Positions 1-64,000 of a stretch of 64,000 nucleotides of DNA are shown here, piece after piece (positions within the stretch are counted from its first letter, which is position 1; each line of letters opens with the position of its first letter). The notes under the pieces were generated by a model that was given only the letters and a program-made list of their open reading frames with translations, searched no databases and was not told the DNA's origin. This stretch comes from a virus, in IMG/VR virus record IMGVR_UViG_3300036767_000362; one strand, written 5' to 3'. The position numbers were made by a program, and so were the translations under genes.

Positions 1-179
1 ACTTCTGTTCTTAAATCTTCAACATCTGCACCAAACCCTTTAATCATATTTACAAATTTGTCAGTGCATAGCATTGCATATAGTAAATGCTCTACAGTTA
101 CGTATTCATGCTTTAACTTTTTAGCATCAACAACTGCTTTATCAAAAACTAATTGTAACTCTTGACTAGGCTCTACCAT
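1..179 (-). CDS. clpA: ATP-dependent Clp protease ATPase subunit ClpA, N-terminus (runs off the window)
   Basis: Manual translation MVEPSQELQLVFDKAVVDAKKLKHEYVTVEHLLYAML matches the Clp N-domain H-E-Y-x-T-x-E-H-L-L signature; the start overlaps the end of def. Confidence 0.8.
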   Translation of the reverse strand, partial: MVEPSQELQLVFDKAVVDAKKLKHEYVTVEHLLYAMLCTDKFVNMIKGFGADVEDLRTE

Positions 180-687
180 GTTCTAATTCCTTTATTGCTT
201 TTTTTTGCTTCTTTAAAGCCATATCTAATCTTAATTTACTGACTCTTGCAGGATTAACGAACGTTATACCCTCCAAATGGTCGTATTCATGCAAAAAACA
301 TCTTGCATCATAACCACTAAACTCCATTATACACTCTTTTTGTTTGCTGTCAAGGAATTTAACGGTAACCTTTTCTGGTCTTCTAACTTTAATCCATAAT
401 TTTGGAAAACTAAGACAACCTTCTACATCTTCAATTTTATTAAGACTTATTTGCTCAATTGTAGGGTCAATTATAGCAAGAGGTTTAGTAATTCCTTTAG
501 TTCTTTTTGGAAATATTGTAAAAACTCTTGCATCTAAGCTAACTTGATTTGCCGCCAGGCCGATACCATCATTATTCATCATAATAGATATCATTTCTTG
601 TTCAATTTTTTCAGAATCCAAATTTTCCCAGTCAAAAGGTTTAACTTTTTTGTCTAAAAATTCATTTGGATATCTAATTAGTTCCAT
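166..687 (-). CDS. def: peptide deformylase
   Basis: All three motifs present: GIGLAANQ, EGCLS, HEYDH. Confidence 0.95.
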   Translation of the reverse strand: MELIRYPNEFLDKKVKPFDWENLDSEKIEQEMISIMMNNDGIGLAANQVSLDARVFTIFPKRTKGITKPLAIIDPTIEQISLNKIEDVEGCLSFPKLWIKVRRPEKVTVKFLDSKQKECIMEFSGYDARCFLHEYDHLEGITFVNPARVSKLRLDMALKKQKKAIKELEHGRA

Positions 688-1522
688 ATTTTATTCTCTG
701 TAAAAGTTTTAACATTTCCGGGTCGTTTATGTTAGGTATTTCAGCTTGTACTGTCATATAGATATTACCTCTGCTTCTTCCGTGCAATTTAGGTAATCCT
801 TGCTCATTAATACTTAATACTGTACCTGGTTGACACCCTTTAGGAATTGTAATAGCTAAATTTTTGTTATCTATTGTTCTTATTTCTTTTTTAGTTCCTA
901 ATAATAAATCAAATACACTTACTTTTTCTATACAATGTAAATTTGCTCCGTCTCTATGCCATTTTCTATGAGGAGCTACTCTAATTCTAACCATTAAATC
1001 TCCTCTATGTACTCCTGCTATTGAATTATCACCAAGAGCGGCAAATTTTATTGTAGTATTGGATTCTATTCCAGCAGGTAATTCAAGATTTACACTTTGT
1101 TGTCTTCCATTAGACAATCTATAAGTTGCAATTAAAGATTTACCACTCATTACATCTTCTAAATCTATTGTAGTTTGAATTGATATATCTTTATTTCGCA
1201 TTCTTTGTCTTCGTCCAAAAGGACTAGGCCCTCCTCCAAAGAAATCATTTATTACATCACCTATATCGTGAGGGAATCCACCAAAGTCGCCACTAGTATA
1301 GGTTCTCGTATAACCTTGTTGTCCAGTTTCGCCGAACTGGTCATACGTAGTTCTTTTTTGAGGATCTTTAAGGGTGTCGTATGCTTCGTTAATTTTCTGA
1401 AACTGTTGTTCGTCTCCACCTCTGTCTGGGTGGTGTTTCATAGCTTTCTTTTTGTATGCTTTTTTTAAATCGTCTACAGAAGCCCCTCGTTTAACACCTA
1501 ATATATCATAGTAATCTGCCAT
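674..1522 (-). CDS. DnaJ/CbpA-type co-chaperone without zinc finger
   Basis: J-domain DYYDILGV...HPDRGG, G/F linker and C-terminal domain; likely start is MADYY at 1522. Confidence 0.9.
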   Translation of the reverse strand: MADYYDILGVKRGASVDDLKKAYKKKAMKHHPDRGGDEQQFQKINEAYDTLKDPQKRTTYDQFGETGQQGYTRTYTSGDFGGFPHDIGDVINDFFGGGPSPFGRRQRMRNKDISIQTTIDLEDVMSGKSLIATYRLSNGRQQSVNLELPAGIESNTTIKFAALGDNSIAGVHRGDLMVRIRVAPHRKWHRDGANLHCIEKVSVFDLLLGTKKEIRTIDNKNLAITIPKGCQPGTVLSINEQGLPKLHGRSRGNIYMTVQAEIPNINDPEMLKLLQRIKYGTN

Positions 1523-1598
1523 AATAGTAATATAACAACTTTTTACCAAAAAGTCAAGTTGTAAATGTATTTAAGTGGATTTTGATATTGTTTTTTGA

Positions 1599-1949
1599 TT
1601 ATTTTTTGTTTTTAGGAAGAGAAGCGCCGGGTTTTCCAACGTATAAACCAAAGAATGCCGCGCCGGCACCAACAATAGTTGATATAAACATTGCCTGAGC
1701 ATTTGTTGGATCTACTAAACCCATAAACCAGGTTACTGATTTATAAAAAGCATAGATGTATGCCAACATTACTAATCGAGGTATAAATCTAAACTTGTCA
1801 ATAAGACCTGCTGTTTTGTTGTACCAAGTAGGTGCTTCGTCGCCTTGGTCGGGTACAAGATCAGTTTTAGCAAGTTCATATTCTTCTGTGGTTCTTTTAA
1901 CTTTAACTTTATCTTTAGAAACTAACATATCTTCTTTTAATTCAGCCAT
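1599..1949 (-). CDS. two-TM membrane protein, possible holin
   Basis: Two hydrophobic segments and a basic C-tail; last gene of the lysis cluster. Confidence 0.4.
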   Translation of the reverse strand: MAELKEDMLVSKDKVKVKRTTEEYELAKTDLVPDQGDEAPTWYNKTAGLIDKFRFIPRLVMLAYIYAFYKSVTWFMGLVDPTNAQAMFISTIVGAGAAFFGLYVGKPGASLPKNKK

Positions 1950-1951
1950 AA

Positions 1952-2542
1952 TTATTTTATACCCTCAATCTTAGAATCTCTTTTTCTATGTCCGTTCCAT
2001 GCAAACCAACCGCCTAGTCTTAATGACCAGTATGCTAGGTAGTTCATAGTATAGAAGCCATTGACTTCAATGTTAATGTTTCTGAATAATTCATCCATCC
2101 ATTTTTGGTCTTTAATACCAATAGTTTCTTTTTTATTTTTCTTTAATAGTGTTGCGTACTTGTAACCGTAGTCGTGTACAAGTCCACCAACTAATAATAC
2201 CCCAACTGGAGAGAAAAAAGTTCTTAAGAACTTTGGAATACTTGCACCATCAAATTGGAAACCTTTAGGGATCACATAATCTTCACCATTTATGTTGTAG
2301 TGCCAGTCTTTTGTAGTAACCCAGTTTCTTGTTGATAGTATCCACATTAATATACCTTTAAAAAAGCCTATTCCTTTTGTAGATATTTTAAGTGCTTGTA
2401 AGTGAGGTAGTTCAGTGTATGTAAATTTAAGTTTATTAGGTTTTCTTTTGTCTAATACGTTTATAAGAAAGCCGATAATGATGAAAGCAATAACTAAAGT
2501 CCATTGCCAAAATTTCATTGCAAGTGCTATTATAAATTCCAT
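1952..2542 (-). CDS. DUF1353 family protein
   Basis: IPKGFxFDGASIP...LVHDYGY motif plus an N-terminal TM segment. Confidence 0.75.
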   Translation of the reverse strand: MEFIIALAMKFWQWTLVIAFIIIGFLINVLDKRKPNKLKFTYTELPHLQALKISTKGIGFFKGILMWILSTRNWVTTKDWHYNINGEDYVIPKGFQFDGASIPKFLRTFFSPVGVLLVGGLVHDYGYKYATLLKKNKKETIGIKDQKWMDELFRNINIEVNGFYTMNYLAYWSLRLGGWFAWNGHRKRDSKIEGIK

Positions 2543-2570
2543 GTTTTTCCTTTGTTAATTAACTATGTAG

Positions 2571-2936
2571 TTATTTATCTGACTTCTTCTTGTCTTCAGG
2601 CTCGTAATATTTCTTATATTCTTTTAGTAAGTTATTTGTTTCTTGTAATTTTTGTCTTATTTGTGCAAAGTTTTTCGCTAATAATTCAAAGTCTTTGTCT
2701 GTTAAACCAAACAGTACAGGATCTATTCCTGCCGCTTCTAGTTTAGCAAATACTTCTTCTGCGTTTGCACTTGTAATGACTATCCATTTAAGTTGTTCTA
2801 ACTCTAATGCTGTTGGCATTGGATAATCAAGTTTTTCTCTTGGTTTTTCAATTGAGAATATTTTTATTTTTTTCTCACCACCTATTGAACAACCGGTTAA
2901 AAACACTATTAATACTAATGCAATAATTTTACTCAT
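2571..2936 (-). CDS. o-spanin-like lipoprotein
   Basis: Lipobox FLTG-C; overlaps the upstream i-spanin candidate. Confidence 0.6.
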   Translation of the reverse strand: MSKIIALVLIVFLTGCSIGGEKKIKIFSIEKPREKLDYPMPTALELEQLKWIVITSANAEEVFAKLEAAGIDPVLFGLTDKDFELLAKNFAQIRQKLQETNNLLKEYKKYYEPEDKKKSDK

Positions 2937-3402
2937 AATGTACGTAACTCGGGTTTGCTAAACTTGGGCATTCCGGATTAATCTCCGATCTTTTTGTTGC
3001 TTTTAATTCTTCTTCTGTGTGTTCGGCACCTGATGCCAACTCAACACATCTTTGGGCATTCTCGGCACCTTTGTTTATAATTCTTTCAATTGCTTTTGTT
3101 CTTGCTATTGCTAGTTTGCCAACATCTCTTTTTTTCTTATTAAATCTTTTATCTAATTCATTTAAATCTTTTTTGAAAGTTTGTATTAGTACGTTTAATT
3201 TTTTATTACTTTCCATTATTGCTTCAAAGTCTTCTTTTTGTTGTACTAAAACTTTGTTTTGTTCTGTAATAGCAGTTTCTAATTGTATTTGATTTGCCTT
3301 AAGGATAGCGTTATCTGATCGTAGTTTCATTACGTACATTCCTGCACCCGCAATACCACTGATTATTAGAACTGTAAAAATTAATCTTATACTTCCAAAC
3401 AT
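2929..3402 (-). CDS. i-spanin-like protein
   Basis: N-terminal TM followed by a long coiled coil; lies between the endolysin and the lipoprotein; likely start MFGSIRL. Confidence 0.6.
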   Translation of the reverse strand: MFGSIRLIFTVLIISGIAGAGMYVMKLRSDNAILKANQIQLETAITEQNKVLVQQKEDFEAIMESNKKLNVLIQTFKKDLNELDKRFNKKKRDVGKLAIARTKAIERIINKGAENAQRCVELASGAEHTEEELKATKRSEINPECPSLANPSYVHYE

Positions 3403-3403
3403 T

Positions 3404-3535
3404 TTATTCGCACCTACAATGAACACATACTATAATTTCATATGTTCTGCCATCATAGTCGGTCTGAGTTTCTTTTAAGACCTCACCACAATGTGCTTTT
3501 CGACCACAATTATTACAATATTGCTCTTCCTTCAT
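3404..3535 (-). CDS. 43-aa Cys-rich microprotein, putative Zn-binding
   Basis: Manual translation MKEEQYCNNCGRKAHCGEV...VCVHCRCE; fills the gap between the endolysin and the spanin. Confidence 0.6.
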   Translation of the reverse strand: MKEEQYCNNCGRKAHCGEVLKETQTDYDGRTYEIIVCVHCRCE

Positions 3536-3553
3536 TATGTATGTATTTATTGA

Positions 3554-4015
3554 TTATTCTGTGAGCCCGTTTTTATAAACAGTTTTGCCGTCTTCTTTTA
3601 AAGCTCGTAGACGTTGCATTCGATTAGATCCACGATTATAACTAACATGAACCCATCCTGAATCGGGTATTTCGGGGTTATTATATTCTAAAATTACTTG
3701 GTCGAAAGTACAATTATCTGAAATCCATTGAGCTACATAACGATTAGATGTACCAGGGCATTCAATATCAGCCGCTTGGCCTAGACAATGTTGTGATTTC
3801 CATGATCCACCAATGGCTTTGTTTAATACAGTTCCTCTATATCCTGAATTAATTGCTATTGGACCAAAATGTTCTCTAACTGGTTGAAGAACCATTTCAC
3901 ATAGAAGTTGCATATTTTCAATATGTTCTTCCGTAGGGGTATTATCAATATTTTGACGTATTGCTGTTTGACTTCTTGTAAATTCTTCTGTTGTAAAATT
4001 AGTTGATAGTTTCAT
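3554..4015 (-). CDS. peptidase M15A family endolysin
   Basis: SGYR...SQH..GQAAD...WVHVS Zn-peptidase motifs. Confidence 0.9.
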   Translation of the reverse strand: MKLSTNFTTEEFTRSQTAIRQNIDNTPTEEHIENMQLLCEMVLQPVREHFGPIAINSGYRGTVLNKAIGGSWKSQHCLGQAADIECPGTSNRYVAQWISDNCTFDQVILEYNNPEIPDSGWVHVSYNRGSNRMQRLRALKEDGKTVYKNGLTE

Positions 4016-4727
4016 ATTTTTTCTTAAGCACTATACAGAAGTTCTTGTTTTCAAGAACATACTTGTTTCCATATATAGATATATTATAGTCCCCTATATA
4101 CTTACTTAAGAAAATTATTTCAGGAAATTTATTGAATTCATAGGATTCTTTAATTGATTTTAGTACTTCTTTGGTCTTACCATAATCCAAAAATTCAAAA
4201 AATAATGGATCATGTCGTCTTTTTTTAAGGATTAATGTTGTATCTTCTAAAATTATATCATCAACATAACTATCTTTAAAGAAATTTTTATAATTTTCCA
4301 TAGGTGCTTCACCTATTGATGTTTCATATGCAGTAGGATCAAAAGGAATAACTTCATCTAATGTTTTTGCGTCTGCAGAAAGACTTTTGAAGTTTTTATA
4401 GTATCTAAATTTAAATTCGTTTAAGTTTGTTAATTTTCCTATACCGTCTAATAGTTCTGACACTTGTTTTGCAACTTTATTGTTTCTTTCTAGCTCTACA
4501 AATACTCTATATTTGCCATCAGCTTGTTCTCCACTGCTTTTGTCAGCATCTAATACAAAAGGATATCCTTTTTCTATAAAATTTACTAAATCTAATGCTG
4601 GTTGTTCTCCAAGAACAGAGAAACTAAGAACTACTATATCTTTATCGTCTCCCATTTTTGATTTAAAAGAGTCAATTTCAAATATACTATCAGTAGTAAA
4701 TTCTAAATCGTTTTTTTGAAGTCCCAT
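3999..4727 (-). CDS. conserved phage hypothetical protein
   Basis: 242-aa ORF translationally coupled to its neighbours. Confidence 0.6.
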   Translation of the reverse strand: MGLQKNDLEFTTDSIFEIDSFKSKMGDDKDIVVLSFSVLGEQPALDLVNFIEKGYPFVLDADKSSGEQADGKYRVFVELERNNKVAKQVSELLDGIGKLTNLNEFKFRYYKNFKSLSADAKTLDEVIPFDPTAYETSIGEAPMENYKNFFKDSYVDDIILEDTTLILKKRRHDPLFFEFLDYGKTKEVLKSIKESYEFNKFPEIIFLSKYIGDYNISIYGNKYVLENKNFCIVLKKKYETIN

Positions 4728-5272
4728 TAAAACTCTCCACCAGGTTCTGCAGTAGGTTCTGGTGCTGGTACTGGGTCTGTTGCATCAGCAGGTTCTACTT
4801 GTTGTTCTGCAGGTATTTCTTCTGAAGTTGCAGGTTCTTTTGCATATATTTCTTCTTGTTCGTAACCACTATGTATGCTTCGAATTAATTCTTTCGGCAT
4901 TAAAATTTCTACTAACCAAATAGGTGCTTTGTCTAGCTTACCTTTTTTAGTTCCTGCTCTCATATCCCCTGGTTCTAAAATTTGTCTTGGAACCATAAGT
5001 TCATCTTTTTTGAAATATACTTTGCACTCGTAGTCTGTAAGTCTTTTACCACCCATTGGATCGGGCATTTGTTTTCTAGGCCACATAAAAGTACATGATA
5101 CAAAGTGTCTTTTAATTATTGGACCCGCGGCTAACTCGCCATCCTGCCAATTATCATAAACATATAAGTCTAATTCATCAAGTACTCGTTCAAAGTCCTT
5201 GAGCACCGTGAAAGCGGTGTCACTATCAAATACGTTTTGTACTGCTTTAACTACATCTATTGTATCGTGCAT
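4727..5272 (-). CDS. conserved phage hypothetical protein
   Basis: 181-aa ORF with an acidic Pro-rich tail; ATAAATA motif upstream. Confidence 0.6.
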   Translation of the reverse strand: MHDTIDVVKAVQNVFDSDTAFTVLKDFERVLDELDLYVYDNWQDGELAAGPIIKRHFVSCTFMWPRKQMPDPMGGKRLTDYECKVYFKKDELMVPRQILEPGDMRAGTKKGKLDKAPIWLVEILMPKELIRSIHSGYEQEEIYAKEPATSEEIPAEQQVEPADATDPVPAPEPTAEPGGEF

Positions 5273-5303
5273 ATTAGGTCCCTTTTTTATATTTATCTAA
5301 TGA

Positions 5304-5636
5304 CTAGTTTCTCCTAATAAGGTGAAAACCGTAAACAGTGGGGCAAGGACCACTGATTTCGCCTGGTTTTAAGTTGTCTACATATGTAATAAAATCAGGA
5401 TCCATTTTATTTGCTGGAAATGTTCCTAAATTTCCGCTATTTGCTTTGCCACTAGGACAATCACTATAGATTTTTGCGGCTTGATCAAAGGTATACTTGC
5501 CTGTTCTTATTTCTTCACTAATTGCTCCAGCTAAAAATAGTGCTTCTTCTCTACACATTGTTCTAGTAGAACGTTCTGCTTCTATATGGCTTACTAATAT
5601 ATGACTTGCTCTATATACTCGACCTGGAACTTCCAT
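5304..5636 (-). CDS. parvulin/PpiC-type peptidyl-prolyl isomerase
   Basis: RASHILV, F..AA..YSDCPS...GNLG, GEISGP..T.YGFHLI. Confidence 0.9.
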   Translation of the reverse strand: MEVPGRVYRASHILVSHIEAERSTRTMCREEALFLAGAISEEIRTGKYTFDQAAKIYSDCPSGKANSGNLGTFPANKMDPDFITYVDNLKPGEISGPCPTVYGFHLIRRN

Positions 5637-5956
5637 TAGTCTCCTTTTTCATCAAAATTATTGTATAATGTATATTTTGCTGTTAATTCTTCACCAGCTT
5701 TAATGTCTTTAATTGTTATAAGGTATTTTACAGGTAATTGATGCCAATAACCTTTAGTATTTTTACAGTTAGGGTCATCTGAATGATTATAAAAGGCACC
5801 TAAGGCTGTTCTAATGTAACCATGAGGAAAATTTTTATTTTCTATATGAACTATTCCTAAGACTGTGTCTGCTTCAAAGTCTTTTGTAGCATATAGTCCT
5901 AGTCCTTGAACATTAGATGGTTTAATAGTAAGCCCATCTGGCAATGGCTTGTACAT
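5636..5956 (-). CDS. minimal SET-domain protein-lysine methyltransferase
   Basis: GLGLYA, FYNHSDDPNC and DIKAGEELTAKY SET motifs. Confidence 0.85.
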   Translation of the reverse strand: MYKPLPDGLTIKPSNVQGLGLYATKDFEADTVLGIVHIENKNFPHGYIRTALGAFYNHSDDPNCKNTKGYWHQLPVKYLITIKDIKAGEELTAKYTLYNNFDEKGD

Positions 5957-6051
5957 TTATATTAATCCTTAATTAAAATATTATCAGTATACCGTATACC
6001 ACAATTCCAAGTACTACTGCAATCGCGATCCATCCGGCAACCGTATAAATT

Positions 6052-6687
6052 CTATTCATCATTTTCTTTTAAGTATTTCCAACTTATAGGAAAGTATTTA
6101 CTACACTCGTTAGAGATTTGATTGCAAATGTCTCTTGTTTCTTTTTGCACATCGGGTTTACACCTAAGGTTGCATACTCTAGCAAACGCATACAAGCTAC
6201 CAGACCAAAACCATTCAGTCATCATACTTTGAGGTAAAACCATTCGTGCTTGTTCGGGTGCAACACCCTTATCAATTAATGTATTGTAAAGTATTAAACA
6301 ACTTTGCATTGTTGTTTCTAAGTTATGGTCAACAGTTGCTCCTAAATCAACTGTACCATCAGAACCTTGTTTAGAATTTATAGGTCGTCCTCTCCAAGTG
6401 TCCGGTTTGAATAATTCGGGTGGATAATCTACATAACGTCTACTAACTTCATTCCATATTAATCCAACTTGATGTTTTACAAGTTGTCTTGCAACAAATA
6501 TAGGTGCTTTAATTCTAAATTGTAATGATGCGTGTCCGAAAGGTGACCAATGATTATGTTTAGCCAAGAATGCAATTAGTTTTTCGTCTTTATCTTCAAA
6601 TTGTTCTTTTGTTTTTGCGTAAGATACTCTAGCGGCATTTACGACCGACAAATCAGTACCCATTTTATCTATTAATTCTACGTTCAT
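6052..6687 (-). CDS. thyX: flavin-dependent thymidylate synthase
   Basis: VNAARVSY, HWSPF, FVARQLVKHQ..WNEVSRRY, EQARMVLP. Confidence 0.95.
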   Translation of the reverse strand: MNVELIDKMGTDLSVVNAARVSYAKTKEQFEDKDEKLIAFLAKHNHWSPFGHASLQFRIKAPIFVARQLVKHQVGLIWNEVSRRYVDYPPELFKPDTWRGRPINSKQGSDGTVDLGATVDHNLETTMQSCLILYNTLIDKGVAPEQARMVLPQSMMTEWFWSGSLYAFARVCNLRCKPDVQKETRDICNQISNECSKYFPISWKYLKENDE

Positions 6688-6884
6688 TCTACTTTCCTTA
6701 ATTCTTCATATCTTTCTTGAGCTTCTTTAGGTCCTGCATAAGCTTCTTGCTTATCAACATTCCAATATAAAAGTTCATCTAAAGGAATATGTTTACCCGA
6801 AACAGCACAAACGACATAGTTGCCATCTTTTACTACTTCAAACATCATAGGTTTATATTTTAATTCAGCTAAAACCCATTTCAT
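6684..6884 (-). CDS. DUF2093 family protein
   Basis: G.YV.CAVSG..IPLDEL.YWNV..QEAY, an alphaproteobacterial family motif. Confidence 0.8.
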   Translation of the reverse strand: MKWVLAELKYKPMMFEVVKDGNYVVCAVSGKHIPLDELLYWNVDKQEAYAGPKEAQERYEELRKVE

Positions 6885-6891
6885 AAGAATA

Positions 6892-7806
6892 TTATAGATT
6901 TTGTAATTTAATCATTGTTGCAGATAAGTTAATTTCGGGATCTGCAACAAATGAATGATCCACTAATCCTTGTTTAATAATTAATATTGCTTTCTCTTGT
7001 TTTTGTTCGTCACCAAATAAACTAATATTGTCATATAACCACTTATAAATGTCTTCTATTTCGTCTGGCCTTGCTTGACTACATACTAATTTTCTTGCTT
7101 CGCTTATTTTTCCTGCTTTAAACAGTTCAACCATTTGTAATTTGTAATCTAAATCACCTGTATCTGCTTTTTGTGGCTCAATTAACTTTCCTTCTTGTGT
7201 ATTCATTTGTACAGTATTAATACATTTTCTTAAATCAGGATAAGTTGCTTTTACATAAGTGTCTAATGTGTTAAGATCGGGTGTAACACCTTCTTGCATT
7301 AATATTTCTGCCACTCTTGCTGTGAATTCTGTTTGATCAATTCTTTCTATATGAAAACCTTGACATCTTGAATGAAGTGCTGGTATAACTCTATTAGGAT
7401 AGTTACAAGTTAATATAAATCTTGATGTTGTATGGTATTCTTCCATTACACCACGTAACGCCGCCTGTGCATTTGGACTTAAATAGTCTGCTTCGTCTAG
7501 TAATACTACTTTAAACTCACCAAACGGAATCATTTGTACAAAATTAATGATGTTTGTTCTTACTTCGTCTACGGAATTTGTTCTACTTGCATTTATTTCT
7601 AATACGTCAAGGTCATTAACTTGTAATTCGTTTAAAAGAATTTTTGCAAGTGTTGTTTTACCGATACCAGCAGTACCTGAAAACAAAAGATGTGGAATAG
7701 TCTTTTCTTTTAACCATTGTTGGACCTGTTTTCTTTGATGATCATCTCTAAATACATATTCATCAATTTTTTTAGGTCTATATTTTTCTACCCATAGTTC
7801 TTGCAT
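6892..7806 (-). CDS. sliding-clamp loader subunit (RFC small subunit / T4 gp44-like)
   Basis: WVEKYRP, Walker A GTAGIGKT, DEAD and SRC motifs. Confidence 0.93.
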   Translation of the reverse strand: MQELWVEKYRPKKIDEYVFRDDHQRKQVQQWLKEKTIPHLLFSGTAGIGKTTLAKILLNELQVNDLDVLEINASRTNSVDEVRTNIINFVQMIPFGEFKVVLLDEADYLSPNAQAALRGVMEEYHTTSRFILTCNYPNRVIPALHSRCQGFHIERIDQTEFTARVAEILMQEGVTPDLNTLDTYVKATYPDLRKCINTVQMNTQEGKLIEPQKADTGDLDYKLQMVELFKAGKISEARKLVCSQARPDEIEDIYKWLYDNISLFGDEQKQEKAILIIKQGLVDHSFVADPEINLSATMIKLQNL

Positions 7807-7980
7807 TTAATCAATATTTAAATTTCTATATTCTTGGCCTATACCTGATAAAATTAGTATAACATATAACACCACCCAATACCAACCAGTAATTATACCA
7901 GTTAAATGGAGTACCATTAATGTTATTCCTGTTAGACCTGTTGTGTTAATTCCGGATTTTTTGGCTTCTGGTAATCTCAT
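7807..7980 (-). CDS. small membrane protein (57 aa)
   Basis: Manual translation MRLPEAKKSGINTTGLTGITLMVLHLTG...; a TTGAC promoter lies upstream. Confidence 0.5.
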   Translation of the reverse strand: MRLPEAKKSGINTTGLTGITLMVLHLTGIITGWYWVVLYVILILSGIGQEYRNLNID

Positions 7981-8023
7981 ATACGTAGTATATGATAAAG
8001 AACGATTTTAGTCAAGTGATTTG

Positions 8024-8419
8024 TTATTCTAATAGGTCGCCGCCGGGGCTATATTTTAATCTGGCTTGATACCAATCTTTTGGTTTGTAATTTCCAGTCA
8101 TCATTACTGCTTTGGCTTCTACAATTCGGAGTACCGTTTCTTTTTCGTTTTCATCTGCAAAACTGAAACCTCTTGACCATCGTCCGTGTTCGACTAAGAT
8201 CCAGTCTCCTTTTTTGTATGTGTCTTTATTTTTGTGACCTTTAGAAACTACTTTACACCATCTAGGTTTAATACCTCTAGTGTGTCCATCGTCACTTCCG
8301 ATAATAAGTCCACCTTTGGTTTTTGATTCGCCAAATTCCATGTCAGAGACTAAAACTCTGTCATGGATAGGTGTTATATTGCCTTTAATGAAATATTTTA
8401 ATTTTGGAGGGTCGAACAT
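8024..8419 (-). CDS. GroES-like co-chaperonin
   Basis: PIHDRVLV...KTKGGLII...V..G....K.GD.ILV. Confidence 0.8.
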   Translation of the reverse strand: MFDPPKLKYFIKGNITPIHDRVLVSDMEFGESKTKGGLIIGSDDGHTRGIKPRWCKVVSKGHKNKDTYKKGDWILVEHGRWSRGFSFADENEKETVLRIVEAKAVMMTGNYKPKDWYQARLKYSPGGDLLE

Positions 8420-8434
8420 TAGTATTAGTTAATG

Positions 8435-8773
8435 TTATTTTTTTACAAAATTGCCGTCTGCGTCTTCTACCCACTCGTCTTCTTTTTGTGCGACTGGTTC
8501 TTCTGCTTTTTTAACTTCTTTTTTTGGCTCTTCTGCAGGTGGTTTTACTTTAATATCAGCAACCTTTTGAGGATGATCTCTGTAGTAATCTTCTAATACT
8601 TCTTCTCTTTTTTTAGCAATCTTTCCACCTGGGCCTAATTCATCACCACGTGCATTTACACGAGCATTGCCTACCGCAGGAGTAAGTTCGTTTCTTTTTC
8701 TCAAAAGATCCATATCAACCTGTTTACCTTGCATTGTTTTGTAAACTTTTTGTCCTGTTTGTCTTACTGCCAT
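8435..8773 (-). CDS. phage hypothetical protein
   Basis: 112-aa ORF with a strong AGGAG Shine-Dalgarno (SD). Confidence 0.6.
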   Translation of the reverse strand: MAVRQTGQKVYKTMQGKQVDMDLLRKRNELTPAVGNARVNARGDELGPGGKIAKKREEVLEDYYRDHPQKVADIKVKPPAEEPKKEVKKAEEPVAQKEDEWVEDADGNFVKK

Positions 8774-8802
8774 TTTATTCTCCTAGTATATTATATATGT
8801 AT

Positions 8803-9324
8803 TTAGCGAAGGAACTCTCGCCAGTTTAGATTATATTGTAATGAGTCTATTTTATGGACACCTAATAAGAACAATACGTAACTAGCAACCGAACTTCCAC
8901 GTCCTACACCCCATATAATATTGTTTTCCTTCATAAAATTGACAAGATAATGTAAAAATCTTAATAGGTTTGTAAAACCCATTTCTTTAAATGCTTCTAA
9001 TTCTTCATTTACTCTATTAATGCTATTTTGGTCACCTGGACATATGCTACGAACATATGTTTCTATATCGAAACTCTTGTAACTGTTTGGCATAAACCAT
9101 TCATTTTGTAAAAGTTTATCAAAAGATTTTAAATCAATGTCTAATGATTTATAAAATTTAAGTTGTTGACCTGTACCAGTTAATTCAACGGATTTATTAA
9201 ATTTTTTTGTTTCTTCGTTGTCATCTGCTAATACATTAAACAACAAATCTTCCTTACCTTTATAGATAAGGTCCATTAAGTCATCGGTACCATATTTTGG
9301 TAACCCTAATTTATCAATTTGCAT
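8803..9324 (-). CDS. DNA polymerase III alpha (DnaE)-like fragment, split polymerase subunit
   Basis: RVNEEL..F...GF..LL....LV......I.WGVGRGSSVASYVLFLLGVH.ID motif; only 173 aa. Confidence 0.8.
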   Translation of the reverse strand: MQIDKLGLPKYGTDDLMDLIYKGKEDLLFNVLADDNEETKKFNKSVELTGTGQQLKFYKSLDIDLKSFDKLLQNEWFMPNSYKSFDIETYVRSICPGDQNSINRVNEELEAFKEMGFTNLLRFLHYLVNFMKENNIIWGVGRGSSVASYVLFLLGVHKIDSLQYNLNWREFLR

Positions 9325-9335
9325 TTATTACTATT

Positions 9336-9584
9336 TTAATCTATATTGATAAGATTGTCAAGATCTTTTCCTTGGTCTTTAGCCAATTTATTAGCTTCTT
9401 TGGCTAATCTTGCTCTCAATTCTTCTTGATAATCTGTTATAAAGAAATTAAGTTGATTTCTTAGGTGAGGATTTCTTGCTTTGAAAAATTTACTTCTAAG
9501 TTCGTTTAATTTTTGTTCTAATTGTGCTGTAGAAAATTGTGAAAGGTCGTCATTCAACGGATGTAAATTGTTTATTTGTGTCAT
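9336..9584 (-). CDS. hypothetical protein
   Basis: 82-aa coupled ORF. Confidence 0.5.
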   Translation of the reverse strand: MTQINNLHPLNDDLSQFSTAQLEQKLNELRSKFFKARNPHLRNQLNFFITDYQEELRARLAKEANKLAKDQGKDLDNLINID

Positions 9585-10141
9585 TACGTAAATGTTCCAA
9601 GATATCTAGCAAATACTGTGACACCTTGGTCATACGTCCAAAATTCAACAACCATCATATTAGAATTACTTGTAACATTAAAAGGTGAAGGCATATTACC
9701 ATCCGCTTTTATAGATCCACCACTTGCCGCCCAAGTTAACGCACGAGTTGAACCATCACTTACTACTGATACTACAAGGCTTTGTAATACATTTGCTTGA
9801 GTGGCCCAATCTGCTAAAGTTAATGTAAGATCAGCTCCTATATTAAATGTTTGAAAATTACCGTTAGTTAAGCTAACATTTTGTCCGCTTGTTATAGCAC
9901 CACCGTCAAAATGCTTTATGTAATTACCTTTAAATGTTGCACCAGTAACTACATTACCTGAAAAGTTATTTTCTGCATTTAATTTTGCAGTATTAGTTTG
10001 CAAAGTTTCAATTTCTGATTTAGCCGCAGTAAAATTATTCTTACTTACATTGAAATTGTCTCTAAATCCTTGGCTGTTATTGTCTTGTCCAGCTACTGGA
10101 AACGTTGCATCTATGCTAGTTGTGTCTATATTACTTGCCAT
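9584..10141 (-). CDS. virion structural protein
   Basis: N-terminal FPVAGQDNNSQGFRDNF motif and coiled coil; located in the tail block. Confidence 0.55.
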   Translation of the reverse strand: MASNIDTTSIDATFPVAGQDNNSQGFRDNFNVSKNNFTAAKSEIETLQTNTAKLNAENNFSGNVVTGATFKGNYIKHFDGGAITSGQNVSLTNGNFQTFNIGADLTLTLADWATQANVLQSLVVSVVSDGSTRALTWAASGGSIKADGNMPSPFNVTSNSNMMVVEFWTYDQGVTVFARYLGTFT

Positions 10142-10166
10142 ATCTTATATCCTACAATTATTTATC

Positions 10167-13100
10167 TTATATGTTGTACTCATAATCAGGAAAGAGTACA
10201 TATTGTTCCTGTGCTACTCCTGTTGTACTATCTATTATATACCTATCTATTTCAAAGTCAATAGTTTTGAAATCAAAACCACTATTTTTAATAGCCAAAG
10301 CTATTGTGGCACCAGATCTGGGCGTACAATAACATAATGGTATAGCAGTTACAAAGCCTAATTGCTGAACTGTACCTGCTTGAGCAGTTCTCATCCAAAG
10401 AGGCAAAAATCCGGGTGCTGAAGATCCTATTCCAGCAATATTATCTCTCATATTTGTTGTATTAGCAATAAATCTATTCTCATCAGAAGAGTCTGTGTTT
10501 AGAATGCTAGTATCTACTTTTATAACACCACCTTTAGGTCTAAATCTAAAAGGATCTGATTTATTGTAAACTACTGATCCAACATTTGCCACAGTACTAC
10601 CATCTACTAACGTAACTGTAAGTGTACCAGCAGTTAAATCTAAGAAAAGTCGACCTTCTCTTGCATAAATTTGTAAATCTTCCCCTATAGCTTGAGTAGA
10701 TACTTTTGAATTATTTTGTAGAAATATTGTATATGTAGAACCCCCTACATTTAATTTTGTAGTGTCATCTGTAACTTCAATTTGTGTTTGATTCACTTTA
10801 AATGTTTGAGTATTTGCCATTTTGAAACTTTTTGCTACTTTAGTTCCTTTATTATCTTGAGGATCTACAACATCTACATATACAACTTCATATGCTATAG
10901 TATTTGTTCCTTCATATTTTGCTTCAGCAATTTTTACATCACCTAATTTGTATTTTTTTCTTTTATGATTTGATGCAGTTGCAGAAACGTAATGAGCAAT
11001 TGATTTTTGTTCTATTCCTGCATACATTAACATTTTTAGTTTCTTTTGTACACCAAATGTCGGGTCAGTTTCTCTATAAATGTATTGCGGATCAAATATA
11101 TTAGGATCTGATATAAATGTTCTAAATGAATCTCTTGATGTTAAATTAAGTAATGGTTGAACATACAAATTACTGTATAATGTAGTTCCTTGAACTTTAA
11201 CTGATATTGAAAATGTTTTAGGCACTGCACTAAATCCATATCTGTCTCTAGCAGTTACCGTAAATGTAAATTTTCTATCTATTGAAGTTAATTCACCATC
11301 AAAAGTTAAACCATTTTCAAAGAAAGTTAAACCGGCAATAGTTCCATCACCATATTGATTAACTTTACCTATGATTTCACCATTAATTGTTAATGTAAGT
11401 CCTGGTGGCAATGTGCCATCTGTTAAAAAATATTTCATTTTAGCATCAGGAACAGTACTTGTGGCTTCTATTTTAAATGTACTAGTGTAACTTGCGTTAA
11501 TAGATCCTAAATCAGTATCAGTTTTCCAAGATATTGTACTATCAACTTCTCCTAAAATTTTAACTGTAAATGTTTTAGTTGCTTTAGGTAATGTAACAAC
11601 ACTTTGAGAAGGAGTTACAATAAATTGTTTAAATGTAGTAGCTCCTTTAAATGCACCAACACTAATATTTTCACTATCTACAAAACTTCTAGTAAGATTT
11701 ACATTAAGAACTAATTTATCTATTGCAGTAGCATTTGTAATTCCTTGATCTGCAGGTTCTCCTTCATTTAATACTGTTTGAACATTTTCAATTTTATATT
11801 CTTCAGTTGCACTAAATTTTAAAATTTTTCCAATGTATCTATTTTTATCTGCTCTATTATAAATGAAAATTTCATTAGCCGCTCTATTAATTAATGTAGG
11901 ATTTGTTTTAAATGTTGATGCTTGATAAACTGCACCTGTAAAAACTTTTAAATCTGTTCCAATTAAACTTTTATCAAGTTGTAATACATCATATTTGTCA
12001 TTATTATCATCATATCCTAATATTTTATAATTATTATCATTAACAACTATTTCTTGATTTTTTAATTCTTCTAAATCTGATATACCATCTGCTGTTCCTA
12101 ATGGTAATTTTGCTACTTTTAAATTTGCAGTTCCTTGCATTTGATCTTCATAAGGATTTATTGAAACTGCTACTAATGAAGATTGTAAATCATATCTAGT
12201 TGCTGATACTGTAAATTTGTATTCTTTAGTAATTGCAGGTTGATAAGGTACTCGACCTGTTATTTCTCCTGTTAAAGCATCTATAGACATTCCTGTTGGT
12301 AATGTACTAAGACTACCATCATCATTTTTAGATTCTAATATATAAGATACTGTACCTGGTACTGTATTTGGGTCATATAATTCTAAGAAAATAGTTACGT
12401 AATTATTTGCTCTTTTAAAACCGAGATCTGATGGTGTTAACCATTGTGGTTCTCTTAAATATGTTCCATCTGAAGTAAAAACTCCGGAGCCAACTTGCAT
12501 AATAGTATTATCTGCTCTAAGGAAGTCATCACCTACTACAAAAATTTGAAATGTTCTACTTTGAATAGTATCACCGTCAGTCGCATTTACTTTAAATTCA
12601 TAATATCTATTAAGTTTTCTTGCTGATCTTATTTTATTATTTTCATTAAAGAATGCGTAATTTTGTTGAATATCAAAATAATAACTGCTTGACGGATATG
12701 CTCCTACGCTACCAAAGTCAAATGGGTAAGATGCATAATTGTTTGAATCATAAAAACCTGTTCCTGACTGAATATCTAAAGCTAGTATAGGATCAATTAT
12801 TCCAGTTAATTTTCCACTGTCACTTAATGTAACTCCTGGTGGTAAATTTCCTCCATCACTAGGAATATAATATTTTAATGTGTCGCCTGCACTTAAATCA
12901 GAGTCAGTAACTGATAATTGATAACTTATATAAGAACTATCTAATATAAAAAGTTGATCATTTGCTCCAACTTTTAAAGTTCCTTCAGGTGTAATCCAAA
13001 CAGGTGCATCTGGACCTTGTACGTTAACTATAAAAGTTCTATCTTCTATGATTGGATCAGGTGGAGCAGTATCTATCGCTCTTAAAACAAATTTATATTC

Positions 13101-13286
13101 TGTATTTCTAGGTACTTCAAAAAATGTACCTGTAAGTGTATTGTTAGTTAATCTTGTTCCTGCTGGTAAAGTTCCTGCAATTAGCATAGTGGAAGGAGAA
13201 CCTACTACTGGTAGGTTTATAGTTGTAGGAACCTTTTCTTGATAAGTTCCTAAATTATGACCGGTTGTGACGCTCCATAATGACAT
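10167..13286 (-). CDS. large baseplate/virion protein with putative Ig-like (He_PIG-type) repeats
   Basis: Repeated G.LP.G.TL...G.I.G units; 1039 aa. Confidence 0.65.
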   Translation of the reverse strand: MSLWSVTTGHNLGTYQEKVPTTINLPVVGSPSTMLIAGTLPAGTRLTNNTLTGTFFEVPRNTEYKFVLRAIDTAPPDPIIEDRTFIVNVQGPDAPVWITPEGTLKVGANDQLFILDSSYISYQLSVTDSDLSAGDTLKYYIPSDGGNLPPGVTLSDSGKLTGIIDPILALDIQSGTGFYDSNNYASYPFDFGSVGAYPSSSYYFDIQQNYAFFNENNKIRSARKLNRYYEFKVNATDGDTIQSRTFQIFVVGDDFLRADNTIMQVGSGVFTSDGTYLREPQWLTPSDLGFKRANNYVTIFLELYDPNTVPGTVSYILESKNDDGSLSTLPTGMSIDALTGEITGRVPYQPAITKEYKFTVSATRYDLQSSLVAVSINPYEDQMQGTANLKVAKLPLGTADGISDLEELKNQEIVVNDNNYKILGYDDNNDKYDVLQLDKSLIGTDLKVFTGAVYQASTFKTNPTLINRAANEIFIYNRADKNRYIGKILKFSATEEYKIENVQTVLNEGEPADQGITNATAIDKLVLNVNLTRSFVDSENISVGAFKGATTFKQFIVTPSQSVVTLPKATKTFTVKILGEVDSTISWKTDTDLGSINASYTSTFKIEATSTVPDAKMKYFLTDGTLPPGLTLTINGEIIGKVNQYGDGTIAGLTFFENGLTFDGELTSIDRKFTFTVTARDRYGFSAVPKTFSISVKVQGTTLYSNLYVQPLLNLTSRDSFRTFISDPNIFDPQYIYRETDPTFGVQKKLKMLMYAGIEQKSIAHYVSATASNHKRKKYKLGDVKIAEAKYEGTNTIAYEVVYVDVVDPQDNKGTKVAKSFKMANTQTFKVNQTQIEVTDDTTKLNVGGSTYTIFLQNNSKVSTQAIGEDLQIYAREGRLFLDLTAGTLTVTLVDGSTVANVGSVVYNKSDPFRFRPKGGVIKVDTSILNTDSSDENRFIANTTNMRDNIAGIGSSAPGFLPLWMRTAQAGTVQQLGFVTAIPLCYCTPRSGATIALAIKNSGFDFKTIDFEIDRYIIDSTTGVAQEQYVLFPDYEYNI

Positions 13287-13325
13287 ACGATTATTATCCT
13301 TTTTTAATATTTATCGTAAGAACAA

Positions 13326-14009
13326 TTATGCTATACTGCCTAAATCTACGTTTGTTGCGTGTGGTGAAGCTGTAGAACCCATATCAAGTGGTTTTAAACT
13401 TTCAAACCATTGCATTAAGTTACTAACAGCAGTAGGAAGAATTCCACCTAGATCAAAACCTACAACAGAGTCAATATTACCAACATCTATACCTTTTACA
13501 AGTCCATCTACGTTTTGAGCTGTTAAAGTACCTAGATTAGTAATATTATTTCCTGCCGCGTCTAAGTTTCCACCTAAAGATGGTGCTATTTCTCTAATTA
13601 ATTTTGAATCTATTGTTACGTCAGTGCCAACACCAGATGTTTGTGTTGCTCCAGTACCTAAAAATCTAGCTAATCCAGTACTTCCTATTGGGTTAAGACT
13701 TCCTGAATCAGTTACAACTTGAATACTAACAATTCCTGATGAAGTTATAGTAATTTGATTGGCATCAGAACTAAAACTAACGTTTGGTCCTGCTTTAAGA
13801 CTTTTAAATTTTAAATCAAAGTCTGTTACTGTAGAAAATAAACCTTTAGTAGTGGCATCATCAGCTAATAAATTAGAAGCTGTTGTTTTTTCAGGATTTC
13901 TAGCATCTAAATCAGTAAAATTATTATTAACTTTAATAAATGCTTCTCTTAAATCGTCACCTGTACCGTCATTTGCTAAAGTACCTACGTTTATTGATGT
14001 TACTGCCAT
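13326..14009 (-). CDS. baseplate/tail-fibre associated protein
   Basis: N-terminal INVG..ANDGTGDDLREAFIKVNNNF, a T4 gp9/gp10-like start. Confidence 0.6.
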   Translation of the reverse strand: MAVTSINVGTLANDGTGDDLREAFIKVNNNFTDLDARNPEKTTASNLLADDATTKGLFSTVTDFDLKFKSLKAGPNVSFSSDANQITITSSGIVSIQVVTDSGSLNPIGSTGLARFLGTGATQTSGVGTDVTIDSKLIREIAPSLGGNLDAAGNNITNLGTLTAQNVDGLVKGIDVGNIDSVVGFDLGGILPTAVSNLMQWFESLKPLDMGSTASPHATNVDLGSIA

Positions 14010-14043
14010 TTTTATCTCCTACTCATATTTATCATTATTAACT

Positions 14044-15810
14044 TTAACCATAATTCCAAGGTTTACGATTAGACATCGGTATATAAGCAACATTACCTTT
14101 ACTACCAAATAGAGACCATTGATTAGTATAATCATTATCTAATCCACTATTAGCATCTGAAGAATAAAAGCTATCTTGAATAGCATTTTCGGTCATAAAA
14201 CTTACAACTTGTTTAGGCGTCCAATCGGGGTGCATTTGGTATACTAAAGCCGCCATTCCTGCCGCCTGAGGACTAGCCATAGATGTTCCTTGCTTTCTCT
14301 CTTGCCAATAATTGTTATTATGGTAGTATGGTCCGCCTGCACTGCCGTCAGAACAACTTATAATCATTTCACCTGCCGTCCAAATATTAACTCCCGGACC
14401 TTGAGAACTAAAAGGACTTTTTCTGTCCCTAGTAGAACTATGAGGATTGTAATTAATTGACCCAACTACAAAAGCCTGACCTGCCTTATTAAAATTCGGA
14501 TTAGGACTGCCTCCTCTATTATAATAATACTTATTTCCAGAGACAGGGCTTCCTCCCCAAGCTGACCAATTGTATTGGTCGGGAAGATAGCCGTTACTAT
14601 CTGCTCCAAGAGTAATGTAATTGTCCCAATCTGCTCCACTAGGAAGATCCCATTTTTGACCGTCATTTCCTGAAGCAATACATAAAACAATACCATCATC
14701 AATCATTTCTTCGACCTCGGCATTGTTAGCCACAGTATTAATACCTGCATAAGGTTCAGAGTTCATTGCGTCAGACCAACCATAAAAACTTAAACCTTTA
14801 TTTCTCATATCACTGTTGCTATTAATAGAATATGAATTTCCACGATAACTTCCACCGGTTATTGGGAAACCCAAAAGGTTAAAGCCAACATCATAACCAT
14901 AAAATTTGACGCCAGAACCCCAACTCATATTAACTACAGTTGGTCTATGTGTACCGGTCCATAGAGCATGATTTGGATCATTTTTATTATTATGCCAACC
15001 TCTCATTATGTCCATACCATCATAACCGCCAATAGAACCAGATCCAAACATCCTCATACTGTAAATTTTAGAATTTTTTGCCCAACCAAAGTTTTTGCCT
15101 GCAATTGTTCCCATAACATGAGATCCATGAGAACCATCGGTTAATGAATAAAAGTCATTAGCTTGAGTTCCAGATATTCCAGATACCGCATACCAATCAT
15201 GCATATCATATCTACTAACTCCATTTGAATCTTCCCATTCAGGATGTCCCATTATAACTCCAGAATCTTGAGCCACAACATCAACACCTGTACCATCTAA
15301 AACATAATCATATGAACCACCAGGATCTGAAGTACTTGATCCATAATTATTAGTTTTAGAACAATGTCTTAATAATCCCCAATTATCTCTTCTATAATTG
15401 CTATTATGGCTTGAACTTTTTTCAAATCCTCCATCATGATATTTTCGTTGTATTATAAACATTGGATCTACCGGTGCTTCAACGTCTTCGATTCTTGGAT
15501 CATTTTTTAATTTTTTTATTTCGTTAGAACTTAAATTATAATGAGTATTTCTTTTATTAGTAGATTTTAACTTAATAACATCAACAGTTCTATCTGGTAT
15601 AATATTTGAATCTACACTTGGATCGGCAGTAGTATCTCTAGTAAGTTCATTATGAAGTACTTCCCAGTTAACACCTTTTTTTACTGTAACAATAACTTCA
15701 AAATTATCATCTGGACTTGATGATCGCATTTTTGCTTTCATCTCTTCTATTTTATCTTCGTACTCTTTACTAGGTTGTTTAGGCGGAGCACCTGGATCGG
15801 GCATTGACAT
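14044..15810 (-). CDS. subtilisin-like S8 serine peptidase
   Basis: Catalytic triad in VVAQDSG, HGSHVMG and GTSMASP; oxyanion-hole Asn in ASGND. Confidence 0.9.
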   Translation of the reverse strand: MSMPDPGAPPKQPSKEYEDKIEEMKAKMRSSSPDDNFEVIVTVKKGVNWEVLHNELTRDTTADPSVDSNIIPDRTVDVIKLKSTNKRNTHYNLSSNEIKKLKNDPRIEDVEAPVDPMFIIQRKYHDGGFEKSSSHNSNYRRDNWGLLRHCSKTNNYGSSTSDPGGSYDYVLDGTGVDVVAQDSGVIMGHPEWEDSNGVSRYDMHDWYAVSGISGTQANDFYSLTDGSHGSHVMGTIAGKNFGWAKNSKIYSMRMFGSGSIGGYDGMDIMRGWHNNKNDPNHALWTGTHRPTVVNMSWGSGVKFYGYDVGFNLLGFPITGGSYRGNSYSINSNSDMRNKGLSFYGWSDAMNSEPYAGINTVANNAEVEEMIDDGIVLCIASGNDGQKWDLPSGADWDNYITLGADSNGYLPDQYNWSAWGGSPVSGNKYYYNRGGSPNPNFNKAGQAFVVGSINYNPHSSTRDRKSPFSSQGPGVNIWTAGEMIISCSDGSAGGPYYHNNNYWQERKQGTSMASPQAAGMAALVYQMHPDWTPKQVVSFMTENAIQDSFYSSDANSGLDNDYTNQWSLFGSKGNVAYIPMSNRKPWNYG

Positions 15811-18392
15811 TATACAGCTCCATCAGTTGCAACATATCTCCAATTTGATCCATCGTAATATGCTGGTTTGGAACTATTATCCGATACAGCAACCATTGTT
15901 CCAGCACTTGCAGTGAAAGTCGCTAATTGAGTCGCAGTTTTTCCAAGTAATTTTATTGGAGCATCTAGTATGACTTCACTAACTGGATCTAATGTGATAG
16001 TTGTTGGAGATGAAATTGTATATGTTCCTGCTAAACCGGAAGGTGCTGAAATAGTAGCTGTTTCTATGCTATCAGCAATAATATTTGTAGCGGATAATGT
16101 ATTAGTTCCTGAAGCCCATGTTAAATCACTATCTCCAGCAAAAGCACCACCATTATTATATTGAAGTTCTGTTGTACTACCACCTGGAGTACCTCCACCA
16201 CTAGCTGTTGAAGTAATTGTAATTTCATCTGAACCTGAATCAGTTGTAATAGATATATTTGAACCTGCAACAAGAGTTAATGTGTCTGTTGATGAATCAG
16301 ATACTACATTTGATTGTCCTGATACTGCAATAGTTGTAAAAGCATTTTGAACTACATTAGGAGATGTGTTTGTAATAGTTAAAGTGTCTCCTGCTATTGT
16401 TGTACCTACACCAGTACCACCTGATACTGTTAAAGTATCTGTTGCAGTATTTGCCGCTGTCGTTCCAGTATCAGCTGAAAAATTTTCCCATAAATTTTGA
16501 GTTACATTAGGTGAACTATTTGTAATAGTTAAAACATCTCCTGATACAGCCGTTGTAATACCCGTACCTCCTGCAATTGATATACTATCTGTTGTAGTGT
16601 TTGCAGTTGTAGTTCCTGTATCACCTGTTATAGTTGCCCATATATTTTGATCAACGTTAGGAGCTGTATTAGTCCACGTTACTGCATCAATACCGGCATT
16701 GGTAGTTATTTCTATACCAGTTCCAGCTCCAAAACCTACAGAGTCAGCATTAGAATCAGCAACTACACTAGTTTGTCCTGAAACTACTATTGTTGTAAAT
16801 GTGTCTTGTACTATGTTTGGTGCAGAGTTTGTAACAGTTAAAGTGTCAGTAGCTGAATCAGTTGTTAATATTACTCCTGTGCCTGCTACTACGGTTAAAG
16901 TATCAGCTGTAGAATCTGCTGTTATTGTATTTTGTCCATTTACTACAATTGATTGGAATAGATTTTGTGAACCTGATCCTGTGTAATTAATAGTTAAAAG
17001 ATCATTTGCAATAGATGTACTAATATCTGTTCCACCAACAATTCCTAAAATATCAGTTGGAGAGTCTGCAGTAGTAGATCCTGTGTCACCAGCTACCGTT
17101 TCCCATAAGTTTGGAGATGTAGCACTATTTGAAATAGTTACTGAATCAGTAGGAGCATCTGTTGTTATTGCTATTCCTGTACCTGCAACTAAAGTTAATG
17201 TATCGCTTAATTGATCAGCAGTAACAGTAGTTTGTCCTGTAACTGCAAACGCACCAAAGTCATTTTGTGCACCTGCTTGTCCACCTGTGTATTCAACTGT
17301 TAAAGTATTACCACTCATTGACGTAGAAATAGATGTACCACCTTCTATAGCTAAAACATCAGTAGCAAGAGTGGCTATATAAGAACCTGTATCTCCTGTA
17401 ACTTGTTGAAATAAATTTTGAGGAGTAGGTTGAGAAGAATTAATTGTAATACTATCTCCTACTGCATCAGTTGTTAAAGTAACATTTGATCCTGCTACAA
17501 AAGTTAAAGTATCTGAATTAGCATCTGCTTCAACATCTGTTTGTCCTGATACTGCAATAGTTTTAAACACATTAGGTATTGTTGCAGTATTTGAAATAGT
17601 TATTGTATCTGAGTCAGGTTGAGTTATACCAATACCTGATCCTGCTGAAAATTTAACGTCTTCTGTGTAAGCACTAGAATTTGTTAATCTTAAAACAACA
17701 TTACTGCTACCATCTGTTGTCGCTCCAACAGAATAAGTTGTATCTGTATCAGTTCCTGTAAATGTTAATTCATTTGAAGTTCTAGTTATAGCAATATTAC
17801 TTCCTTCTTTAAGTGTAATATCTTGAATAGCTTGTCCTGAACCTGTTAACCGAAGTAATTTTTCAGTTGCATTAGAACCATCACCTGCTGAAAATGTATA
17901 TGTAGTATCTGTAAGTGGTACCCAGTTGGTACCATCATTTAATTCAAATTGGTTATTATTATATCTAATTGATTCTGTTCCTGTTATAGTAACTGTAGTA
18001 GTACCCGATACGTCAGCAGTTGCAGTAGTAATATTACCTGCTCCAGCAATTTTTAATGTATTGTCTGGTAACATAGTAGTTGTTGCACTATCGTCACCTG
18101 TTATAAACCAAGCGCCACCACCAGTACTAACAAAAGTTGTACCACCCCCACCTTGTCCAAGTAAAGTTTGTGTATCTGTTAAATCACTAATATCTGTAGG
18201 TATAGTAGGTTTGTTTGAAAGATCCGTATATGATCCAGTAAAAATATTTGAGCCTAAACTTACACTCGTGGCTGTTATATTATTAACACCAATTAATGAA
18301 GAATTAGCTAAATCTAAATTATCGCCTATTGGCAATTCTTTTATTTTATTGCCATCCGATGTATCTACTACTAGTGGTATCCTATTTGCCAT
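15810..18392 (-). CDS. repeat-rich tail-fibre-like protein
   Basis: Thr/Gly-rich 860 aa with tandem ~50-aa repeats. Confidence 0.65.
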   Translation of the reverse strand: MANRIPLVVDTSDGNKIKELPIGDNLDLANSSLIGVNNITATSVSLGSNIFTGSYTDLSNKPTIPTDISDLTDTQTLLGQGGGGTTFVSTGGGAWFITGDDSATTTMLPDNTLKIAGAGNITTATADVSGTTTVTITGTESIRYNNNQFELNDGTNWVPLTDTTYTFSAGDGSNATEKLLRLTGSGQAIQDITLKEGSNIAITRTSNELTFTGTDTDTTYSVGATTDGSSNVVLRLTNSSAYTEDVKFSAGSGIGITQPDSDTITISNTATIPNVFKTIAVSGQTDVEADANSDTLTFVAGSNVTLTTDAVGDSITINSSQPTPQNLFQQVTGDTGSYIATLATDVLAIEGGTSISTSMSGNTLTVEYTGGQAGAQNDFGAFAVTGQTTVTADQLSDTLTLVAGTGIAITTDAPTDSVTISNSATSPNLWETVAGDTGSTTADSPTDILGIVGGTDISTSIANDLLTINYTGSGSQNLFQSIVVNGQNTITADSTADTLTVVAGTGVILTTDSATDTLTVTNSAPNIVQDTFTTIVVSGQTSVVADSNADSVGFGAGTGIEITTNAGIDAVTWTNTAPNVDQNIWATITGDTGTTTANTTTDSISIAGGTGITTAVSGDVLTITNSSPNVTQNLWENFSADTGTTAANTATDTLTVSGGTGVGTTIAGDTLTITNTSPNVVQNAFTTIAVSGQSNVVSDSSTDTLTLVAGSNISITTDSGSDEITITSTASGGGTPGGSTTELQYNNGGAFAGDSDLTWASGTNTLSATNIIADSIETATISAPSGLAGTYTISSPTTITLDPVSEVILDAPIKLLGKTATQLATFTASAGTMVAVSDNSSKPAYYDGSNWRYVATDGAV
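16200..17600 (-). repeat. tandem ~50-aa protein repeats (N[LV]F.T[IV]..D/Q.....AD...DTLT..[AG]G..I.[TI]T....D.[LI]TITN)
   Basis: About 9 degenerate copies visible in the translation. Confidence 0.8.
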
Positions 18393-18393
18393 A

Positions 18394-18735
18394 TTACTGT
18401 TTCACCTTTAATGTTCCGCTATCGTTCCATAATTGTCCAACTGCCAATCCTGCATCTGATGTAGGTAAATTTGACAATGTAACTGTTGAAGATGTTTTTA
18501 ATGTAGTAGTTTCTACGGGACCAACAACTTTTCCATTAACTGCATCAATCATAACTGATGAATCATCAGCAAATACAGAACCTTTAAAGTCTGTAATTAA
18601 TGAGCCACCTTCTAATGCAATTATTCTAGTGTATGCGTCAGTAAAATTGTCGTTTACTTTTGTAAACGCCGTTCTTAACGGATCGCCATCACCTTTGTTT
18701 GCACTTGTACCTACATTTATAATTTGTTGTGCCAT
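18394..18735 (-). CDS. small virion protein with gp9/gp10-like N-terminus
   Basis: INVGTSANKGDGDPLRTAFTKVNDNF. Confidence 0.55.
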   Translation of the reverse strand: MAQQIINVGTSANKGDGDPLRTAFTKVNDNFTDAYTRIIALEGGSLITDFKGSVFADDSSVMIDAVNGKVVGPVETTTLKTSSTVTLSNLPTSDAGLAVGQLWNDSGTLKVKQ

Positions 18736-21700
18736 TATACTCTACCTACCACCATTTCTATTACACCAACACTTGGGTTCATATGATCTTCTAATGCTTT
18801 ACCTAATACTGTTCCAACTCTAGGATCAGGACTAGATGAAGCGTGTCCTCTAACACTACTTGTTACTAACATATCACCTTTTCTACACATTCCAGTAACT
18901 TTAACTTTAACTCTACCTTGTAAAGCAATTGGTGTTCCACCTTCTTGTGCTGAATTCATTAAGTATGCTGGTTTGTCTGAAACAACTCCAGCTACTCTTG
19001 TATCTTCAGATAATTGAGTAGTTGTAACTTCTTTATCTCCGCCGAATATAACAACTGTACCTATTTCATAATTGTCATCTGCTGTATAATTTTCCGCCAA
19101 GTCAGCATATAGAGATCTTGTTGCTGTTCCATCAAATATATTTGCGTACATTGTATTATATCTTCTACTGGAATCACCAATATTAAATGTCATATTGGCA
19201 TCACCAGGAACAATACCTTGTGTTGTAACTAATAATGGAACTGATCCATCAGCTACAATTGCCACTCTTCCTTCAGCACTATCATCAGTGTCTGACACGT
19301 ATGCACTACTTTGACCTATAGCTATTCCTGTTGGATTGTTTGCTTTTCCTGTAGATTCAATAAATTTAGTGTATATATGATCCACTGCAAGAGCGCCATC
19401 ACTAGCACCTTGAGTATTACTTGCTGATGCATCTGCACCACCTATATCTAATCTTCTACCAGGAAGTGAAGTAACTGTATTAGCCTGTGTACTTCCTATA
19501 CCAGTAGCAAAATCTATTCCACCAGGAGTTGTTATATTAAGTGTAGATGCGGAACTATCTAATGCAAGATTACCATCTATTTTTAATCCTGCTAAATCCG
19601 TTACACCAGTTGTATCTGTTTTAACTATACTATTAACTTCTCCTGTTTTTGTAACGTTAGTAACTTTGTAAACACCAGCACTTTCTTTTATAAGTGTTTC
19701 ACCGGGATCACTAGCGGCATCTAATTCTGTAGTAAAGTCAGCATCAACTACTGCTCCACCTTGAGAAATTATATCTGAAAATGTAACTGCATTTACGTCA
19801 CCAGTACCTGAATCAGTTCGTCCATATGCTTGGTATTGATCTAATTGAGGTAAATCAGCAAAGTCTATACCAGAAGAAGATAATTCAACCCAACCATTAG
19901 TAACTGTAAAGTCACCTGAATCAAAACTTGCAAGTCCTAAATCTGCTTGACTAATTCCTGAAGCATTTGCTCTTGAAGTTGCGGCATTCATATTCAACTT
20001 ACTTTGAGCTATTGCGGCATCTGATTTAACATCTGCATTAATAATTACATTTGATGCAATATTAAATGTAAGTTCAGTTTGTGTTGCAGTTCTATTTGCA
20101 GTCATTTCTACATCTGAAGCTGTAACAACTGCATTACCCATTTCATTTATTGCAGTATCTATAACTTGAGCAGTAACTCCACCACCAGTATCAATTGTAT
20201 CTGCTGTAGTAAATTGTGTAGGACTAGATGTCCATGTGTAAGTAATTCTTGTGGCATTAACCGCTCCAGGTAATACAAGAACTTCTACATCTACAATTGT
20301 TCCTGTTGCACCAGTTACTGATCCTGTAAAAGTATCACTAACTGCAAAATTTCCACCAACTGCAGGTACAGTATACATTCTGTATTTGCCATTGAATATT
20401 AAAAGTTGTGCTTCAGCTAAATTTCCAATATTAACGTTTCTAATATTTTCTATTTGATCTGTTTCGTATATAATATTATCTACATAACTTTTTGTAGTTG
20501 CATCTTGATCCGAAGACGGATCTGATAAACCTGTTAATTTAAATCCACCAACTGCCATGTGATTTGTAAATGGAATAGAACCGTCTCTAGCAATAGTACC
20601 TGCTCCAATTGGATTTCCTACTAAAGTAGTTGCATGGTCAAAACCTAATCTTCTATTAACATATTCTCTAACAGCTGATTCTGTTGGTACACTATCAGTA
20701 GAATTGTCTACCATTGAACCATCTGTACTAAATTCTGCTACAACAACACCTCTTTTAAATCCTATACCATCTAAATTACTAATTGCAATTGCCGCCGCAA
20801 ATGAAACTGTTCCTGTTGCTTGATCAACTGTGAAATATTTTCCTACTCTAAAGAAACCATCTTGGTCAGTACTAACATAGTAAACTCTACCTTTTAATTT
20901 TTCAACAGTTTCATTAGTTTGAGATGATGCCGTTGTTGCATCACCATAAATTACATTAGGGAAGTTTGTAGTATTAAAACCACCTGTTCCAATATCTAAG
21001 AAATCATGATTTGATGCTCTTGCTGTTGAAACAAATACAGTAATTGAAGCTGGTTCTGTAGCAGACAATCCAACTCTAAATGTAGGAGAACCTCCATTTG
21101 TTGCCACATATCCAGTCATTGCACTGTGAATTCCTGCGCCTATTGGAGTAGGATTAATATTTGATACATCTGTAATTTCTACTGTAGCATATGTTGTTCT
21201 ATCTACGTAATTTGCAACTTTGTGAGTTTTACCATCCCAACCAAATGTCATATCGCCATTGTTTAATCTTGCAATATCTGCCGCTTCTGGAATTGTGTTA
21301 ATTGCAATTACAACGTCACCAATTGTGTGACCCATTGTTGTTCCTGAACCAGCATGAGTATTATTTTGTGCTTCAGTTTCATTAAGAGACATCTTAACAT
21401 AATCGTAAACGTCATCAAAAGCAATTAAGGCAGTATTAGCCGGTAAAGCCACACCAACTGGATTTGATGTTGAATAAGAAATACTTCTGTAAGTTATAGT
21501 ACTTGTTTCATCAAATACTACAGCAGTTGTTGGTTTAGAAGGTGCTGTATTATTAACATCACTAAAGACGAATTGAGAATTTGCTCTAATTGTTACTGTT
21601 TGATCATCTGCAAGAGCGGCTTTTAATCCTGTTGTAGATGTTTCGTTTTTACCACTTGTTCCTAAATTAATTTTGTAAATTGTTGAATCTCTAGTACTTG

Positions 21701-24700
21701 CTGGAGCAACTTCGGCAGATGCTTCCACAGTTGTAACTTCATATCTTGTAACACCTATTACGCCACCGTGATCTATTTCTACTTCTGAATTATTAGTAAC
21801 AACAGTATCTAAATCATAAACATAAATTGATAATGCTCCACTAGGATGAGTTAAATTTACTCCGTCATCGCGAACTAATGCCGCTTGAACCATATCTTTT
21901 GTTAATGTTATAGGATCAATTGCTTCGTTTGGATCACTACCTGCTGAAACAATTCCGTATGTTCCGTGACAACAAGAACCGTTTAATGATCTAATTTTTC
22001 CACCGCTGTTGGCAAAGTATGCCGTTTCGCAAAAATAAGTGAAACAGGATACTAATTCTGTTAATGCACTATTATTAACAACAAAGCCATAACCTAAATC
22101 ATTTACTTGAGTAAATGCGTGTGCTAAAGCTGATCTATTACCTGCTGTTTGTATATCAATACTAAAAGGTGTTGCTTCAGAAAATCCATTACCGTCATTA
22201 GAAGAACTATCAAGAAGTAATTGAGCTGTTCCATTTGGTCCATCATAACTTTTTATTGCATTAATTTGATATCTATTACCTGCAATATAAAAAGGACAAG
22301 GTGTTTGAGGTTTTCTAATTCTTAAACCTGTTCCTGCATCACTTGTTACGTCTAATATAAAAGGACTAACCACGTTAGTTACTTTTGTAGGTAAATTACC
22401 TGCGAATGCATCAATATACATTCCACCGCTAAATGTTTTAGCATTTTTAGATGCAGAATAACAAGCCGCGTCAAATGTATAAGGTGATTTAGTATAAACT
22501 GCTCCTTCAGGATCTAATACTTCAGAAAAGCCTCCATGATTTTGAAATGTTATATTTTTTATAATACTAGAATTGTTTACTAAAAGTACATCTAAATCTT
22601 TATTGTTTTTAGGAGTACTAGCAGAATTATTTGCATCTGACAAATAATGATAACCATAATTTTGTGTTGCAATTGTTAAACCATCAAATGTTGTATCTCT
22701 GTAAAAATACATTCGTACCCAAGGAGATTCTGATACTCTGTCTTTTGGTCTAATAATAACTCTTCTAAATTCATCTCCTTGTAAGGAAACGTTTTCAGGT
22801 AATTTGATTGGATAATCTTCGTAATATACACCTGATTCAACTTTAATTGCTATGTGCTTATCTCTAATTGGTTGAGCAAATACCATTTCTTCACTAATGG
22901 AGAACATTTTAGGTTCTAATAAATCAACTTCAATTGTATCTGCTGATGCACCTGCAGTTACAGAAACCACTCTACCTATTGCTTTAGAAGTTTTACCTCT
23001 AACAATTTTTCCAGCAATTAAATCTGGTTGACTTAATTGATTGGCATCTAATCTTCCTGTGCTACCATTATTAAGTGTAAGACTAATTGTACTACCATCA
23101 ACAAGAGCTGGAGCCGTGCTTAATCCATTAGTAATAATACCTTCTATAATTGTAAATTTTGCTTGAGCAGATGCTAATCCATTTGCATCTACTGTTTGTC
23201 CATTATTAATTGTTTGTCCGTAATTTGTTTGATATAAAGTTCCTGGTGCTGTATTTGTTAAAACATTGTTTGTTATTGTTTTAGCATAACCAATCGCCGC
23301 CAATGTATGAGCTTTTTGTGTAGTGATTGCATATAATCCACTATTACTATTATAAAATCTTTCACCACATTGTACAGATTGATAATTTGCATTTAAACCG
23401 TTTAGTATATCTATAACTAAACCATCAAGCATATAACCTAAATCTCTAATACATAAATTTCTAAAGTTTGTGTGAGTTGGATATTGACTTTCTGTATAAG
23501 CAGTTGCTTCTTGAATTATAAATTGTCTATTAGCTTCAACTAATATTTTTACTGCTGTATAACCACTACTGTTTGTTACACCTTGAGTTAATACTGTAGA
23601 ATTATTTGCTCCACTATTATATGTAAGAGTTTGTACCCAAGGACCTGGTTCAAACGGAGCAGTTTTCATTATTTCTTCTGCTCTCTTACAAGCCGCACCT
23701 ACAGTAGCATAAGCATAACTAGAAGACCTTCCCCATCTGTCTTGAGGTATTCCAGTCATTGAATCATCACCGCTAGTGTTTACATATATGTTACTTTTAG
23801 AATGTTCTGCCGCTTCGTCTACATAAAATTTTGTTGCCGCTTGTAAATCACCATCTCTAACAGCGTCTTGAATTTTAGGTACTACATCTAAACCATTTGT
23901 AGTAATATCAACAATAGTTGCAACTAGTGAAGTTATTTTTGCAGTAGCACCTGCTTCTGTAGTTTTAGTTTTATAAATTTGAGTTGTAACAACTGGACTT
24001 TGATTTGTTGAAAGTGCAACTTGTGGTAAAATATTTGTATTAATAAAATCTCTTAATTTATTATTAACTGCTGTTGCGTATGCAATTTCTCCACTACCTA
24101 ATTGAGATGAAGCACCTTCCCAATAATATTTTGAAGTTCTTATACTTTCTGAATTACCACCATATCTTATATCATGTGCTAACGCATCAATATTAAATTT
24201 TGTATCTCTTTCGCATTTTTCATGACGTGTTGTATTATGAATTCCTGGATTGTTAGCATCAAACCAAGACATTACTTCATCTGCTAAAAATTCTTTATTT
24301 GCTTCTATTAAAGTTGCCGCGTTTGGATATAATGCTCCTAGACCTGCCATTGCTCCTGGGTGGTCGTGCAAATTAAGAGCACCATCCATACTGTCACCTT
24401 GTCTACGGACAACAGATTTTCTAGGAAGTGCTTCTGAACTTAACCAATTTCCATATAAAGCAGTATCTAATTCAGCATCAGTTATAGTTTGAGTTCCTGT
24501 ACCTCCACTAGCTACAATTTTAACTCTTGTACCATCATTATCATTTGTTGCTTCTGCTTGGCTGGCGTGTAATGAAAGAGTACTTCCATCTACATATCTA
24601 ATATAATAAATTGTTGCTGATGTTAAATTTACTGCATCATTTCCTGTTGAATTATAAATGAAAGCTAATCCATTAGATCCTGCGTCAAAACCATGACTAG

Positions 24701-25298
24701 CTATTGTAAGGTCACCACTATTGTAAGCAGTAATTGTTAATGTATATTCTGTAGTATCTGCGGGTTCTGATCTAACTCTTAATTGGCCTGATGCTCCACT
24801 AGGGCCTCCTGAAACTTTTAAATATCTTTGGTCAGCATATTGTTTTGTAATTACAAGATCATCTATAGTAATATTTGAACCATGTGTTGAATTATAATCT
24901 GTTACTGCTGTATCTGTTACTTTTACATTACCTATTGCGAAATTATTTCCATTTAAAGGTCCACCTAATGATGGTTGAGTGTCTGAGGCAACTGTTGCAC
25001 CTGTACTGTTTAAAATAATTTTAGATGCATCACTGGCTGTATCAATAGCCATTCCTATACCACCAGTAAGCTGTCTCATTTCGATAGCATTACCGGCATC
25101 GTTTGTTATTGGAATGTTTTTGGAACCTCCAAGTGTATCAGGAGTATCACTTAATGATGCAAATGTTACTTGACCGCCTTGCCCGAATACTGCATATAGT
25201 TCTGTAAAGTTTTCATTCGATTTACGAAATGCGTCTCTTATCGCATCACCCGTGCCATCGTTACCTTCTATACCTATATTAATAATCTGTTTAGCCAT
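18735..25298 (-). CDS. giant tail/baseplate protein (2187 aa) with two phycobiliprotein-like repeats and a C-terminal intramolecular-chaperone-like domain
   Basis: N-terminal INIG..GNDGTGDAIRDAF; C-x-R-D repeats at about aa 362 and 616; C-terminal ADLAENY...GVVS..PAYLMN...IALQGRV..KGDMLV. Confidence 0.7.
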   Translation of the reverse strand: MAKQIINIGIEGNDGTGDAIRDAFRKSNENFTELYAVFGQGGQVTFASLSDTPDTLGGSKNIPITNDAGNAIEMRQLTGGIGMAIDTASDASKIILNSTGATVASDTQPSLGGPLNGNNFAIGNVKVTDTAVTDYNSTHGSNITIDDLVITKQYADQRYLKVSGGPSGASGQLRVRSEPADTTEYTLTITAYNSGDLTIASHGFDAGSNGLAFIYNSTGNDAVNLTSATIYYIRYVDGSTLSLHASQAEATNDNDGTRVKIVASGGTGTQTITDAELDTALYGNWLSSEALPRKSVVRRQGDSMDGALNLHDHPGAMAGLGALYPNAATLIEANKEFLADEVMSWFDANNPGIHNTTRHEKCERDTKFNIDALAHDIRYGGNSESIRTSKYYWEGASSQLGSGEIAYATAVNNKLRDFINTNILPQVALSTNQSPVVTTQIYKTKTTEAGATAKITSLVATIVDITTNGLDVVPKIQDAVRDGDLQAATKFYVDEAAEHSKSNIYVNTSGDDSMTGIPQDRWGRSSSYAYATVGAACKRAEEIMKTAPFEPGPWVQTLTYNSGANNSTVLTQGVTNSSGYTAVKILVEANRQFIIQEATAYTESQYPTHTNFRNLCIRDLGYMLDGLVIDILNGLNANYQSVQCGERFYNSNSGLYAITTQKAHTLAAIGYAKTITNNVLTNTAPGTLYQTNYGQTINNGQTVDANGLASAQAKFTIIEGIITNGLSTAPALVDGSTISLTLNNGSTGRLDANQLSQPDLIAGKIVRGKTSKAIGRVVSVTAGASADTIEVDLLEPKMFSISEEMVFAQPIRDKHIAIKVESGVYYEDYPIKLPENVSLQGDEFRRVIIRPKDRVSESPWVRMYFYRDTTFDGLTIATQNYGYHYLSDANNSASTPKNNKDLDVLLVNNSSIIKNITFQNHGGFSEVLDPEGAVYTKSPYTFDAACYSASKNAKTFSGGMYIDAFAGNLPTKVTNVVSPFILDVTSDAGTGLRIRKPQTPCPFYIAGNRYQINAIKSYDGPNGTAQLLLDSSSNDGNGFSEATPFSIDIQTAGNRSALAHAFTQVNDLGYGFVVNNSALTELVSCFTYFCETAYFANSGGKIRSLNGSCCHGTYGIVSAGSDPNEAIDPITLTKDMVQAALVRDDGVNLTHPSGALSIYVYDLDTVVTNNSEVEIDHGGVIGVTRYEVTTVEASAEVAPASTRDSTIYKINLGTSGKNETSTTGLKAALADDQTVTIRANSQFVFSDVNNTAPSKPTTAVVFDETSTITYRSISYSTSNPVGVALPANTALIAFDDVYDYVKMSLNETEAQNNTHAGSGTTMGHTIGDVVIAINTIPEAADIARLNNGDMTFGWDGKTHKVANYVDRTTYATVEITDVSNINPTPIGAGIHSAMTGYVATNGGSPTFRVGLSATEPASITVFVSTARASNHDFLDIGTGGFNTTNFPNVIYGDATTASSQTNETVEKLKGRVYYVSTDQDGFFRVGKYFTVDQATGTVSFAAAIAISNLDGIGFKRGVVVAEFSTDGSMVDNSTDSVPTESAVREYVNRRLGFDHATTLVGNPIGAGTIARDGSIPFTNHMAVGGFKLTGLSDPSSDQDATTKSYVDNIIYETDQIENIRNVNIGNLAEAQLLIFNGKYRMYTVPAVGGNFAVSDTFTGSVTGATGTIVDVEVLVLPGAVNATRITYTWTSSPTQFTTADTIDTGGGVTAQVIDTAINEMGNAVVTASDVEMTANRTATQTELTFNIASNVIINADVKSDAAIAQSKLNMNAATSRANASGISQADLGLASFDSGDFTVTNGWVELSSSGIDFADLPQLDQYQAYGRTDSGTGDVNAVTFSDIISQGGAVVDADFTTELDAASDPGETLIKESAGVYKVTNVTKTGEVNSIVKTDTTGVTDLAGLKIDGNLALDSSASTLNITTPGGIDFATGIGSTQANTVTSLPGRRLDIGGADASASNTQGASDGALAVDHIYTKFIESTGKANNPTGIAIGQSSAYVSDTDDSAEGRVAIVADGSVPLLVTTQGIVPGDANMTFNIGDSSRRYNTMYANIFDGTATRSLYADLAENYTADDNYEIGTVVIFGGDKEVTTTQLSEDTRVAGVVSDKPAYLMNSAQEGGTPIALQGRVKVKVTGMCRKGDMLVTSSVRGHASSSPDPRVGTVLGKALEDHMNPSVGVIEMVVGRV

Positions 25299-25641
25299 TT
25301 ACCTTATCCATATCAAAAGTTATAGATTCTCCACAACCACATGACGATTTAACTTTTGGACTTGTAATATCAAAATATGAACCCCATACTTCTGATACAA
25401 AATTTAATTCTGATCCAAGTAAAAACATTATACTTGTTGAATCTACTAATAATTTTCCACCAGTAAATTCAATTAATTCGTCACGTTTGTCAATTTCATT
25501 TTTTTCTGCAAAACCCCAGTCATAGGAAAAACCAGCACATCCTCCGCCTTTAATTCCTAGTTTTACTGCATATTTGTTGTTTTGTGAACAAAGATCTTTA
25601 ATCTTCTGCTCTGCAGAATCAGTAAGTGTTAATATCGCCAT
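25291..25641 (-). CDS. A-type Fe-S cluster carrier (IscA/HesB family)
   Basis: GGGCAGFSY and SSCGCGES. Confidence 0.92.
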   Translation of the reverse strand: MAILTLTDSAEQKIKDLCSQNNKYAVKLGIKGGGCAGFSYDWGFAEKNEIDKRDELIEFTGGKLLVDSTSIMFLLGSELNFVSEVWGSYFDITSPKVKSSCGCGESITFDMDKVNG

Positions 25642-25704
25642 TTTTATGTTTCCTGTTAATGTTATTTATGGTAAATTTATTAATCCTAATGTAAATAATA
25701 ACGT

Positions 25705-25992
25705 ATGTTTATTAGTGCAGAAAAAATAGTAACTTGGGCAGAAAGAACAAGTAAATTAGGTAAAAAACACAAATGTAAAAGAACAAAAACAGTATATTCT
25801 TTTAAGTGTGATTCTTGTTCAAAAATGTTCTCTAGACTTAAAGGTAGTATAGAGGTGAAACGATTGTCTAATTTTTATAAACACGTATGCAATGAATGTA
25901 ATCCTAAGAAATTTGCTCAAGAGCAAGGTGTCAAGCAAAGAAAAATACTAGATATGCCTGTATCTAGTAAAAAGCGTATAAGCGATTTTTAA
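25705..25992 (+). CDS. hypothetical Zn-finger-like protein
   Basis: CDSC...HVCNEC; one of the few plus-strand genes, with TAAATA upstream. Confidence 0.6.
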   Translation: MFISAEKIVTWAERTSKLGKKHKCKRTKTVYSFKCDSCSKMFSRLKGSIEVKRLSNFYKHVCNECNPKKFAQEQGVKQRKILDMPVSSKKRISDF

Positions 25993-25995
25993 TTA

Positions 25996-26112
25996 TTATT
26001 TTTTCTTTTTAAACCAGTTAAAAGGATTAAGTAAACCAGCTAAATCTTCAACTTTTTCGTTTACCCACCATCCTACAACAAATCCAACTATAAATGCTAT
26101 TGTTAAAAACAT
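25996..26112 (-). CDS. 38-aa membrane peptide
   Basis: Manual translation MFLTIAFIVGFVVGWWVNEK...; strong AAGGAG SD. Confidence 0.55.
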   Translation of the reverse strand: MFLTIAFIVGFVVGWWVNEKVEDLAGLLNPFNWFKKKK

Positions 26113-26133
26113 ATTTGTCTCCTTGTACTATAT

Positions 26134-26844
26134 TTATTTCCAATTCTCTTTACACCACGGGTCACAACATACTTTAGGATTAGGATCTCCATGAAATATA
26201 GCTATGCTTGTTTCTTTCTGTATTGTGGGGTGACCGGGTGATTTAAAATCTCTAATACCGTCTTGTCGTCTAATTAATGGGGGCCTATTTCTCATTTCCC
26301 ATTTATAACTCATTATCCATTCGTCCGGCCAAAACTCAAAATTATTTTTTACATTGGCAAATAACCAATCTTGGTCGCCGTGAAATCGTCTTGCTGTATG
26401 TCCTGCGTCTTTTATAAATTCATTATAAACTTGTGGATGTTGTCCTGTTTGCCATCTAACAACACTTGAATTAAATCTGTTCCATTCTTTATTAGTAGAT
26501 CTATTAAAATCTCTTACTACACAAAAAGAACCAGGTTTGTAATGAAAAAGGTTGTCTATATTTTTAAATATTATTACATCTAAATCAATATAAAGAACTG
26601 TACTATGTTGTAGTTGAGGTAATAAAGGATTCATTAATAAAGGCTTATACCACCATCCTGATATTTTAGGATATCCAGTTGGTAGTTCTACAGTTTTTAT
26701 ATCATTTACTAAACCTGCTCTGTCTTCAGTAAAACAAAGAAATTCATGTTCAACTGTACAAAATCTTTTAATCATACTATGTAGAGTATTAACATAGTCT
26801 GGTCCGTATTTGGTTCCTTGTTTAAGACAAATAATTTTATTCAT
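26134..26844 (-). CDS. glycosyltransferase-like protein (GT-A fold)
   Basis: C.K.GTKY, GWWYK, YIDLD (DxD), NSSV, GDQDW, FHG.P.P. Confidence 0.75.
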   Translation of the reverse strand: MNKIICLKQGTKYGPDYVNTLHSMIKRFCTVEHEFLCFTEDRAGLVNDIKTVELPTGYPKISGWWYKPLLMNPLLPQLQHSTVLYIDLDVIIFKNIDNLFHYKPGSFCVVRDFNRSTNKEWNRFNSSVVRWQTGQHPQVYNEFIKDAGHTARRFHGDQDWLFANVKNNFEFWPDEWIMSYKWEMRNRPPLIRRQDGIRDFKSPGHPTIQKETSIAIFHGDPNPKVCCDPWCKENWK

Positions 26845-26850
26845 TAAATT

Positions 26851-27429
26851 CTACCATTTTTTAATATTTTTAATTTTAAGGTTTTTAATACCTTTCCAAC
26901 TTGGGGGTAATATAAAATGTTCATTTACCCAATAATTAAATTTTATATTTGAAAAATTTTCAAATATTTTTTTATTTTGATATATCCAATAACGCGGATC
27001 TACAGGATCAGTATCGGGATCATTATAACTTAAGGTGCCTTTATAAACATTATTTACTTTACTATCTTTGCCATAGAGATCAAATCCTATAATATCTAAT
27101 TTTCCATCATTACAATTTTCAATACCTATTAAAAGTGCAAATTGTCCTGCTCCCCAATGCATAGGTTGGTCAGGTCTATCTTTCCCTTCATAAAATAGGG
27201 TTGGTACTTCAAAAATGCCTGTATACATATCAAGCCAATCGGGCCTAGTATATATCATGGCGTGTTTAGTGTTTTCGTGACCTACTGCTTCTCTGAGCAT
27301 TCTTCTGTCGACGCATACCAAATGGTCCACTATACAATCTCTAAAGACAGCATTACAGCCAACTATTTCAGATTGGATGCTATTTAATTTGATTGATTTT
27401 CTGCTTTCGCCGTTACCTATTATTACCAT
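26851..27429 (-). CDS. hypothetical protein of glycosyltransferase-associated type
   Basis: IIGNGESR, GCNA.FRD, L..VD, IGFDL motifs. Confidence 0.5.
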   Translation of the reverse strand: MVIIGNGESRKSIKLNSIQSEIVGCNAVFRDCIVDHLVCVDRRMLREAVGHENTKHAMIYTRPDWLDMYTGIFEVPTLFYEGKDRPDQPMHWGAGQFALLIGIENCNDGKLDIIGFDLYGKDSKVNNVYKGTLSYNDPDTDPVDPRYWIYQNKKIFENFSNIKFNYWVNEHFILPPSWKGIKNLKIKNIKKW

Positions 27430-27446
27430 GCTTAAATACTGTTACT

Positions 27447-27899
27447 ATGTGTATTTACAACCATATTCAGAATTGGATACAAGCAATTGGAACTCCTACT
27501 AAAAAATTAGATGGTCATTCTGTTTGCCCATATGCTAAAAAGGCAGATTTTAATTTGGTTATTTGTAAAGAAGATGTTTTAGCAAATTGTTTTGATTTTG
27601 TTCGTAATAAACACTTAAAAAAAGAAGTAACAGTTTTTATATTTAATGATGAGCTTTCTATATTTCAATTAAAATTTTTATGCGGATTGCTTAATACAGA
27701 ATTTCCAAAATATGTGTTTTATCCTGACCATCGTAAAAGAAAAACGTATGTGGGAGAAGCAATATCAAGTAATGGAAAATATAATGTTGTATTAGCACAA
27801 AAAAGAAAAGAATTAGAAAAAGCAAGAACTAAATTAAAAGAAACAAATTACTATTCATTTTGGAGTAAAAAATACCTTAAAGAAATTTTAAATACATAA
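27447..27899 (+). CDS. hypothetical protein
   Basis: G..VCPYAK motif; plus strand; start uncertain. Confidence 0.5.
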   Translation: MCIYNHIQNWIQAIGTPTKKLDGHSVCPYAKKADFNLVICKEDVLANCFDFVRNKHLKKEVTVFIFNDELSIFQLKFLCGLLNTEFPKYVFYPDHRKRKTYVGEAISSNGKYNVVLAQKRKELEKARTKLKETNYYSFWSKKYLKEILNT

Positions 27900-27900
27900 C

Positions 27901-28248
27901 TTATTTTTTAAGTTTTTTATGCTCTTTTCTTCTTTCTTTTCTAGCTTTTATTAAATCAACTTTAATATTTTTTAATTCTTTTGTAATTTCAGCAAATTTA
28001 ACACTAGCATATTTTTTTAATTTTACAAAGTTGCGTATAGTTCCTACAACCCACCACCACCATATTCCGGCAATTATAGCAAATAAAATGCATATTAGCC
28101 CTAGGGTATATTCTAATAATGATTGAAAGTCGAATGCGACTACTAGCAAAACAATAACAAGAGCAATTAGTGGACCTATTTTGGCCAACCAACTCCAAAG
28201 GTTAATTTGATTTTCTAGTCTCCGATAGTGCCGAAAGATTTCCATAAA
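27901..28248 (-). CDS. two-TM membrane protein
   Basis: Two hydrophobic helices and a basic tail; start uncertain. Confidence 0.5.
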   Translation of the reverse strand, partial: FMEIFRHYRRLENQINLWSWLAKIGPLIALVIVLLVVAFDFQSLLEYTLGLICILFAIIAGIWWWWVVGTIRNFVKLKKYASVKFAEITKELKNIKVDLIKARKERRKEHKKLKK

Positions 28249-29099
28249 CCAGGTGTTCCTGTTTTTGTACATACCCAACCGATAACGTTACCTGGAGTAG
28301 GATTACTATTCCATGTAATATCTCCTTGAGAATGTGCGCCTTCTGATGGTGCTTCAGTACCTGTGTGGAATCGTTTGCCTTGAAATCTTATTGGTCCGTC
28401 TACATCTAATGATATGTTTTCTGCAATTTGATTAACGCCTATACCAACTTTGCCGTAGACATTCATTTTCATTTGGCCACCTAGTGTTCCAATTTGAACA
28501 TCACCATGTGCACCAATTGTTATTCTGTCTGTATTATCTGTTTGAATTTTTAATGAGGCTGTTGTATAAGTTCCTATTTCTGCGTTGTCTTCGTTAGGTT
28601 GTACTCTAAATTCTACTTCATTAGATGAAACTGATAATTGACCATTAGGAATATCAGTTCCTACACCAAGTCTCATAAAGCCTGCATCGTAGAAAATAAA
28701 TGAGTCTAAGTTAATATTACCATTAACTGCTAAACCTTCAAGAACGCCTACTTTTTTAAGATTAGAACTTTTAATTGTTGGTCCTAAACTAGTTGCATTT
28801 ATTACTTCTGTATTATCTATAGAATAACTAGCGTCTTTGTGTAGGTCAATACTATTGCTACTCCAAATTCTGTCAGGGTTTCCTTGGAAACTAAATGTTT
28901 TAGTATTTCCATATCCACTCCATTGTAGCCCTTTGCCGTATATGGCATTGGATTCAGTACCTTTAAAATTGATTGATTTATCCACATTTGTTACAGTAGG
29001 GGCTTCATCTACAGAGGCAGTTATATTCTCTATAGCATTACCCAATGTAACTAGTCCAGCTTTAACGGAAATTATGTCTTCTCGTATACTCATATGCAA
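28215..29099 (-). CDS. putative virion or fibre protein
   Basis: Beta-rich with RLGVGT..P and GD..WNS.P..G..IGW motifs. Confidence 0.5.
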   Translation of the reverse strand: MHMSIREDIISVKAGLVTLGNAIENITASVDEAPTVTNVDKSINFKGTESNAIYGKGLQWSGYGNTKTFSFQGNPDRIWSSNSIDLHKDASYSIDNTEVINATSLGPTIKSSNLKKVGVLEGLAVNGNINLDSFIFYDAGFMRLGVGTDIPNGQLSVSSNEVEFRVQPNEDNAEIGTYTTASLKIQTDNTDRITIGAHGDVQIGTLGGQMKMNVYGKVGIGVNQIAENISLDVDGPIRFQGKRFHTGTEAPSEGAHSQGDITWNSNPTPGNVIGWVCTKTGTPGLWKSFGTIGD

Positions 29100-29103
29100 T
29101 TAT

Positions 29104-29925
29104 TTATCTAATAGTCCGAAGTAATATAACGTCTGGATTAATACGTCCATTTAATTTTAGGCCCATAGCTTTAATATCATCAAGGTCTTCTTTTAGTTTA
29201 GTCTTAGGGCCATTTATAAAGTGTGGTAGCTGTTCTGGGGGTTTTCTGAGTGTTTTTTGTACACTAATTTCTTGATTAAACCTAATTATCGACGTACCTT
29301 TTACACCTAATCCAGTACCATCTCTTTCTTGACCTTGTGGATCATATACAGATGTTACGTAGTATCCTATCTTTCTAGTTTTAGTATTATAAACCCATAG
29401 TTCTTCACAGCCTATTATTTCTTCTGGATTTATACTAATCAATTTAAGCCTATCGTCTTCACGTTTATATTTTAATTTTGAAATTGCTTTTGCTTTATTA
29501 ACAGGTTTTCTTTTCCTTGATTTTCTATTAGCATTAGCTATATCTATCATATAATCACAAGCCTTGAATATATGTTCGTATGTTTTAATGTGTAATTGTA
29601 ATTCTTCTTTACTAAATTCGTTGTATGACTCTACCAATTGTTGGTCGTCATCATTGAGTTCTTCGAATGGTTTCTTTTTTGCTTTAAGATAAAATAAGAT
29701 CTCATCGTATTGTCCTTGATATAATTCTTTAAGTTTTCTTGCGTGTTGACCTTTTGTTTTTTCCTTTTTAAGATACTCTATTAATTTATAGTTTTCAGGA
29801 TTAAACTTTTCTGGTTTCGCAACTAATCTGTCCAGCCATTGTTCAATTGGCTGTGAAATTTGTCCTACCCTCTGTGCGACTCTTTCTTGAATTGATACCT
29901 TATTATCTTCTATTTTAGTTGTCAT
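29104..29925 (-). CDS. conserved large-phage hypothetical protein
   Basis: LWVYNTKTRK.G, KTLRKP, LNGRIN motifs. Confidence 0.55.
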   Translation of the reverse strand: MTTKIEDNKVSIQERVAQRVGQISQPIEQWLDRLVAKPEKFNPENYKLIEYLKKEKTKGQHARKLKELYQGQYDEILFYLKAKKKPFEELNDDDQQLVESYNEFSKEELQLHIKTYEHIFKACDYMIDIANANRKSRKRKPVNKAKAISKLKYKREDDRLKLISINPEEIIGCEELWVYNTKTRKIGYYVTSVYDPQGQERDGTGLGVKGTSIIRFNQEISVQKTLRKPPEQLPHFINGPKTKLKEDLDDIKAMGLKLNGRINPDVILLRTIR

Positions 29926-29967
29926 GCTATATTTGTTATATAGTCATTAGTTATAAAAATCAACGAT

Positions 29968-30102
29968 TTAAGGAAACCAGACTGGTGTTTTTGGTTTTTT
30001 TACTTTGATAGGTTTGATAGGAATTGTCCCTTTTTTGCGTCCGCCCTTATTTCGATGTATTCTTCTTGGCGTTTTGTTGAACATCCTTTTCTTGAATGCC
30101 AT
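29968..30102 (-). CDS. 44-aa highly basic peptide
   Basis: Manual translation MAFKKRMFNKTPRRIHRNKGGRKKG...VWFP. Confidence 0.4.
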   Translation of the reverse strand: MAFKKRMFNKTPRRIHRNKGGRKKGTIPIKPIKVKKPKTPVWFP

Positions 30103-30280
30103 GTTGTTCTATCCTTTTAGCTTTAATTATTCTCTCCCACACTTCTCTAGTTGCTGTCATCATACCTGCACTATTTTTTAATAAACTTTCGTATCTAGAA
30201 CCGTTTATCATATTAGATAGATACCAACCAATAATTATACCTACTCCTAATATTAATATTATGCCTGTTATTATTTCCAT
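30047..30280 (-). CDS. membrane-anchored hypothetical protein
   Basis: N-terminal TM segment. Confidence 0.45.
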   Translation of the reverse strand: MEIITGIILILGVGIIIGWYLSNMINGSRYESLLKNSAGMMTATREVWERIIKAKRIEQHGIQEKDVQQNAKKNTSK

Positions 30281-30313
30281 TTAGCAACTCTTTTTTCTGC
30301 TTCATGAATTATT

Positions 30314-30616
30314 TTATGGGCGTTTGCTAATATTGTTATCATTTTTTCTTTTTTTTAAATACAATGGTATGTACCATAGAATAATAAAAATAGGTATTGC
30401 AACAGCAACCCAAAAGTGTTTATCATTGTTATACCAAATCAACATACCAATAATACTTCCTATATCTACAACAGTATGTATGGCAATCCACCAACCATAG
30501 GTTATCTTTTCAATAATTTTTTCTCGTAAGTTTCTTAAATAGGAGCAGTAATGCCTTGACATTGTAAAGCCATTACTCAAAGCAAATACTAATAAAAACA
30601 AATAAAAATTATCCAT
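30314..30616 (-). CDS. membrane protein
   Basis: Three hydrophobic segments. Confidence 0.5.
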   Translation of the reverse strand: MDNFYLFLLVFALSNGFTMSRHYCSYLRNLREKIIEKITYGWWIAIHTVVDIGSIIGMLIWYNNDKHFWVAVAIPIFIILWYIPLYLKKRKNDNNISKRP

Positions 30617-30825
30617 TATTCTCCTTTCTTTCCTTCTTTTTCGTTTAAAACATCTAATAGATGTCTAGTTAATCCTAATAAACTAGAACCCTCTCCTCTT
30701 AATCCAGACCAAAATTCTCTATAATCATCTGGGTCTTTTTCTCTAGGAAAATTATCGGCTTCCATTAATAACTTAGAAAAGTCATCTAGTATTTTTTTTA
30801 CACTTTTTTCATCGTATAATTGCAT
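30616..30825 (-). CDS. hypothetical protein
   Basis: Coupled ORF. Confidence 0.45.
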   Translation of the reverse strand: MQLYDEKSVKKILDDFSKLLMEADNFPREKDPDDYREFWSGLRGEGSSLLGLTRHLLDVLNEKEGKKGE

Positions 30826-32159
30826 TACATCTTCTCCCCGGGTTTAAATCCTCTAAATCTTAAAAATCTAGGAAATCTTAAACTCCATTCATTTTCGGTC
30901 TCTTGATTTTGTGTAATTGCATCTGCTCTTACTTCTACTATTTGACCAATTAATTTTTCTTTTGCTTTCCAAAATTCTTCTCTATTTTCATCATTTAATC
31001 CAGAGCCTACATTAGTTTTAATAAACTTGCCATCATCTTTACCTTCAACAATAAGTGCTCCAAGTTTACCTACATTTTTACCTGTACCTTCTTCAGTACC
31101 AATTACTTTTAATGATACTTCAATAAATGGTTTTAATTTTAACCAAGACGTCGTTCTTTTACACTCATATGGTGCCTCTAGGTCTTTTATCATGATACCT
31201 TCATATCCCCCGTCTACTGCCCTCTTATTAATCGTTGTGTACGTCTTTTGCCCTTCTTCTGTGTCCAAGTCAACAATTTCATGATCTAATACTTCTATAG
31301 TTGTTAGACTTGCCTTGTGTTGTTCGTACCACGCCTTAACCATTTCTGTTCTATCCTTTTGGCTTTTATTCCAAATACCTTTTTTAAAATCTGCTAATGG
31401 AATAAAATCAAATAAATGCAGTTTGGCATCTTTGGCAGTTGTAGAACTTTTTCTATGAATTTGTTTCATTAAATCTTGAAAGTTATCACTCATAACTTCG
31501 CCATCTAAAATTAATGGATAAGGTGGAGGAGAGTTTTTAACTACTTCACTTATTTCTTTTGCAATATGTCCAAAGTTGATTAGTTCTTTTCCATTTCTAC
31601 TAAACATATCAACTTTACCATCTGGGTATACAATTGATACAACTCTAGCACCATCTAACTTAACTTCTAACATTTTCTTACCAGTAAGTTTCTTATCGTG
31701 TTTTGCAGAGTCTTGTGCTAGTTGGCAAGTGAATACTGGAATCATATATTGTTTAAATTTGTTTTTCTTTGCAACATTGTTTACAGTTTTTTCTGTAACA
31801 CCACATCTTAAATCTTTAATTAAAATTCTTCTATAAAAACCATTCCATTGTTCTGCCGTTGCTGAACTCATTACAAGTTTAATTGCATCACGAGCCGCGT
31901 GTCCTGTAAGTTCTCTATTATAAAGTTGTTCAGCTAATTTTTTAAACACTTTCCATTCACAGCCTTGAGCTGATATAACGTCATCTTTAGTTGGTACTTG
32001 TTTAACTCCAAATGTGTATAGTTTGTCTAAACACATTTTTAGACCTTCAAAGAATTCATCTAATCCTTCTTTCATTGCATCTAAAACTATTGCTTCTTTT
32101 TTAAGTCTAGAATTATCTGCTTCTAGTTTTGCTATTACTTCTTGTGGTTGTGTTCTCAT
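30825..32159 (-). CDS. ATP-dependent DNA ligase
   Basis: EVKLDGAR (KxDG), LDGE, EGIMIK, WLKLKP, SLRFPRF. Confidence 0.95.
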   Translation of the reverse strand: MRTQPQEVIAKLEADNSRLKKEAIVLDAMKEGLDEFFEGLKMCLDKLYTFGVKQVPTKDDVISAQGCEWKVFKKLAEQLYNRELTGHAARDAIKLVMSSATAEQWNGFYRRILIKDLRCGVTEKTVNNVAKKNKFKQYMIPVFTCQLAQDSAKHDKKLTGKKMLEVKLDGARVVSIVYPDGKVDMFSRNGKELINFGHIAKEISEVVKNSPPPYPLILDGEVMSDNFQDLMKQIHRKSSTTAKDAKLHLFDFIPLADFKKGIWNKSQKDRTEMVKAWYEQHKASLTTIEVLDHEIVDLDTEEGQKTYTTINKRAVDGGYEGIMIKDLEAPYECKRTTSWLKLKPFIEVSLKVIGTEEGTGKNVGKLGALIVEGKDDGKFIKTNVGSGLNDENREEFWKAKEKLIGQIVEVRADAITQNQETENEWSLRFPRFLRFRGFKPGEKM

Positions 32160-32160
32160 A

Positions 32161-33165
32161 TTACCTCGGTTTTAAAATTGTATTTTCAGCCATCGCTTGC
32201 CAATTATCTGGAAAACTTTTAGCCAAGTCTGCTACTTTAAGTACAGTTCTTAGACTTACTTCTCTTAGTCTTCTTTTATGACCTTCTATCCATTGGATTA
32301 TTTCTTGTTTAACCTCTTCTGGTAGAGCATATTCATTTAACATACCGTCTCCTACGATTTGTTTAATTCTTAAGATTTTTTCTCTCATAGTATCAATTGT
32401 TAAATCTATGTAGTGACATCTAGATTCTAATGCATTTAAATGGTCTCTTAATTTTTTAGACTTTACATTATCAAATTTAATATTAGTAATGAATATAGCA
32501 GAACCTTTAAATTCAAAATGATCTGGTACATTCTCCCTACGTAGTGTATGTGAATCTGTATTCCAACATATTCTTCTAGTTCGTTTAGAATCTAACGCCG
32601 CTTTTAATAAGTTTAATGATAAGTCATCTAATAAAACACTATCACAATCATCAAATACAATTACATTATCTTTATCTTGAAAATTGTATAATTTGACATA
32701 TAGTCCAATAGCACTCATGGCGCCTTTAACAACTTCATATTTCTTTTTAGAATCTCCTAATGTAGATATAACTCCATATCTTTCTAAAACTTTTTCAACA
32801 CCAAATGATTTACCAACACCTGGAGGTCCAGATACTATCATTGCTCTGATGTCTCCTTTTTTGGTTGCTTTAGTCATTGAATCTAAAATTTCAAAACGTT
32901 TACGCATTCTTTCAACAACTTCTTCATCAGTTTCTTCTTTACTAGTTTCTGGTGGTTTGTCTCTTAATTGATTTTCGTTATCTAGACTAATTCTTATGTT
33001 GTCTTTTGTTGCACCAGGATATTGTGTGAGATCGTCTATTTTTACTGTGATGAATCCACCTTCTTTATGTGGATATGGTTGGTAAGGTTTAACTAATTTA
33101 AAAGTTGTATTTTCAACTTTTCTATTTCTGTAACTTCCTTCTAAAACGTATATTTGCCTTTTCAT
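32161..33165 (-). CDS. P-loop ATPase (AAA-like)
   Basis: GPPGVGKS, VFDDCD, FITN, ESRC. Confidence 0.75.
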   Translation of the reverse strand: MKRQIYVLEGSYRNRKVENTTFKLVKPYQPYPHKEGGFITVKIDDLTQYPGATKDNIRISLDNENQLRDKPPETSKEETDEEVVERMRKRFEILDSMTKATKKGDIRAMIVSGPPGVGKSFGVEKVLERYGVISTLGDSKKKYEVVKGAMSAIGLYVKLYNFQDKDNVIVFDDCDSVLLDDLSLNLLKAALDSKRTRRICWNTDSHTLRRENVPDHFEFKGSAIFITNIKFDNVKSKKLRDHLNALESRCHYIDLTIDTMREKILRIKQIVGDGMLNEYALPEEVKQEIIQWIEGHKRRLREVSLRTVLKVADLAKSFPDNWQAMAENTILKPR

Positions 33166-33271
33166 TTTATTATTATTGCCCTCTCTGTTGCCTTTATTAT
33201 AATAATACTACCAAATAGTCAGAAAGTCAATAGCCAAAGAAGTCAAGTAATTAGCGGGCCATTCGTCATAA

Positions 33272-33301
33272 AAATAGGGCCAAAATGAATTCAGCCCTAT
33301 T
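33272..33301 (-). terminator. putative intrinsic terminator hairpin
   Basis: AATAGGGC...GCCCTATT inverted repeat followed by a T-run on the minus strand. Confidence 0.55.
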
Positions 33302-33322
33302 AATATCAGAACTAACAGAGTT

Positions 33323-33577
33323 CTATTTGATTAAGCCTTGTGCTAATGCCTTGTAACCTGCACCTATTACTCTTTTAGATGCTTTACCAGTTCTATAAAC
33401 TTTTGATTTAGAACCTTTAGGGCCTTTATTTAGAAATACTGGAGTTCCTGCAAATCTTAGTGCTTGTATAACTGCACCTGGATTTCCTGCACCATATCTA
33501 TTTGATATTGTTGCAGTTGAAAGAGCTTTTCCATTTTCTAAAGCACATTTTACTTTTTCTTGTATTGTACTTGTCAT
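33323..33577 (-). CDS. small basic protein, possibly winged-helix DNA-binding
   Basis: 84 aa with its own sigma70-like promoter and AGGAG SD. Confidence 0.5.
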   Translation of the reverse strand: MTSTIQEKVKCALENGKALSTATISNRYGAGNPGAVIQALRFAGTPVFLNKGPKGSKSKVYRTGKASKRVIGAGYKALAQGLIK

Positions 33578-33614
33578 TGAGATATCTCCTTAATAATTAA
33601 TAATTTTCAATGTT

Positions 33615-33649
33615 ATTACTATAATAAAGGAAATAGGTTGTAATGTCAA
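33615..33649 (-). promoter_or_regulatory. sigma70-like promoter
   Basis: TTGACA-17 nt-TATTAT; similar TTGAC elements near 1555, 8012, 33228, 37760, 39238, 43030, 46484, 47830, 54733 and 57679. Confidence 0.65.
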
Positions 33650-33659
33650 GTATGCTTGA

Positions 33660-34286
33660 CTACCAAATTTGATTAAGAGAAGAATTTGGATAACTATCAA
33701 AAATTTTCATATCGCGATTTAAAACAGTAGCAACTAAATGTATTCTATCTTCTTCTCCACCATTAAAAAAATTGTGATATTTTTCAGTGTCAGTGATCCA
33801 TACAGATCCATCTGCCGGCATATGATGAACTACATCACCAATACACATACGAGCACCAAAATTTGTTATGATGGGAATATGAAGCCTTGATTCTGGATCC
33901 CTATGCCAACTTAATGTTGTACGTGGCATTTTCCAAAGTAATCTAATTCTACCCAATTTATATTTGGTTGTTAATTTATCATATACTTCTTTAAAATAAG
34001 TATCTTCAAATAGCTTAACAAATTCTGAATATTGTGATTCATTAATGGGTGCTTCTCTTTCAACTTCTTTATATGTACTATCTGGTTTAGTCCAAAACAA
34101 TCCTCTAACATTACCACCTGTAATTGAATTCGGATCACCAGGAATTTGTGTTAAGCAAATAGCATTAATATCTCTTTCACCTAATGGCGCTTGTCTTTCT
34201 ACTCGTGAATCTACTTCTTTAACTGCATCTTGCAGTTTTTTAATATCAAAACAAATGTCTTGATCTCTATAAAATCCTTTTGTCAT
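33660..34286 (-). CDS. Asp/Asn beta-hydroxylase-like 2OG-Fe(II) oxygenase
   Basis: SWHRD...RLHIPIITN...H...NGG..DRIHLV. Confidence 0.8.
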   Translation of the reverse strand: MTKGFYRDQDICFDIKKLQDAVKEVDSRVERQAPLGERDINAICLTQIPGDPNSITGGNVRGLFWTKPDSTYKEVEREAPINESQYSEFVKLFEDTYFKEVYDKLTTKYKLGRIRLLWKMPRTTLSWHRDPESRLHIPIITNFGARMCIGDVVHHMPADGSVWITDTEKYHNFFNGGEEDRIHLVATVLNRDMKIFDSYPNSSLNQIW

Positions 34287-34306
34287 AAAATCCTTTTGTA
34301 TTGTAT

Positions 34307-35767
34307 TTACTCTGGTTGATTATTTGTAAGTTCAAAATTGATACCTTGGGCCAAGTTTAATTCTCTACCATAATTAATTGTTACAGTAGTTCTTCTCATA
34401 TATTGTTTCCAAGCATCAGAACCTGATTCTCTTCCTCCACCTGTATCTTTTTCTCCACCAAATGCTCCACCTATTTCTGCACCAGATGGACCAATATTAA
34501 CATTAACTATTCCACAGTCTGAACCTACTGCTGAAATAAATTGTTCTGCTTCATTTAATTTTTCTGTGAATATACATGAACTTAATCCTTGTGGCACACT
34601 ATTTTGCATTTCAATTGCTTCGGGTAATTTGTCATATTGAAATGTGTAAACTATAGGAGCAAATGTTTCTGCCATAGCTAAATCTTCATCATGAACATTA
34701 TTTTTAGGTTCTATTAAGCACGGTAAAACATAATTCTCTCTATGTTCTTCGTGTTTAGGAGACTCTGTACAATGAGCTAGTTCACCGCCCCATACATCAT
34801 AACCTTTCATTCTAGCTCGTTCTATTACTTTTTGCATTTTATCAACTGCTTCTTTAGAAATCATAGGTCCTAAAATATTATTTTTGTCTAAAGGATCTCC
34901 CATTGCAAGGCCACTCCATTGACTTTTAATTATACCTATCATAGACGAATATACATTTTTTTGGATATAAAGTCTTCTTAATGACGTACATCTTTGTCCT
35001 GTAGTTCCTATAACACTAAAAGAAATAGCTTTTGCGGCAAGATTTAAATCTGCGAATTGAGTTACTATTGCGGCATTGTTGCCTCCTAGTTCATACAATC
35101 CTTTACCCATTCTTGCGGCAACTTTTGGTGCTAATGATTTGCCCATTTCACAAGAACCAGTTGCACTTAATAATTTAATTTTTTTATCTTCTGCTAACCA
35201 TACTGCAGGGTCATTGCCTCCTTCTAAGATTAACAATAAGTCTTTTGGATCTATTCCTAAACTATCAACATATTTGCTTTTATAATCATTAACTGCGTCA
35301 TCAAATATTTCTTTACATCTATATGAGATTTTTATTGTTTTAGGAGATGGTTTCCATACAACACTATCGCCACATACTATTGCTAAACAAAAATTCCAAG
35401 CCCAAGGAGCCACTGGAAAATTAAAGGCAGTAATACAACCAACTACACCTAACGGATGCCACATTTCTTGTAGTCTATGATTAACTCTTTCTGAAGACAT
35501 TGTTAATCCATATAATTGTCTTGATAAACCTACAGCAAAATCACACATATCAATAGCTTCTTGTACTTCACCTATTCCTTCAGTTATTGGTTTTTTACTT
35601 TCCATAGTAACACCTTTACCTAATTCGTTTAAATGTTCTCTTAATTTAAGACCAAATATTCTAATTAATTCTCCACGTTTAGGTGCTGGAACTTTTTTCC
35701 AACCTTTTTGGACCGTAGTAGATTTATCAATTAATAAATCGTATTCATTTTTTTGTATTTCTTCCAT
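34307..35767 (-). CDS. ALDH7 family aldehyde dehydrogenase (aminoadipate-semialdehyde / P6C dehydrogenase)
   Basis: APKRGE, ITAFNFP, ELGGNNA, GTTGQRCT, GAEIGGAFGGEK.TGGGRESGSDAWKQYMRR. Confidence 0.9.
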   Translation of the reverse strand: MEEIQKNEYDLLIDKSTTVQKGWKKVPAPKRGELIRIFGLKLREHLNELGKGVTMESKKPITEGIGEVQEAIDMCDFAVGLSRQLYGLTMSSERVNHRLQEMWHPLGVVGCITAFNFPVAPWAWNFCLAIVCGDSVVWKPSPKTIKISYRCKEIFDDAVNDYKSKYVDSLGIDPKDLLLILEGGNDPAVWLAEDKKIKLLSATGSCEMGKSLAPKVAARMGKGLYELGGNNAAIVTQFADLNLAAKAISFSVIGTTGQRCTSLRRLYIQKNVYSSMIGIIKSQWSGLAMGDPLDKNNILGPMISKEAVDKMQKVIERARMKGYDVWGGELAHCTESPKHEEHRENYVLPCLIEPKNNVHDEDLAMAETFAPIVYTFQYDKLPEAIEMQNSVPQGLSSCIFTEKLNEAEQFISAVGSDCGIVNVNIGPSGAEIGGAFGGEKDTGGGRESGSDAWKQYMRRTTVTINYGRELNLAQGINFELTNNQPE

Positions 35768-35779
35768 TGTATTTTCTCC

Positions 35780-35983
35780 TTAAAATAATTTACCTAACAA
35801 TTTAAGTCCATATAATATACCTATAACAGAAAGAGCACCTGTTATACCTTGGTCTATAAATGCAAGTATTGAACCAACAATTAATAATGCATAGAACACA
35901 TAAGTTTTCCAGTTCCAAACATAATAGAACCAACCGTGTTCTTTTTTTGTAGGACCAAAATCTAATTTAGGTTCTTTTGCCAT
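35780..35983 (-). CDS. small membrane protein
   Basis: Two hydrophobic segments; lies between the two dehydrogenases. Confidence 0.55.
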   Translation of the reverse strand: MAKEPKLDFGPTKKEHGWFYYVWNWKTYVFYALLIVGSILAFIDQGITGALSVIGILYGLKLLGKLF

Positions 35984-37016
35984 TATATATTTCTCCGTAT
36001 AAATTAGTTATAAAATCTTGATATGGTATATCTTCTTGTTTGATATATCCTGTTCCTGTTAGTTTTCCTTCAGCATATGCTAATGCAACAGAACATACAC
36101 CAGAAGCAGTTGCTCTTTGAATTGCACTATAATCTGCATCACCATATATTTTATTTGAATATGTAACTTCTTGCAATTTGCCATCTTTTTTACCAATTAC
36201 AGATACAAGCATTACCACAACATCTGCAGTTGTATAAGGAACTTCTTGGTCAAATAATTCTATAAATTTTTGTTTGTTATGTTTTAAATTTAAATCTTCT
36301 AATAAGAATTTCATTTTATCACAGTGTCCTGGATACCTAATAGTTTTATATGATAATGTTCTAACTTTTCCTTTATATGTTTCACACATAGAAGCACTAC
36401 CTCCTGATGTATTAAATGCTTCATATCTATTTCCATCTATATAAATTGATTCCATACCATCTAGTGGGTGTGCTTTAATATGATCGTAATGGGAAATGAC
36501 ATCACAATAATTTATATATTCATTAAGTAAACCATCAGTTGACCAAGTAAGATAATAAGACATTGCATTGGTAGGATATTTAGGTAATGCTCCAACTCTC
36601 ATTTTAACTTTATGTGGTTCTTCAAATTGACTGATTAAATTTGCGGCAACAATATTAACTGCCCCAGGCGCCAATCCACATTGTGGCATCATAAATGTTT
36701 TTGTATCTAAATTTTTAATATACTCTGAAACTTCTGTATCTTCAGTTAAATCAAAATATGCTACACCTAATTCAGCACAAGATTTTGCAATATTAATATT
36801 AACGTCATGAGTAGTTGATGTAATTATTATATCTTTGCCACCTATAAATCTTTTACACTCATTCATATCAGACGCATCTATTTCTACAATAGATTCATCT
36901 TTATCCCATGGATTTATATCTGCTAAATGAACTTTAAATATTTCTGGTTTTTTATTTAAAAAGGCGGCAATTGTTCGACCAATTTTACCAACGCCAATTA
37001 TTCCAACGTTTTTCAT
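35967..37016 (-). CDS. saccharopine dehydrogenase family, lysine 6-dehydrogenase-like
   Basis: GVGKIG, YFDLTED, PQCGLAPG, RVGALP, TWSTDGL.NEY, YKTIRYPGH. Confidence 0.85.
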   Translation of the reverse strand: MKNVGIIGVGKIGRTIAAFLNKKPEIFKVHLADINPWDKDESIVEIDASDMNECKRFIGGKDIIITSTTHDVNINIAKSCAELGVAYFDLTEDTEVSEYIKNLDTKTFMMPQCGLAPGAVNIVAANLISQFEEPHKVKMRVGALPKYPTNAMSYYLTWSTDGLLNEYINYCDVISHYDHIKAHPLDGMESIYIDGNRYEAFNTSGGSASMCETYKGKVRTLSYKTIRYPGHCDKMKFLLEDLNLKHNKQKFIELFDQEVPYTTADVVVMLVSVIGKKDGKLQEVTYSNKIYGDADYSAIQRATASGVCSVALAYAEGKLTGTGYIKQEDIPYQDFITNLYGEIYNGKRT

Positions 37017-37020
37017 TATA

Positions 37021-37245
37021 TTAAGTAGTTATAAATTTTTTAGGACCTGTTGATATAAATTCGAGACCGGAACCCTTACCAATATAAACATTTTTTTCTG
37101 GATTCCAGGACATATTTAATTTTACTGCTCTTTGGATTGAAACACTTAAAAACTGTTCTTCTTTAAAACTAAGAACTTCGGCTTCCATTTTTTTACCGTT
37201 GTCGGTACATTCAATTAATGCTATATCATCAAAATGTGTTGTCAT
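37021..37245 (-). CDS. hypothetical protein
   Basis: 74-aa ORF. Confidence 0.5.
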   Translation of the reverse strand: MTTHFDDIALIECTDNGKKMEAEVLSFKEEQFLSVSIQRAVKLNMSWNPEKNVYIGKGSGLEFISTGPKKFITT

Positions 37246-37510
37246 CGTCGTCGTTCCTTGTATCGTCTTGCCAATCTCTTTTTCTTTTTTGTTCTTTCCA
37301 ATATTCTCTAGCTGACATTTTAGTTTTATACCAAATATAAAACATAAAGTCTGCCCAAAGATAATTTAGAACATATCCTAAAACTGAAAACCTTATACCC
37401 AGAATTACGCCTGGCAAAAACCATAAAGCAAATATCATTAAGAAAATATAATTCTTAAAAAATTCATAAGGTACCGCAAATGTACTCCACGTTAACTCTC
37501 TTGCTTTCAT
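37229..37510 (-). CDS. membrane protein
   Basis: Hydrophobic core and GGAGG SD. Confidence 0.5.
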   Translation of the reverse strand: MKARELTWSTFAVPYEFFKNYIFLMIFALWFLPGVILGIRFSVLGYVLNYLWADFMFYIWYKTKMSAREYWKEQKRKRDWQDDTRNDDDDNTF

Positions 37511-37517
37511 TTGCCTC

Positions 37518-37715
37518 CTAAAGGAAATTAGCTCTTAATTTTTCTGCCTTCTTAATGTTAATTTTTCTGCGTTTTGCTCTTTCTCGTCTTTTAAAACTAG
37601 GTTTTTGATAGTACTGTTTTTCCTTCATTAAATCAAAAATACCTTCCTTTTTCATTTTCTTCTTAAGGATACGCATTGCCTTATCTACATTATTATTTCT
37701 AACTTCTATTTCCAT
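37518..37715 (-). CDS. rpsU: ribosomal protein bS21
   Basis: IEVRNNNVDKAMRILKKKM.KEGI...K..QYYQKPS..RR. Confidence 0.9.
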   Translation of the reverse strand: MEIEVRNNNVDKAMRILKKKMKKEGIFDLMKEKQYYQKPSFKRRERAKRRKINIKKAEKLRANFL

Positions 37716-37814
37716 ATACTGTATAATTACCTATAATATAACATTTTCTACACCAAAAGTCAAATGATAGATAAGTAGAATGATGGTTAACGCATTCAGT
37801 TTAGGAGATAACAA

Positions 37815-37985
37815 ATGGCAAAGAAATCAGATAGAGCACGCCGAAGAGAACTCCGTAAAGCTGAAAAGAGTCTTAAGTATAGTAACCGGATTAAGCCAAA
37901 AGTTGTGGCTCGAGATCCAAAAGCGATACCAATTAACCAAATAATCACCCTTGATTACCTGACTAACCCTAAACTTGATAAATAA
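37815..37985 (+). CDS. 56-aa basic protein divergent from rpsU
   Basis: AGGAG SD, then MAKKSDRARRRELRKAEKSLKY...PKLDK; absent from the ORF track (<60 aa). Confidence 0.6.
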   Translation: MAKKSDRARRRELRKAEKSLKYSNRIKPKVVARDPKAIPINQIITLDYLTNPKLDK

Positions 37986-37999
37986 GGGATCTTACCGAA

Positions 38000-38452
38000 T
38001 TATCTTTCTAAGTTCAATCCTATAGTGGAGAATTTTTGTTTCCAAGCATAAAATCTTTTGTTATGATTGGCATAAGGATCTTTTTGGATTTGCATTTGAT
38101 AAAGATGTACCATTTCGTGTGCAAGAGTTTCAATAAAATCTTTCCACGTTCTAAATTTTGAAGCTAATTCCATTTCTATCCATAAAGTATGATTATGATA
38201 AGGAATTTTTCTAGAGTTATATGTTCCTACAGGAGTTACTCTGCCGTCCCAATCATAAACAATTTGTCCACGAGCATTATGAATTCCTTTAACATAGATA
38301 TCAGGCATCCATAATCTATTGCCAAACAGGGCTCTGTTCAAAACTGAAAACCAGCTCTGAGCTTGGGCAATTGTAGGTTTGAAATTTTTCACACCCTCTC
38401 TTTTTTTAAGTGCTTTTTTCACTCGTAGTTTATGTTGAATTCGCTTCTGCAT
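38000..38452 (-). CDS. SprT-like zinc metalloprotease
   Basis: TLAHEMVH..Q...H...F. Confidence 0.7.
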   Translation of the reverse strand: MQKRIQHKLRVKKALKKREGVKNFKPTIAQAQSWFSVLNRALFGNRLWMPDIYVKGIHNARGQIVYDWDGRVTPVGTYNSRKIPYHNHTLWIEMELASKFRTWKDFIETLAHEMVHLYQMQIQKDPYANHNKRFYAWKQKFSTIGLNLER

Positions 38453-38536
38453 ACTATAGTAATTATCAAAATGTATGCAGTTATTATCTGATACTTAAAA
38501 ACGGGTAATTATGGGTGATTATATACGCAGTTAATT

Positions 38537-39016
38537 TTAGCTATATTTTTCTTGAGTCCAGGACTGAGATCCTAGTAAATTATGTTCAGCCCAACGGACA
38601 AATAATCCAAGCTCTTTTCCATGGGCTTCAATTTCCCAGGGTCTATCCCAATAATTTAAATTCTTATCTATAATTTTACTTTGCCATTTAGTAGATCCGC
38701 ATCTTTCCAAGTCCACCATTTCTCCTTTAGCATATTGTTTTATGTGAACCATTTCATGGGCAATTGATTCCATAATTCTTCTTTTTGAAACTGTACAATC
38801 TATGGTAATAGTAAATTCTCTTGGTTTGTGATTTTTGTCATCAAAATCAACTTCACCTAACACACCTGATTCTTTATGCAGATTTTTATCAAATTCTACG
38901 TCAACTGAAATTGTATTATATAATTGTTTAGATAAAATTGTTTTACCACAATAGTCAACTATGCTATGTGCTAAATCGTATAATTTTTTATTTCCACCAC
39001 TAATAGTAATATTCAT
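38537..39016 (-). CDS. HExxH metallopeptidase-like protein
   Basis: IAHEMVHIKQY and Y...PWEIEA. Confidence 0.7.
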   Translation of the reverse strand: MNITISGGNKKLYDLAHSIVDYCGKTILSKQLYNTISVDVEFDKNLHKESGVLGEVDFDDKNHKPREFTITIDCTVSKRRIMESIAHEMVHIKQYAKGEMVDLERCGSTKWQSKIIDKNLNYWDRPWEIEAHGKELGLFVRWAEHNLLGSQSWTQEKYS

Positions 39017-39207
39017 TATTCTGTATTTTCGGCAATAGTTTTATCGTTTGCAATTTCTCTTGCTACTGCTTGAATATCCTCTATCATATATTTTACTTCT
39101 TGAGGATGAGCAGTATCTTTTAATAGTGCAAGGTCTTTAGATTTTTTGTGCATAACATCTACTTTATGTACAAATTCTTTTAATGTATGGTACGGTGCTG
39201 TCATCAT
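39016..39207 (-). CDS. hypothetical protein
   Basis: Short ORF downstream of a TTGACA promoter; start uncertain. Confidence 0.45.
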   Translation of the reverse strand: MMTAPYHTLKEFVHKVDVMHKKSKDLALLKDTAHPQEVKYMIEDIQAVAREIANDKTIAENTE

Positions 39208-39261
39208 ATTATTATAGCAAATTTTTGGTTGTATGTCAATGCTAGACAAGTGTTGGTATTA

Positions 39262-39966
39262 TTAGCTTATTTTAGGGAATAATATGTCTGTACAAAATTT
39301 TTCAACATCTTGTTCTTTTAGACCCAATGACTTCATTACTCTTGGTGTATGGGGGTTCATAGTTTGATTGGAACAATAATAGTTTTGTGCTTTAATTGTG
39401 TCATCTTTTTTTGCAGTATCTGAATATTGTCCTATACTATCAAAATAAACTTTAAGATTGTTAATTGCTAAATCAACTATTGCAGTTGCTTCTTCATCTG
39501 TTCTAACATTACCAGCGGCAATCATACTACTTGAAAATATGTTTTGTGCCCATTCAGGTAATTCTCTTTTTTTGCTAGGTATATAATCTGCTACTGCATC
39601 TTTATACCAGTCTACTAAAGGATGTTGTTCTCCACCTGAAGATGCAGAAAAATCATGAAAGGCCCCTGTCATTTTATTCTTACCTGCTATAACATCAAAG
39701 CCATATATAGGTCCGTTGTTATCAAGATTAGGAAAGACGCATACGTGCATCATCCAAAGAGCTTTTGTATCTCTAGCATCTACTACATCTATATGGCAAC
39801 GTCTACAATGATTAGTATGCCACACCCTGTTCATCCAACCATTTTCAGGTTGATTGAAATGGTCCATGCCAGGTTCAGTTATTTCTGTACCTCTAGTATT
39901 AAACTCTTTAAGTATTTGATTTTGACACTCTATAAGTTTATTCCAAATAAAAGATTCATTTTTCAT
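39262..39966 (-). CDS. pcyX: ferredoxin-dependent bilin reductase, PcyX-like
   Basis: RRCHIDVVDAR....LWMMHVCVFP...PIYGFDVIAG..K.TGAFHDFS, RELPEWA..IFS, Q..NPHTPRVM. Confidence 0.85.
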   Translation of the reverse strand: MKNESFIWNKLIECQNQILKEFNTRGTEITEPGMDHFNQPENGWMNRVWHTNHCRRCHIDVVDARDTKALWMMHVCVFPNLDNNGPIYGFDVIAGKNKMTGAFHDFSASSGGEQHPLVDWYKDAVADYIPSKKRELPEWAQNIFSSSMIAAGNVRTDEEATAIVDLAINNLKVYFDSIGQYSDTAKKDDTIKAQNYYCSNQTMNPHTPRVMKSLGLKEQDVEKFCTDILFPKIS

Positions 39967-40165
39967 TTTCTAATTCTTTTATTCGGTCTTCCAGGACAGA
40001 TATTGTTGTATGAATATGTCCAGTGTCCGTTGGTTGAAGTAATGTTTTAAGATGTTCTACTTCTTTTTTAAGAATATTAACCCTTATCATATTTCCACTA
40101 AAGTCTTTTTTAGTTGGATTAGAAATTTGTGTTACTGCTCCTCTTATTATAGATAGTCTAGTCAT
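39956..40165 (-). CDS. hypothetical protein between hemO and pcyX
   Basis: 69-aa coupled ORF containing DTGHIHTTISVL. Confidence 0.55.
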   Translation of the reverse strand: MTRLSIIRGAVTQISNPTKKDFSGNMIRVNILKKEVEHLKTLLQPTDTGHIHTTISVLEDRIKELENEK

Positions 40166-40761
40166 TAATCTTTTAAAGGATCATCTTTAGTGTTTCTATT
40201 ATCTTCGTCATAAATTTGTGTACTTAATTCTTTGAATAGTTTAGTAGCAAAATCGAAAGCAATTATTGCCTCATCTTTCATATCATCATTTAAATTTTTT
40301 CTTACATCAGCTTTCATTTCGTCAATTGGTTTAGGAAAATCATACAAACGTCCTTTACCAGGTATACGTTTTCTAATCATTTGACCACCACTTAAATCTG
40401 CCATATGGCGAACATAAATGTGGGCCATTATTTTTTGTTTGTCATCTTTTATTGATTTAATATGATCTATAAATTCTTTTACAACAGGTGCTACATAAGG
40501 TTTTTTGAAGTCTGGATCGTCGACATTTTCGGGCCATAACTCTTTAAAGTCTTCCCATATAGATGGAGCTCTTCTAAGGTCTTGATTCATTACTCCATGA
40601 AGCATACCAAAGGCTTCTAATACATCATAACAAGGATGTTGATTGTATAGATAGGTAGCATATAATTCTTTTGGTATTTTGCCACTCATAAGCAGATTGG
40701 CAAATTTATGCCTTTCTGCCTTCTTATGATGTTCCCAAGTTAATTCTTTTAATTTGCTCAT
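40165..40761 (-). CDS. hemO: heme oxygenase (biliverdin-producing)
   Basis: LKELTWEHHKKAE (proximal His) and AHIYVRHMADLSGGQMI. Confidence 0.9.
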   Translation of the reverse strand: MSKLKELTWEHHKKAERHKFANLLMSGKIPKELYATYLYNQHPCYDVLEAFGMLHGVMNQDLRRAPSIWEDFKELWPENVDDPDFKKPYVAPVVKEFIDHIKSIKDDKQKIMAHIYVRHMADLSGGQMIRKRIPGKGRLYDFPKPIDEMKADVRKNLNDDMKDEAIIAFDFATKLFKELSTQIYDEDNRNTKDDPLKD

Positions 40762-40821
40762 TCTTTTTCTCCTTTTTATGATGTTCCCAAGTTAATTCTT
40801 TTAATTTGCTCATTCTTTTTC
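40724..40821. repeat. 46-bp direct duplication spanning the clpS stop and hemO start
   Basis: ttatgatgttcccaagttaattcttttaatttgctcattctttttc at 40724-40769 and 40776-40821. Confidence 0.9.
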
Positions 40822-41115
40822 AATCTTTATTTGAAGTGGATATCCCAAACTTCTACTTTCGTTTGTTGCCTCCATACCTTTTTGTTCTGCTATTTCGTAT
40901 GTATAAATTCCAACAATTATAGAACCCTCTTTATGAATTCTCAAAGTAAGATCACGAGCCGTTTCGGGTGTGTGTTTAAATATTTTGATTAATATATCAA
41001 TTACAAATTCCATAGGAGTTACATTATCATTCAAGAATATAACTTTGTAATTTTCAGGTTCTTTAACAACCTGTTTTATTTTTTCATCTATTTTTACTTC
41101 TATGTCAGTACTCAT
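40810..41115 (-). CDS. clpS: ATP-dependent Clp protease adaptor ClpS
   Basis: YKVIFLNDNVTPMEFVI...IHKEG...YTYEIAE.K....GYPL. Confidence 0.92.
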   Translation of the reverse strand: MSTDIEVKIDEKIKQVVKEPENYKVIFLNDNVTPMEFVIDILIKIFKHTPETARDLTLRIHKEGSIIVGIYTYEIAEQKGMEATNESRSLGYPLQIKIEKE

Positions 41116-41131
41116 ATAATTTATTTATAAA

Positions 41132-41157
41132 GCAGGGCGTATTTGATAACGCCCTGC
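41132..41157 (-). terminator. hairpin terminator after the hsp20 unit
   Basis: GCAGGGCGT / ACGCCCTGC perfect 9-bp stem. Confidence 0.65.
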
Positions 41158-41181
41158 CCATATCCATTAATTACTTAATGT

Positions 41182-41358
41182 CTATTTTTTAAAAATATTG
41201 AACAAGTTAGGTTTTAATACATCTTCAAACCAGTCTTGCCAAAATTGTTGTGTTTTCTTTTGATATTCTTGGGCTTTCACAGGTTGTTCCTTTACAAATT
41301 TTTCTACTTGTACTTTCCATTCTGCGTAAGTTGGAATATCTAAATCAAATTTAAACAT
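41182..41358 (-). CDS. 58-aa hypothetical protein
   Basis: AAGGAG SD; MFKFDLDIPTYAEWK...NIFKK. Confidence 0.6.
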   Translation of the reverse strand: MFKFDLDIPTYAEWKVQVEKFVKEQPVKAQEYQKKTQQFWQDWFEDVLKPNLFNIFKK

Positions 41359-41367
41359 TTTATCTCC

Positions 41368-41817
41368 TTATTTAATGTCTATTTTTTTAGCCTTTTTATT
41401 CTCTGGAACTATTCTTTCCAAAGAAACTCTTAAAAGACCATCTTTAAGTTCAGCACCTTTTACTTCTACGTCATCCGCAATTGTAAAAGATTTAGAAAAA
41501 TATCTTTGAGATATTCCTCTATGCACAACTCCATCTTCTGAATTGCTTGTTCTAGCTTCTTTGATAGATTTGATTGTAAGCATATTATCTTTATACTCTA
41601 TATCAATATCTTTCTTACTGAAGCCAGCAAGAGCAACTTCAACATCGTGGGTGTTTTCACCTGTTTTCACAATATTGTAAGGTGGGTAGTTGATACTGCC
41701 GGAACCATTAAAGATTTGATCACCGTCCATCATTCTTTCGAAATGATCGAACACGTTGTCAAATCCAATAGTTACGGGTCTTAGTTGATTAAAAATTGAT
41801 AGGGCTTTATTTGTCAT
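41368..41817 (-). CDS. small heat-shock protein Hsp20 (IbpA-like)
   Basis: IGFD..F, YPPYNI, ALAGF, HRGIS.R.F, A.L.DGLL. Confidence 0.95.
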   Translation of the reverse strand: MTNKALSIFNQLRPVTIGFDNVFDHFERMMDGDQIFNGSGSINYPPYNIVKTGENTHDVEVALAGFSKKDIDIEYKDNMLTIKSIKEARTSNSEDGVVHRGISQRYFSKSFTIADDVEVKGAELKDGLLRVSLERIVPENKKAKKIDIK

Positions 41818-41820
41818 AAT

Positions 41821-41878
41821 TGTCCTCCTTTTTTAAGCAAGTTATGTGTACGAGACCTATCATAGCATCACGTACAGT
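41821..41878 (-). promoter_or_regulatory. ROSE-like RNA thermometer in the hsp20 leader
   Basis: CUUGCU lies 5' of the AAGGAGG SD and can pair with it; upstream UGUACG/CGUACA hairpin. Confidence 0.55.
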
Positions 41879-41923
41879 ATTATTTATCATACTATTATAA
41901 TATAAACACTATTTCCCGAAAAA

Positions 41924-42613
41924 TCAAGAGCCTAAATTAGCCAAAATATCATACCAGCCTCTTTTTACGCCAAGTTTAAGACTTTTTCCGGTAACTTTAT
42001 TTGTCTCCATATGGTACGGTTGTTTAATATATCTAACACCATGAATTATTTGTTTACCTTCTACATCTGCATATAATATTTTTAACTTGTCTAATTGTAA
42101 ACCTAATGCGTTGGTAACTATTTTATCTTCATTAGTCCAAGTGCCTAGTTCATGACTTTGACCATGGAAATAATGTTTATCTTTTAAAGTACTCATATTA
42201 CGATTGAATATACCTGTGCAAAATACAGTAATACCATGTTTAGCTAATTTTTTAATAGATAATTTTTCAGTTAATACTGTATGATTGCCCAATCCATCAA
42301 TTTCTTCTATAGTTAAATAATTTTTGTAATTAAGTTCGGCACCGGCGGCGTGTGCTATACTATCATAATCATACCAATCAGATGATTTTAATTGGGATTC
42401 ATAGGGAACATAATTTAATTCATTCATATCACGCAACTCTGCTAGATACTCTCCTAGTTTGCGTGGACCTTTTCTTTTCCAAAAGTCGTGTTGTTCTTTT
42501 GTTATTGTACCCATTACTGATTCATATCCTAATCCAGTAAATCTAATAGTATAGTGTTTGGGTATATTGATTATACTATCAATTAGTTGTTTTCGTGTTA
42601 GTTGTATTGTCAT
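41924..42613 (-). CDS. hypothetical protein
   Basis: 229-aa ORF. Confidence 0.5.
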   Translation of the reverse strand: MTIQLTRKQLIDSIINIPKHYTIRFTGLGYESVMGTITKEQHDFWKRKGPRKLGEYLAELRDMNELNYVPYESQLKSSDWYDYDSIAHAAGAELNYKNYLTIEEIDGLGNHTVLTEKLSIKKLAKHGITVFCTGIFNRNMSTLKDKHYFHGQSHELGTWTNEDKIVTNALGLQLDKLKILYADVEGKQIIHGVRYIKQPYHMETNKVTGKSLKLGVKRGWYDILANLGS

Positions 42614-43001
42614 TTAAATCTTTTAGGATTGTTTTTAATGGATCTAAATTATAGATTCTATTACTGCTTATTAAGTTGTAAGGTTTAGGTTTAGGTATGT
42701 CCATACAAACATAAAAAGTTTTGCTTTTGGCTAATAGGTATCCAATTAACCAATTATCTAATCCAGTATTGTCTATATCTAAAATAATATTATCAGCTAG
42801 ACTAGCCGTTTCAATTAACCAATTAGCACTATCTTTATTTTCTTGTTCGTCATACATATAAAGATTAATGTTAACATCTACTTCTTTTATAATTTTATTA
42901 AACTCATCTTTAAAGGTATCCTTTAAATTAATCAAAAGAATACTCCTATTCTCATTTAATAGTTTATCAGGTGGTGTTATCAACTTAATTTGTGACATCA
43001 A
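42579..43001 (-). CDS. hypothetical protein
   Basis: LITPPD motif at the N-terminus. Confidence 0.55.
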   Translation of the reverse strand: MMSQIKLITPPDKLLNENRSILLINLKDTFKDEFNKIIKEVDVNINLYMYDEQENKDSANWLIETASLADNIILDIDNTGLDNWLIGYLLAKSKTFYVCMDIPKPKPYNLISSNRIYNLDPLKTILKDLNDNTTNTKTTN

Positions 43002-43136
43002 GTTATTTTAGCATAATGGATGGTAAATGTCAATGTTATGATTCGTCGTCTTCTTTTGGAGTTGTTTTTTTACGAACTTGGATATTTTTGTCTCTAACTA
43101 TGTAATTTATTGGGAATACTTCTTTATTTGGTTGCT

Positions 43137-45059
43137 CTACTGGTTCGTCAGTCTTTTTTTTTCTACGTCTGAATCTTCTTTTTCGGCTTCTTTATTTGCC
43201 GCATCTACCCATTTATTCCAGCTTTCTAAATCTTCTTGTTTTTCAAGGTTGATGTTTTCCCAGGGTAGTTTATCTATAAAACCTTTTACATATAATTCTT
43301 TATGTCTTTTTATGGTATCTTCTGGATTTCTTCGTTTCCACTCTGCTTTTTCGTTTTGCCATTTATTTTCTTTTTCGTCATATGTAATTAGACGTTTTTG
43401 TTCGTCATCATCAAGTGTTCTTAAAACTTCTGTTTGTTTGTCTTCACCTATTTTTATTAGTTCTTCTTTTAATTCTTTTTCAACATTGTAATTGTCTATT
43501 AATTCTTTTGTTGCTACATTACGTTCAGGTAAAATCATTGCAACATCTGCCGTTGTAGGAACAGGTTCCATTGGAATAGGTATTGGTTTTTGTTCAGTTT
43601 CCATATCGTATTTTACTTGATCTTCATCAAAGCCGTCTTTATATTCATCATCAATTAATTCATCAAGTAGTTCATCTTCTCTTTTTTCTTTAGCTTCTTC
43701 TTCAGCTATAGCTTCTTGTTCTTCAGCAAATCCTTTTGCTAGAAGTTCTGAAACAGATGGTTCAGGTACTTTATCTTCCATTTCCTTTAATTCCTCTACT
43801 TCTGCAGATGGCGAGTGTTTGTCTATGCTATCTAACATAGTTTGTTGATCTTTTGCTAATTTACTACTATTATCTTTAATTAGGTCTGATGCTTTAAGTG
43901 TACCACTTGGCTCTTTAGGTGGCAGTTCAGGTGCTTTAGGTTTACTTGGTGGTGTACTTGGTGGTGTAGGATCTTCAGTGTCGTCCTCCCACGTATTAGG
44001 AAATCTTCTTAGCATACTTTGATTAGCCGCTAATAATAATGCAACTGCAAGTGGGTCAAATACACAAATTATAATTAGGATAACCCATCTTACTGCTTCG
44101 TTTGTATCAACCTTTTCTGTTACTCCCCAATCAATTACAAGTGCGGCAATGTATTTTACTGGGCCAATTTCTGCTTCTAATTTAATCATTTTTGCCTCTA
44201 ATGGTTCTCGATCAATGATTAAATTATCTATATTGTTTTGTGATTTTAATATGTTTTCTTCTGCTACTTCTATTTGTGCATAAACACCCGATTTGTCGTC
44301 AACACTGCCTTCTCTTAACTTCTCAATTCTTTTTTGTATAACGGCAGTATCATTTGCGTAGTCATCTTTAAGTTGAGCTATTCTGCTTTGGGATTCACTT
44401 ATTTTTATATTAATACCTGCTCGTTCTTCTTTTTGTGATTCTTTTAATTGTTTAGCCGCTTTTTCTTCATTAAAGAACGATTTGTTTGAAGTTAATACAT
44501 CACTAACGTCTTTATCCAATACTTTCATTCTATCAGTTAAATTTTCAATGTTTTTAGTCTCAACTCCTAGTAAAATCTTGAATTTGTCTTCTACTGCTTT
44601 TAAATTCTCTTTTTCAATGCTTATTGCATCATCGTTAGTAGTGCTTGTTCTTGAAAGACTCGTTTCAGCTCTTTCTATAATAAGAGTTTGTCTTTTGATA
44701 TAGGTTTCTTCGCTTGTAATTTTGCTATTGATTATTTGAATTCGTTGTACAACTGTATTTTCTGCTAGGTTCTGTTCTAGGTGGGCTTTGGATAAGAACC
44801 CAAATATACCCATAGACGTTATTAAACTTAATACAACCACGGCTGTGGCGAGATAAAATTTTAAGAGAAACCGAGTTTGTTTCCAGTTCCGATACAACCA
44901 ACTGGCGGCTATTAGTTTACCAACCTCTAATACTGAACCCATAATAACCACTGGCACGAAAGCACCAGGGAAGATTGTAGCCAATCCTATTACTGAATAG
45001 AAGATTGCTACACCCGATATTGAAAGGGCCGAAATTAATGTAAGAAGTGCGATAAACAT
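43137..45059 (-). CDS. membrane-anchored coiled-coil protein (possible -1 extension to 43036)
   Basis: Three N-terminal TMs (LEVGKL, GIFGFLSKAH), a coiled coil, EIGPVKYIA, a TM with VFDPLA, and an acidic tail. Confidence 0.7.
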   Translation of the reverse strand: MFIALLTLISALSISGVAIFYSVIGLATIFPGAFVPVVIMGSVLEVGKLIAASWLYRNWKQTRFLLKFYLATAVVVLSLITSMGIFGFLSKAHLEQNLAENTVVQRIQIINSKITSEETYIKRQTLIIERAETSLSRTSTTNDDAISIEKENLKAVEDKFKILLGVETKNIENLTDRMKVLDKDVSDVLTSNKSFFNEEKAAKQLKESQKEERAGINIKISESQSRIAQLKDDYANDTAVIQKRIEKLREGSVDDKSGVYAQIEVAEENILKSQNNIDNLIIDREPLEAKMIKLEAEIGPVKYIAALVIDWGVTEKVDTNEAVRWVILIIICVFDPLAVALLLAANQSMLRRFPNTWEDDTEDPTPPSTPPSKPKAPELPPKEPSGTLKASDLIKDNSSKLAKDQQTMLDSIDKHSPSAEVEELKEMEDKVPEPSVSELLAKGFAEEQEAIAEEEAKEKREDELLDELIDDEYKDGFDEDQVKYDMETEQKPIPIPMEPVPTTADVAMILPERNVATKELIDNYNVEKELKEELIKIGEDKQTEVLRTLDDDEQKRLITYDEKENKWQNEKAEWKRRNPEDTIKRHKELYVKGFIDKLPWENINLEKQEDLESWNKWVDAANKEAEKEDSDVEKKRLTNQ

Positions 45060-45096
45060 ATAGTATTATTTAAACTAATACTTATCGCTTTTAATA

Positions 45097-45549
45097 CTAT
45101 CTGATAAATTGCCAACCGTTGTATGCGACGTCTTTACAAGCGGTTTCTGTGAAATCTCTGATCTTACCTTTTTTAGATATTTGTGTGAATAATATTCGAC
45201 AATATCCACTACCGTGAGGGTAGCTAGATACTATTTTTACTAAACCAAATGTTTGGTTTTTGTCATTATACCATTTAACAACTTCACCTTCTGGTGCGTT
45301 GTTTAGTGCAAAAAATACTGCCTGCATCTGCTTAACTTGGTCTTCTTTTTTAAGCATATTTTTATTGTATTTTATTGCGTTGTATATCGTATGTGTCCAG
45401 TGATTAGTATTATTGAAGTCTTTTTCTACACTCTTAAAAGTACTTTCGCTATTAAGTTCAACATTTTTAGTTGAGCTACAATTTACTAATAATAAACTAC
45501 TTAGGATTATACACAATTTCCCAAGAGCCGTCAAATTTTTGGCAAACAT
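45097..45549 (-). CDS. 17-kDa surface-antigen-like lipoprotein
   Basis: Lipobox Cys; W.N....G....S......CR.......ETAC.....WQF. Confidence 0.65.
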   Translation of the reverse strand: MFAKNLTALGKLCIILSSLLLVNCSSTKNVELNSESTFKSVEKDFNNTNHWTHTIYNAIKYNKNMLKKEDQVKQMQAVFFALNNAPEGEVVKWYNDKNQTFGLVKIVSSYPHGSGYCRILFTQISKKGKIRDFTETACKDVAYNGWQFIR

Positions 45550-45826
45550 AACCTTTCCTTTTTACAAATGTTCCATTTAAAAATATATCAAACCAGAACT
45601 CTCTACAATCTTTTGCTATACCACTATAATGTAGAAAGTCTTTTTTACCATCATCACATACCATTGTTTCTATGGTTTCTTGATTTATAATAGTACCGTT
45701 GGCATCCTTTGTGATAATCGTGTGTGTAGTTGCGTTGCAGTATTGGTCACTCCAAGGACCGCCAGCATTGGCTTCAGCAGTACACACCAGAGTAAGGGTA
45801 CCTAATATTAATAATAGTTTCTTCAT
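45497..45826 (-). CDS. secreted hypothetical protein
   Basis: Signal peptide, Cys pairs, CQ..DGSWEI. Confidence 0.55.
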   Translation of the reverse strand: MKKLLLILGTLTLVCTAEANAGGPWSDQYCNATTHTIITKDANGTIINQETIETMVCDDGKKDFLHYSGIAKDCREFWFDIFLNGTFVKRKGYVCQKFDGSWEIVYNPK

Positions 45827-45835
45827 AGGTTACCC

Positions 45836-46423
45836 CTACTGCTTATTCGATTGGTCTAATATCTCATCAGATACTTTTGAAATTGAACTGCTTAATTTCA
45901 TTGCTTTTTTGCTTTCAATTAATGCAACAATTTCATTAACATCTTTTTGAGATATTTTCATTAAAACAAAGGATCTATAGTTGTTTTTGTCTTTGTTATA
46001 TAAAGTCAACTTCTTCTCTAAAGAGTATGTTCTTAATACAGTCTTTGAAATAAAGTTAACAATAACATCTTCAGATTGTTCTGTACCTTGTACATTTTCA
46101 GCAGAACCAGTTTCGTTATAAACGATAGATGTCTTATTATTCATCTCACCATTTATTCTGTCAGTTATTTTAGCCTTTGCTTTTAATACTGCCTTTTTCA
46201 TAGACATTTCCATATCAGGCGATACTGCAACAGCCACGGCATAAAAATAACCGTTTCTGAAGATCAAGCCTTCTTTTCCGTTATCTTCGTGATTTAAGTA
46301 CCACGCAGGAACGGTTTTATGTTTGGAATTATCAGTGGGCAGTTTCACCATTCTGTTCGCACAAGCATTCAATAAGAACACCATTGCAAATAAAATAGTT
46401 AATAGTTTAAATGAGCCTTTCAT
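45836..46423 (-). CDS. LPP20-like lipoprotein
   Basis: LNAC lipobox, VPAWY, A.S.D...S..KA...AK; GGAGG SD before MKGSF. Confidence 0.6.
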   Translation of the reverse strand: MKGSFKLLTILFAMVFLLNACANRMVKLPTDNSKHKTVPAWYLNHEDNGKEGLIFRNGYFYAVAVAVSPDMEMSMKKAVLKAKAKITDRINGEMNNKTSIVYNETGSAENVQGTEQSEDVIVNFISKTVLRTYSLEKKLTLYNKDKNNYRSFVLMKISQKDVNEIVALIESKKAMKLSSSISKVSDEILDQSNKQ

Positions 46424-46686
46424 TTTGCCTCCTTGATTAAAAGTATTCATTATCTATATTATATAGAATCACTACCAAAAAGTCAAGGTTTTTGTTCGAT
46501 TAAGATGTCTTGGTTTTGAAGGCTTTTTTGGTAGTAGTTTACCAAAATGTTAAAATACAACCTAGAAAAGGTCGTTTTCTTCGTCTTCTTCTTCTTTTTT
46601 TTGAGAGGCTTTATGGTATGCATAACCAAAGCCAACGACTGTCAGTGTACAGCCTATAAGTCCTAATAATAATCCGTCTTCAAATG

Positions 46687-47013
46687 TCATCTTCTCATAT
46701 TAGCAATATCTTTAACATCTTGTTCTTCAAATACAGGTACTTGATTTGATTTATGCATTGTTGCTATTCCTATTAGTTTTCTTTCGCCTGAATATTGCAT
46801 TCGTTCTTTTTTAGCTGAAGTTCCCACTGGGATTTTGTCTGATGTTGGTGGATAGTTATCGTCGGTTGTATAGCTAGGAAACCAACTTTCCTTTGTTAAT
46901 TTTTTCCATCTTCTTCTTAAACTTATTCTATCAATTCCTAATTTTTTAAGCCAAGTCTGATGTTCGGTACGGATTTTTCTTAATCTTGCCGTATTAGGTA
47001 ATTTGCGTCTCAT
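46687..47013 (-). CDS. conserved phage hypothetical protein
   Basis: GIATMHKSN.VPVF....KDIA.MRR. Confidence 0.6.
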   Translation of the reverse strand: MRRKLPNTARLRKIRTEHQTWLKKLGIDRISLRRRWKKLTKESWFPSYTTDDNYPPTSDKIPVGTSAKKERMQYSGERKLIGIATMHKSNQVPVFEEQDVKDIANMRR

Positions 47014-47017
47014 AATG

Positions 47018-47767
47018 TTATGGTAAGTTTTTATTTAATATAGCACTATATATTAAATGGTCATAGTCTTTGTTTTCACTCCAAGCATTTAAACCTTGAA
47101 TTAATTTCTTATAGTTCCATCTACCTTCTTTTAATTGTTTTGCTCTTTCATCTCTAAAAGGTTTATAAGCAGGATGTCTATTAATAATTTCTATCATATC
47201 GCGAATACTTTCACATTTATGTTTGTATTTTTTAACACCCCAATCTGCATCTGGATTACCTTTTGCTTTCATTTGTGGTATTTTAGAATCCCAAGTTCTA
47301 ACTCCAAATAATGCATTACCTTCTATTGCAAATCTGCTAGTACCCCAGCCTGATTCAACACCAGCCATTGCTATAATAATTGAACTAGGTATTCTTTTTT
47401 CTGTTTCTGTTGTATAATTTAAATAATCTACACATTGTTTAACTGCATAGATAAAAGAATCAGGATCATTATACATAAATTCGGGTTGATGGATATCCAA
47501 ATATAAAGATACTTCCATATCTTTTTTATTTTGCATAGTTATTTTGTCTAGTTTAATATTAATTTTAGCAAAGTGTTCTTTTATACTTTCAAACATTGAT
47601 GAAGTAAGTTTGCCTTCTGCCACTGGATTTGGAAAAAATGTTCCATAAGAAAAGGATATAGAAACCACCATACCTACTGCAAGAGTATAATGGAACCATT
47701 TTTTTAAAGATTTTAATAACTTCTTATTACTATCAAAAATCTTAGAATCTTTATGTTTTTTACGCAT
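47018..47767 (-). CDS. glucosaminidase (Bax-like) peptidoglycan hydrolase
   Basis: IAMA..ESGWGTSRFA.EGNALFG, N.HPAY..FR; N-terminal TM. Confidence 0.85.
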   Translation of the reverse strand: MRKKHKDSKIFDSNKKLLKSLKKWFHYTLAVGMVVSISFSYGTFFPNPVAEGKLTSSMFESIKEHFAKINIKLDKITMQNKKDMEVSLYLDIHQPEFMYNDPDSFIYAVKQCVDYLNYTTETEKRIPSSIIIAMAGVESGWGTSRFAIEGNALFGVRTWDSKIPQMKAKGNPDADWGVKKYKHKCESIRDMIEIINRHPAYKPFRDERAKQLKEGRWNYKKLIQGLNAWSENKDYDHLIYSAILNKNLP

Positions 47768-47859
47768 AATCTATTTGTAATTCGTATTTATTTTAACACA
47801 TACTATAATATATGAAGATTCTGGCAGTGTCAATGATTAAAAAGTGTTGATATATGCGA

Positions 47860-48114
47860 TTATTTTACGTGTTCTTTACAAGCCTCGTACCAAAATTTAC
47901 CACTATCACGAAGAAGCTCGTTTTGTTCTCTAAGATTTTCTAGTCTTTTTTCGATTAATTTCCATTGGTAGTCAGAAATGGGTTTATTATTCTCGTATAA
48001 TTTTTTGAGTCGTTCTATAGCATTGTCAATAGAAGGACAAGTAAGATCAGGTACTTTTGGAGCACTCTTTTTTAACTTTCTAAAAAACTTCTTTTTTTTA
48101 ATGCTATATCTCAT
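47860..48114 (-). CDS. hypothetical protein
   Basis: APKVPD.TCP.ID...LE.LR..N..LR.SG.FWY. Confidence 0.55.
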   Translation of the reverse strand: MRYSIKKKKFFRKLKKSAPKVPDLTCPSIDNAIERLKKLYENNKPISDYQWKLIEKRLENLREQNELLRDSGKFWYEACKEHVK

Positions 48115-48187
48115 ACGTATATATTTAGAAAGTTTTTAGTAAAAGAAAAATGCTAATTTTAAAGTTATAAGGTAAGTTAAAAATAAA

Positions 48188-48209
48188 CATAGGGGCCGAA
48201 GCCCCTATG
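48188..48209 (-). terminator. intrinsic terminator of the tmRNA gene
   Basis: CATAGGGGC-TTCG-GCCCCTATG followed by TTTATTTTT. Confidence 0.85.
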
Positions 48210-48214
48210 CTGGT

Positions 48215-48520
48215 CTATGTTCTGTTGCCGAGATTAACCTTTCTCCGAAATGGCAGTATTAAACTGCAACCAGTTCTCTGTCAGCAAAAATGCTAACTGG
48301 AACTGTCACTTCAGGTTTAAATGCTAATGCATTTATAAATTGGACGTTACTTCGTGCCTACTAGATAGACTCCATTTGTCTTTACATTCCGGTCGATCCT
48401 AGTTCACCCCCGTTAAACACTTAAACCTTAAAATGTTTCACGTGGAAGAATTTGGTGGAGGTGGTCGGTACTGCCCCGACGTCCCTGAAATTTATTACCC
48501 AAACTTCAACGTCTACAGTA
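48215..48520 (-). ncRNA. ssrA: circularly permuted two-piece tmRNA
   Basis: Acceptor piece comes first, with T-arm GTCGG-GGCAGTA-CCGAC and CACCTCC-A-CCA ending at 48453. Coding piece starts GGGGGTGAACTAGGATCGAC at 48411. The 7-bp acceptor stem has G3:U70; the tag frame is 48330-48259. Outer ends are approximate. Confidence 0.9.
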
Positions 48521-48597
48521 ATATTTATAACATCTTTTTATTGATATGTCAAAGACATCGATGGTACAGTCTGGTATGCTGTTTTATGTTGGGAGGA

Positions 48598-48807
48598 TTA
48601 TTCTACAATGCGTTTAAGATTTCCTGCTACTTGTCGTCCTCGAAATTCTACCATCTCATACTCCATTAAGTCGCCGTCATGGACGTCGCTTAAATTTGAA
48701 GCCTTTAAAGCAGATACGTGTAAAAACACGTCTTTACCTTCTTGATCTGGTGTGATGAATCCGAAACCTTTAGCGGAATTAAACCATTTAATTTTGCCTG
48801 TTGCCAT
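48598..48807 (-). CDS. cold-shock protein
   Basis: GKIKWFNSAKGFGFITPD...DVFLHVS. Confidence 0.95.
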   Translation of the reverse strand: MATGKIKWFNSAKGFGFITPDQEGKDVFLHVSALKASNLSDVHDGDLMEYEMVEFRGRQVAGNLKRIVE

Positions 48808-48924
48808 ATTCTTCTTATGTGATCTCTTCTTATTAATTATTATCTTACTGAATTATTTATATGAATTCCTGAAAAAGGGTGTTGTTGGCATGGATAATCG
48901 ATTAAATCCACGCCAACTTTAAAA

Positions 48925-49104
48925 TTACATAGAATTTTTCTTTTCTTGTATTTCCTTACGTCTAGCTTTAGCAAGTTTCCCTAAATTTCCTAGGGCCTTT
49001 CTAGCTCTAGCCGCCGCGGCTTTAATTCCTTTAGTTTCAAAAGCTTCGTTTTCTTTAACGTAACTTTCTACAGCCTGAGTAATCTGTTGATGTGTCTCAC
49101 TCAT
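48925..49104 (-). CDS. Hc1-type histone H1-like nucleoid protein (59 aa)
   Basis: Manual translation MSETHQQITQAVESYVKENEAFETKGIKAAAARARKALGNLGKLAKARRKEIQEKKNSM; AAGGAG SD. Confidence 0.7.
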   Translation of the reverse strand: MSETHQQITQAVESYVKENEAFETKGIKAAAARARKALGNLGKLAKARRKEIQEKKNSM

Positions 49105-49687
49105 GATTTTTATTCTCCTTAATTATAACGTTATAAATCTCCATCCAATTCTTAACTCTCCGGACTGGAGTTTCATTAGTATTGTAGCTTCTATTGTGTG
49201 GAAGGTCAAGCAATAATGAATTCAAACCGTGAGCCGCACCATCTTCGGCATTAATTGGTTTGTCTTCTATCCAAAATGTTCCTGGCTTGTACCGTTTCAG
49301 GACATCTATCTTATCGGCTCCTTGATCCAAAAATGTAATTTCATTAAAAACATTACCAAAAATATTTTGGAGGTTTTCTCTTCTTAATTGGTTTGCTTTT
49401 GAATCTAAAGTTTGTGATGTTATTACATCAAATTTGTATCCTAGATCCGATAATTTTTTTATATATTCAACACTACCTTCGACAGGTTCTAAATCTTTCA
49501 TCCAAGCACTTTCATTGAATACTTTTATAAAGACTTTACTTTGACCGTCTCCTAAATGATAATTCATATCTATGCTATAATGATCTTTAGCAAATTTAGT
49601 AAAGCCTTGAGTTACCATCCATTCGTCGAAACCTTTCTCCCAGAGAAGTAAGACTCCATCGCAGTCTGTTGCTATTATTTTATTCAT
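49097..49687 (-). CDS. HAD-superfamily phosphatase (T4 gp30.2-like)
   Basis: TDCDGVL, ITS and WIEDK motifs. Confidence 0.8.
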   Translation of the reverse strand: MNKIIATDCDGVLLLWEKGFDEWMVTQGFTKFAKDHYSIDMNYHLGDGQSKVFIKVFNESAWMKDLEPVEGSVEYIKKLSDLGYKFDVITSQTLDSKANQLRRENLQNIFGNVFNEITFLDQGADKIDVLKRYKPGTFWIEDKPINAEDGAAHGLNSLLLDLPHNRSYNTNETPVRRVKNWMEIYNVIIKENKNHE

Positions 49688-49991
49688 TTAAATATCCATC
49701 TAATCGAAATGACTCAATATCTCCGCCATTGTACAAAAAACATTCTACAGCAGATTTTATTTCATTAATAGATGATCCATATTCACCATAAACATCATAT
49801 TCACCAGTTTCTTCATGTTGATCACTTTCAATAAACACACGGTAATCTGTATTATTACCATTGCCACCATGAGTAATAGAAACTTTTTCGTCAGAATCCC
49901 AATGTAGAAAATCTGCATCGTTGTCCATATCTTTTTTAAGTTTTTCGAAGTTTATATGAGAACTATTAATTTTAGGTGTTTTTTTATTCAT
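49680..49991 (-). CDS. hypothetical acidic protein
   Basis: 103-aa ORF. Confidence 0.5.
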   Translation of the reverse strand: MNKKTPKINSSHINFEKLKKDMDNDADFLHWDSDEKVSITHGGNGNNTDYRVFIESDQHEETGEYDVYGEYGSSINEIKSAVECFLYNGGDIESFRLDGYLNE

Positions 49992-49997
49992 TAAGTA

Positions 49998-50279
49998 TTA
50001 TGTTAATTTGAGACCTGAAGTCGATTCGACATATTTTTTAGCCATTTCTGCTTCTGTAGGTGAGTAGGCCATAATACTATTTCTGTGGATTCTAAATTCT
50101 TGATGTTGTGGGGTAGAAAACATAAAAGGTCCTAACCCTATTCCTTTTTCTGTTCTGATTAACATCATAGGACGTTTTATTATAAATTCTTTATCAGTTA
50201 TTTCTATTACCCTTCCTATAACTTCTTCACCGGTATTTAATTTCATTGATATTGTTTGGTCGGGCTTAATCTCTAGCAT
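49998..50279 (-). CDS. hypothetical protein (KL.TGEE.I family)
   Basis: Common large-phage motif with C-terminal Y...TSGL. Confidence 0.55.
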   Translation of the reverse strand: MLEIKPDQTISMKLNTGEEVIGRVIEITDKEFIIKRPMMLIRTEKGIGLGPFMFSTPQHQEFRIHRNSIMAYSPTEAEMAKKYVESTSGLKLT

Positions 50280-50517
50280 ATTTCTCCTTATCTATTTTTT
50301 TAAAATGTTCTACTAGATTGTCATAATTTCCTATTAATTTTCCGTCTAAGACAATTTGAGGAACAGTTCGGACATTAGGAACTGCTTCTAATAATTGCTC
50401 TGTAGTCCAGCCTTCACCAATCATTCTTTCTTCATATACAATTTCTTTTTGTTCTAAAAGTCTTTTAGCCATATCACAAAAATGACATTGCATTTTAGAC
50501 CAAACTATATTCGACAT
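50266..50517 (-). CDS. glutaredoxin
   Basis: CHFC and RTVPQI..DG..IG. Confidence 0.9.
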   Translation of the reverse strand: MSNIVWSKMQCHFCDMAKRLLEQKEIVYEERMIGEGWTTEQLLEAVPNVRTVPQIVLDGKLIGNYDNLVEHFKKIDKEKYARD

Positions 50518-50937
50518 TTAATTATCCTTTACTTCTGGAATAGGAATTGCGCCTATGCCTTCATCGTGAAGTTTTTTAACTTCGTTATCAGTTGCAGTAC
50601 CGAAAATGTGATCGTCTCTTTCTCCTTTAGATGCTTTTCTGGCTTCCTTGGCAAAATTACGACCAACGTCTTCACAGTTCTTTGTAACCCAATTATTTAA
50701 ATTTTTTAATGCTTGTCTACTATTAAAAAAGACTTTGTTCTTTTTATCTTTCTTTGGCGATTCTTTAGTTTTAGTTTTGACAATACTAGGAGCCATTAGT
50801 GCTCTCCTAATATTAGGATCATCACACATAGGACAAAGTAGTAAATTTTTCTTTTTTTGATCTAGGTATGCAGTTTCAGAATCAAACCACCCTTCGAATT
50901 TATGGTCGTGTGTGCATAGTAAATTATATTTCGCCAT
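50518..50937 (-). CDS. DUF1178 family protein
   Basis: Y.L.C...H.FEGWF, CP.C, ALMAP, EDVG..FA.EARK, I.G.A. Confidence 0.85.
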   Translation of the reverse strand: MAKYNLLCTHDHKFEGWFDSETAYLDQKKKNLLLCPMCDDPNIRRALMAPSIVKTKTKESPKKDKKNKVFFNSRQALKNLNNWVTKNCEDVGRNFAKEARKASKGERDDHIFGTATDNEVKKLHDEGIGAIPIPEVKDN

Positions 50938-51118
50938 CGTACTTAATTCTCCAATCACTTTTGGTATTGTTCTTTTTGTCCATATAATCTAGTATAAGAT
51001 TGATTGCGAGAATTGTCAAGCCGAATCCAATAATCATCCAAAGTCCTTTGCCTTCTTCCCAATTGGTTAAAAGAAACCAAAGTACTTCCATGCCGTCCAT
51101 ATTTTGAAATTTATCCAT
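50924..51118 (-). CDS. small membrane protein
   Basis: Single TM segment. Confidence 0.45.
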   Translation of the reverse strand: MDKFQNMDGMEVLWFLLTNWEEGKGLWMIIGFGLTILAINLILDYMDKKNNTKSDWRIKYDGEI

Positions 51119-52221
51119 TATAATTTAAATTTAGAAAATTGTCCTTCTTTTATATCTTGATTAATACCACCAATTAAGTATGACTCTACTTCTGTTTCTT
51201 GTGGAGCAACTTGTAATTCTCTTGAACTTAACCAATGTCTAGTCCAAGGTAATGGATCTTGAGATGGTGGAATATCATATATTGGATCAAAGCCCAAAGC
51301 TCTTAATCTTTTATTTCCAGTCCATTCTACGTATCTGTGTAAAAGTTTTTCATTTAATCCTATTAAAGATCCTTCATTAAACAAATGCTTTGCCCAAGCC
51401 TTTTCTTCTTCTACACAATTTTTAAACATTTGAATAACTTGTTTATCGCAACTTTTAATAATTTTTTTCATTTCAGGGTCATCGCCTTTTTGCCAATTTT
51501 TAATTATACGTGATGTTAGGTTTAAATGCGTAGCTTCATCTCTAGCAATTAATGATAATATTTTAGCAGAACCTTCCATAAGTTTAAGTTCGCCAAATGC
51601 AAATGTACAAGCAAATGATACATAGAACCTTAGTCCTTCTAATAAATTAACACTAAACATTGCCAAATACAATTGTTTTTTAACTTCTTTAAGATCACCT
51701 TTACCTTTTACAAAATAATCCTGTGCCACACTTCCAAATGTATCATAGTTTTCTGTAACTGATTTTGCTCTTTTAAGTATTTCTTTGTCTGTTAAAATAG
51801 TATCAAATACTTCAGATGGATTAGGATAAACGTTCTTCATAATATGTGAATAAGCTCTTGAATGAAGTGCCTCCATAAAATCCCAAGTTACTATGCAACC
51901 TTCTAGTTCAGGTAATGAACAGTAAGGAAGAAACATTAAAGCAGGGCCTCTGCCTTGTACACTATCTAACAATGTTTGGTATTTTAAATTTGATGTGAAT
52001 ATATGTTTTTGTTCTGGACGGAACTGTGCGTAATCTGATCTGTCTTTTTGTAAACTTACTTCCTCGGGTCTCCAAAAATATCCAAGCATAGTTTGATTAA
52101 GTTTATCAAATTGAGGATATTTGAATATATCATACCTTTGTACATTTAGGTCCGCACCAAAAAACATTGGTTGTTTTGTAAAGTCTATATTGCTATCTTT
52201 ATTGAATACTGATTTGCTCAT
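51118..52221 (-). CDS. nrdB: ribonucleotide reductase class Ia beta subunit
   Basis: FWRPEEV, E.LHS..Y, EGLRFYVSF, RDEA.H, VAPQETE; likely start MSKSVF. Confidence 0.95.
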   Translation of the reverse strand: MSKSVFNKDSNIDFTKQPMFFGADLNVQRYDIFKYPQFDKLNQTMLGYFWRPEEVSLQKDRSDYAQFRPEQKHIFTSNLKYQTLLDSVQGRGPALMFLPYCSLPELEGCIVTWDFMEALHSRAYSHIMKNVYPNPSEVFDTILTDKEILKRAKSVTENYDTFGSVAQDYFVKGKGDLKEVKKQLYLAMFSVNLLEGLRFYVSFACTFAFGELKLMEGSAKILSLIARDEATHLNLTSRIIKNWQKGDDPEMKKIIKSCDKQVIQMFKNCVEEEKAWAKHLFNEGSLIGLNEKLLHRYVEWTGNKRLRALGFDPIYDIPPSQDPLPWTRHWLSSRELQVAPQETEVESYLIGGINQDIKEGQFSKFKL

Positions 52222-52232
52222 AAGTCGTAATA

Positions 52233-54635
52233 TTATATAGTACAAGCATCACAGTCTTCTCCTGAATTTGTATCTACTAATTCAGCAACTTTCTCTTTTG
52301 ATACTTCTCCGTTAATTTTTGCATCACCATTTATTCCAGTAATTGGTTTTTCTTTTAAATGGTCATAAATTTTGCTAGTGTCAATTCCTGCTGGCTGTAC
52401 ATCTTCTTCTTCACCTTTAAAGTCATAAGTGTTTTGGTAATAAGCCGTTTTCCATCCATATTTGTATGCATTAAGCATATCCTTCGCCATTGCAGATAAA
52501 GGAACTTCATTATTTTCATAGTGTAATGGATTGTAACTCCAGTTACCACTGATAGCTTGGTCAAAGTATTTTTGCATTACAGAAACAACTTTAATATATC
52601 CGTCATTATTTTCCATATCCCAAAGTAAAGTATATGCGTTTTTAAGTTTAGGATAACCTGGAACTATTTGTTTCAATGGACCTTTTTTACTTTTTTTAAT
52701 TGATAATATTGCTCTTGGTGGTTCAATTCCATTTGTTTCATTACTAACTACAGAAGAACTTTCACTTGGCATTTGAGCTGTTACTGTTGAATGTCTTAAT
52801 CCGTGTTTTAAAATATTTTTTCTTAAAGTTTCCCATGCCATTCTTTGTTTATGTGGCACAATTTTATCAACATCTTTTTTATAATGATCTATTGGTAATT
52901 GACCATCTGAATATGTTGTTCTATCAAATCTTTCACATTTTCCTTTTTCTTGTGCTAATTCATTACTAGCTTTTAATAGATAAAATTGAAATGCTTCAGA
53001 TAATCTATCAACGGCCTCCCAAGCGCCTTGTTCACTATATTTGTAGCCTTGTTTTGCTAGGTAGTGTGCTAATCCAATATAACCAACTCCTAAAGAACGT
53101 CTTGCTTTGGTGCTGTTCTCTGCCGCCTTAACTGGATAATTTTGATAATCAATTATTTCATCTAAAGCTCTTATAGTTAAATCGCATATTGGTTCTAATT
53201 CTGACACGTCACTTATTGTTCCAACATTAATTGCAGAAAGAATACAAAGTGCAATTTCTCCTTTTTCATCATCAATGTGTTGAATGGGTTTTGTAGGTAA
53301 TGTAATTTCTTGACATAAGTTTGACATTGTTATTCTGTCTTTGAAAGATGAGTGAGTATTGCAATGGTCTATATTCATAATATAAATTCTGCCTGTTTCT
53401 GCTCTTTCTTTTAATATATCAAAGAATAATTTTTGTGCAGATACTTTTCTACTGTCAATTGATTTATCTTTTTCATATTTTAAATATAGTTCATCAAATT
53501 TAGGTGTGCCCCAGGCTTTCATTAAACTAGGTACTTCGTGTGGAGAGAATAATGTAATGTCTCCTTCAGTAATAAATCTTTCATAAAACAATTTAGAAAT
53601 TTGAATTGAGTAATCCATTTTTCTAGCTCTGTTGTCTTCAGTTCCTTTATTATTTTTAAGAACTATAATGTCTTTAATTTCTTGGTGCCATATAGGAAAG
53701 TGTACTGTTGCGTTTCCACCGCGTACTCCATTTTGGGTACAACTTCTAACTGTAGCTTCGAACTTTTTAAGAAACGGAATCACGCCTGTGTGTTGTACTT
53801 CTCCACCTCTTATTTTAGAATTAATTCCTCTTATGCGTCCTGCATTAATTCCTATACCTGCTCTACGTGCCACATATAAACCGATTGCCATATCACTAGA
53901 AAAAATTGAAGGAAGAGTATCATCACTATCAACTAAAACACAACTTGCGAATTGTTTAATAGGTGTTCTAACTCCTGCCATTACTGGTGTTGGAATATTA
54001 ATTTTAAATTGTGATATTGCATCATAATATCTTTTAACATATTGTAATCTATTTTTTTCTGGATAGTTAGCAAATAAGGTTGCCGCAATCATCATATACA
54101 TATCTTGTGGTGTTTCGTATAATTGTCCTGTACTTCTATCTTGTACAAGATATTTGTCTACTACTTGTCTTATTCCAGCATAAGTGAAATTTAAATCTCT
54201 GTCTCTTCGTATCCAAGAATTAAGTTTTTTTGATTCTGTTTTAGAATATTTTTCCATGATGTCTTTGTCATAAACACCTGATTGGACATTTCTTTCAATT
54301 AATTTAGGCAAAGGCATATATTCATATTGTCCGTGTGCTTCTTTACGTACATCATATAAAAGTAATCTTGCCGCGGCGAATTGATAGTTTGGTTGATCTA
54401 GAGTTATTAAATCATTTGCTGACTTAATTAGGATTTGTTGAATTCCTTTAGTTGTTATTCCATCATAAAATTGAATATTAGCATTCATTTCTATTTGAGA
54501 TGAGCTAACACCAGGTAAATCGTTACAAGCTTCTTCAACTACAAAATGAATTTTATTAATATCTAATTTTTCTAGTTTGCCTTTACGTTTTTGTACCTTA
54601 ATCTGTGAATACGCCTGAGTTGTAGTAGTTTCCAT
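52233..54635 (-). CDS. nrdA: ribonucleotide reductase class Ia alpha subunit
   Basis: ATP-cone, PTPVMAG, SCVL, SNLCQEI and C-terminal CDACTI. Confidence 0.96.
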   Translation of the reverse strand: METTTTQAYSQIKVQKRKGKLEKLDINKIHFVVEEACNDLPGVSSSQIEMNANIQFYDGITTKGIQQILIKSANDLITLDQPNYQFAAARLLLYDVRKEAHGQYEYMPLPKLIERNVQSGVYDKDIMEKYSKTESKKLNSWIRRDRDLNFTYAGIRQVVDKYLVQDRSTGQLYETPQDMYMMIAATLFANYPEKNRLQYVKRYYDAISQFKINIPTPVMAGVRTPIKQFASCVLVDSDDTLPSIFSSDMAIGLYVARRAGIGINAGRIRGINSKIRGGEVQHTGVIPFLKKFEATVRSCTQNGVRGGNATVHFPIWHQEIKDIIVLKNNKGTEDNRARKMDYSIQISKLFYERFITEGDITLFSPHEVPSLMKAWGTPKFDELYLKYEKDKSIDSRKVSAQKLFFDILKERAETGRIYIMNIDHCNTHSSFKDRITMSNLCQEITLPTKPIQHIDDEKGEIALCILSAINVGTISDVSELEPICDLTIRALDEIIDYQNYPVKAAENSTKARRSLGVGYIGLAHYLAKQGYKYSEQGAWEAVDRLSEAFQFYLLKASNELAQEKGKCERFDRTTYSDGQLPIDHYKKDVDKIVPHKQRMAWETLRKNILKHGLRHSTVTAQMPSESSSVVSNETNGIEPPRAILSIKKSKKGPLKQIVPGYPKLKNAYTLLWDMENNDGYIKVVSVMQKYFDQAISGNWSYNPLHYENNEVPLSAMAKDMLNAYKYGWKTAYYQNTYDFKGEEEDVQPAGIDTSKIYDHLKEKPITGINGDAKINGEVSKEKVAELVDTNSGEDCDACTI

Positions 54636-54773
54636 AAAATTATTTTGTTTTGTCCCTGTCCGATGTATTCTTTAAAGTACTATTTATTTTATATTTATGA
54701 TTAGCTTATTATATGCAATTTTTTTGTTTTTGTCAATTTATATTTGCTTCGTTTTTGTAAAAATTTAAAAGGG

Positions 54774-54819
54774 TAATATGGTACTAAAACTAAAGGTTGT
54801 TAGTTAAAGTACCATATTA
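54774..54819. other. long inverted repeat upstream of nrdA
   Basis: TAATATGGTACT / AGTACCATATTA outer stem and AACTAA / TTAGTT inner stem. Confidence 0.6.
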
Positions 54820-54841
54820 TAATTATCTAAGAAAATTTCTA

Positions 54842-56470
54842 TTAAGAAAGAACCGAAACGTGGAAAAGTAAGCCTGCATTGTCCCCAGCAGTAGTATTTT
54901 TAACATAAAATACCAAAGTTTCCTTTGTTGTGTCGCCATTTTCGTCTGATAATGCAGTTGTGAATTCTAAATTAGTTTGATAAGATGCATCACCATCGTA
55001 ATTATATTCATCTGCTATTTTAGTAGTACCTTGTGCTATATTAAGCATTACATTTAATTCACCATGTCTTGTTGCGTTAACTGTATTGCTTAGATATGTA
55101 TAATCAATTTTATATTTTTTATTTGAATCTGCTGGTAATCTAAATAATCTTTGTGTAGTTGGTACATAACCAACTGAAGCATCAAACGTATATGAAAAAG
55201 TACCTGCAAACTTTCCTTCTATCTCTGGAATATATGCAACATTAGATAAATTTGAAGTATCAGATGATAAAACTTTTGTTCTAGTAAAGTGATCTGCGTG
55301 AGATGAATTATTTTTAGATTCAAATTTAATTACTCCAGATATTGGTCCATTTTCTGTACCACCATCATTTCCAACTAATGCATAAGAATTATTTGCACTA
55401 ACATTTCCATAACCTTCTTTAACCCAAAAACCATTTTTATCTATGTTAGCAAATCTTGAATTAGTAATAGTATTGTTAATAGGTCCTGTAGCCATTGCTA
55501 CATTTCCTAAATTTGTGCCTCTACCCCATACTACACCATATCCTAAATTTTCAAATATGCTGTTTGTAAAAGTATTATTAACAATATCATTATCTGAAAT
55601 TATTCCATTGCTCCAACCATCTACATAAAATTTGTTAAAATTATTATTTGAACAAGTAACAACAGAACTTAAACTTGCTAATTTAATTCCTGCTTCAGCA
55701 CCATTTTGAATTGCTGTTCCTGTAGTCCACGGTCCTTTTAATTTAACATCTTCAAAAAAACTATTAGAAACATTATCTAATTGCATTCCAAAATATGCGT
55801 GACTAGTTGTATGTTCAATTGTTAAACCTTTAATTGAAAGGTGTCTTGGTTGATTAAGAGTAGTTGTTTGTGCAAAGTGAGTTGAACTGTCGCCCGGAAC
55901 TCTAATTCCGTTTACTGCAACAATACTTGTAAAACTTCCATCTTGTTTTATAACAGTTTTGTCACTACCATCTCCTTCGATATTTGTAAAAGGTGGTAAT
56001 TTTAATGTTCCGTTAATAACATATACTCCAGCATGAAGATGAAGTGTAACTCTGCTTGTTTCATTTCCAACAGTTGCCGGGTTACAAAATAATTGATCTA
56101 TTGCTCTTTGTAAAGCAACTGTTACGTCTGTACCATCTCCAGTAATACCAAATGACCTAGCACTAACTAAATCATCTAGTCTAGATTGTAAATCTCTTTT
56201 AGTATGATCTAAGGCAGTTATACCTGTTTGTACAGTAGACCCATTTAGGTAAATGTATTGATTGCTTAATTGAAATAAATTGTCGTGTTCTGTTAAAACT
56301 TTAGTATTTCCAACATTAGGTGCACCTTCAGCCACAGAGCCATTACCCAAGTATAATTCTTGAGAATCTACTGCCCAGCCAAATTCACCACCTGCAAGTT
56401 GGGGTAAACCAGAACCTGCGGTCTTTTTACCTCGTCTAATCTGTATTCTTGATATCGATACAATAGCCAT
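54842..56470 (-). CDS. virion protein with beta-helix (pectin-lyase-like) domain
   Basis: ISRIQ.RRG...LPQLA.GE.GWA.D...LY.GNG; FG..GDG.D...LQRAID; Asn-rich helical repeats. Confidence 0.65.
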   Translation of the reverse strand: MAIVSISRIQIRRGKKTAGSGLPQLAGGEFGWAVDSQELYLGNGSVAEGAPNVGNTKVLTEHDNLFQLSNQYIYLNGSTVQTGITALDHTKRDLQSRLDDLVSARSFGITGDGTDVTVALQRAIDQLFCNPATVGNETSRVTLHLHAGVYVINGTLKLPPFTNIEGDGSDKTVIKQDGSFTSIVAVNGIRVPGDSSTHFAQTTTLNQPRHLSIKGLTIEHTTSHAYFGMQLDNVSNSFFEDVKLKGPWTTGTAIQNGAEAGIKLASLSSVVTCSNNNFNKFYVDGWSNGIISDNDIVNNTFTNSIFENLGYGVVWGRGTNLGNVAMATGPINNTITNSRFANIDKNGFWVKEGYGNVSANNSYALVGNDGGTENGPISGVIKFESKNNSSHADHFTRTKVLSSDTSNLSNVAYIPEIEGKFAGTFSYTFDASVGYVPTTQRLFRLPADSNKKYKIDYTYLSNTVNATRHGELNVMLNIAQGTTKIADEYNYDGDASYQTNLEFTTALSDENGDTTKETLVFYVKNTTAGDNAGLLFHVSVLS

Positions 56471-56518
56471 ATATGTCCTTATTATTTTATATTTATCGAC
56501 TGTATCGTGTTTTGAAAT

Positions 56519-57202
56519 TTAGTTCGTATGTTTAATATAGTACTGCTCTACCCTTTTCCACCACATATCTTTATAATCATTGTAGTTTTCAGGTGTTATG
56601 TTAAATTGTTGGTATGTAAGATTCCTGCAACATAAAAATACGTGTCCTTGGTTAATATTAGTACCGTACACTTCATTATGTGCTTCTGCATAAGCCACTA
56701 ACTGCAAATAGTAATCTGTAACCCATTCTTCACGTTTGGGCTTGTTTGACTGTTTAAAGTCTATGATAGCAGGCATACCTTTATATTCTCCTAATATGTC
56801 AGTTGTGCCGGCATAAATTTTAGGAAAATATAATCCAACTTCACTGCCCCATATTTCATTAATATCTTTTAATCCATTTTCATATATTTTTTGTGCCATT
56901 TTAAAAGCCTGTTGATGATAAGGATTAGAACCGGGTTTTTTCCATTCGCCGTTGTTTACATAATGTTCAAGATGTTTATGCATAGAAGTTCCAACGGTAG
57001 TTGCTTCAGCAGTTATTTCTTTAGCTTTTTGATAGCCTACTTTTTTACGCCATTTGACTAAATGAGTTTTGTCTTTAGTATCGTCTAGGATTGTTGTAAC
57101 ACTTGCTAATTTGTCGCCGTCTGGGGTTTGATATACTCTTCTACCTTCAAGTATGGATCGGGACATTTTTTTATATTCATACTTCTCGGTAATTAACGAC
57201 AT
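56519..57202 (-). CDS. PD-(D/E)xK exonuclease
   Basis: SVTTIL, GT..H..LE, YAGTTD, IIDFKQS, Y.LQL.AYA. Confidence 0.85.
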   Translation of the reverse strand: MSLITEKYEYKKMSRSILEGRRVYQTPDGDKLASVTTILDDTKDKTHLVKWRKKVGYQKAKEITAEATTVGTSMHKHLEHYVNNGEWKKPGSNPYHQQAFKMAQKIYENGLKDINEIWGSEVGLYFPKIYAGTTDILGEYKGMPAIIDFKQSNKPKREEWVTDYYLQLVAYAEAHNEVYGTNINQGHVFLCCRNLTYQQFNITPENYNDYKDMWWKRVEQYYIKHTN

Positions 57203-57208
57203 TAAAAA

Positions 57209-57646
57209 TTATTTTTCGTTTTCTTGATTTTCTGTAGTCAAAGAATCTATTTTATCTAATTCCTCAGTTCCAGTAAGATTATCGATAGCCTCAATTGGTT
57301 CTAATACATCTTGCATTTGTTCCAATACTGTTTGTTCTGGAAATTGATCTGAAGGAACAAAAGGTGAATAACCTTGGTCACTTGCTGATTCATCATCTTC
57401 ACCAACAATTGATTTTACTTCTGGTACATAGTGCTTTAGCATATCTTCTACACTTTGTTGTAAAGTCATTTTAGACATTGCACAACCACTACAGGCTCCT
57501 GCTAATTGTAATTTTACAAATCCTGTTTCTTCGTCAAAGTCCAAATAATTAATGAAGCCATTATGTTGGGCAACTGAAGGTGCTACTTTTTCATCCAAAA
57601 TAGTCTTGATATCTTTAACTATTTCTTCTTTTGTTCTATCTGTCAT
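57209..57646 (-). CDS. NifU/NfuA-like Fe-S carrier
   Basis: V.P.VA.HNG.I, L.GACSGC..S..TL; acidic extension. Confidence 0.85.
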   Translation of the reverse strand: MTDRTKEEIVKDIKTILDEKVAPSVAQHNGFINYLDFDEETGFVKLQLAGACSGCAMSKMTLQQSVEDMLKHYVPEVKSIVGEDDESASDQGYSPFVPSDQFPEQTVLEQMQDVLEPIEAIDNLTGTEELDKIDSLTTENQENEK

Positions 57647-57681
57647 CTTGTTATTTTATGTTACTTTTTGTGTAAAGTCAA

Positions 57682-58017
57682 TTAAAATCTTTTGGCGGTA
57701 GCTCGTTTAGCCATTTGCTTAATATCTGATGTTTTCTTCTTTTGAGTTATTTCTGGATTTGAATTATTTGCATCTGTTTTTAATGTGATGCCATCTTTAT
57801 CAAATTTTTGGGTTAAGTTTTTTACGCCAGGAACACTATCGTATCTGTTTTTGAAGTTATTAAAGCTATATTGACCGCCTCCGACATTCTGCATTATTTT
57901 ATTAAGAGCATCATAATTTAAATAGGCAGTTTGCCCTTTAGAATTTGCACTACTAATTAAATTTCTTAATGTTTGGATAAGGAGAGTGTCGGAAGACTCG
58001 GTTAAGCCTTTTTTTTT
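57682..58017 (-). CDS. ORF lacking a good start, probable -1 frameshift extension of the upstream gene
   Basis: Frame is open from the A9 run to the stop at 57682; the first ATG is at 57894 with no SD. Confidence 0.55.
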   Translation of the reverse strand, partial: KKKGLTESSDTLLIQTLRNLISSANSKGQTAYLNYDALNKIMQNVGGGQYSFNNFKNRYDSVPGVKNLTQKFDKDGITLKTDANNSNPEITQKKKTSDIKQMAKRATAKRF

Positions 58018-59144
58018 CCTGTGGACTTTGCTGATAATGTTTCTGCTAGTCTTCTTGACATTCTTAAAATTGATTCTCTTTTGCCTCTGTCTGCTGGTAA
58101 ATCTCCACCAGTTGCAGGTTCGCTCGCTCCGAAATCGTCTGCTGGAACATCTGCTATATCATCTGTTGGTTCTACTACAGGCTCTTCTGGAGTATCTGTT
58201 CCCATTGTTGCTGGAACTGTCTCGCCTGTCAGGACGGCTACGCCTCCTGTTAATGATGTTCTTGTAACTTCTAGTGCTGAGTATAATGATTCTAATGCTG
58301 GTTTAACTTGATTAACAAAACTTTCTGATTGCTCTGAGCCTACTTCATCTCTAATTGCATCGCTTAATTCTAACATTGATTCTGTTTGCATAGACGCTGT
58401 GTCTTCCATCCAGCCTGTGATTTTGTCAACCATATCTTTAGCCGCCATCACTAATTGTGCATTTTCTTCTGCGCCTTCTTTAACTTGTACGTCTTCTTTT
58501 TTCATTGCTTTTTTAATTGCTATATCTTTTGATTTCATATAATCTTTAGAATCGACATCGCCATCTTTGTCATGGTCTTTGCCTCCGCAACGGCAATTGC
58601 TATGCTGGCACTGGTCTTTGCCTTTTGCTTCGGTTGTTTTTAAATCTGTTGCTTTCATTGTATCAGTATTTATGTTCTCGGGTGCCATATCGCTAGGGTC
58701 TGGAATAGCATCTCCTTGGTCATCAAAGCCTTTTTCTACCATATCTATTGCAGTAGATAGTGTATATTGTGAAGTAGAATCTTTTGCATCTGCTTTTCTT
58801 CGTTCTAAATCTGCTATAACTTCAGCTTTAGGTTTAGCCAAGTGATCTGGCTCATCTTGATACTCACCTACTATTTCTTGAGCACCTACATGGATATCTG
58901 ACATACCACCTTCAATTGCCGCATTTATTACATCTAAAAACATTCTTTGTTTTTGATACTCTTCGCTAGTAGCTAAATTTTCTTGGGCTTGAAGTGTTGA
59001 AATTTTGTTGATAGTTCTTGTTTTTGCAGACTCTAATTGCTCCATTGTGAACTTTTTAAGGTCAATACTTTCACCAAACATTTGTGCTAACGTTTGATTC
59101 ATTTGCTCTGCTGTAACTTTTGCGTTAAATTGCGATATCTTCAT
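58002..59144 (-). CDS. acidic putative head/scaffold-like protein
   Basis: MKISQF start, DHDKDGDVDSKDY EF-hand-like motif, acidic C-terminus. Confidence 0.55.
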   Translation of the reverse strand: MKISQFNAKVTAEQMNQTLAQMFGESIDLKKFTMEQLESAKTRTINKISTLQAQENLATSEEYQKQRMFLDVINAAIEGGMSDIHVGAQEIVGEYQDEPDHLAKPKAEVIADLERRKADAKDSTSQYTLSTAIDMVEKGFDDQGDAIPDPSDMAPENINTDTMKATDLKTTEAKGKDQCQHSNCRCGGKDHDKDGDVDSKDYMKSKDIAIKKAMKKEDVQVKEGAEENAQLVMAAKDMVDKITGWMEDTASMQTESMLELSDAIRDEVGSEQSESFVNQVKPALESLYSALEVTRTSLTGGVAVLTGETVPATMGTDTPEEPVVEPTDDIADVPADDFGASEPATGGDLPADRGKRESILRMSRRLAETLSAKSTGKKKA

Positions 59145-59165
59145 TAATAATATCCCCTATATGAT

Positions 59166-59603
59166 TTATTTATCAAATACATACTCATCTAGGCGGTCCC
59201 TTAGGTTTAACAAATCATCCCACGCAATATCGTAACGTATATGGGCAGAATCTACAGTAACTTCATTATCAGAATTAGCTATTGTGCTTTTGAATTGTAC
59301 GCATTTATTGTATTTTGATTGGATTTCTCTATCTAGATTTGTTATTTGTTCTATGTCATCTTCACGATTATCGACTAGGGCTTTAGCTGTTGCAATGGCT
59401 CCTGTTTTAGTAAATGTAGTTGCAACTTGTCTATTATACCTTAGGTCGTATATTAAGTTACTATAACCGTTTTCTCGTATTATATAATGCTTCATCCGTA
59501 TGCCACTACCATTTTTTATAGGTATGCACACCTTATGAATGTTTCTGTCTATGAGTTTTTTTAATTCTTTAGATAGATGTTTTGTATTCATTTCCAACCA
59601 CAA
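59166..59603 (-). CDS. hypothetical protein
   Basis: 145-aa ORF. Confidence 0.5.
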   Translation of the reverse strand: MWLEMNTKHLSKELKKLIDRNIHKVCIPIKNGSGIRMKHYIIRENGYSNLIYDLRYNRQVATTFTKTGAIATAKALVDNREDDIEQITNLDREIQSKYNKCVQFKSTIANSDNEVTVDSAHIRYDIAWDDLLNLRDRLDEYVFDK

Positions 59604-59787
59604 GCACTTGTCCGTCTTTTACTATTTTTTTAACGACACTTTTGTTTATAAGATTTCTGATTAACTGTTGTTCTCTTTCGGTAAAGAGATCTAAACGACT
59701 CTGTTCTTTAAGTTTACTCAAAACGTTATATTCTTCATTTGAGACGTAAATTTTAAAACTGTCTAATATTAATTCGTTAATCTTCAT
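59569..59787 (-). CDS. hypothetical protein
   Basis: MKINEL start. Confidence 0.5.
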   Translation of the reverse strand: MKINELILDSFKIYVSNEEYNVLSKLKEQSRLDLFTEREQQLIRNLINKSVVKKIVKDGQVLVVGNEYKTSI

Positions 59788-60161
59788 CCCTGTGCTCTTT
59801 GTCTTCTTAATAAGTTGTTTATTACAGGATTCAGGTCCTTCTTATTAAGTGTGGTTGTAGGGGGTTCTCCGGGCTGTGGATCAGGGTTTTTAAATGATAC
59901 TGTATCTGCATCAATTTTGTCTATTTCCATGTCCTTTTCTTGATTTGGGCCAACAGGTATTGGAATCATTTTACCCGGTTTAAGTAAATCCTTGTTGGCG
60001 TCTTTATTAATTTGTGTGGCTACTTGTTTTGCTCCTATAGATTTGATAGTTCCTTTTGGAAGAACTCCTGTTGGAACTGGGGCTCCTGTTCCTGAGCCTG
60101 CTCCTATTTTTTTCATCAGGCTTTGAATATAATCAGTTTCTTTAATTTCTCTATATCTCAT
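59784..60161 (-). CDS. hypothetical protein
   Basis: MRYREIKE start. Confidence 0.5.
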   Translation of the reverse strand: MRYREIKETDYIQSLMKKIGAGSGTGAPVPTGVLPKGTIKSIGAKQVATQINKDANKDLLKPGKMIPIPVGPNQEKDMEIDKIDADTVSFKNPDPQPGEPPTTTLNKKDLNPVINNLLRRQRAQG

Positions 60162-60523
60162 TATCTTATCGATGCCCTTTTCCAGATACTAGGTCTTGTA
60201 GCTGTTCTAAATGATGTTCTTCCTCTAACTGTTTGGTGACCTAATCTGTTTAGTTTTGATATACGTCTAGAAAATGTAGCTCTTTTAGTTCTTGCTCTTT
60301 TAACTTTAAGTGCAGAACCTTTTCTAGCTTTTGCTCTTTTGATTGATATAATACCAGACATCCTTTTAGGAGCTGTACAAGTTTTAGGATCAGATACAAT
60401 TCTTCCTTTTCGTACCCCAGCAGTGCAACGATACTTACGTACCATTTTGCCCCCGGTTCTAGACCAGACCTGGACGAATGTTTCACCTACCTGTAATGGG
60501 CTTACTACTTCTACTATTTTCAT
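60161..60523 (-). CDS. highly basic hypothetical protein
   Basis: W.R.G.K.VRKYRCT.G.RKGRIV....C. Confidence 0.55.
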   Translation of the reverse strand: MKIVEVVSPLQVGETFVQVWSRTGGKMVRKYRCTAGVRKGRIVSDPKTCTAPKRMSGIISIKRAKARKGSALKVKRARTKRATFSRRISKLNRLGHQTVRGRTSFRTATRPSIWKRASIR

Positions 60524-60564
60524 ACTTTTCCTACTGTATGAACGTATTTAGCGAATGTGGGGGG

Positions 60565-60804
60565 TTATATTGGAAATTTTAATAATAGAACTACTATTGT
60601 GGAAAGGAGTCCAGCTACTATGGTACCTGTGGCACCTATAATAACTTTAATCATCGACTTGTTACCATGCATTATAGCTTGTTGATTTTGCTCAATTCTA
60701 GTTTCTATTGCCTCAAGTCTCTTCTCCAAAGATGCGTATCTTTGGTGACACAACTCGACGTGTGCTTCTAAATTTTTCTGTTCTATACTTCTGGACTCTG
60801 CCAT
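60565..60804 (-). CDS. coiled-coil protein with C-terminal TM
   Basis: LEAHVELC..RY..LE.RL and a hydrophobic tail. Confidence 0.55.
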   Translation of the reverse strand: MAESRSIEQKNLEAHVELCHQRYASLEKRLEAIETRIEQNQQAIMHGNKSMIKVIIGATGTIVAGLLSTIVVLLLKFPI

Positions 60805-60888
60805 TTTTTCTCTCTTCCTAATATTTTTATTATCCAGTGGAAGGGCCTAAGATTACGCCTAAAATGTGCCTTGATTCGTTTAATGTTA

Positions 60889-61320
60889 CTATTTATTGCC
60901 AATGTTGTCGTCTTTTTCTACTATTATTATATTATTAGTTTTTAAATCTTGTGTTCTGAACATACTATTGGTTAAACTAATAGTTTCGTCTAATGCATTG
61001 ATTATAGGGACCAAATCTATGTCTTCTTTTAAATGGCCGATAATTTCACTAACAGGTAAAGGGTCTGCTCTATCTTCCATTGTAAATTCCATAGACCATA
61101 CATTATGTTCTCCAGTATAGTTCTCACCAAAATTTGTATTTGCCAAATTTACTTTTTTTAATTTTGGATTGTCAATAGGTTCAATATTTGATCTAAATTG
61201 GAGACAGTTTTCAAAGGTTAGATAGTTGGCGTTTTGGGAAATAGCTTTTTCGTCTTTGCTATTATTTTTGTGTAACCCTGTTTTTGTAATGTCTACTAAT
61301 GATAAAATTTTAAATCTCAT
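60889..61320 (-). CDS. hypothetical protein
   Basis: Likely start MRFKILSLVDIT. Confidence 0.5.
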   Translation of the reverse strand: MRFKILSLVDITKTGLHKNNSKDEKAISQNANYLTFENCLQFRSNIEPIDNPKLKKVNLANTNFGENYTGEHNVWSMEFTMEDRADPLPVSEIIGHLKEDIDLVPIINALDETISLTNSMFRTQDLKTNNIIIVEKDDNIGNK

Positions 61321-61365
61321 ACACTTTTCTTCTCTTAAGCTAGTTGTACTTATTATAGATGAAAA

Positions 61366-61393
61366 AAGGGTGCTCAATTTCTTGAACACCCTT
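61366..61393 (-). terminator. intrinsic terminator
   Basis: AAGGGTG / CACCCTT stem followed by a T-run on the minus strand. Confidence 0.6.
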
Positions 61394-61431
61394 AATTCTG
61401 AGAATCTAAAAAGTTTAATTCTTATTTTAAA

Positions 61432-61800
61432 TTACAGCACGTATGTTTTAGCTGTAACAGATGCACTGCCCAAATTGATAGAATCAACTGTTCCTAAAGC
61501 CTGCACTACATCTTCTAAGTGAGCCGCTAAAGTTTCAGCATTTGTTCCATCATAAGTATCTGTTCCAAAATCACCTTCAACCGCGATTGACATATTTGCG
61601 TTTGTGTTGTGAAGTGGGCCAGCCAATACTATATTTGTAATTTGGGAAATAGCTTCTAGTGTTGCCTTAACTGCTGAATTAGGTCCTAATTTAGCATCAA
61701 CAGCCGCCGCGAAAGCGATGTCCATATGCACTAGATTTCTTCCTGTGTTGTTAAAGTCCACCGCCTCTGACGCTGGATTAACTCTTGTTACTGTCGCCAT
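61432..61800 (-). CDS. small Ala/Thr-rich putative virion protein (paralog 3)
   Basis: Strong AAGGAG SD; similar size and composition to the two upstream genes. Confidence 0.55.
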   Translation of the reverse strand: MATVTRVNPASEAVDFNNTGRNLVHMDIAFAAAVDAKLGPNSAVKATLEAISQITNIVLAGPLHNTNANMSIAVEGDFGTDTYDGTNAETLAAHLEDVVQALGTVDSINLGSASVTAKTYVL

Positions 61801-61887
61801 TTTTTTTCTCCTTTTTTCTCTTAAATGACTTAATCTACGCTCCGTAGATTAAATGTTAAAAAAATTAATATTATATTATATTAACTA

Positions 61888-62232
61888 TTAAGACCAAGTG
61901 TCGCCACTGATAGTCGTTGCCGCTACCGTAACTGCTACACCAGTCTCAGTGTCGATAAGCGCCTTTAAAGTCGCCGCCGCACCTGTACTTCCATTACCTT
62001 CGTAACCACCTTCTAAGCCTACTACTAGGTCATCAGCCGCTGGTATACCAAGTACTACGATATTCGCTTCGCCAGATATAGCTCTTACAGTTTTGTGAAA
62101 AACTGAAGATGCACCTTCTGGAGCAGTGTGAATTCCTGTAGCACCTGTAATTTTGTAAAAATCAATATCTTTCGATAAAAATTCTACGCCATTAGGGTTT
62201 GTAATGTCTTTACTTCCTGATATTACTGCCAT
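61888..62232 (-). CDS. small Ala/Thr-rich putative virion protein (paralog 2)
   Basis: AAGGAG SD; 114 aa. Confidence 0.55.
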   Translation of the reverse strand: MAVISGSKDITNPNGVEFLSKDIDFYKITGATGIHTAPEGASSVFHKTVRAISGEANIVVLGIPAADDLVVGLEGGYEGNGSTGAAATLKALIDTETGVAVTVAATTISGDTWS

Positions 62233-62322
62233 TTGTTTTCTCCTTTTTTATAAATTTTTAACAATGTTCTGGGGTGCCCAGTAAGAACACCCCAAAAACC
62301 TTATTAAAGTTATTAGCGTGAA

Positions 62323-62667
62323 TTACGCCGCTACTAGTGTAGATGCCGCTGTAACTGTTGCGCCTGATATGTCATAGCTGTTAGGACCTATTGTGTCTAA
62401 TGCTCTAAGACGTCTTTGTAAATCAGTTGCGTCAGTTTGCGAATTATCTACTATTACAGTCATTTTTCCGTTTGCGTCGTCTACAATGCTGTATAGTAAT
62501 GGTTGTACTTCACCAAGGATAACTTCAACTGCTTCTCTAGCCGCATCGTCTTCTGAACGAAGGTCTCCGCCTGCGTCGATTACGAATGCACCTAGGTTAG
62601 CTGTACTTCTTACGCCGCCGTCAGTTGCAAAATTACCGAAGCCGCTTGTTCTTGCTAATTTAGCCAT
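62323..62667 (-). CDS. small Ala/Thr-rich putative virion protein (paralog 1)
   Basis: GGGAG SD; C-terminal LQ..LRAL.T.G....D.SGATVT resembles paralog 3. Confidence 0.55.
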   Translation of the reverse strand: MAKLARTSGFGNFATDGGVRSTANLGAFVIDAGGDLRSEDDAAREAVEVILGEVQPLLYSIVDDANGKMTVIVDNSQTDATDLQRRLRALDTIGPNSYDISGATVTAASTLVAA

Positions 62668-62897
62668 TTGTTGTCTCCCTTTTAAAAAATAGTAACTCCC
62701 TAAAATTCAACGGACAGGTTGGACGTTAGTTCATTACCGTTTTGTTAAAGAAAAGATTAACAATATATGTGAATGTGTTTGTATGATCACTTTCAGCCAA
62801 TATTTGTATATTCTTTTCTCGTTATTGGCAGTCTACACTCCGTAGACTGTGTATTACATTTATTTAGTGTGGATGGGTAGAAAATTGTGTGTTAATA

Positions 62898-63785
62898 TTA
62901 CTTTCTACGTGTTTTTAGGGCTCTTTGATGCAATCCTTTTAAAATTGCTACGGTTCCTGGGCCTGCTTTAACAATATCGTCTATCATTTTAATTGCAGGA
63001 ATATATGCACCAACTATTGTAGCAGGTATAGATTTTCCTGCTAACGCAAATTCTATAAATCTTTTTAATTGAACTATGCTTTTAGTTCCAGTAAGATATC
63101 TATACATAGCAAGGTCTCTGCCTTCTACACCTATATCAGGTACACTAATTTTAGGTTCATTATCTTTAACTAATCCTGTTTCTAAATTTTTATCTGTAAT
63201 TAATCTTTGTAAATGTTGTATAATATCACTATTTCTTAATTTTGCTCTAGCGGCATGAAGTAATCTAGTAACTGCTTTTTTACGAGTTGTTGGAGTTAAA
63301 CTAGTATAATTTAATATGTCTCTTCTAACTGTTTTATAGTCGCTGTTTCTAATTTTTAAAGCAGATTCTAAGTTAGCGAATAATTGAGTATCAGTACTTT
63401 GTGTTCCACTTGCTATTTTTGATAGGTATCTGTTTAAAGCCATGGTAGGAAATGAAGTAGCTTTTCTTTTTGCCATAGCACTCTTAGGATCTTTTAATTT
63501 ATTCATTGCTCTTGCGTCACCTGTAACAAAATATATAAAATTGTACAAGTCAGTACCATTCATTCTAAAATTTTTATAGCTAGAATAAGTTGTTGTATTT
63601 TTAGCATATGCTCTTGCAAAATGTTTGTATGTTTTATATTTGCTTAATAGTTCTAAAATAAGAACAGTTAGATATAATCTTTCAGTACAGTCTGTATAAG
63701 TCAATATTTTAGTGTCACTTGAATTACGAGTCATTCTCGCTTCATATATTTCACTAATAAAAGGAACCCCAATTGTGTCTAACAT
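62898..63785 (-). CDS. conserved phage hypothetical protein
   Basis: FISEIYEARMTR start, typical of head-block genes. Confidence 0.55.
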   Translation of the reverse strand: MLDTIGVPFISEIYEARMTRNSSDTKILTYTDCTERLYLTVLILELLSKYKTYKHFARAYAKNTTTYSSYKNFRMNGTDLYNFIYFVTGDARAMNKLKDPKSAMAKRKATSFPTMALNRYLSKIASGTQSTDTQLFANLESALKIRNSDYKTVRRDILNYTSLTPTTRKKAVTRLLHAARAKLRNSDIIQHLQRLITDKNLETGLVKDNEPKISVPDIGVEGRDLAMYRYLTGTKSIVQLKRFIEFALAGKSIPATIVGAYIPAIKMIDDIVKAGPGTVAILKGLHQRALKTRRK

Positions 63786-63819
63786 TAATTTAATACCTCA
63801 TTTAAAGCAATTATCATTT

Positions 63820-64000
63820 TTAATTTGCTAGTGCAACGTTTGCCGTGGGTCCTGTTTTTGGGCCACCTTTAATTCCTGGTAGTTTAGGAGTTCTTTTTCT
63901 ACCACCGCCTTTTACTCTTCCTTTTACTTTTCCACTGCCTCCTACCCACAAACTTTCATCCTGGGCACCACCATCATCTACGTTCATGTACATTTGTCCA
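63820..64000 (-). CDS. C-terminal end of a gene starting outside the window
   Basis: Open frame ...GQMYMNVDDGG...GPTANVALAN*. Confidence 0.5.
   Translation of the reverse strand, partial: GQMYMNVDDGGAQDESLWVGGSGKVKGRVKGGGRKRTPKLPGIKGGPKTGPTANVALAN

Follow-up and report, generated by a model that had tools for sequence, protein, structure and literature searches.

Phages have been known for about twenty years to encode bilin synthesis. The purpose of this synthesis in phages of non-phototrophs is still termed enigmatic (PMC11480375). The locus described here, within a 64,000-nucleotide stretch of viral DNA (IMG/VR record IMGVR_UViG_3300036767_000362; hereafter, the window), raises the question of whether a phage may attach a bilin of its own making to its virion, as an earlier note on this DNA had proposed. 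By megablast, no match to the window was found among cultured phages, and no prior description of phycobiliprotein-like domains in phage fibers was found in the literature.

Two globin repeats in a giant virion protein

The repeats are encoded by a giant gp10-like baseplate/tail-fiber protein gene (P0001; 18735..25298, minus strand), assigned from the ORF list and its translation, Pfam, and PHROGs, and the translated product has 2187 residues. Its N-terminus (residues 3–100; 24999..25292, minus strand) is a T4 gp9/gp10-type baseplate attachment domain, matched by T4_gp9_10_N (Pfam PF07880) with an E-value of 4.2e-7 and 30.6 bits (cut-off, 25). A central tail-fiber-like region (residues 1051–1551; 20646..22148, minus strand) matches the tail fiber protein phrog_9851 (E 6e-49), and a C-terminal tail-fiber-type domain (residues 2023–2179; 18762..19232, minus strand) matches phrog_22593 and phrog_19602 (tail fiber). 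The gene adjoins that of a gp9-like connector (phrog_677) within a baseplate gene cluster. These assignments show the globin repeats to be placed between a predicted T4 gp10-type baseplate anchor and distal domains of the tail-fiber type.

Repeat 1 (residues 316–498; 23805..24353, minus strand) matches the repeat profile with 230.6 bits and was also modeled by AF2, and the slightly degenerate repeat 2 (residues 577–736; 23091..23570, minus strand) matches with 108.8 bits and is found by BLASTP from repeat 1; these bounds are profile envelopes. Both helical repeats described in the earlier note, units of about 155 residues that start at residues 326 and 582, are present in the protein, as are the peptides quoted there. 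A single BLASTP comparison gives 25% identity over 165 residues with an E-value of 6e-10, which excludes chance and indicates that the two are true duplicates. Repeat 1 contains the site K-C-E-R-D (residues 361–365; 24204..24218, minus strand) and repeat 2 the site L-C-I-R-D (residues 615–619; 23442..23456, minus strand), and the codons given previously for Cys362 (24213–24215) and Cys616 (23451–23453) are correct. Among all six-frame ORFs of at least 60 residues in the window, C-x-R-D is confined to these two sites. Repeat 2 retains C616, R618, D619, D625, D630, and N590; its Leu615 in place of Lys and Phe648 in place of a conserved Tyr count against bilin attachment.

Relationship to phycobiliproteins

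The relationship to phycobiliproteins is revealed by profiles only. Single-sequence phmmer searches with both window repeats returned no match in the PDB, and PF00502 did not match the window's own two repeats even at an E-value of 10. The repeat profile, by contrast, gave 35 matches in the PDB, 34 of which are phycobiliproteins (best E 4e-4). The alignment spans helices B to E and places C-x-R-D on Cys84/Arg86/Asp87, the chromophore site on helix E; indeed, K-C-x-R-D of repeat 1 falls on K83-C84-x-R86-D87 of C-phycocyanin α. In the opposite direction, PF00502 matches 26 of 133 single homologous repeats (best E 2.3e-5), and no other Pfam family matches more than two of them. The correspondence of the Cys core with the bilin site, formerly judged by eye, is thus borne out by alignment on the bilin-binding Cys84 and by profiles that link the families in both directions. 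Genome-level PF00502 scores are 12–13 bits, under the curated cut-off of 22.2, and on these scores the repeat is a relative of PF00502 and not a member by Pfam's criterion.

The globin/phycobiliprotein-like fold that had been anticipated was also obtained by AF2 and Foldseek, with phycobiliproteins as the closest structures. The AF2 model of repeat 1 has a pLDDT of 91.2, while a single-sequence AF2 prediction of residues 300–800 reached only 36 and is uninformative. In VIA, the first eight ranks are occupied solely by phycobiliproteins and the ApcE bilin domain (Z 12.8–14.5), with RMSD values of 1.9–3.2 over 114–144 residues for phycobiliproteins, followed by a photocobilin (Z 11.7), sensor globins (11.6), and heme globins (7–8). 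The top Foldseek rows are nearly all phycobiliproteins (prob 1.00). Structural matches in BFVD are giant proteins of T4-like cyanophages, and the ESM Atlas search returned only unnamed Chloroflexota globins, RsbR-type globins, and B12-photoglobins. In phycobiliproteins, the N-terminal X-Y helical hairpin serves α/β pairing, and the heterodimers go on to form (αβ)3 rings. The structural alignments begin at residues 20–39 of the phycobiliprotein chains, so this hairpin is apparently missing from the repeat; the AF2 model, in which helix B is preceded by no more than a short helix, likewise suggests its absence.

That the likeness is convergent or accidental, a helical repeat merely happening to hold C-x-R-D, is highly improbable. 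The empty single-sequence searches, the modest profile E-value, the scores under Pfam's cut-off, and the fact that a high best Z is common for helical models would all be expected of such a coincidence. However, the PDB profile, the Pfam matches, and the two structure searches are three independent lines that agree; both structure searches rank phycobiliproteins first over 114–144 aligned residues, and the motif occupies the same helix position as in phycobiliproteins. Collectively, these results show that both repeats belong to the bilin-binding globin lineage, comprising phycobiliproteins and BBAGs, pared to the globin core. The BBAGs, or bilin biosynthesis-associated globins, are phycobiliprotein paralogs that heterotrophic bacteria encode (Rockwell et al. 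2023; PMC10151467).

Conservation of the candidate chromophore site

Relatives of the repeat loci were found via a degenerate DNA pattern, and 150 representative giant proteins contain more than 1,500 repeat copies, up to 41 per protein. Among approximately 1,550 copies of about 25% identity, the Cys is conserved in 97%, Arg (+2) in 97%, Asp (+3) in 99%, and Tyr392 in 98%, so the candidate bilin ligand of the earlier note is indeed kept among homologs. In the 50 copies that lack the Cys, Arg is present in only 58% (p 1e-19), Asp in 75% (2e-19), and Tyr392 in 74% (2e-13), whereas the scaffold columns G380, G381, and N382 show no change. Joint loss with retention of the scaffold indicates that the four act together as a single functional site. 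The putative K-C-x-R-D chromophore site, a further Asp, and the Tyr are under strong joint selection. CXRD is a recognized bilin-attachment motif (PMC10151467). Heme binding by the repeat was considered and rejected, as a conserved proximal His is absent: no column of the repeat alignment exceeds 10% His.

Such selection could also act on a protein without pigment. It is possible, albeit doubtful, that a globin of the phycobiliprotein or BBAG type, captured by marine T4-like phages, is now a rigid helical fiber block with no chromophore, its Cys, Arg, Asp, and Tyr being kept for folding or for contacts with neighboring domains or chains. A series of as many as 41 copies spaced by 140–180 residues behaves like a generic fiber repeat, and its length also fits a purely mechanical role, which counts against bilin attachment. 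Yet the strongest selection falls exactly on the phycobiliprotein chromophore ligands, and their decay together after Cys loss, which the scaffold does not share, is the behavior of a ligand site. Typically, each copy contains one Cys, which precludes an intradomain disulfide. A chromophore-free block would also agree with the literature, in which no report of pigmented cyanophage particles was found, but missing color is weak evidence: with somewhere between tens and a few hundred bilins on each particle, we estimate an absorbance of about 0.01 at 1e12 particles/ml.

A pocket ligand other than the phycoerythrobilin made by the phage is quite unlikely, and so is a redox-reactive or cross-linking role of the Cys. 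Candidates for such a ligand would be biliverdin or a further tetrapyrrole of the host, held without a covalent bond, or a small molecule of another kind. Asp371, Asp376, and Tyr392 are conserved in the repeats, and the sequence alignment shows no evident equivalent of them in phycobiliproteins; cyanophages that carry the repeat would meet PCB, PEB, and PUB of their hosts. Moreover, BBAG-2 binds biliverdin and various BBAGs accept several bilins (PMC10151467). Against other ligands, there is no conserved His for heme, CXRD is specifically tied to covalent bilin attachment (PMC10151467), and the PcyX of this genome makes a bilin suited to such sites.

Bilin synthesis and a possible route of attachment

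The window contains hemO (heme oxygenase; 40165..40761, minus strand; Pfam Heme_oxygenase, E 6.4e-17), whose product shares 46% identity with its counterpart in pelagiphage Mosig. It also contains pcyX (39262..39966, minus strand), encoding a ferredoxin-dependent bilin reductase of the phycoerythrobilin synthase type, which matches Pfam Fe_bilin_red and PcyX in PDB 5OWG (E 8.6e-81). The two enzymes noticed earlier in this genome are therefore a heme oxygenase and a genuine PcyX. Their genes lie approximately 15 kb from the repeats and are not adjacent to them.

Since an attachment site is kept in a genome that makes pigment, the virus particle may carry bilin. We consider attachment of a bilin to the repeats plausible, with roughly even chances. 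In the course of infection, heme of the host would be converted to phycoerythrobilin by the heme oxygenase and PcyX of the phage; this bilin would be held in the globin pocket and linked by a thioether to Cys362 and probably also to Cys616. Bilins on the baseplate fibers of the assembled particle would then number a few dozen.

Classical phycobiliproteins usually need lyases for attachment. In agreement with the earlier note, the window has no recognizable bilin lyase: Pfam scans of its 43 largest ORFs contain no CpeS/CpeT-type (S-/T-type) member. CpeT is likewise absent from 18 PcyX contigs and from a complete relative of 364 kb, one copy being present in a cyanophage-like contig, and no CpeS occurs in the five records examined; these searches covered S- and T-type lyases, as distinct from the E/F-type, which are generic HEAT repeats. 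The lack of an S-/T-type lyase in the window, the related contigs, and the complete relative argues against bilin attachment and is in line with a fiber block devoid of chromophore. As no lyase was seen, attachment would most likely be autocatalytic, as in the CXRD-bearing BBAG-1 and BBAG-3, whose bilin attachment is lyase-independent (PMC10151467).

Distribution of the repeat

Among 50,697 cultured phage records, 147 contain the repeat; 146 of these are named cyanophages, and one is an unannotated marine single-cell virus record. Cyanophage hosts produce bilins, and most repeat-bearing cyanophages have no bilin genes of their own. Both marine T4-like cyanophages and jumbo phages without psbA use the repeat in their giant virion proteins, as tandem arrays of up to 41 copies spaced by 140–180 residues. 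It occurs in 16 of 29 long PcyX contigs, including all five of those of at least 99 kb, and the complete 364-kb relative carries it as well. It is missing from the other 13, some of which extend about 25 kb on either side of pcyX, and this counts against bilin attachment; almost all viral contigs are fragments of 10–40%, which limits any comparison of repeat and bilin genes over complete genomes. The repeat was not found in pelagiphage Mosig (hemO and pcyX) at E<=1, nor in P-SSM2 (pebS/pcyA), which encodes bilin reductases (PMC2984593).

Hence, the co-occurrence raised in the earlier note holds only in part: the PcyX contigs and the complete relative agree with it, whereas Mosig, P-SSM2, and most cyanophage carriers do not, and the link between repeat and bilin genes is frequent and not obligatory. 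Bilin genes without the repeat in Mosig and P-SSM2 point to at least one other use of phage bilin genes and weigh against bilin attachment; that genes and repeat each occur alone is also what a pigment-free structural module would predict. Phylogeny is a further confounder of the distribution, since every carrier is a marine T4-like phage.

The earlier note had spoken of phages of non-photosynthetic hosts. No psbA or psbD was found in 18 PcyX contigs, 24 repeat contigs, or the complete 364-kb relative, and the nearest RNR and PcyX are in SAR11 phages. These results make a non-photosynthetic host likely for this lineage of PcyX jumbo phages, which are roughly 350 kb in size.

A possible link to light-dependent adsorption, and implications

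The more speculative part of the proposal is that the chromophore would render the fiber light-responsive and gate adsorption, rather than act as a sunscreen. P-HM1, P-HM2, and S-PM2 carry 5–10 repeat copies each; P-SSM2 and P-SSP7, both of which adsorb in the dark, carry none. Adsorption of S-PM2 is reportedly light-dependent, as Jia et al. are said to have found in 2010. P-HM1 and P-HM2 do not adsorb in the dark (PMC6628666). This correlation comprises four independent phages with different hosts, and adsorption of P-SSM2 is still enhanced by light. The mechanism behind light-dependent adsorption of cyanophages is termed unknown (PMC6628666). It is unlikely that fiber globins with covalently bound bilin provide the phage with its own photoreceptor, through which adsorption would depend on light. 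If they were, this would explain both hemO and pcyX in phages of heterotrophic marine bacteria and the light-dependent adsorption of P-HM1/P-HM2 and S-PM2, and the particle would be the first virion with a chromophore and light sensing.

At the least, the repeat supplies a concrete phage-encoded candidate bilin acceptor with an intact attachment site and a molecular starting point for explaining how cyanophage adsorption comes to depend on light. It names a domain in hundreds of giant "hypothetical" or "tail fiber" proteins of abundant marine phages, and it would carry the lineage of bilin-binding globins beyond antennae and cellular BBAGs into the virus particle. Lyase-independent modules that can be repeated in tandem could also serve as fluorescent tags.

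Comparison with known systems

The 2187-residue protein shares with T4 gp10 the N-terminal gp9/gp10-type domain and the position in a baseplate cluster; T4 gp10, however, has only about 600 residues and no globin domains, and the distal parts of the phage protein are fiber-like. In the T4-like cyanophages (S-PM2, P-HM1/2, S-RSM4, S-CAM1, and others), the repeat is held by giant proteins annotated as "virion structural", "tail fiber-like", or "gp7 baseplate wedge", and public annotations give no hint of a globin domain. These phages infect bilin producers, mostly with no bilin genes of their own, whereas the window's lineage has hemO and pcyX and no psbA/psbD.

With the phycobiliprotein α and β subunits (phycocyanin, phycoerythrin, and allophycocyanin; PF00502), homology is detectable over helices B–E. 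Phycobiliproteins are free subunits of 160–180 residues in the photosynthetic antenna, whereas the phage repeats are embedded in a virion protein and additionally conserve Asp371, Asp376, G-G-N, and Tyr392. Photoglobins/photocobilins and globin-coupled sensors (RsbR, HemAT, and DosC) are the next-best structural neighbors (Z 11–11.7), and sensing is a common role of this branch of globins. Yet they lack CXRD, bind heme or B12 plus bilin, and have signaling domains, not fibers, as fusion partners; photoglobins have CXQD in place of CXRD (PMC10151467). The BBAGs, to which the phage repeats are likened here from their published description, occur in genomes of non-phototrophs that also encode a heme oxygenase and an FDBR, and the phage repeats likewise occur alongside hemO and pcyX. 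BBAGs are, however, stand-alone single-domain cellular proteins encoded next to HO/FDBR, whereas the phage domain is present as two copies in one virion protein, with up to 41 in relatives, about 15 kb from hemO and pcyX.

Fold and Location of the Repeats

The giant protein, the 2187-residue product of an ORF on the minus strand (18735–25298), is, judging from its domains, a fibre protein anchored in the baseplate, since its first 100 residues match the N-terminal baseplate domain of T4 gp9/gp10 (PF07880, 30.6 bits against a cut-off of 25), tail-fibre PHROGs match residues 1051–1551 and 2023–2179, and a gp9-like connector (phrog_677) lies among the neighboring genes. The two repeats that the earlier note had read in it are present at residues 316–498 (repeat 1) and 577–736 (repeat 2), with 25% identity to each other (pairwise alignment, E 6e-10), as are both peptides it quoted and their Cys codons on the minus strand (Cys362, 24213–24215; Cys616, 23451–23453). 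Outside these repeats, C-x-R-D does not occur in the window (all six-frame ORFs of at least 60 residues). Repeat 1 carries the complete set of site residues; repeat 2 keeps the Cys, the Arg, and the three Asp residues, with Lys replaced by Leu and the conserved Tyr by Phe.

Searched singly against the PDB and Pfam, repeat sequences gave no matches. A profile of 133 repeat copies matched 35 PDB sequences at E ≤ 10, 34 of which are phycobiliproteins; the best match, C-phycocyanin alpha (E 4e-4), aligns from helix B to helix E, and K-C-x-R-D falls on Lys83-Cys84-x-Arg86-Asp87, the motif correspondence previously drawn by eye. In the reverse direction, the Pfam Phycobilisome model matches 26 single repeats out of the 133 (best E 2.3e-5), and any other Pfam family at most two. 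An AlphaFold2 model from the repeat alignment contains seven helices (pLDDT 91.2, pTM 0.85). It agrees with the phycobiliprotein-like fold proposed earlier: ranks 1–8 of an exhaustive structural search are phycobiliproteins and the bilin-binding domain of ApcE (Z 12.8–14.5, rmsd 1.9–3.2 over 114–144 residues), followed at lower ranks by photocobilin (Z 11.7), globin-coupled sensors (11.6), RsbR (~11), and haem globins (7–8). Foldseek likewise placed phycobiliproteins first.

Conservation of the Putative Attachment Site

An exhaustive HMMER search found 840 representative proteins matching repeat 1 at E ≤ 1e-3, most of them 2,000–6,400 residues long with many matched stretches each; in the best 150 of these, 1,927 domain matches were counted, up to 41 per protein and mostly spaced 140–180 residues apart. 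Mean identity among copies is ~25%, yet the columns around the Cys are strikingly fixed. Conservation of the Cys, on which the earlier proposal hinged, is 97% (Cys362, repeat 1 numbering), with 97% for Arg364, 99% for Asp365 and Asp376, 98% for Tyr392, and 56% for Lys361; a G-G-N turn is also conserved. Copies typically contain a single Cys, and no His is conserved, every repeat column having at most 10% His.

The 1,501 copies with the Cys were compared with the 50 copies lacking it. Conservation falls from 98% to 58% at Arg364 (p 1e-19), from 100% to 75% at Asp365 (p 2e-19), from 99% to 74% at Tyr392 (p 2e-13), from 57% to 28% at Lys361 (p 7e-5), and from 80% to 53% at Asp371 (p 3e-5), the p values treating as independent copies that share phylogeny. 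The scaffold columns Tyr357, Gly380, Gly381, and Asn382 are equal in both sets, and Asp376 is still 96% without the Cys. Since the site residues decay together once the Cys is lost and the scaffold columns do not, this is the behavior expected of a ligand-binding site, and a purely structural role is hard to reconcile with it. The main alternative, that the repeats are an apo structural module without bilin, runs against this joint loss of Arg, Asp, and Tyr on an unchanged scaffold; we consider it a serious but rather doubtful explanation.

Collectively, these results show that the repeats are real and of the bilin-binding globin lineage, that their putative attachment site is under joint selection, and that they are located in the predicted virion fibre protein of a phage equipped to make phycoerythrobilin. 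Chances seem about even that the repeats bind a bilin, probably covalently and with no dedicated lyase. T4 gp10 is present as six trimers per particle. With T4-like stoichiometry and two sites per chain, a particle would carry ~36 bilins, and a preparation of 1e12 particles per ml would have an absorbance under 0.01, taking an extinction coefficient of ~1e5 per M per cm; therefore, colorless preparations would be no evidence against attachment.

Bilin Supply and Host

Both bilin genes named in the earlier note are present on the minus strand: a heme oxygenase gene, hemO (40165–40761), and pcyX (39262–39966), whose product, by its match to PDB 5OWG (E 8.6e-81, versus ~1e-11 to PcyA), is a true PcyX. 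Together, the enzymes would convert heme to phycoerythrobilin. As the note had also stated of the window, no bilin lyase is recognizable: searches for S- and T-type lyases drew a blank in its 43 largest ORFs, in related contigs, and in G041, a complete jumbo phage from IMG/VR (363,943 bp, CheckV 100%).

The window phage is a marine T4-like myovirus (32.8% GC), and CheckV completeness values imply a lineage genome of ~350 kb. Its host is likely non-cyanobacterial, because its RNR is closest to pelagimyophages (71–72% versus 66% to cyanophages), its PcyX (53%) and HemO (46%) have their nearest cultured-phage counterparts in Pelagibacter phage Mosig, and psbA/psbD are absent from all 18 related PcyX contigs and from G041. 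In Mosig (MT647606, 15599–20684), hemO-pcyX lies between tail-fibre and neck genes, after a ferrochelatase and four 2OG-Fe(II) oxygenases.

Several other minus-strand genes of the window were recorded. A ClpS adaptor and Hsp20 (40810–41115 and 41368–41817) lie directly upstream of hemO and form a proteostasis set with DnaJ and peptide deformylase at the window start (674–1549 and 166–687). A 116-residue A-type Fe-S cluster carrier (25291–25641; PF01521, E 1e-15; phrog_17776) overlaps the giant protein start by 8 nt, an odd location for such a gene, within the baseplate cluster; that it might serve the ferredoxin required by PcyX is pure speculation. A 588-residue subtilase (14044–15810; Peptidase_S8, E 2e-28) in the baseplate/fibre cluster adjoins the gp9-like connector. 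Away from this cluster, a 542-residue protein (54842–56470) with an Mtd_N tropism-determinant N-terminus and a pectate-lyase-like beta-helix is a candidate second receptor-binding or depolymerase fibre. The sole match of a 173-residue ORF (8803–9324) is the NTPase domain of bacterial DNA polymerase III alpha (PF07733, E 5e-15), and it may be a fragment or split gene.

Distribution of the Repeat

The link between repeats and bilin genes supposed earlier held in part. It stood in 16 of 29 long PcyX contigs, including all five of at least 99 kb, and in G041, which serves best as a reference for the lineage of the window phage; there, hemO and pcyX (44% and 53% identity to their window counterparts) accompany 12 repeats, spread over three giant ORFs at ~53, 68, and 207 kb. 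It also stood in G050, with adjacent heme oxygenase and ferredoxin-dependent bilin reductase (FDBR) genes and 29 repeats. The IMG/VR contigs G050, G051, G036, and G054, of a ~190 kb genome type, each have a giant ORF (2,778–5,934 residues, 18–29 repeats) followed by a small ORF of 287–307 residues with one repeat; in G051, a CpeT-type bilin lyase gene is also present. The repeat occurs in 147 of 50,697 cultured phage records: 146 belong to named cyanophages, which infect bilin-producing hosts, and the other is a marine single-cell virus record. The link failed in the remaining 13 PcyX contigs, in Mosig, which has hemO and pcyX and no repeat at E ≤ 1, and in P-SSM2, whose complete genome contains no repeats despite its bilin reductases (PMC2984593). 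Of 24 long contigs bearing the repeat, only two have an FDBR on the fragment. In favor of the link, pelagiphage HTVC008M has neither repeat (profile search of the complete genome) nor bilin-gene match. Within the reach of these data, bilin access looks necessary for carrying the repeat. Every carrier is a related marine phage, and this co-distribution is confounded by phylogeny. Phage bilin genes clearly also occur without the repeat.

Light-Dependent Adsorption

Light-dependent adsorption of S-PM2 to WH7803 was reportedly first described by Jia et al. in 2010. Profile searches of complete genomes gave 10 repeats in S-PM2, five each in P-HM2 and P-HM1, and none in P-SSM2 and P-SSP7. In the dark, P-HM2 and P-HM1 do not adsorb, and P-SSM2 and the podovirus P-SSP7 do, P-SSM2 adsorption still being enhanced by light; the mechanism is not known (PMC6628666). 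This pattern fits a light-responsive fibre but is a lead only, drawn from some four independent phages whose hosts differ. That a chromophore gates adsorption by light is speculative and rather unlikely.

Comparison with Known Bilin-Binding Globins

Public annotations of repeat proteins read "tail protein", "structural protein", or "hypothetical", and a literature search found no published account of phage virion proteins with a domain resembling phycobiliproteins. A 2024 paper on phage tetrapyrrole genes raised bilin biosynthesis-associated globins (BBAGs) as a possible partner, as speculation only (PMC11480375). The repeat scores under the curated PF00502 cut-off; it is a new divergent branch of the phycobiliprotein lineage rather than a strict PF00502 member. 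Phycobiliproteins have an X-Y hairpin that mediates alpha/beta pairing, whereas the modeled repeat would be a globin core without it, because the structural alignments begin at residues 20–39 of the phycobiliprotein chains. CXRD is a recognized covalent bilin-attachment motif of both phycobiliproteins and BBAG-1/-3, and the latter attach bilin in E. coli without lyases (PMC10151467).

Follow-up and report, generated by a model that had tools for sequence, protein, structure and literature searches.

In a published survey, two-piece tmRNAs account for 53 of 133 distinct phage tmRNAs, nearly all of these 53 being from aquatic phages (PMC9004378). Two-piece ssrA genes were published for Methylophilales phage Melnitz, Pelagibacter phage Mosig and pelagimyophage-like contigs (Buchholz et al. 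2022, PMC9004378), i.e. phage two-piece tmRNAs of marine myophages are already known. The locus described here resembles these marine myophage ssrA genes in being phage-borne, permuted, of the alpha-type and present in AT-rich marine T4-like phages. With the alphaproteobacterial two-piece tmRNA (Caulobacter ssrA, RF01849) it shares the gene order, the GGCNGUA T-loop, the G3:U70 pair, the P2 helices and the resume context AUAAAU-GCA. It departs from both in its tag, which comprises 23 codons and in the analysed DNA ends in -LVAV. The original prediction for this DNA, made from the letters alone, had taken bacterial tags usually to end in -AA; this is too strict, a hydrophobic C-terminal residue, not strictly Ala-Ala, being given as the usual case for tmRNA tags (PMC4131195). 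Here we establish the tmRNA gene, its architecture, its tag frame, the peptide-level selection acting on the tag and the distribution of the family, and we discuss which protease might read the tag.

Genomic setting of the locus

The window, i.e. the whole 64-kb stretch of DNA that was analysed (64,000 nucleotides of IMG/VR record IMGVR_UViG_3300036767_000362), derives from an uncultured large marine phage. Its G+C content is 30-36% and nearly every gene, including the tmRNA gene, is located on the minus strand. We identified T4-type replication and nucleotide genes (clamp-loader subunit, NrdA, NrdB, Thy1 and DNA ligase), and for NrdA and NrdB the nearest named relative is Pelagibacter phage HTVC008M with 75% nucleotide identity. 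Genes for translation and protein quality control are abundant in the window, i.e. the ClpA 5' end, deformylase, DnaJ, the Cpn10-like protein, ClpS, Hsp20, the cold-shock protein and the tmRNA. The protein-coding ones among them are:

1-179 (codons 179-3), minus strand: 5' end of clpA, 59 codons of the Clp_N region, the gene running past the window edge
166-687, minus strand: peptide deformylase
674-1549, minus strand: DnaJ
8024-8419, minus strand: Cpn10-like (GroES-like) protein
40810-41115, minus strand: ClpS, 101 aa (Pfam ClpS, E 2.8e-27)
41368-41817, minus strand: Hsp20
48598-48807, minus strand: cold-shock protein, directly upstream of the tmRNA

The minus strand furthermore encodes a subtilase-family protease of 588 aa (14044-15810), a DUF1178 protein (50518-50958), a NifU-like protein (57209-57646) and a short ORF of 173 aa (8803-9324) matching part only of the DNA polymerase III alpha NTPase domain. 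SmpB was not found among the window ORFs of at least 120 aa scanned with Pfam, a scan covering all but a few of them, and Rfam gave no match to a glutamine riboswitch in the window.

Architecture of the permuted tmRNA

Both relevant covariance models recognise the locus, in line with the original prediction of a phage-borne two-piece tmRNA of alphaproteobacterial style. Rfam RF04321 (tmRNA_permuted) matches 48515-48259 on the minus strand with 74.2 bits, compared to a gathering score of 47, over the complete model (1-213), and RF01849 (alpha_tmRNA) matches 48503-48375 on the minus strand with 81.3 bits, compared to a gathering score of 50, this second match being partial (positions 69-184 of the 355-position model). 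The order is permuted: T-arm, 3' acceptor strand and CCA come first, and the 5' acceptor strand and the tag frame follow downstream of them. In the direction of the RNA the elements are:

48522-48529, minus strand: TATAAATA box resembling a T4-type late promoter, read from the sequence, 6 nt upstream of the RNA's first helix
48453-48516, minus strand: acceptor piece with the 5' strands of the P2-type helices, T-arm, 3' acceptor strand, discriminator A and CCA (Rfam alignments, covariation)
48480-48464, minus strand: T-arm GUCGG/GGCAGUA/CCGAC, the loop GGCAGUA being 48475-48469
48463-48457, minus strand: 3' acceptor strand CACCUCC, U70 being 48459
48456, minus strand: discriminator A (A73)
48455-48453, minus strand: encoded CCA
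48412-48452, minus strand: intervening segment of 41 nt between CCA and G1, forming a hairpin (covariation and minimum-energy fold)
48186-48411, minus strand: coding piece with the 5' acceptor strand, D-loop analogue, P2-type 3' strands, tag frame, downstream helices and terminator
48411-48405, minus strand: 5' acceptor strand GGGGGUG, G1 being 48411 and G3 48409
48259-48330, minus strand: tag frame, AUAAAU followed by the resume codon GCA (48330-48328), 23 codons encoding ALAFKPEVTVPVSIFADRELVAV and the stop codon UAA (48261-48259)
48253-48267, minus strand: hairpin GCAGU-UUAAU-ACUGC, whose loop holds the stop codon and which covers the last two tag codons (minimum-energy fold)
48179-48211, minus strand: intrinsic terminator whose stem of 11 pairs is closed by a UUCG loop (48211-48186) and precedes a U-run, the stem covarying in the family

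The registers of GGGGGUG and CACCUCC place G3 (48409) opposite U70 (48459), and the alanine identity set is present, i.e. a 7-bp acceptor stem, G3:U70 and A73. The T-loop GGCAGUA fits the alpha-type GGCNGUA, the RF01849 consensus being GGCgGUA. T-loop, G3:U70, CCA, the upstream TATAAATA element and the UUCG terminator had all been predicted, and each can be read from the sequence. The 338-nt precursor folds with z = -4.6 compared to shuffled sequences, and its minimum-energy fold contains the T-arm, the acceptor stem, the spacer hairpin, the stop-codon hairpin and the terminator. For the PK1 region upstream of the resume codon the short hairpin of the Rfam model aligns poorly, and RNAalifold as used below cannot predict pseudoknots.

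The box and its spacing would suit a late promoter of the T4 type from which transcription starts near 48516, making the box the putative promoter of the gene. By analogy to known two-piece tmRNAs, the spacer 48412-48452 is expected to be excised on maturation. Contigs of three RNA libraries span the tmRNA gene, a weak hint at transcription given that DNA carry-over is possible. In one RNA library the coverage is confined to 48190-48515, as seen from contigs that do not reveal strand, ends or level, and one RNA-library contig of 603 nt spans the tmRNA together with the upstream cold-shock gene, which may reflect read-through or DNA carry-over.

A family of relatives with fixed synteny and covarying helices

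We searched for relatives by two scans. The first one, applied to IMG/VR with the alpha-type T-arm plus acceptor end, yielded at least 120 viral contigs, and among those listed almost all tags are of the ANDNFA....ALAA kind with 9-17 codons and an Ala-Ala end. The second one used a back-translated FKPEVTVP pattern in IMG/VR combined with a matching metagenome scan and yielded 101 phage or metagenome loci with a 23-codon tag of the window's family. The proposed alignment of tags from related phages finds the long tag in 101 loci of the same neighbourhood: all 101 share the gene order NT5C-orf59-CSD (cold-shock)-tmRNA-orf84-glucosaminidase, the flanking proteins being 40-80% identical to their counterparts in the window. 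In one metagenome locus, L224 (contig Ga0222716_10001631), the second half of the tag is divergent (ANAFKPEVTVPAGFFAGEVQMAA) while the synteny is unchanged.

Window 48181-48530 was aligned with 34 of the loci, resulting in 35 distinct sequences (alignment A1) for which helices were predicted by RNAalifold. Of the 77 predicted pairs, 20 are retained despite changes on both sides, and the covarying elements comprise the P2-type helices, the T-arm, the spacer hairpin, a 3' helix and the terminator. Three P2-type helices join the two pieces (alignment columns 28-33/176-181, 40-44/168-172 and 54-60/153-159), with two-sided changes in up to 15 sequences per pair. The acceptor stem including the G:U pair is invariant in all 35 sequences, and so are the core T.TAAATA and its distance to UGUAGAC. 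The pairs of the spacer hairpin (columns 103-111/124-132) are retained through two-sided changes in 7-20 sequences per pair. Given this strong covariation, the spacer (48412-48452) is itself under selection, perhaps as a processing signal.

Within this one tag family and synteny block we observed two kinds of tRNA-like domain (A1 columns 60-90 and 133-152). The first kind has the alpha-type T-loop GGCAGUA with the D-loop analogue G-AUAUAGGUUCGAC. The second kind, present in 10 of the 35 distinct members (L121-L125, L135, L142, L145, L163 and L169), has a standard T-loop, GGUUCGACUCC or GGUUCAACUCC, with GUACUUGGUUUCGAC. From the sequences this looks like a recombinational swap of the tRNA-like domain, perhaps tied to host changes.

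We also came across a second family of phage two-piece tmRNAs with long tags, represented by L052, L073 and L108. Their tags comprise 22-25 codons (ANTKALGFADLTVGMSELRLAA and variants), end in -RLAA and are called by ARAGORN. ClpS was not found on these three fragments, which at 22-26 kb are too short to judge.

The tag frame is under peptide-level selection

Among 18 distinct tag DNA sequences, the proposed frame shows 559 synonymous versus 420 nonsynonymous pairwise codon differences, compared to 146/897 and 92/894 for the two alternative frames. Tag codons 3-11 carry synonymous variants only, and codons 1-15 vary almost only synonymously. ARAGORN independently calls the identical frame and long tag in the Ala-Ala relatives. 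The synonymous excess in one frame and these calls show the resume codon and frame to be right and the peptide to be under selection, and the resume position moreover agrees with the Rfam consensus AUAAAU-GCA. The resume codon GCA, the 23-codon frame and the unusual length of the tag were all anticipated in the original prediction, which had named in advance a canonical -AA tag in another frame as its refutation; reading the other frames of the window's coding piece revealed no such tag. A short tag starting from an internal GCU (ADRELVAV in the window, ADAELVAA as called by ARAGORN in L121) was considered and rejected, since codons 1-15 vary almost only synonymously.

The last eleven tag residues of the relatives, SIFADAELVAA, resemble the pattern F-A-acidic...A/V-A-A of alpha-type tags. 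Based on this resemblance, the long tag looks like an alpha-type tag that has gained an insert of about 12 residues shortly behind its start. Tag position 2 is Leu in the window and Asn or Lys in the relatives.

The insert raises the possibility of a switch in protease class, according to which the hydrophobic 12-residue stretch FKPEVTVPVSIF would act as a degron for Lon or FtsH and the C-terminus would matter little, by analogy to Mycoplasma. The tag is about twice as long as the ANDNFA..ALAA tags that prevail among the other viral contigs listed, its middle is under strict peptide-level selection, and the tags of Mollicutes are recognised mainly by Lon (PMC9382460). However, the C-terminal ELVA(A/V) is strongly conserved as well and resembles the end of alpha-type tags, and it is on Clp components that the phage spends its genes, not on Lon. 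We regard such a switch as improbable.

The -LVAV end is a derived state of one sub-lineage

The original prediction was right about a tag not ending in Ala-Ala for the window and six further loci, yet this does not hold for the family: in 95 of the 101 loci the last two residues are Ala-Ala, as part of -LVAA in 94 loci and of -QMAA in the remaining one, showing that the family trait is the long tag and not the Val. The window and L150, L165, L167, L199, L223 and L245 carry the exact tag ALAFKPEVTVPVSIFADRELVAV, ending in V-A-V and lacking the C-terminal Ala-Ala of the canonical ClpXP ssrA degron. Within this sub-lineage the tmRNA is identical in 341-349 of 350 nt, the L167 tag carrying two synonymous changes, and the flanking proteins are 74-86% identical.

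The ends -LVAV and -LVAA differ by one GCU-to-GUU change in the last codon. The region around the stop codon reads GCC GCU UAA U ACC GGC in the relatives and GCA GUU UAA U ACU GC in the window, resulting in the replacement of a 4-pair helix GCCG/CGGC around the stop by GCAGU/ACUGC. The Ala-to-Val change hence came with compensating changes of the 3' strand within a structured element. Val is the derived state, as all other family members and the second long-tag family (L052, L073, L108) end in Ala-Ala. All sampled words of the stretch are present in 14 public DNA runs from 13 studies, these runs possibly being sources of this DNA, and one DNA contig as well as RNA-library contigs carry the same letters as the window tmRNA. 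Together with the six matching contigs, this support from runs and contigs shows the Val to be real and fixed and no sequencing error. Its identity in six contigs with flanking proteins differing by up to 26% indicates that -LVAV is not only fixed but maintained. From the alignment, Leu2 and -LVAV are read as derived states fixed in the window's sub-lineage.

Most simply, -LVAV is a tolerated change without loss of the degron, which would fit the sequences at least as well as an adaptive change; perhaps it tunes the degradation rate. In enterobacteria an -AV end results in slower yet ClpXP-dependent degradation, and in Salmonella the degradation of engineered tags ending in -AAV proceeds at an intermediate rate and requires ClpXP (PMC11003136).

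A decaying gene, or an RNA serving rescue only, would be a further way to understand the Val: the RNA would free ribosomes or titrate SmpB, the tag would be irrelevant and the Val would reflect relaxed constraint. For mycobacteriophage DS6A a tmRNA-like domain alone was suggested to inhibit tmRNA (PMC4131195), and the failure of ARAGORN on the -LVAV lineage, described below, would be consistent with decay. This contrasts with the strong purifying selection on the tag peptide, the -LVAV end being identical across diverged phages, the compensatory changes in the RNA helices and the near-identity of the tmRNA within the sub-lineage. We disfavour this reading and consider it highly improbable.

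Distribution of the tag and detection by ARAGORN

Scanning 185,579 bacterial and archaeal species, with one genome each, for the tag pattern yielded 13 matches, all 13 inside unrelated coding regions, the taxa being of high GC or unrelated, with neither an acceptor stem upstream nor a tmRNA context. Since no match in these species representatives has a tmRNA context, we conclude that the tag is not borrowed from a host. Using blastn against 50,697 phage records, the window RNA gave no match and the RNA of the -LVAA relative L121 gave short stretches of the tRNA-like domain only. The tag does not occur in the supplements of PMC9004378, and a literature search joining pcyX with tmRNA found nothing.

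With regard to the two kinds of search proposed for confirming the gene, the covariance models RF04321 and RF01849 detected it, whereas ARAGORN called no tmRNA in the window. ARAGORN calls the permuted tmRNA in -LVAA relatives and misses it in L167, which ends in -LVAV, so that ARAGORN-based surveys miss the -LVAV form; ARAGORN is the tool behind the published phage tmRNA survey (PMC9004378). As the program fails on L167 and likewise on ordinary tmRNA loci such as L012, its failure alone says little about the tag.

Phage clpA, clpS and clpP accompany the long tag

The original prediction invoked a ClpA of the phage itself, and the window indeed contains the first 59 codons of such a gene, while no Clp ATPase was found among the scanned complete window ORFs of at least 400 aa. 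The nearest of the virus records covered by the analysis, G001 (L258), overlaps window 1-245 with 96.7% identity and bears a complete ORF of 748 aa, the first 59 residues of which match the translation of window 179-3. This ORF comprises the Pfam domains Clp_N, AAA, AAA_lid_9, AAA_2 and ClpB_D2-small and aligns with E. coli ClpA (1ksf, E 9.5e-197) in one match that spans all 748 aa. It shows the features by which a ClpA is recognised, i.e. two AAA+ modules and a D2-small domain without the middle domain of ClpB/ClpC. The pore loops KYR and GYVG are retained, and an MGF tripeptide is present at the place of the ClpP-docking loop. The 148-kb contig of an -LVAA relative encodes a ClpA 74% identical, with KYR, GYVG and MGF loops likewise.

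ClpS is encoded in all 12 long-tag relatives of at least 30 kb compared to none of 16 contigs or genomes with a short or no called tag, these including four 93-100% complete genomes and Mosig. A ClpA-type ATPase was not found in the complete genomes of this short-tag and no-called-tag set. ClpP is present in four of five larger long-tag relatives; the 148-kb IMG/VR contig behind L157 (G004) carries two ClpP-like genes (19945-20454 and 92053-92574), the frame around one of them holding a TAA. ClpP was not found in G001, and neither SmpB, ClpP nor AAA_2 in the related fragments G002 and G003, all three being fragments with 9-14% completeness, too incomplete for these negatives to count. By these gene counts, phage ClpA, ClpS and ClpP go along with the long tag, and since they co-occur within one clade, the link represents one evolutionary event.

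The link might reflect a private pairing, in which a tag found only in phages would be read mainly by phage ClpA-ClpP with ClpS as modulator, the Val lowering recognition by host ClpX. In favour of this the clade bears ClpA, ClpS and ClpP, and both the ClpS distribution and the absence of ClpA-type genes from complete genomes of the comparison set separate long from short tags. Furthermore, the tag is absent from the 185,579 species-representative genomes, the ClpA loops KYR, GYVG and MGF are retained in both the -AA and the -AV sub-lineage, and E. coli ClpAP is able to degrade ssrA-tagged proteins, as cited within PMC8512704. On the other hand, the co-occurrence within one clade provides no independent support, the ClpX-type Ala-Ala end is retained in 95 of the 101 loci, and the Salmonella -AAV tags are degraded by ClpXP only (PMC11003136). 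Moreover, E. coli ClpS lowers the action of ClpA on ssrA tags and turns ClpAP towards N-degron substrates (PMC9382460), so that the phage ClpA, ClpP and ClpS may serve another purpose. On balance a private pairing appears unlikely, albeit a possibility worth keeping in mind.

We also considered how the two unusual positions of the tag might act. Mutational work on the E. coli tag reportedly located the contacts of ClpX at the three C-terminal residues together with the free carboxylate, and those of ClpA further in and at the tag start. Should this contact map hold, the terminal Ala-to-Val change would concern ClpX more strongly than ClpA. With Val at its end and without the usual Asn2, the tag could be read by a different protease or adaptor. 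With Val being a single derived change, -AAV tags still acting as ClpXP degrons and ClpS hindering ClpA, a rerouting of tagged chains away from ClpXP or to phage ClpA, as envisaged in the original prediction, is possible.

A model for trans-translation with a phage tag

Ordinary trans-translation with a phage-specific degron is the safest reading of the data. We consider it likely that the locus is a functional phage permuted tmRNA mediating trans-translation with a phage-specific long tag, which is most likely a Clp degron, and that -LVAV is a derived and tolerated variant thereof. This supports a model according to which the gene would be transcribed, probably from the late-promoter-like TATAAATA box, to the strong intrinsic terminator. 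The precursor would then be cut, the acceptor piece with its CCA end and the coding piece starting at G1 staying paired. Charged with alanine, the RNA would enter stalled ribosomes of the infected cell together with host SmpB. Translation would resume at GCA 48330, resulting in the addition of Ala and 23 encoded residues prior to release at UAA. The tag, as a long phage version of the alpha-type ssrA tag with a hydrophobic C-terminus, would most likely mark the chain for Clp-type proteolysis.

A more far-reaching idea is that of a self-contained rescue-and-recycle module, in which a private 24-residue tag would be read by phage ClpA-ClpP, tuned by ClpS, and not by host ClpXP, the Val end and the Asn2-to-Leu change moving it further from host ClpX and SspB. 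We hold this to be rather doubtful.

The common view takes trans-translation tags for signals of the host that are addressed to its own ClpXP. Here a worldwide phage clade keeps a private tag, which has no bacterial counterpart in the sample and is under strict peptide-level selection, in genomes that also carry ClpA, ClpS, ClpP, peptide deformylase, DnaJ, a GroES-like protein, Hsp20 and a cold-shock protein. This raises the question of whether phages take over the fate of failed translation products besides translation itself. Should the tag turn out to be one more degron for ClpXP, the family is an ordinary addition to the known phage tmRNAs. Of practical importance is the blind spot that ARAGORN does not call the -LVAV form.

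Comparison with known systems

Mosig belongs to the same Rfam families as the window (RF04321 93.6 bits), but its tag is canonical with 9 codons (GEDNFALAA, ARAGORN) compared to 23 codons in the window. The Mosig tmRNA adjoins a late-transcription accessory gene, whereas that of the window adjoins a cold-shock gene, and unlike the window's clade Mosig has no ClpS or ClpA-type gene. With alpha-type tags on other contigs (xNFA....A(L/V)AA) the relatives share a similar end, SIFADxELVAA. In contrast to the alphaproteobacterial tag, the window's family has about 12 extra residues, in the window with L at position 2 (K/N in relatives) and an AV end, and some members bear the standard GGUUCGACUCC T-loop instead of the alphaproteobacterial one.

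The C-terminal Ala-Val is shared with the engineered AAV/ASV ssrA variants (Andersen-type unstable GFP tags); these are 11-residue E. coli tags, and carrying their behaviour over to the window's tag and its host is an inference. The Lon-directed tags of Mycoplasma and those of the mycobacteriophage Bxz1 type are, like the window's tag, long and not ending in Leu-Ala-Ala (PMC9382460, PMC4131195), and as in the window the Bxz1 tmRNA is the phage's own (PMC4131195). Unlike the window's tmRNA, those of Mycoplasma and the Bxz1 type are one-piece with unrelated tag sequences, and protease specificity was measured for Mycoplasma only. The present analysis adds the size of the family with its fixed synteny, the frame test, the derived and compensated -LVAV end, the blindness of ARAGORN to it, the occurrence of two tRNA-like domain types among members of a single tag family and the link of the long tag to ClpA, ClpS and ClpP.
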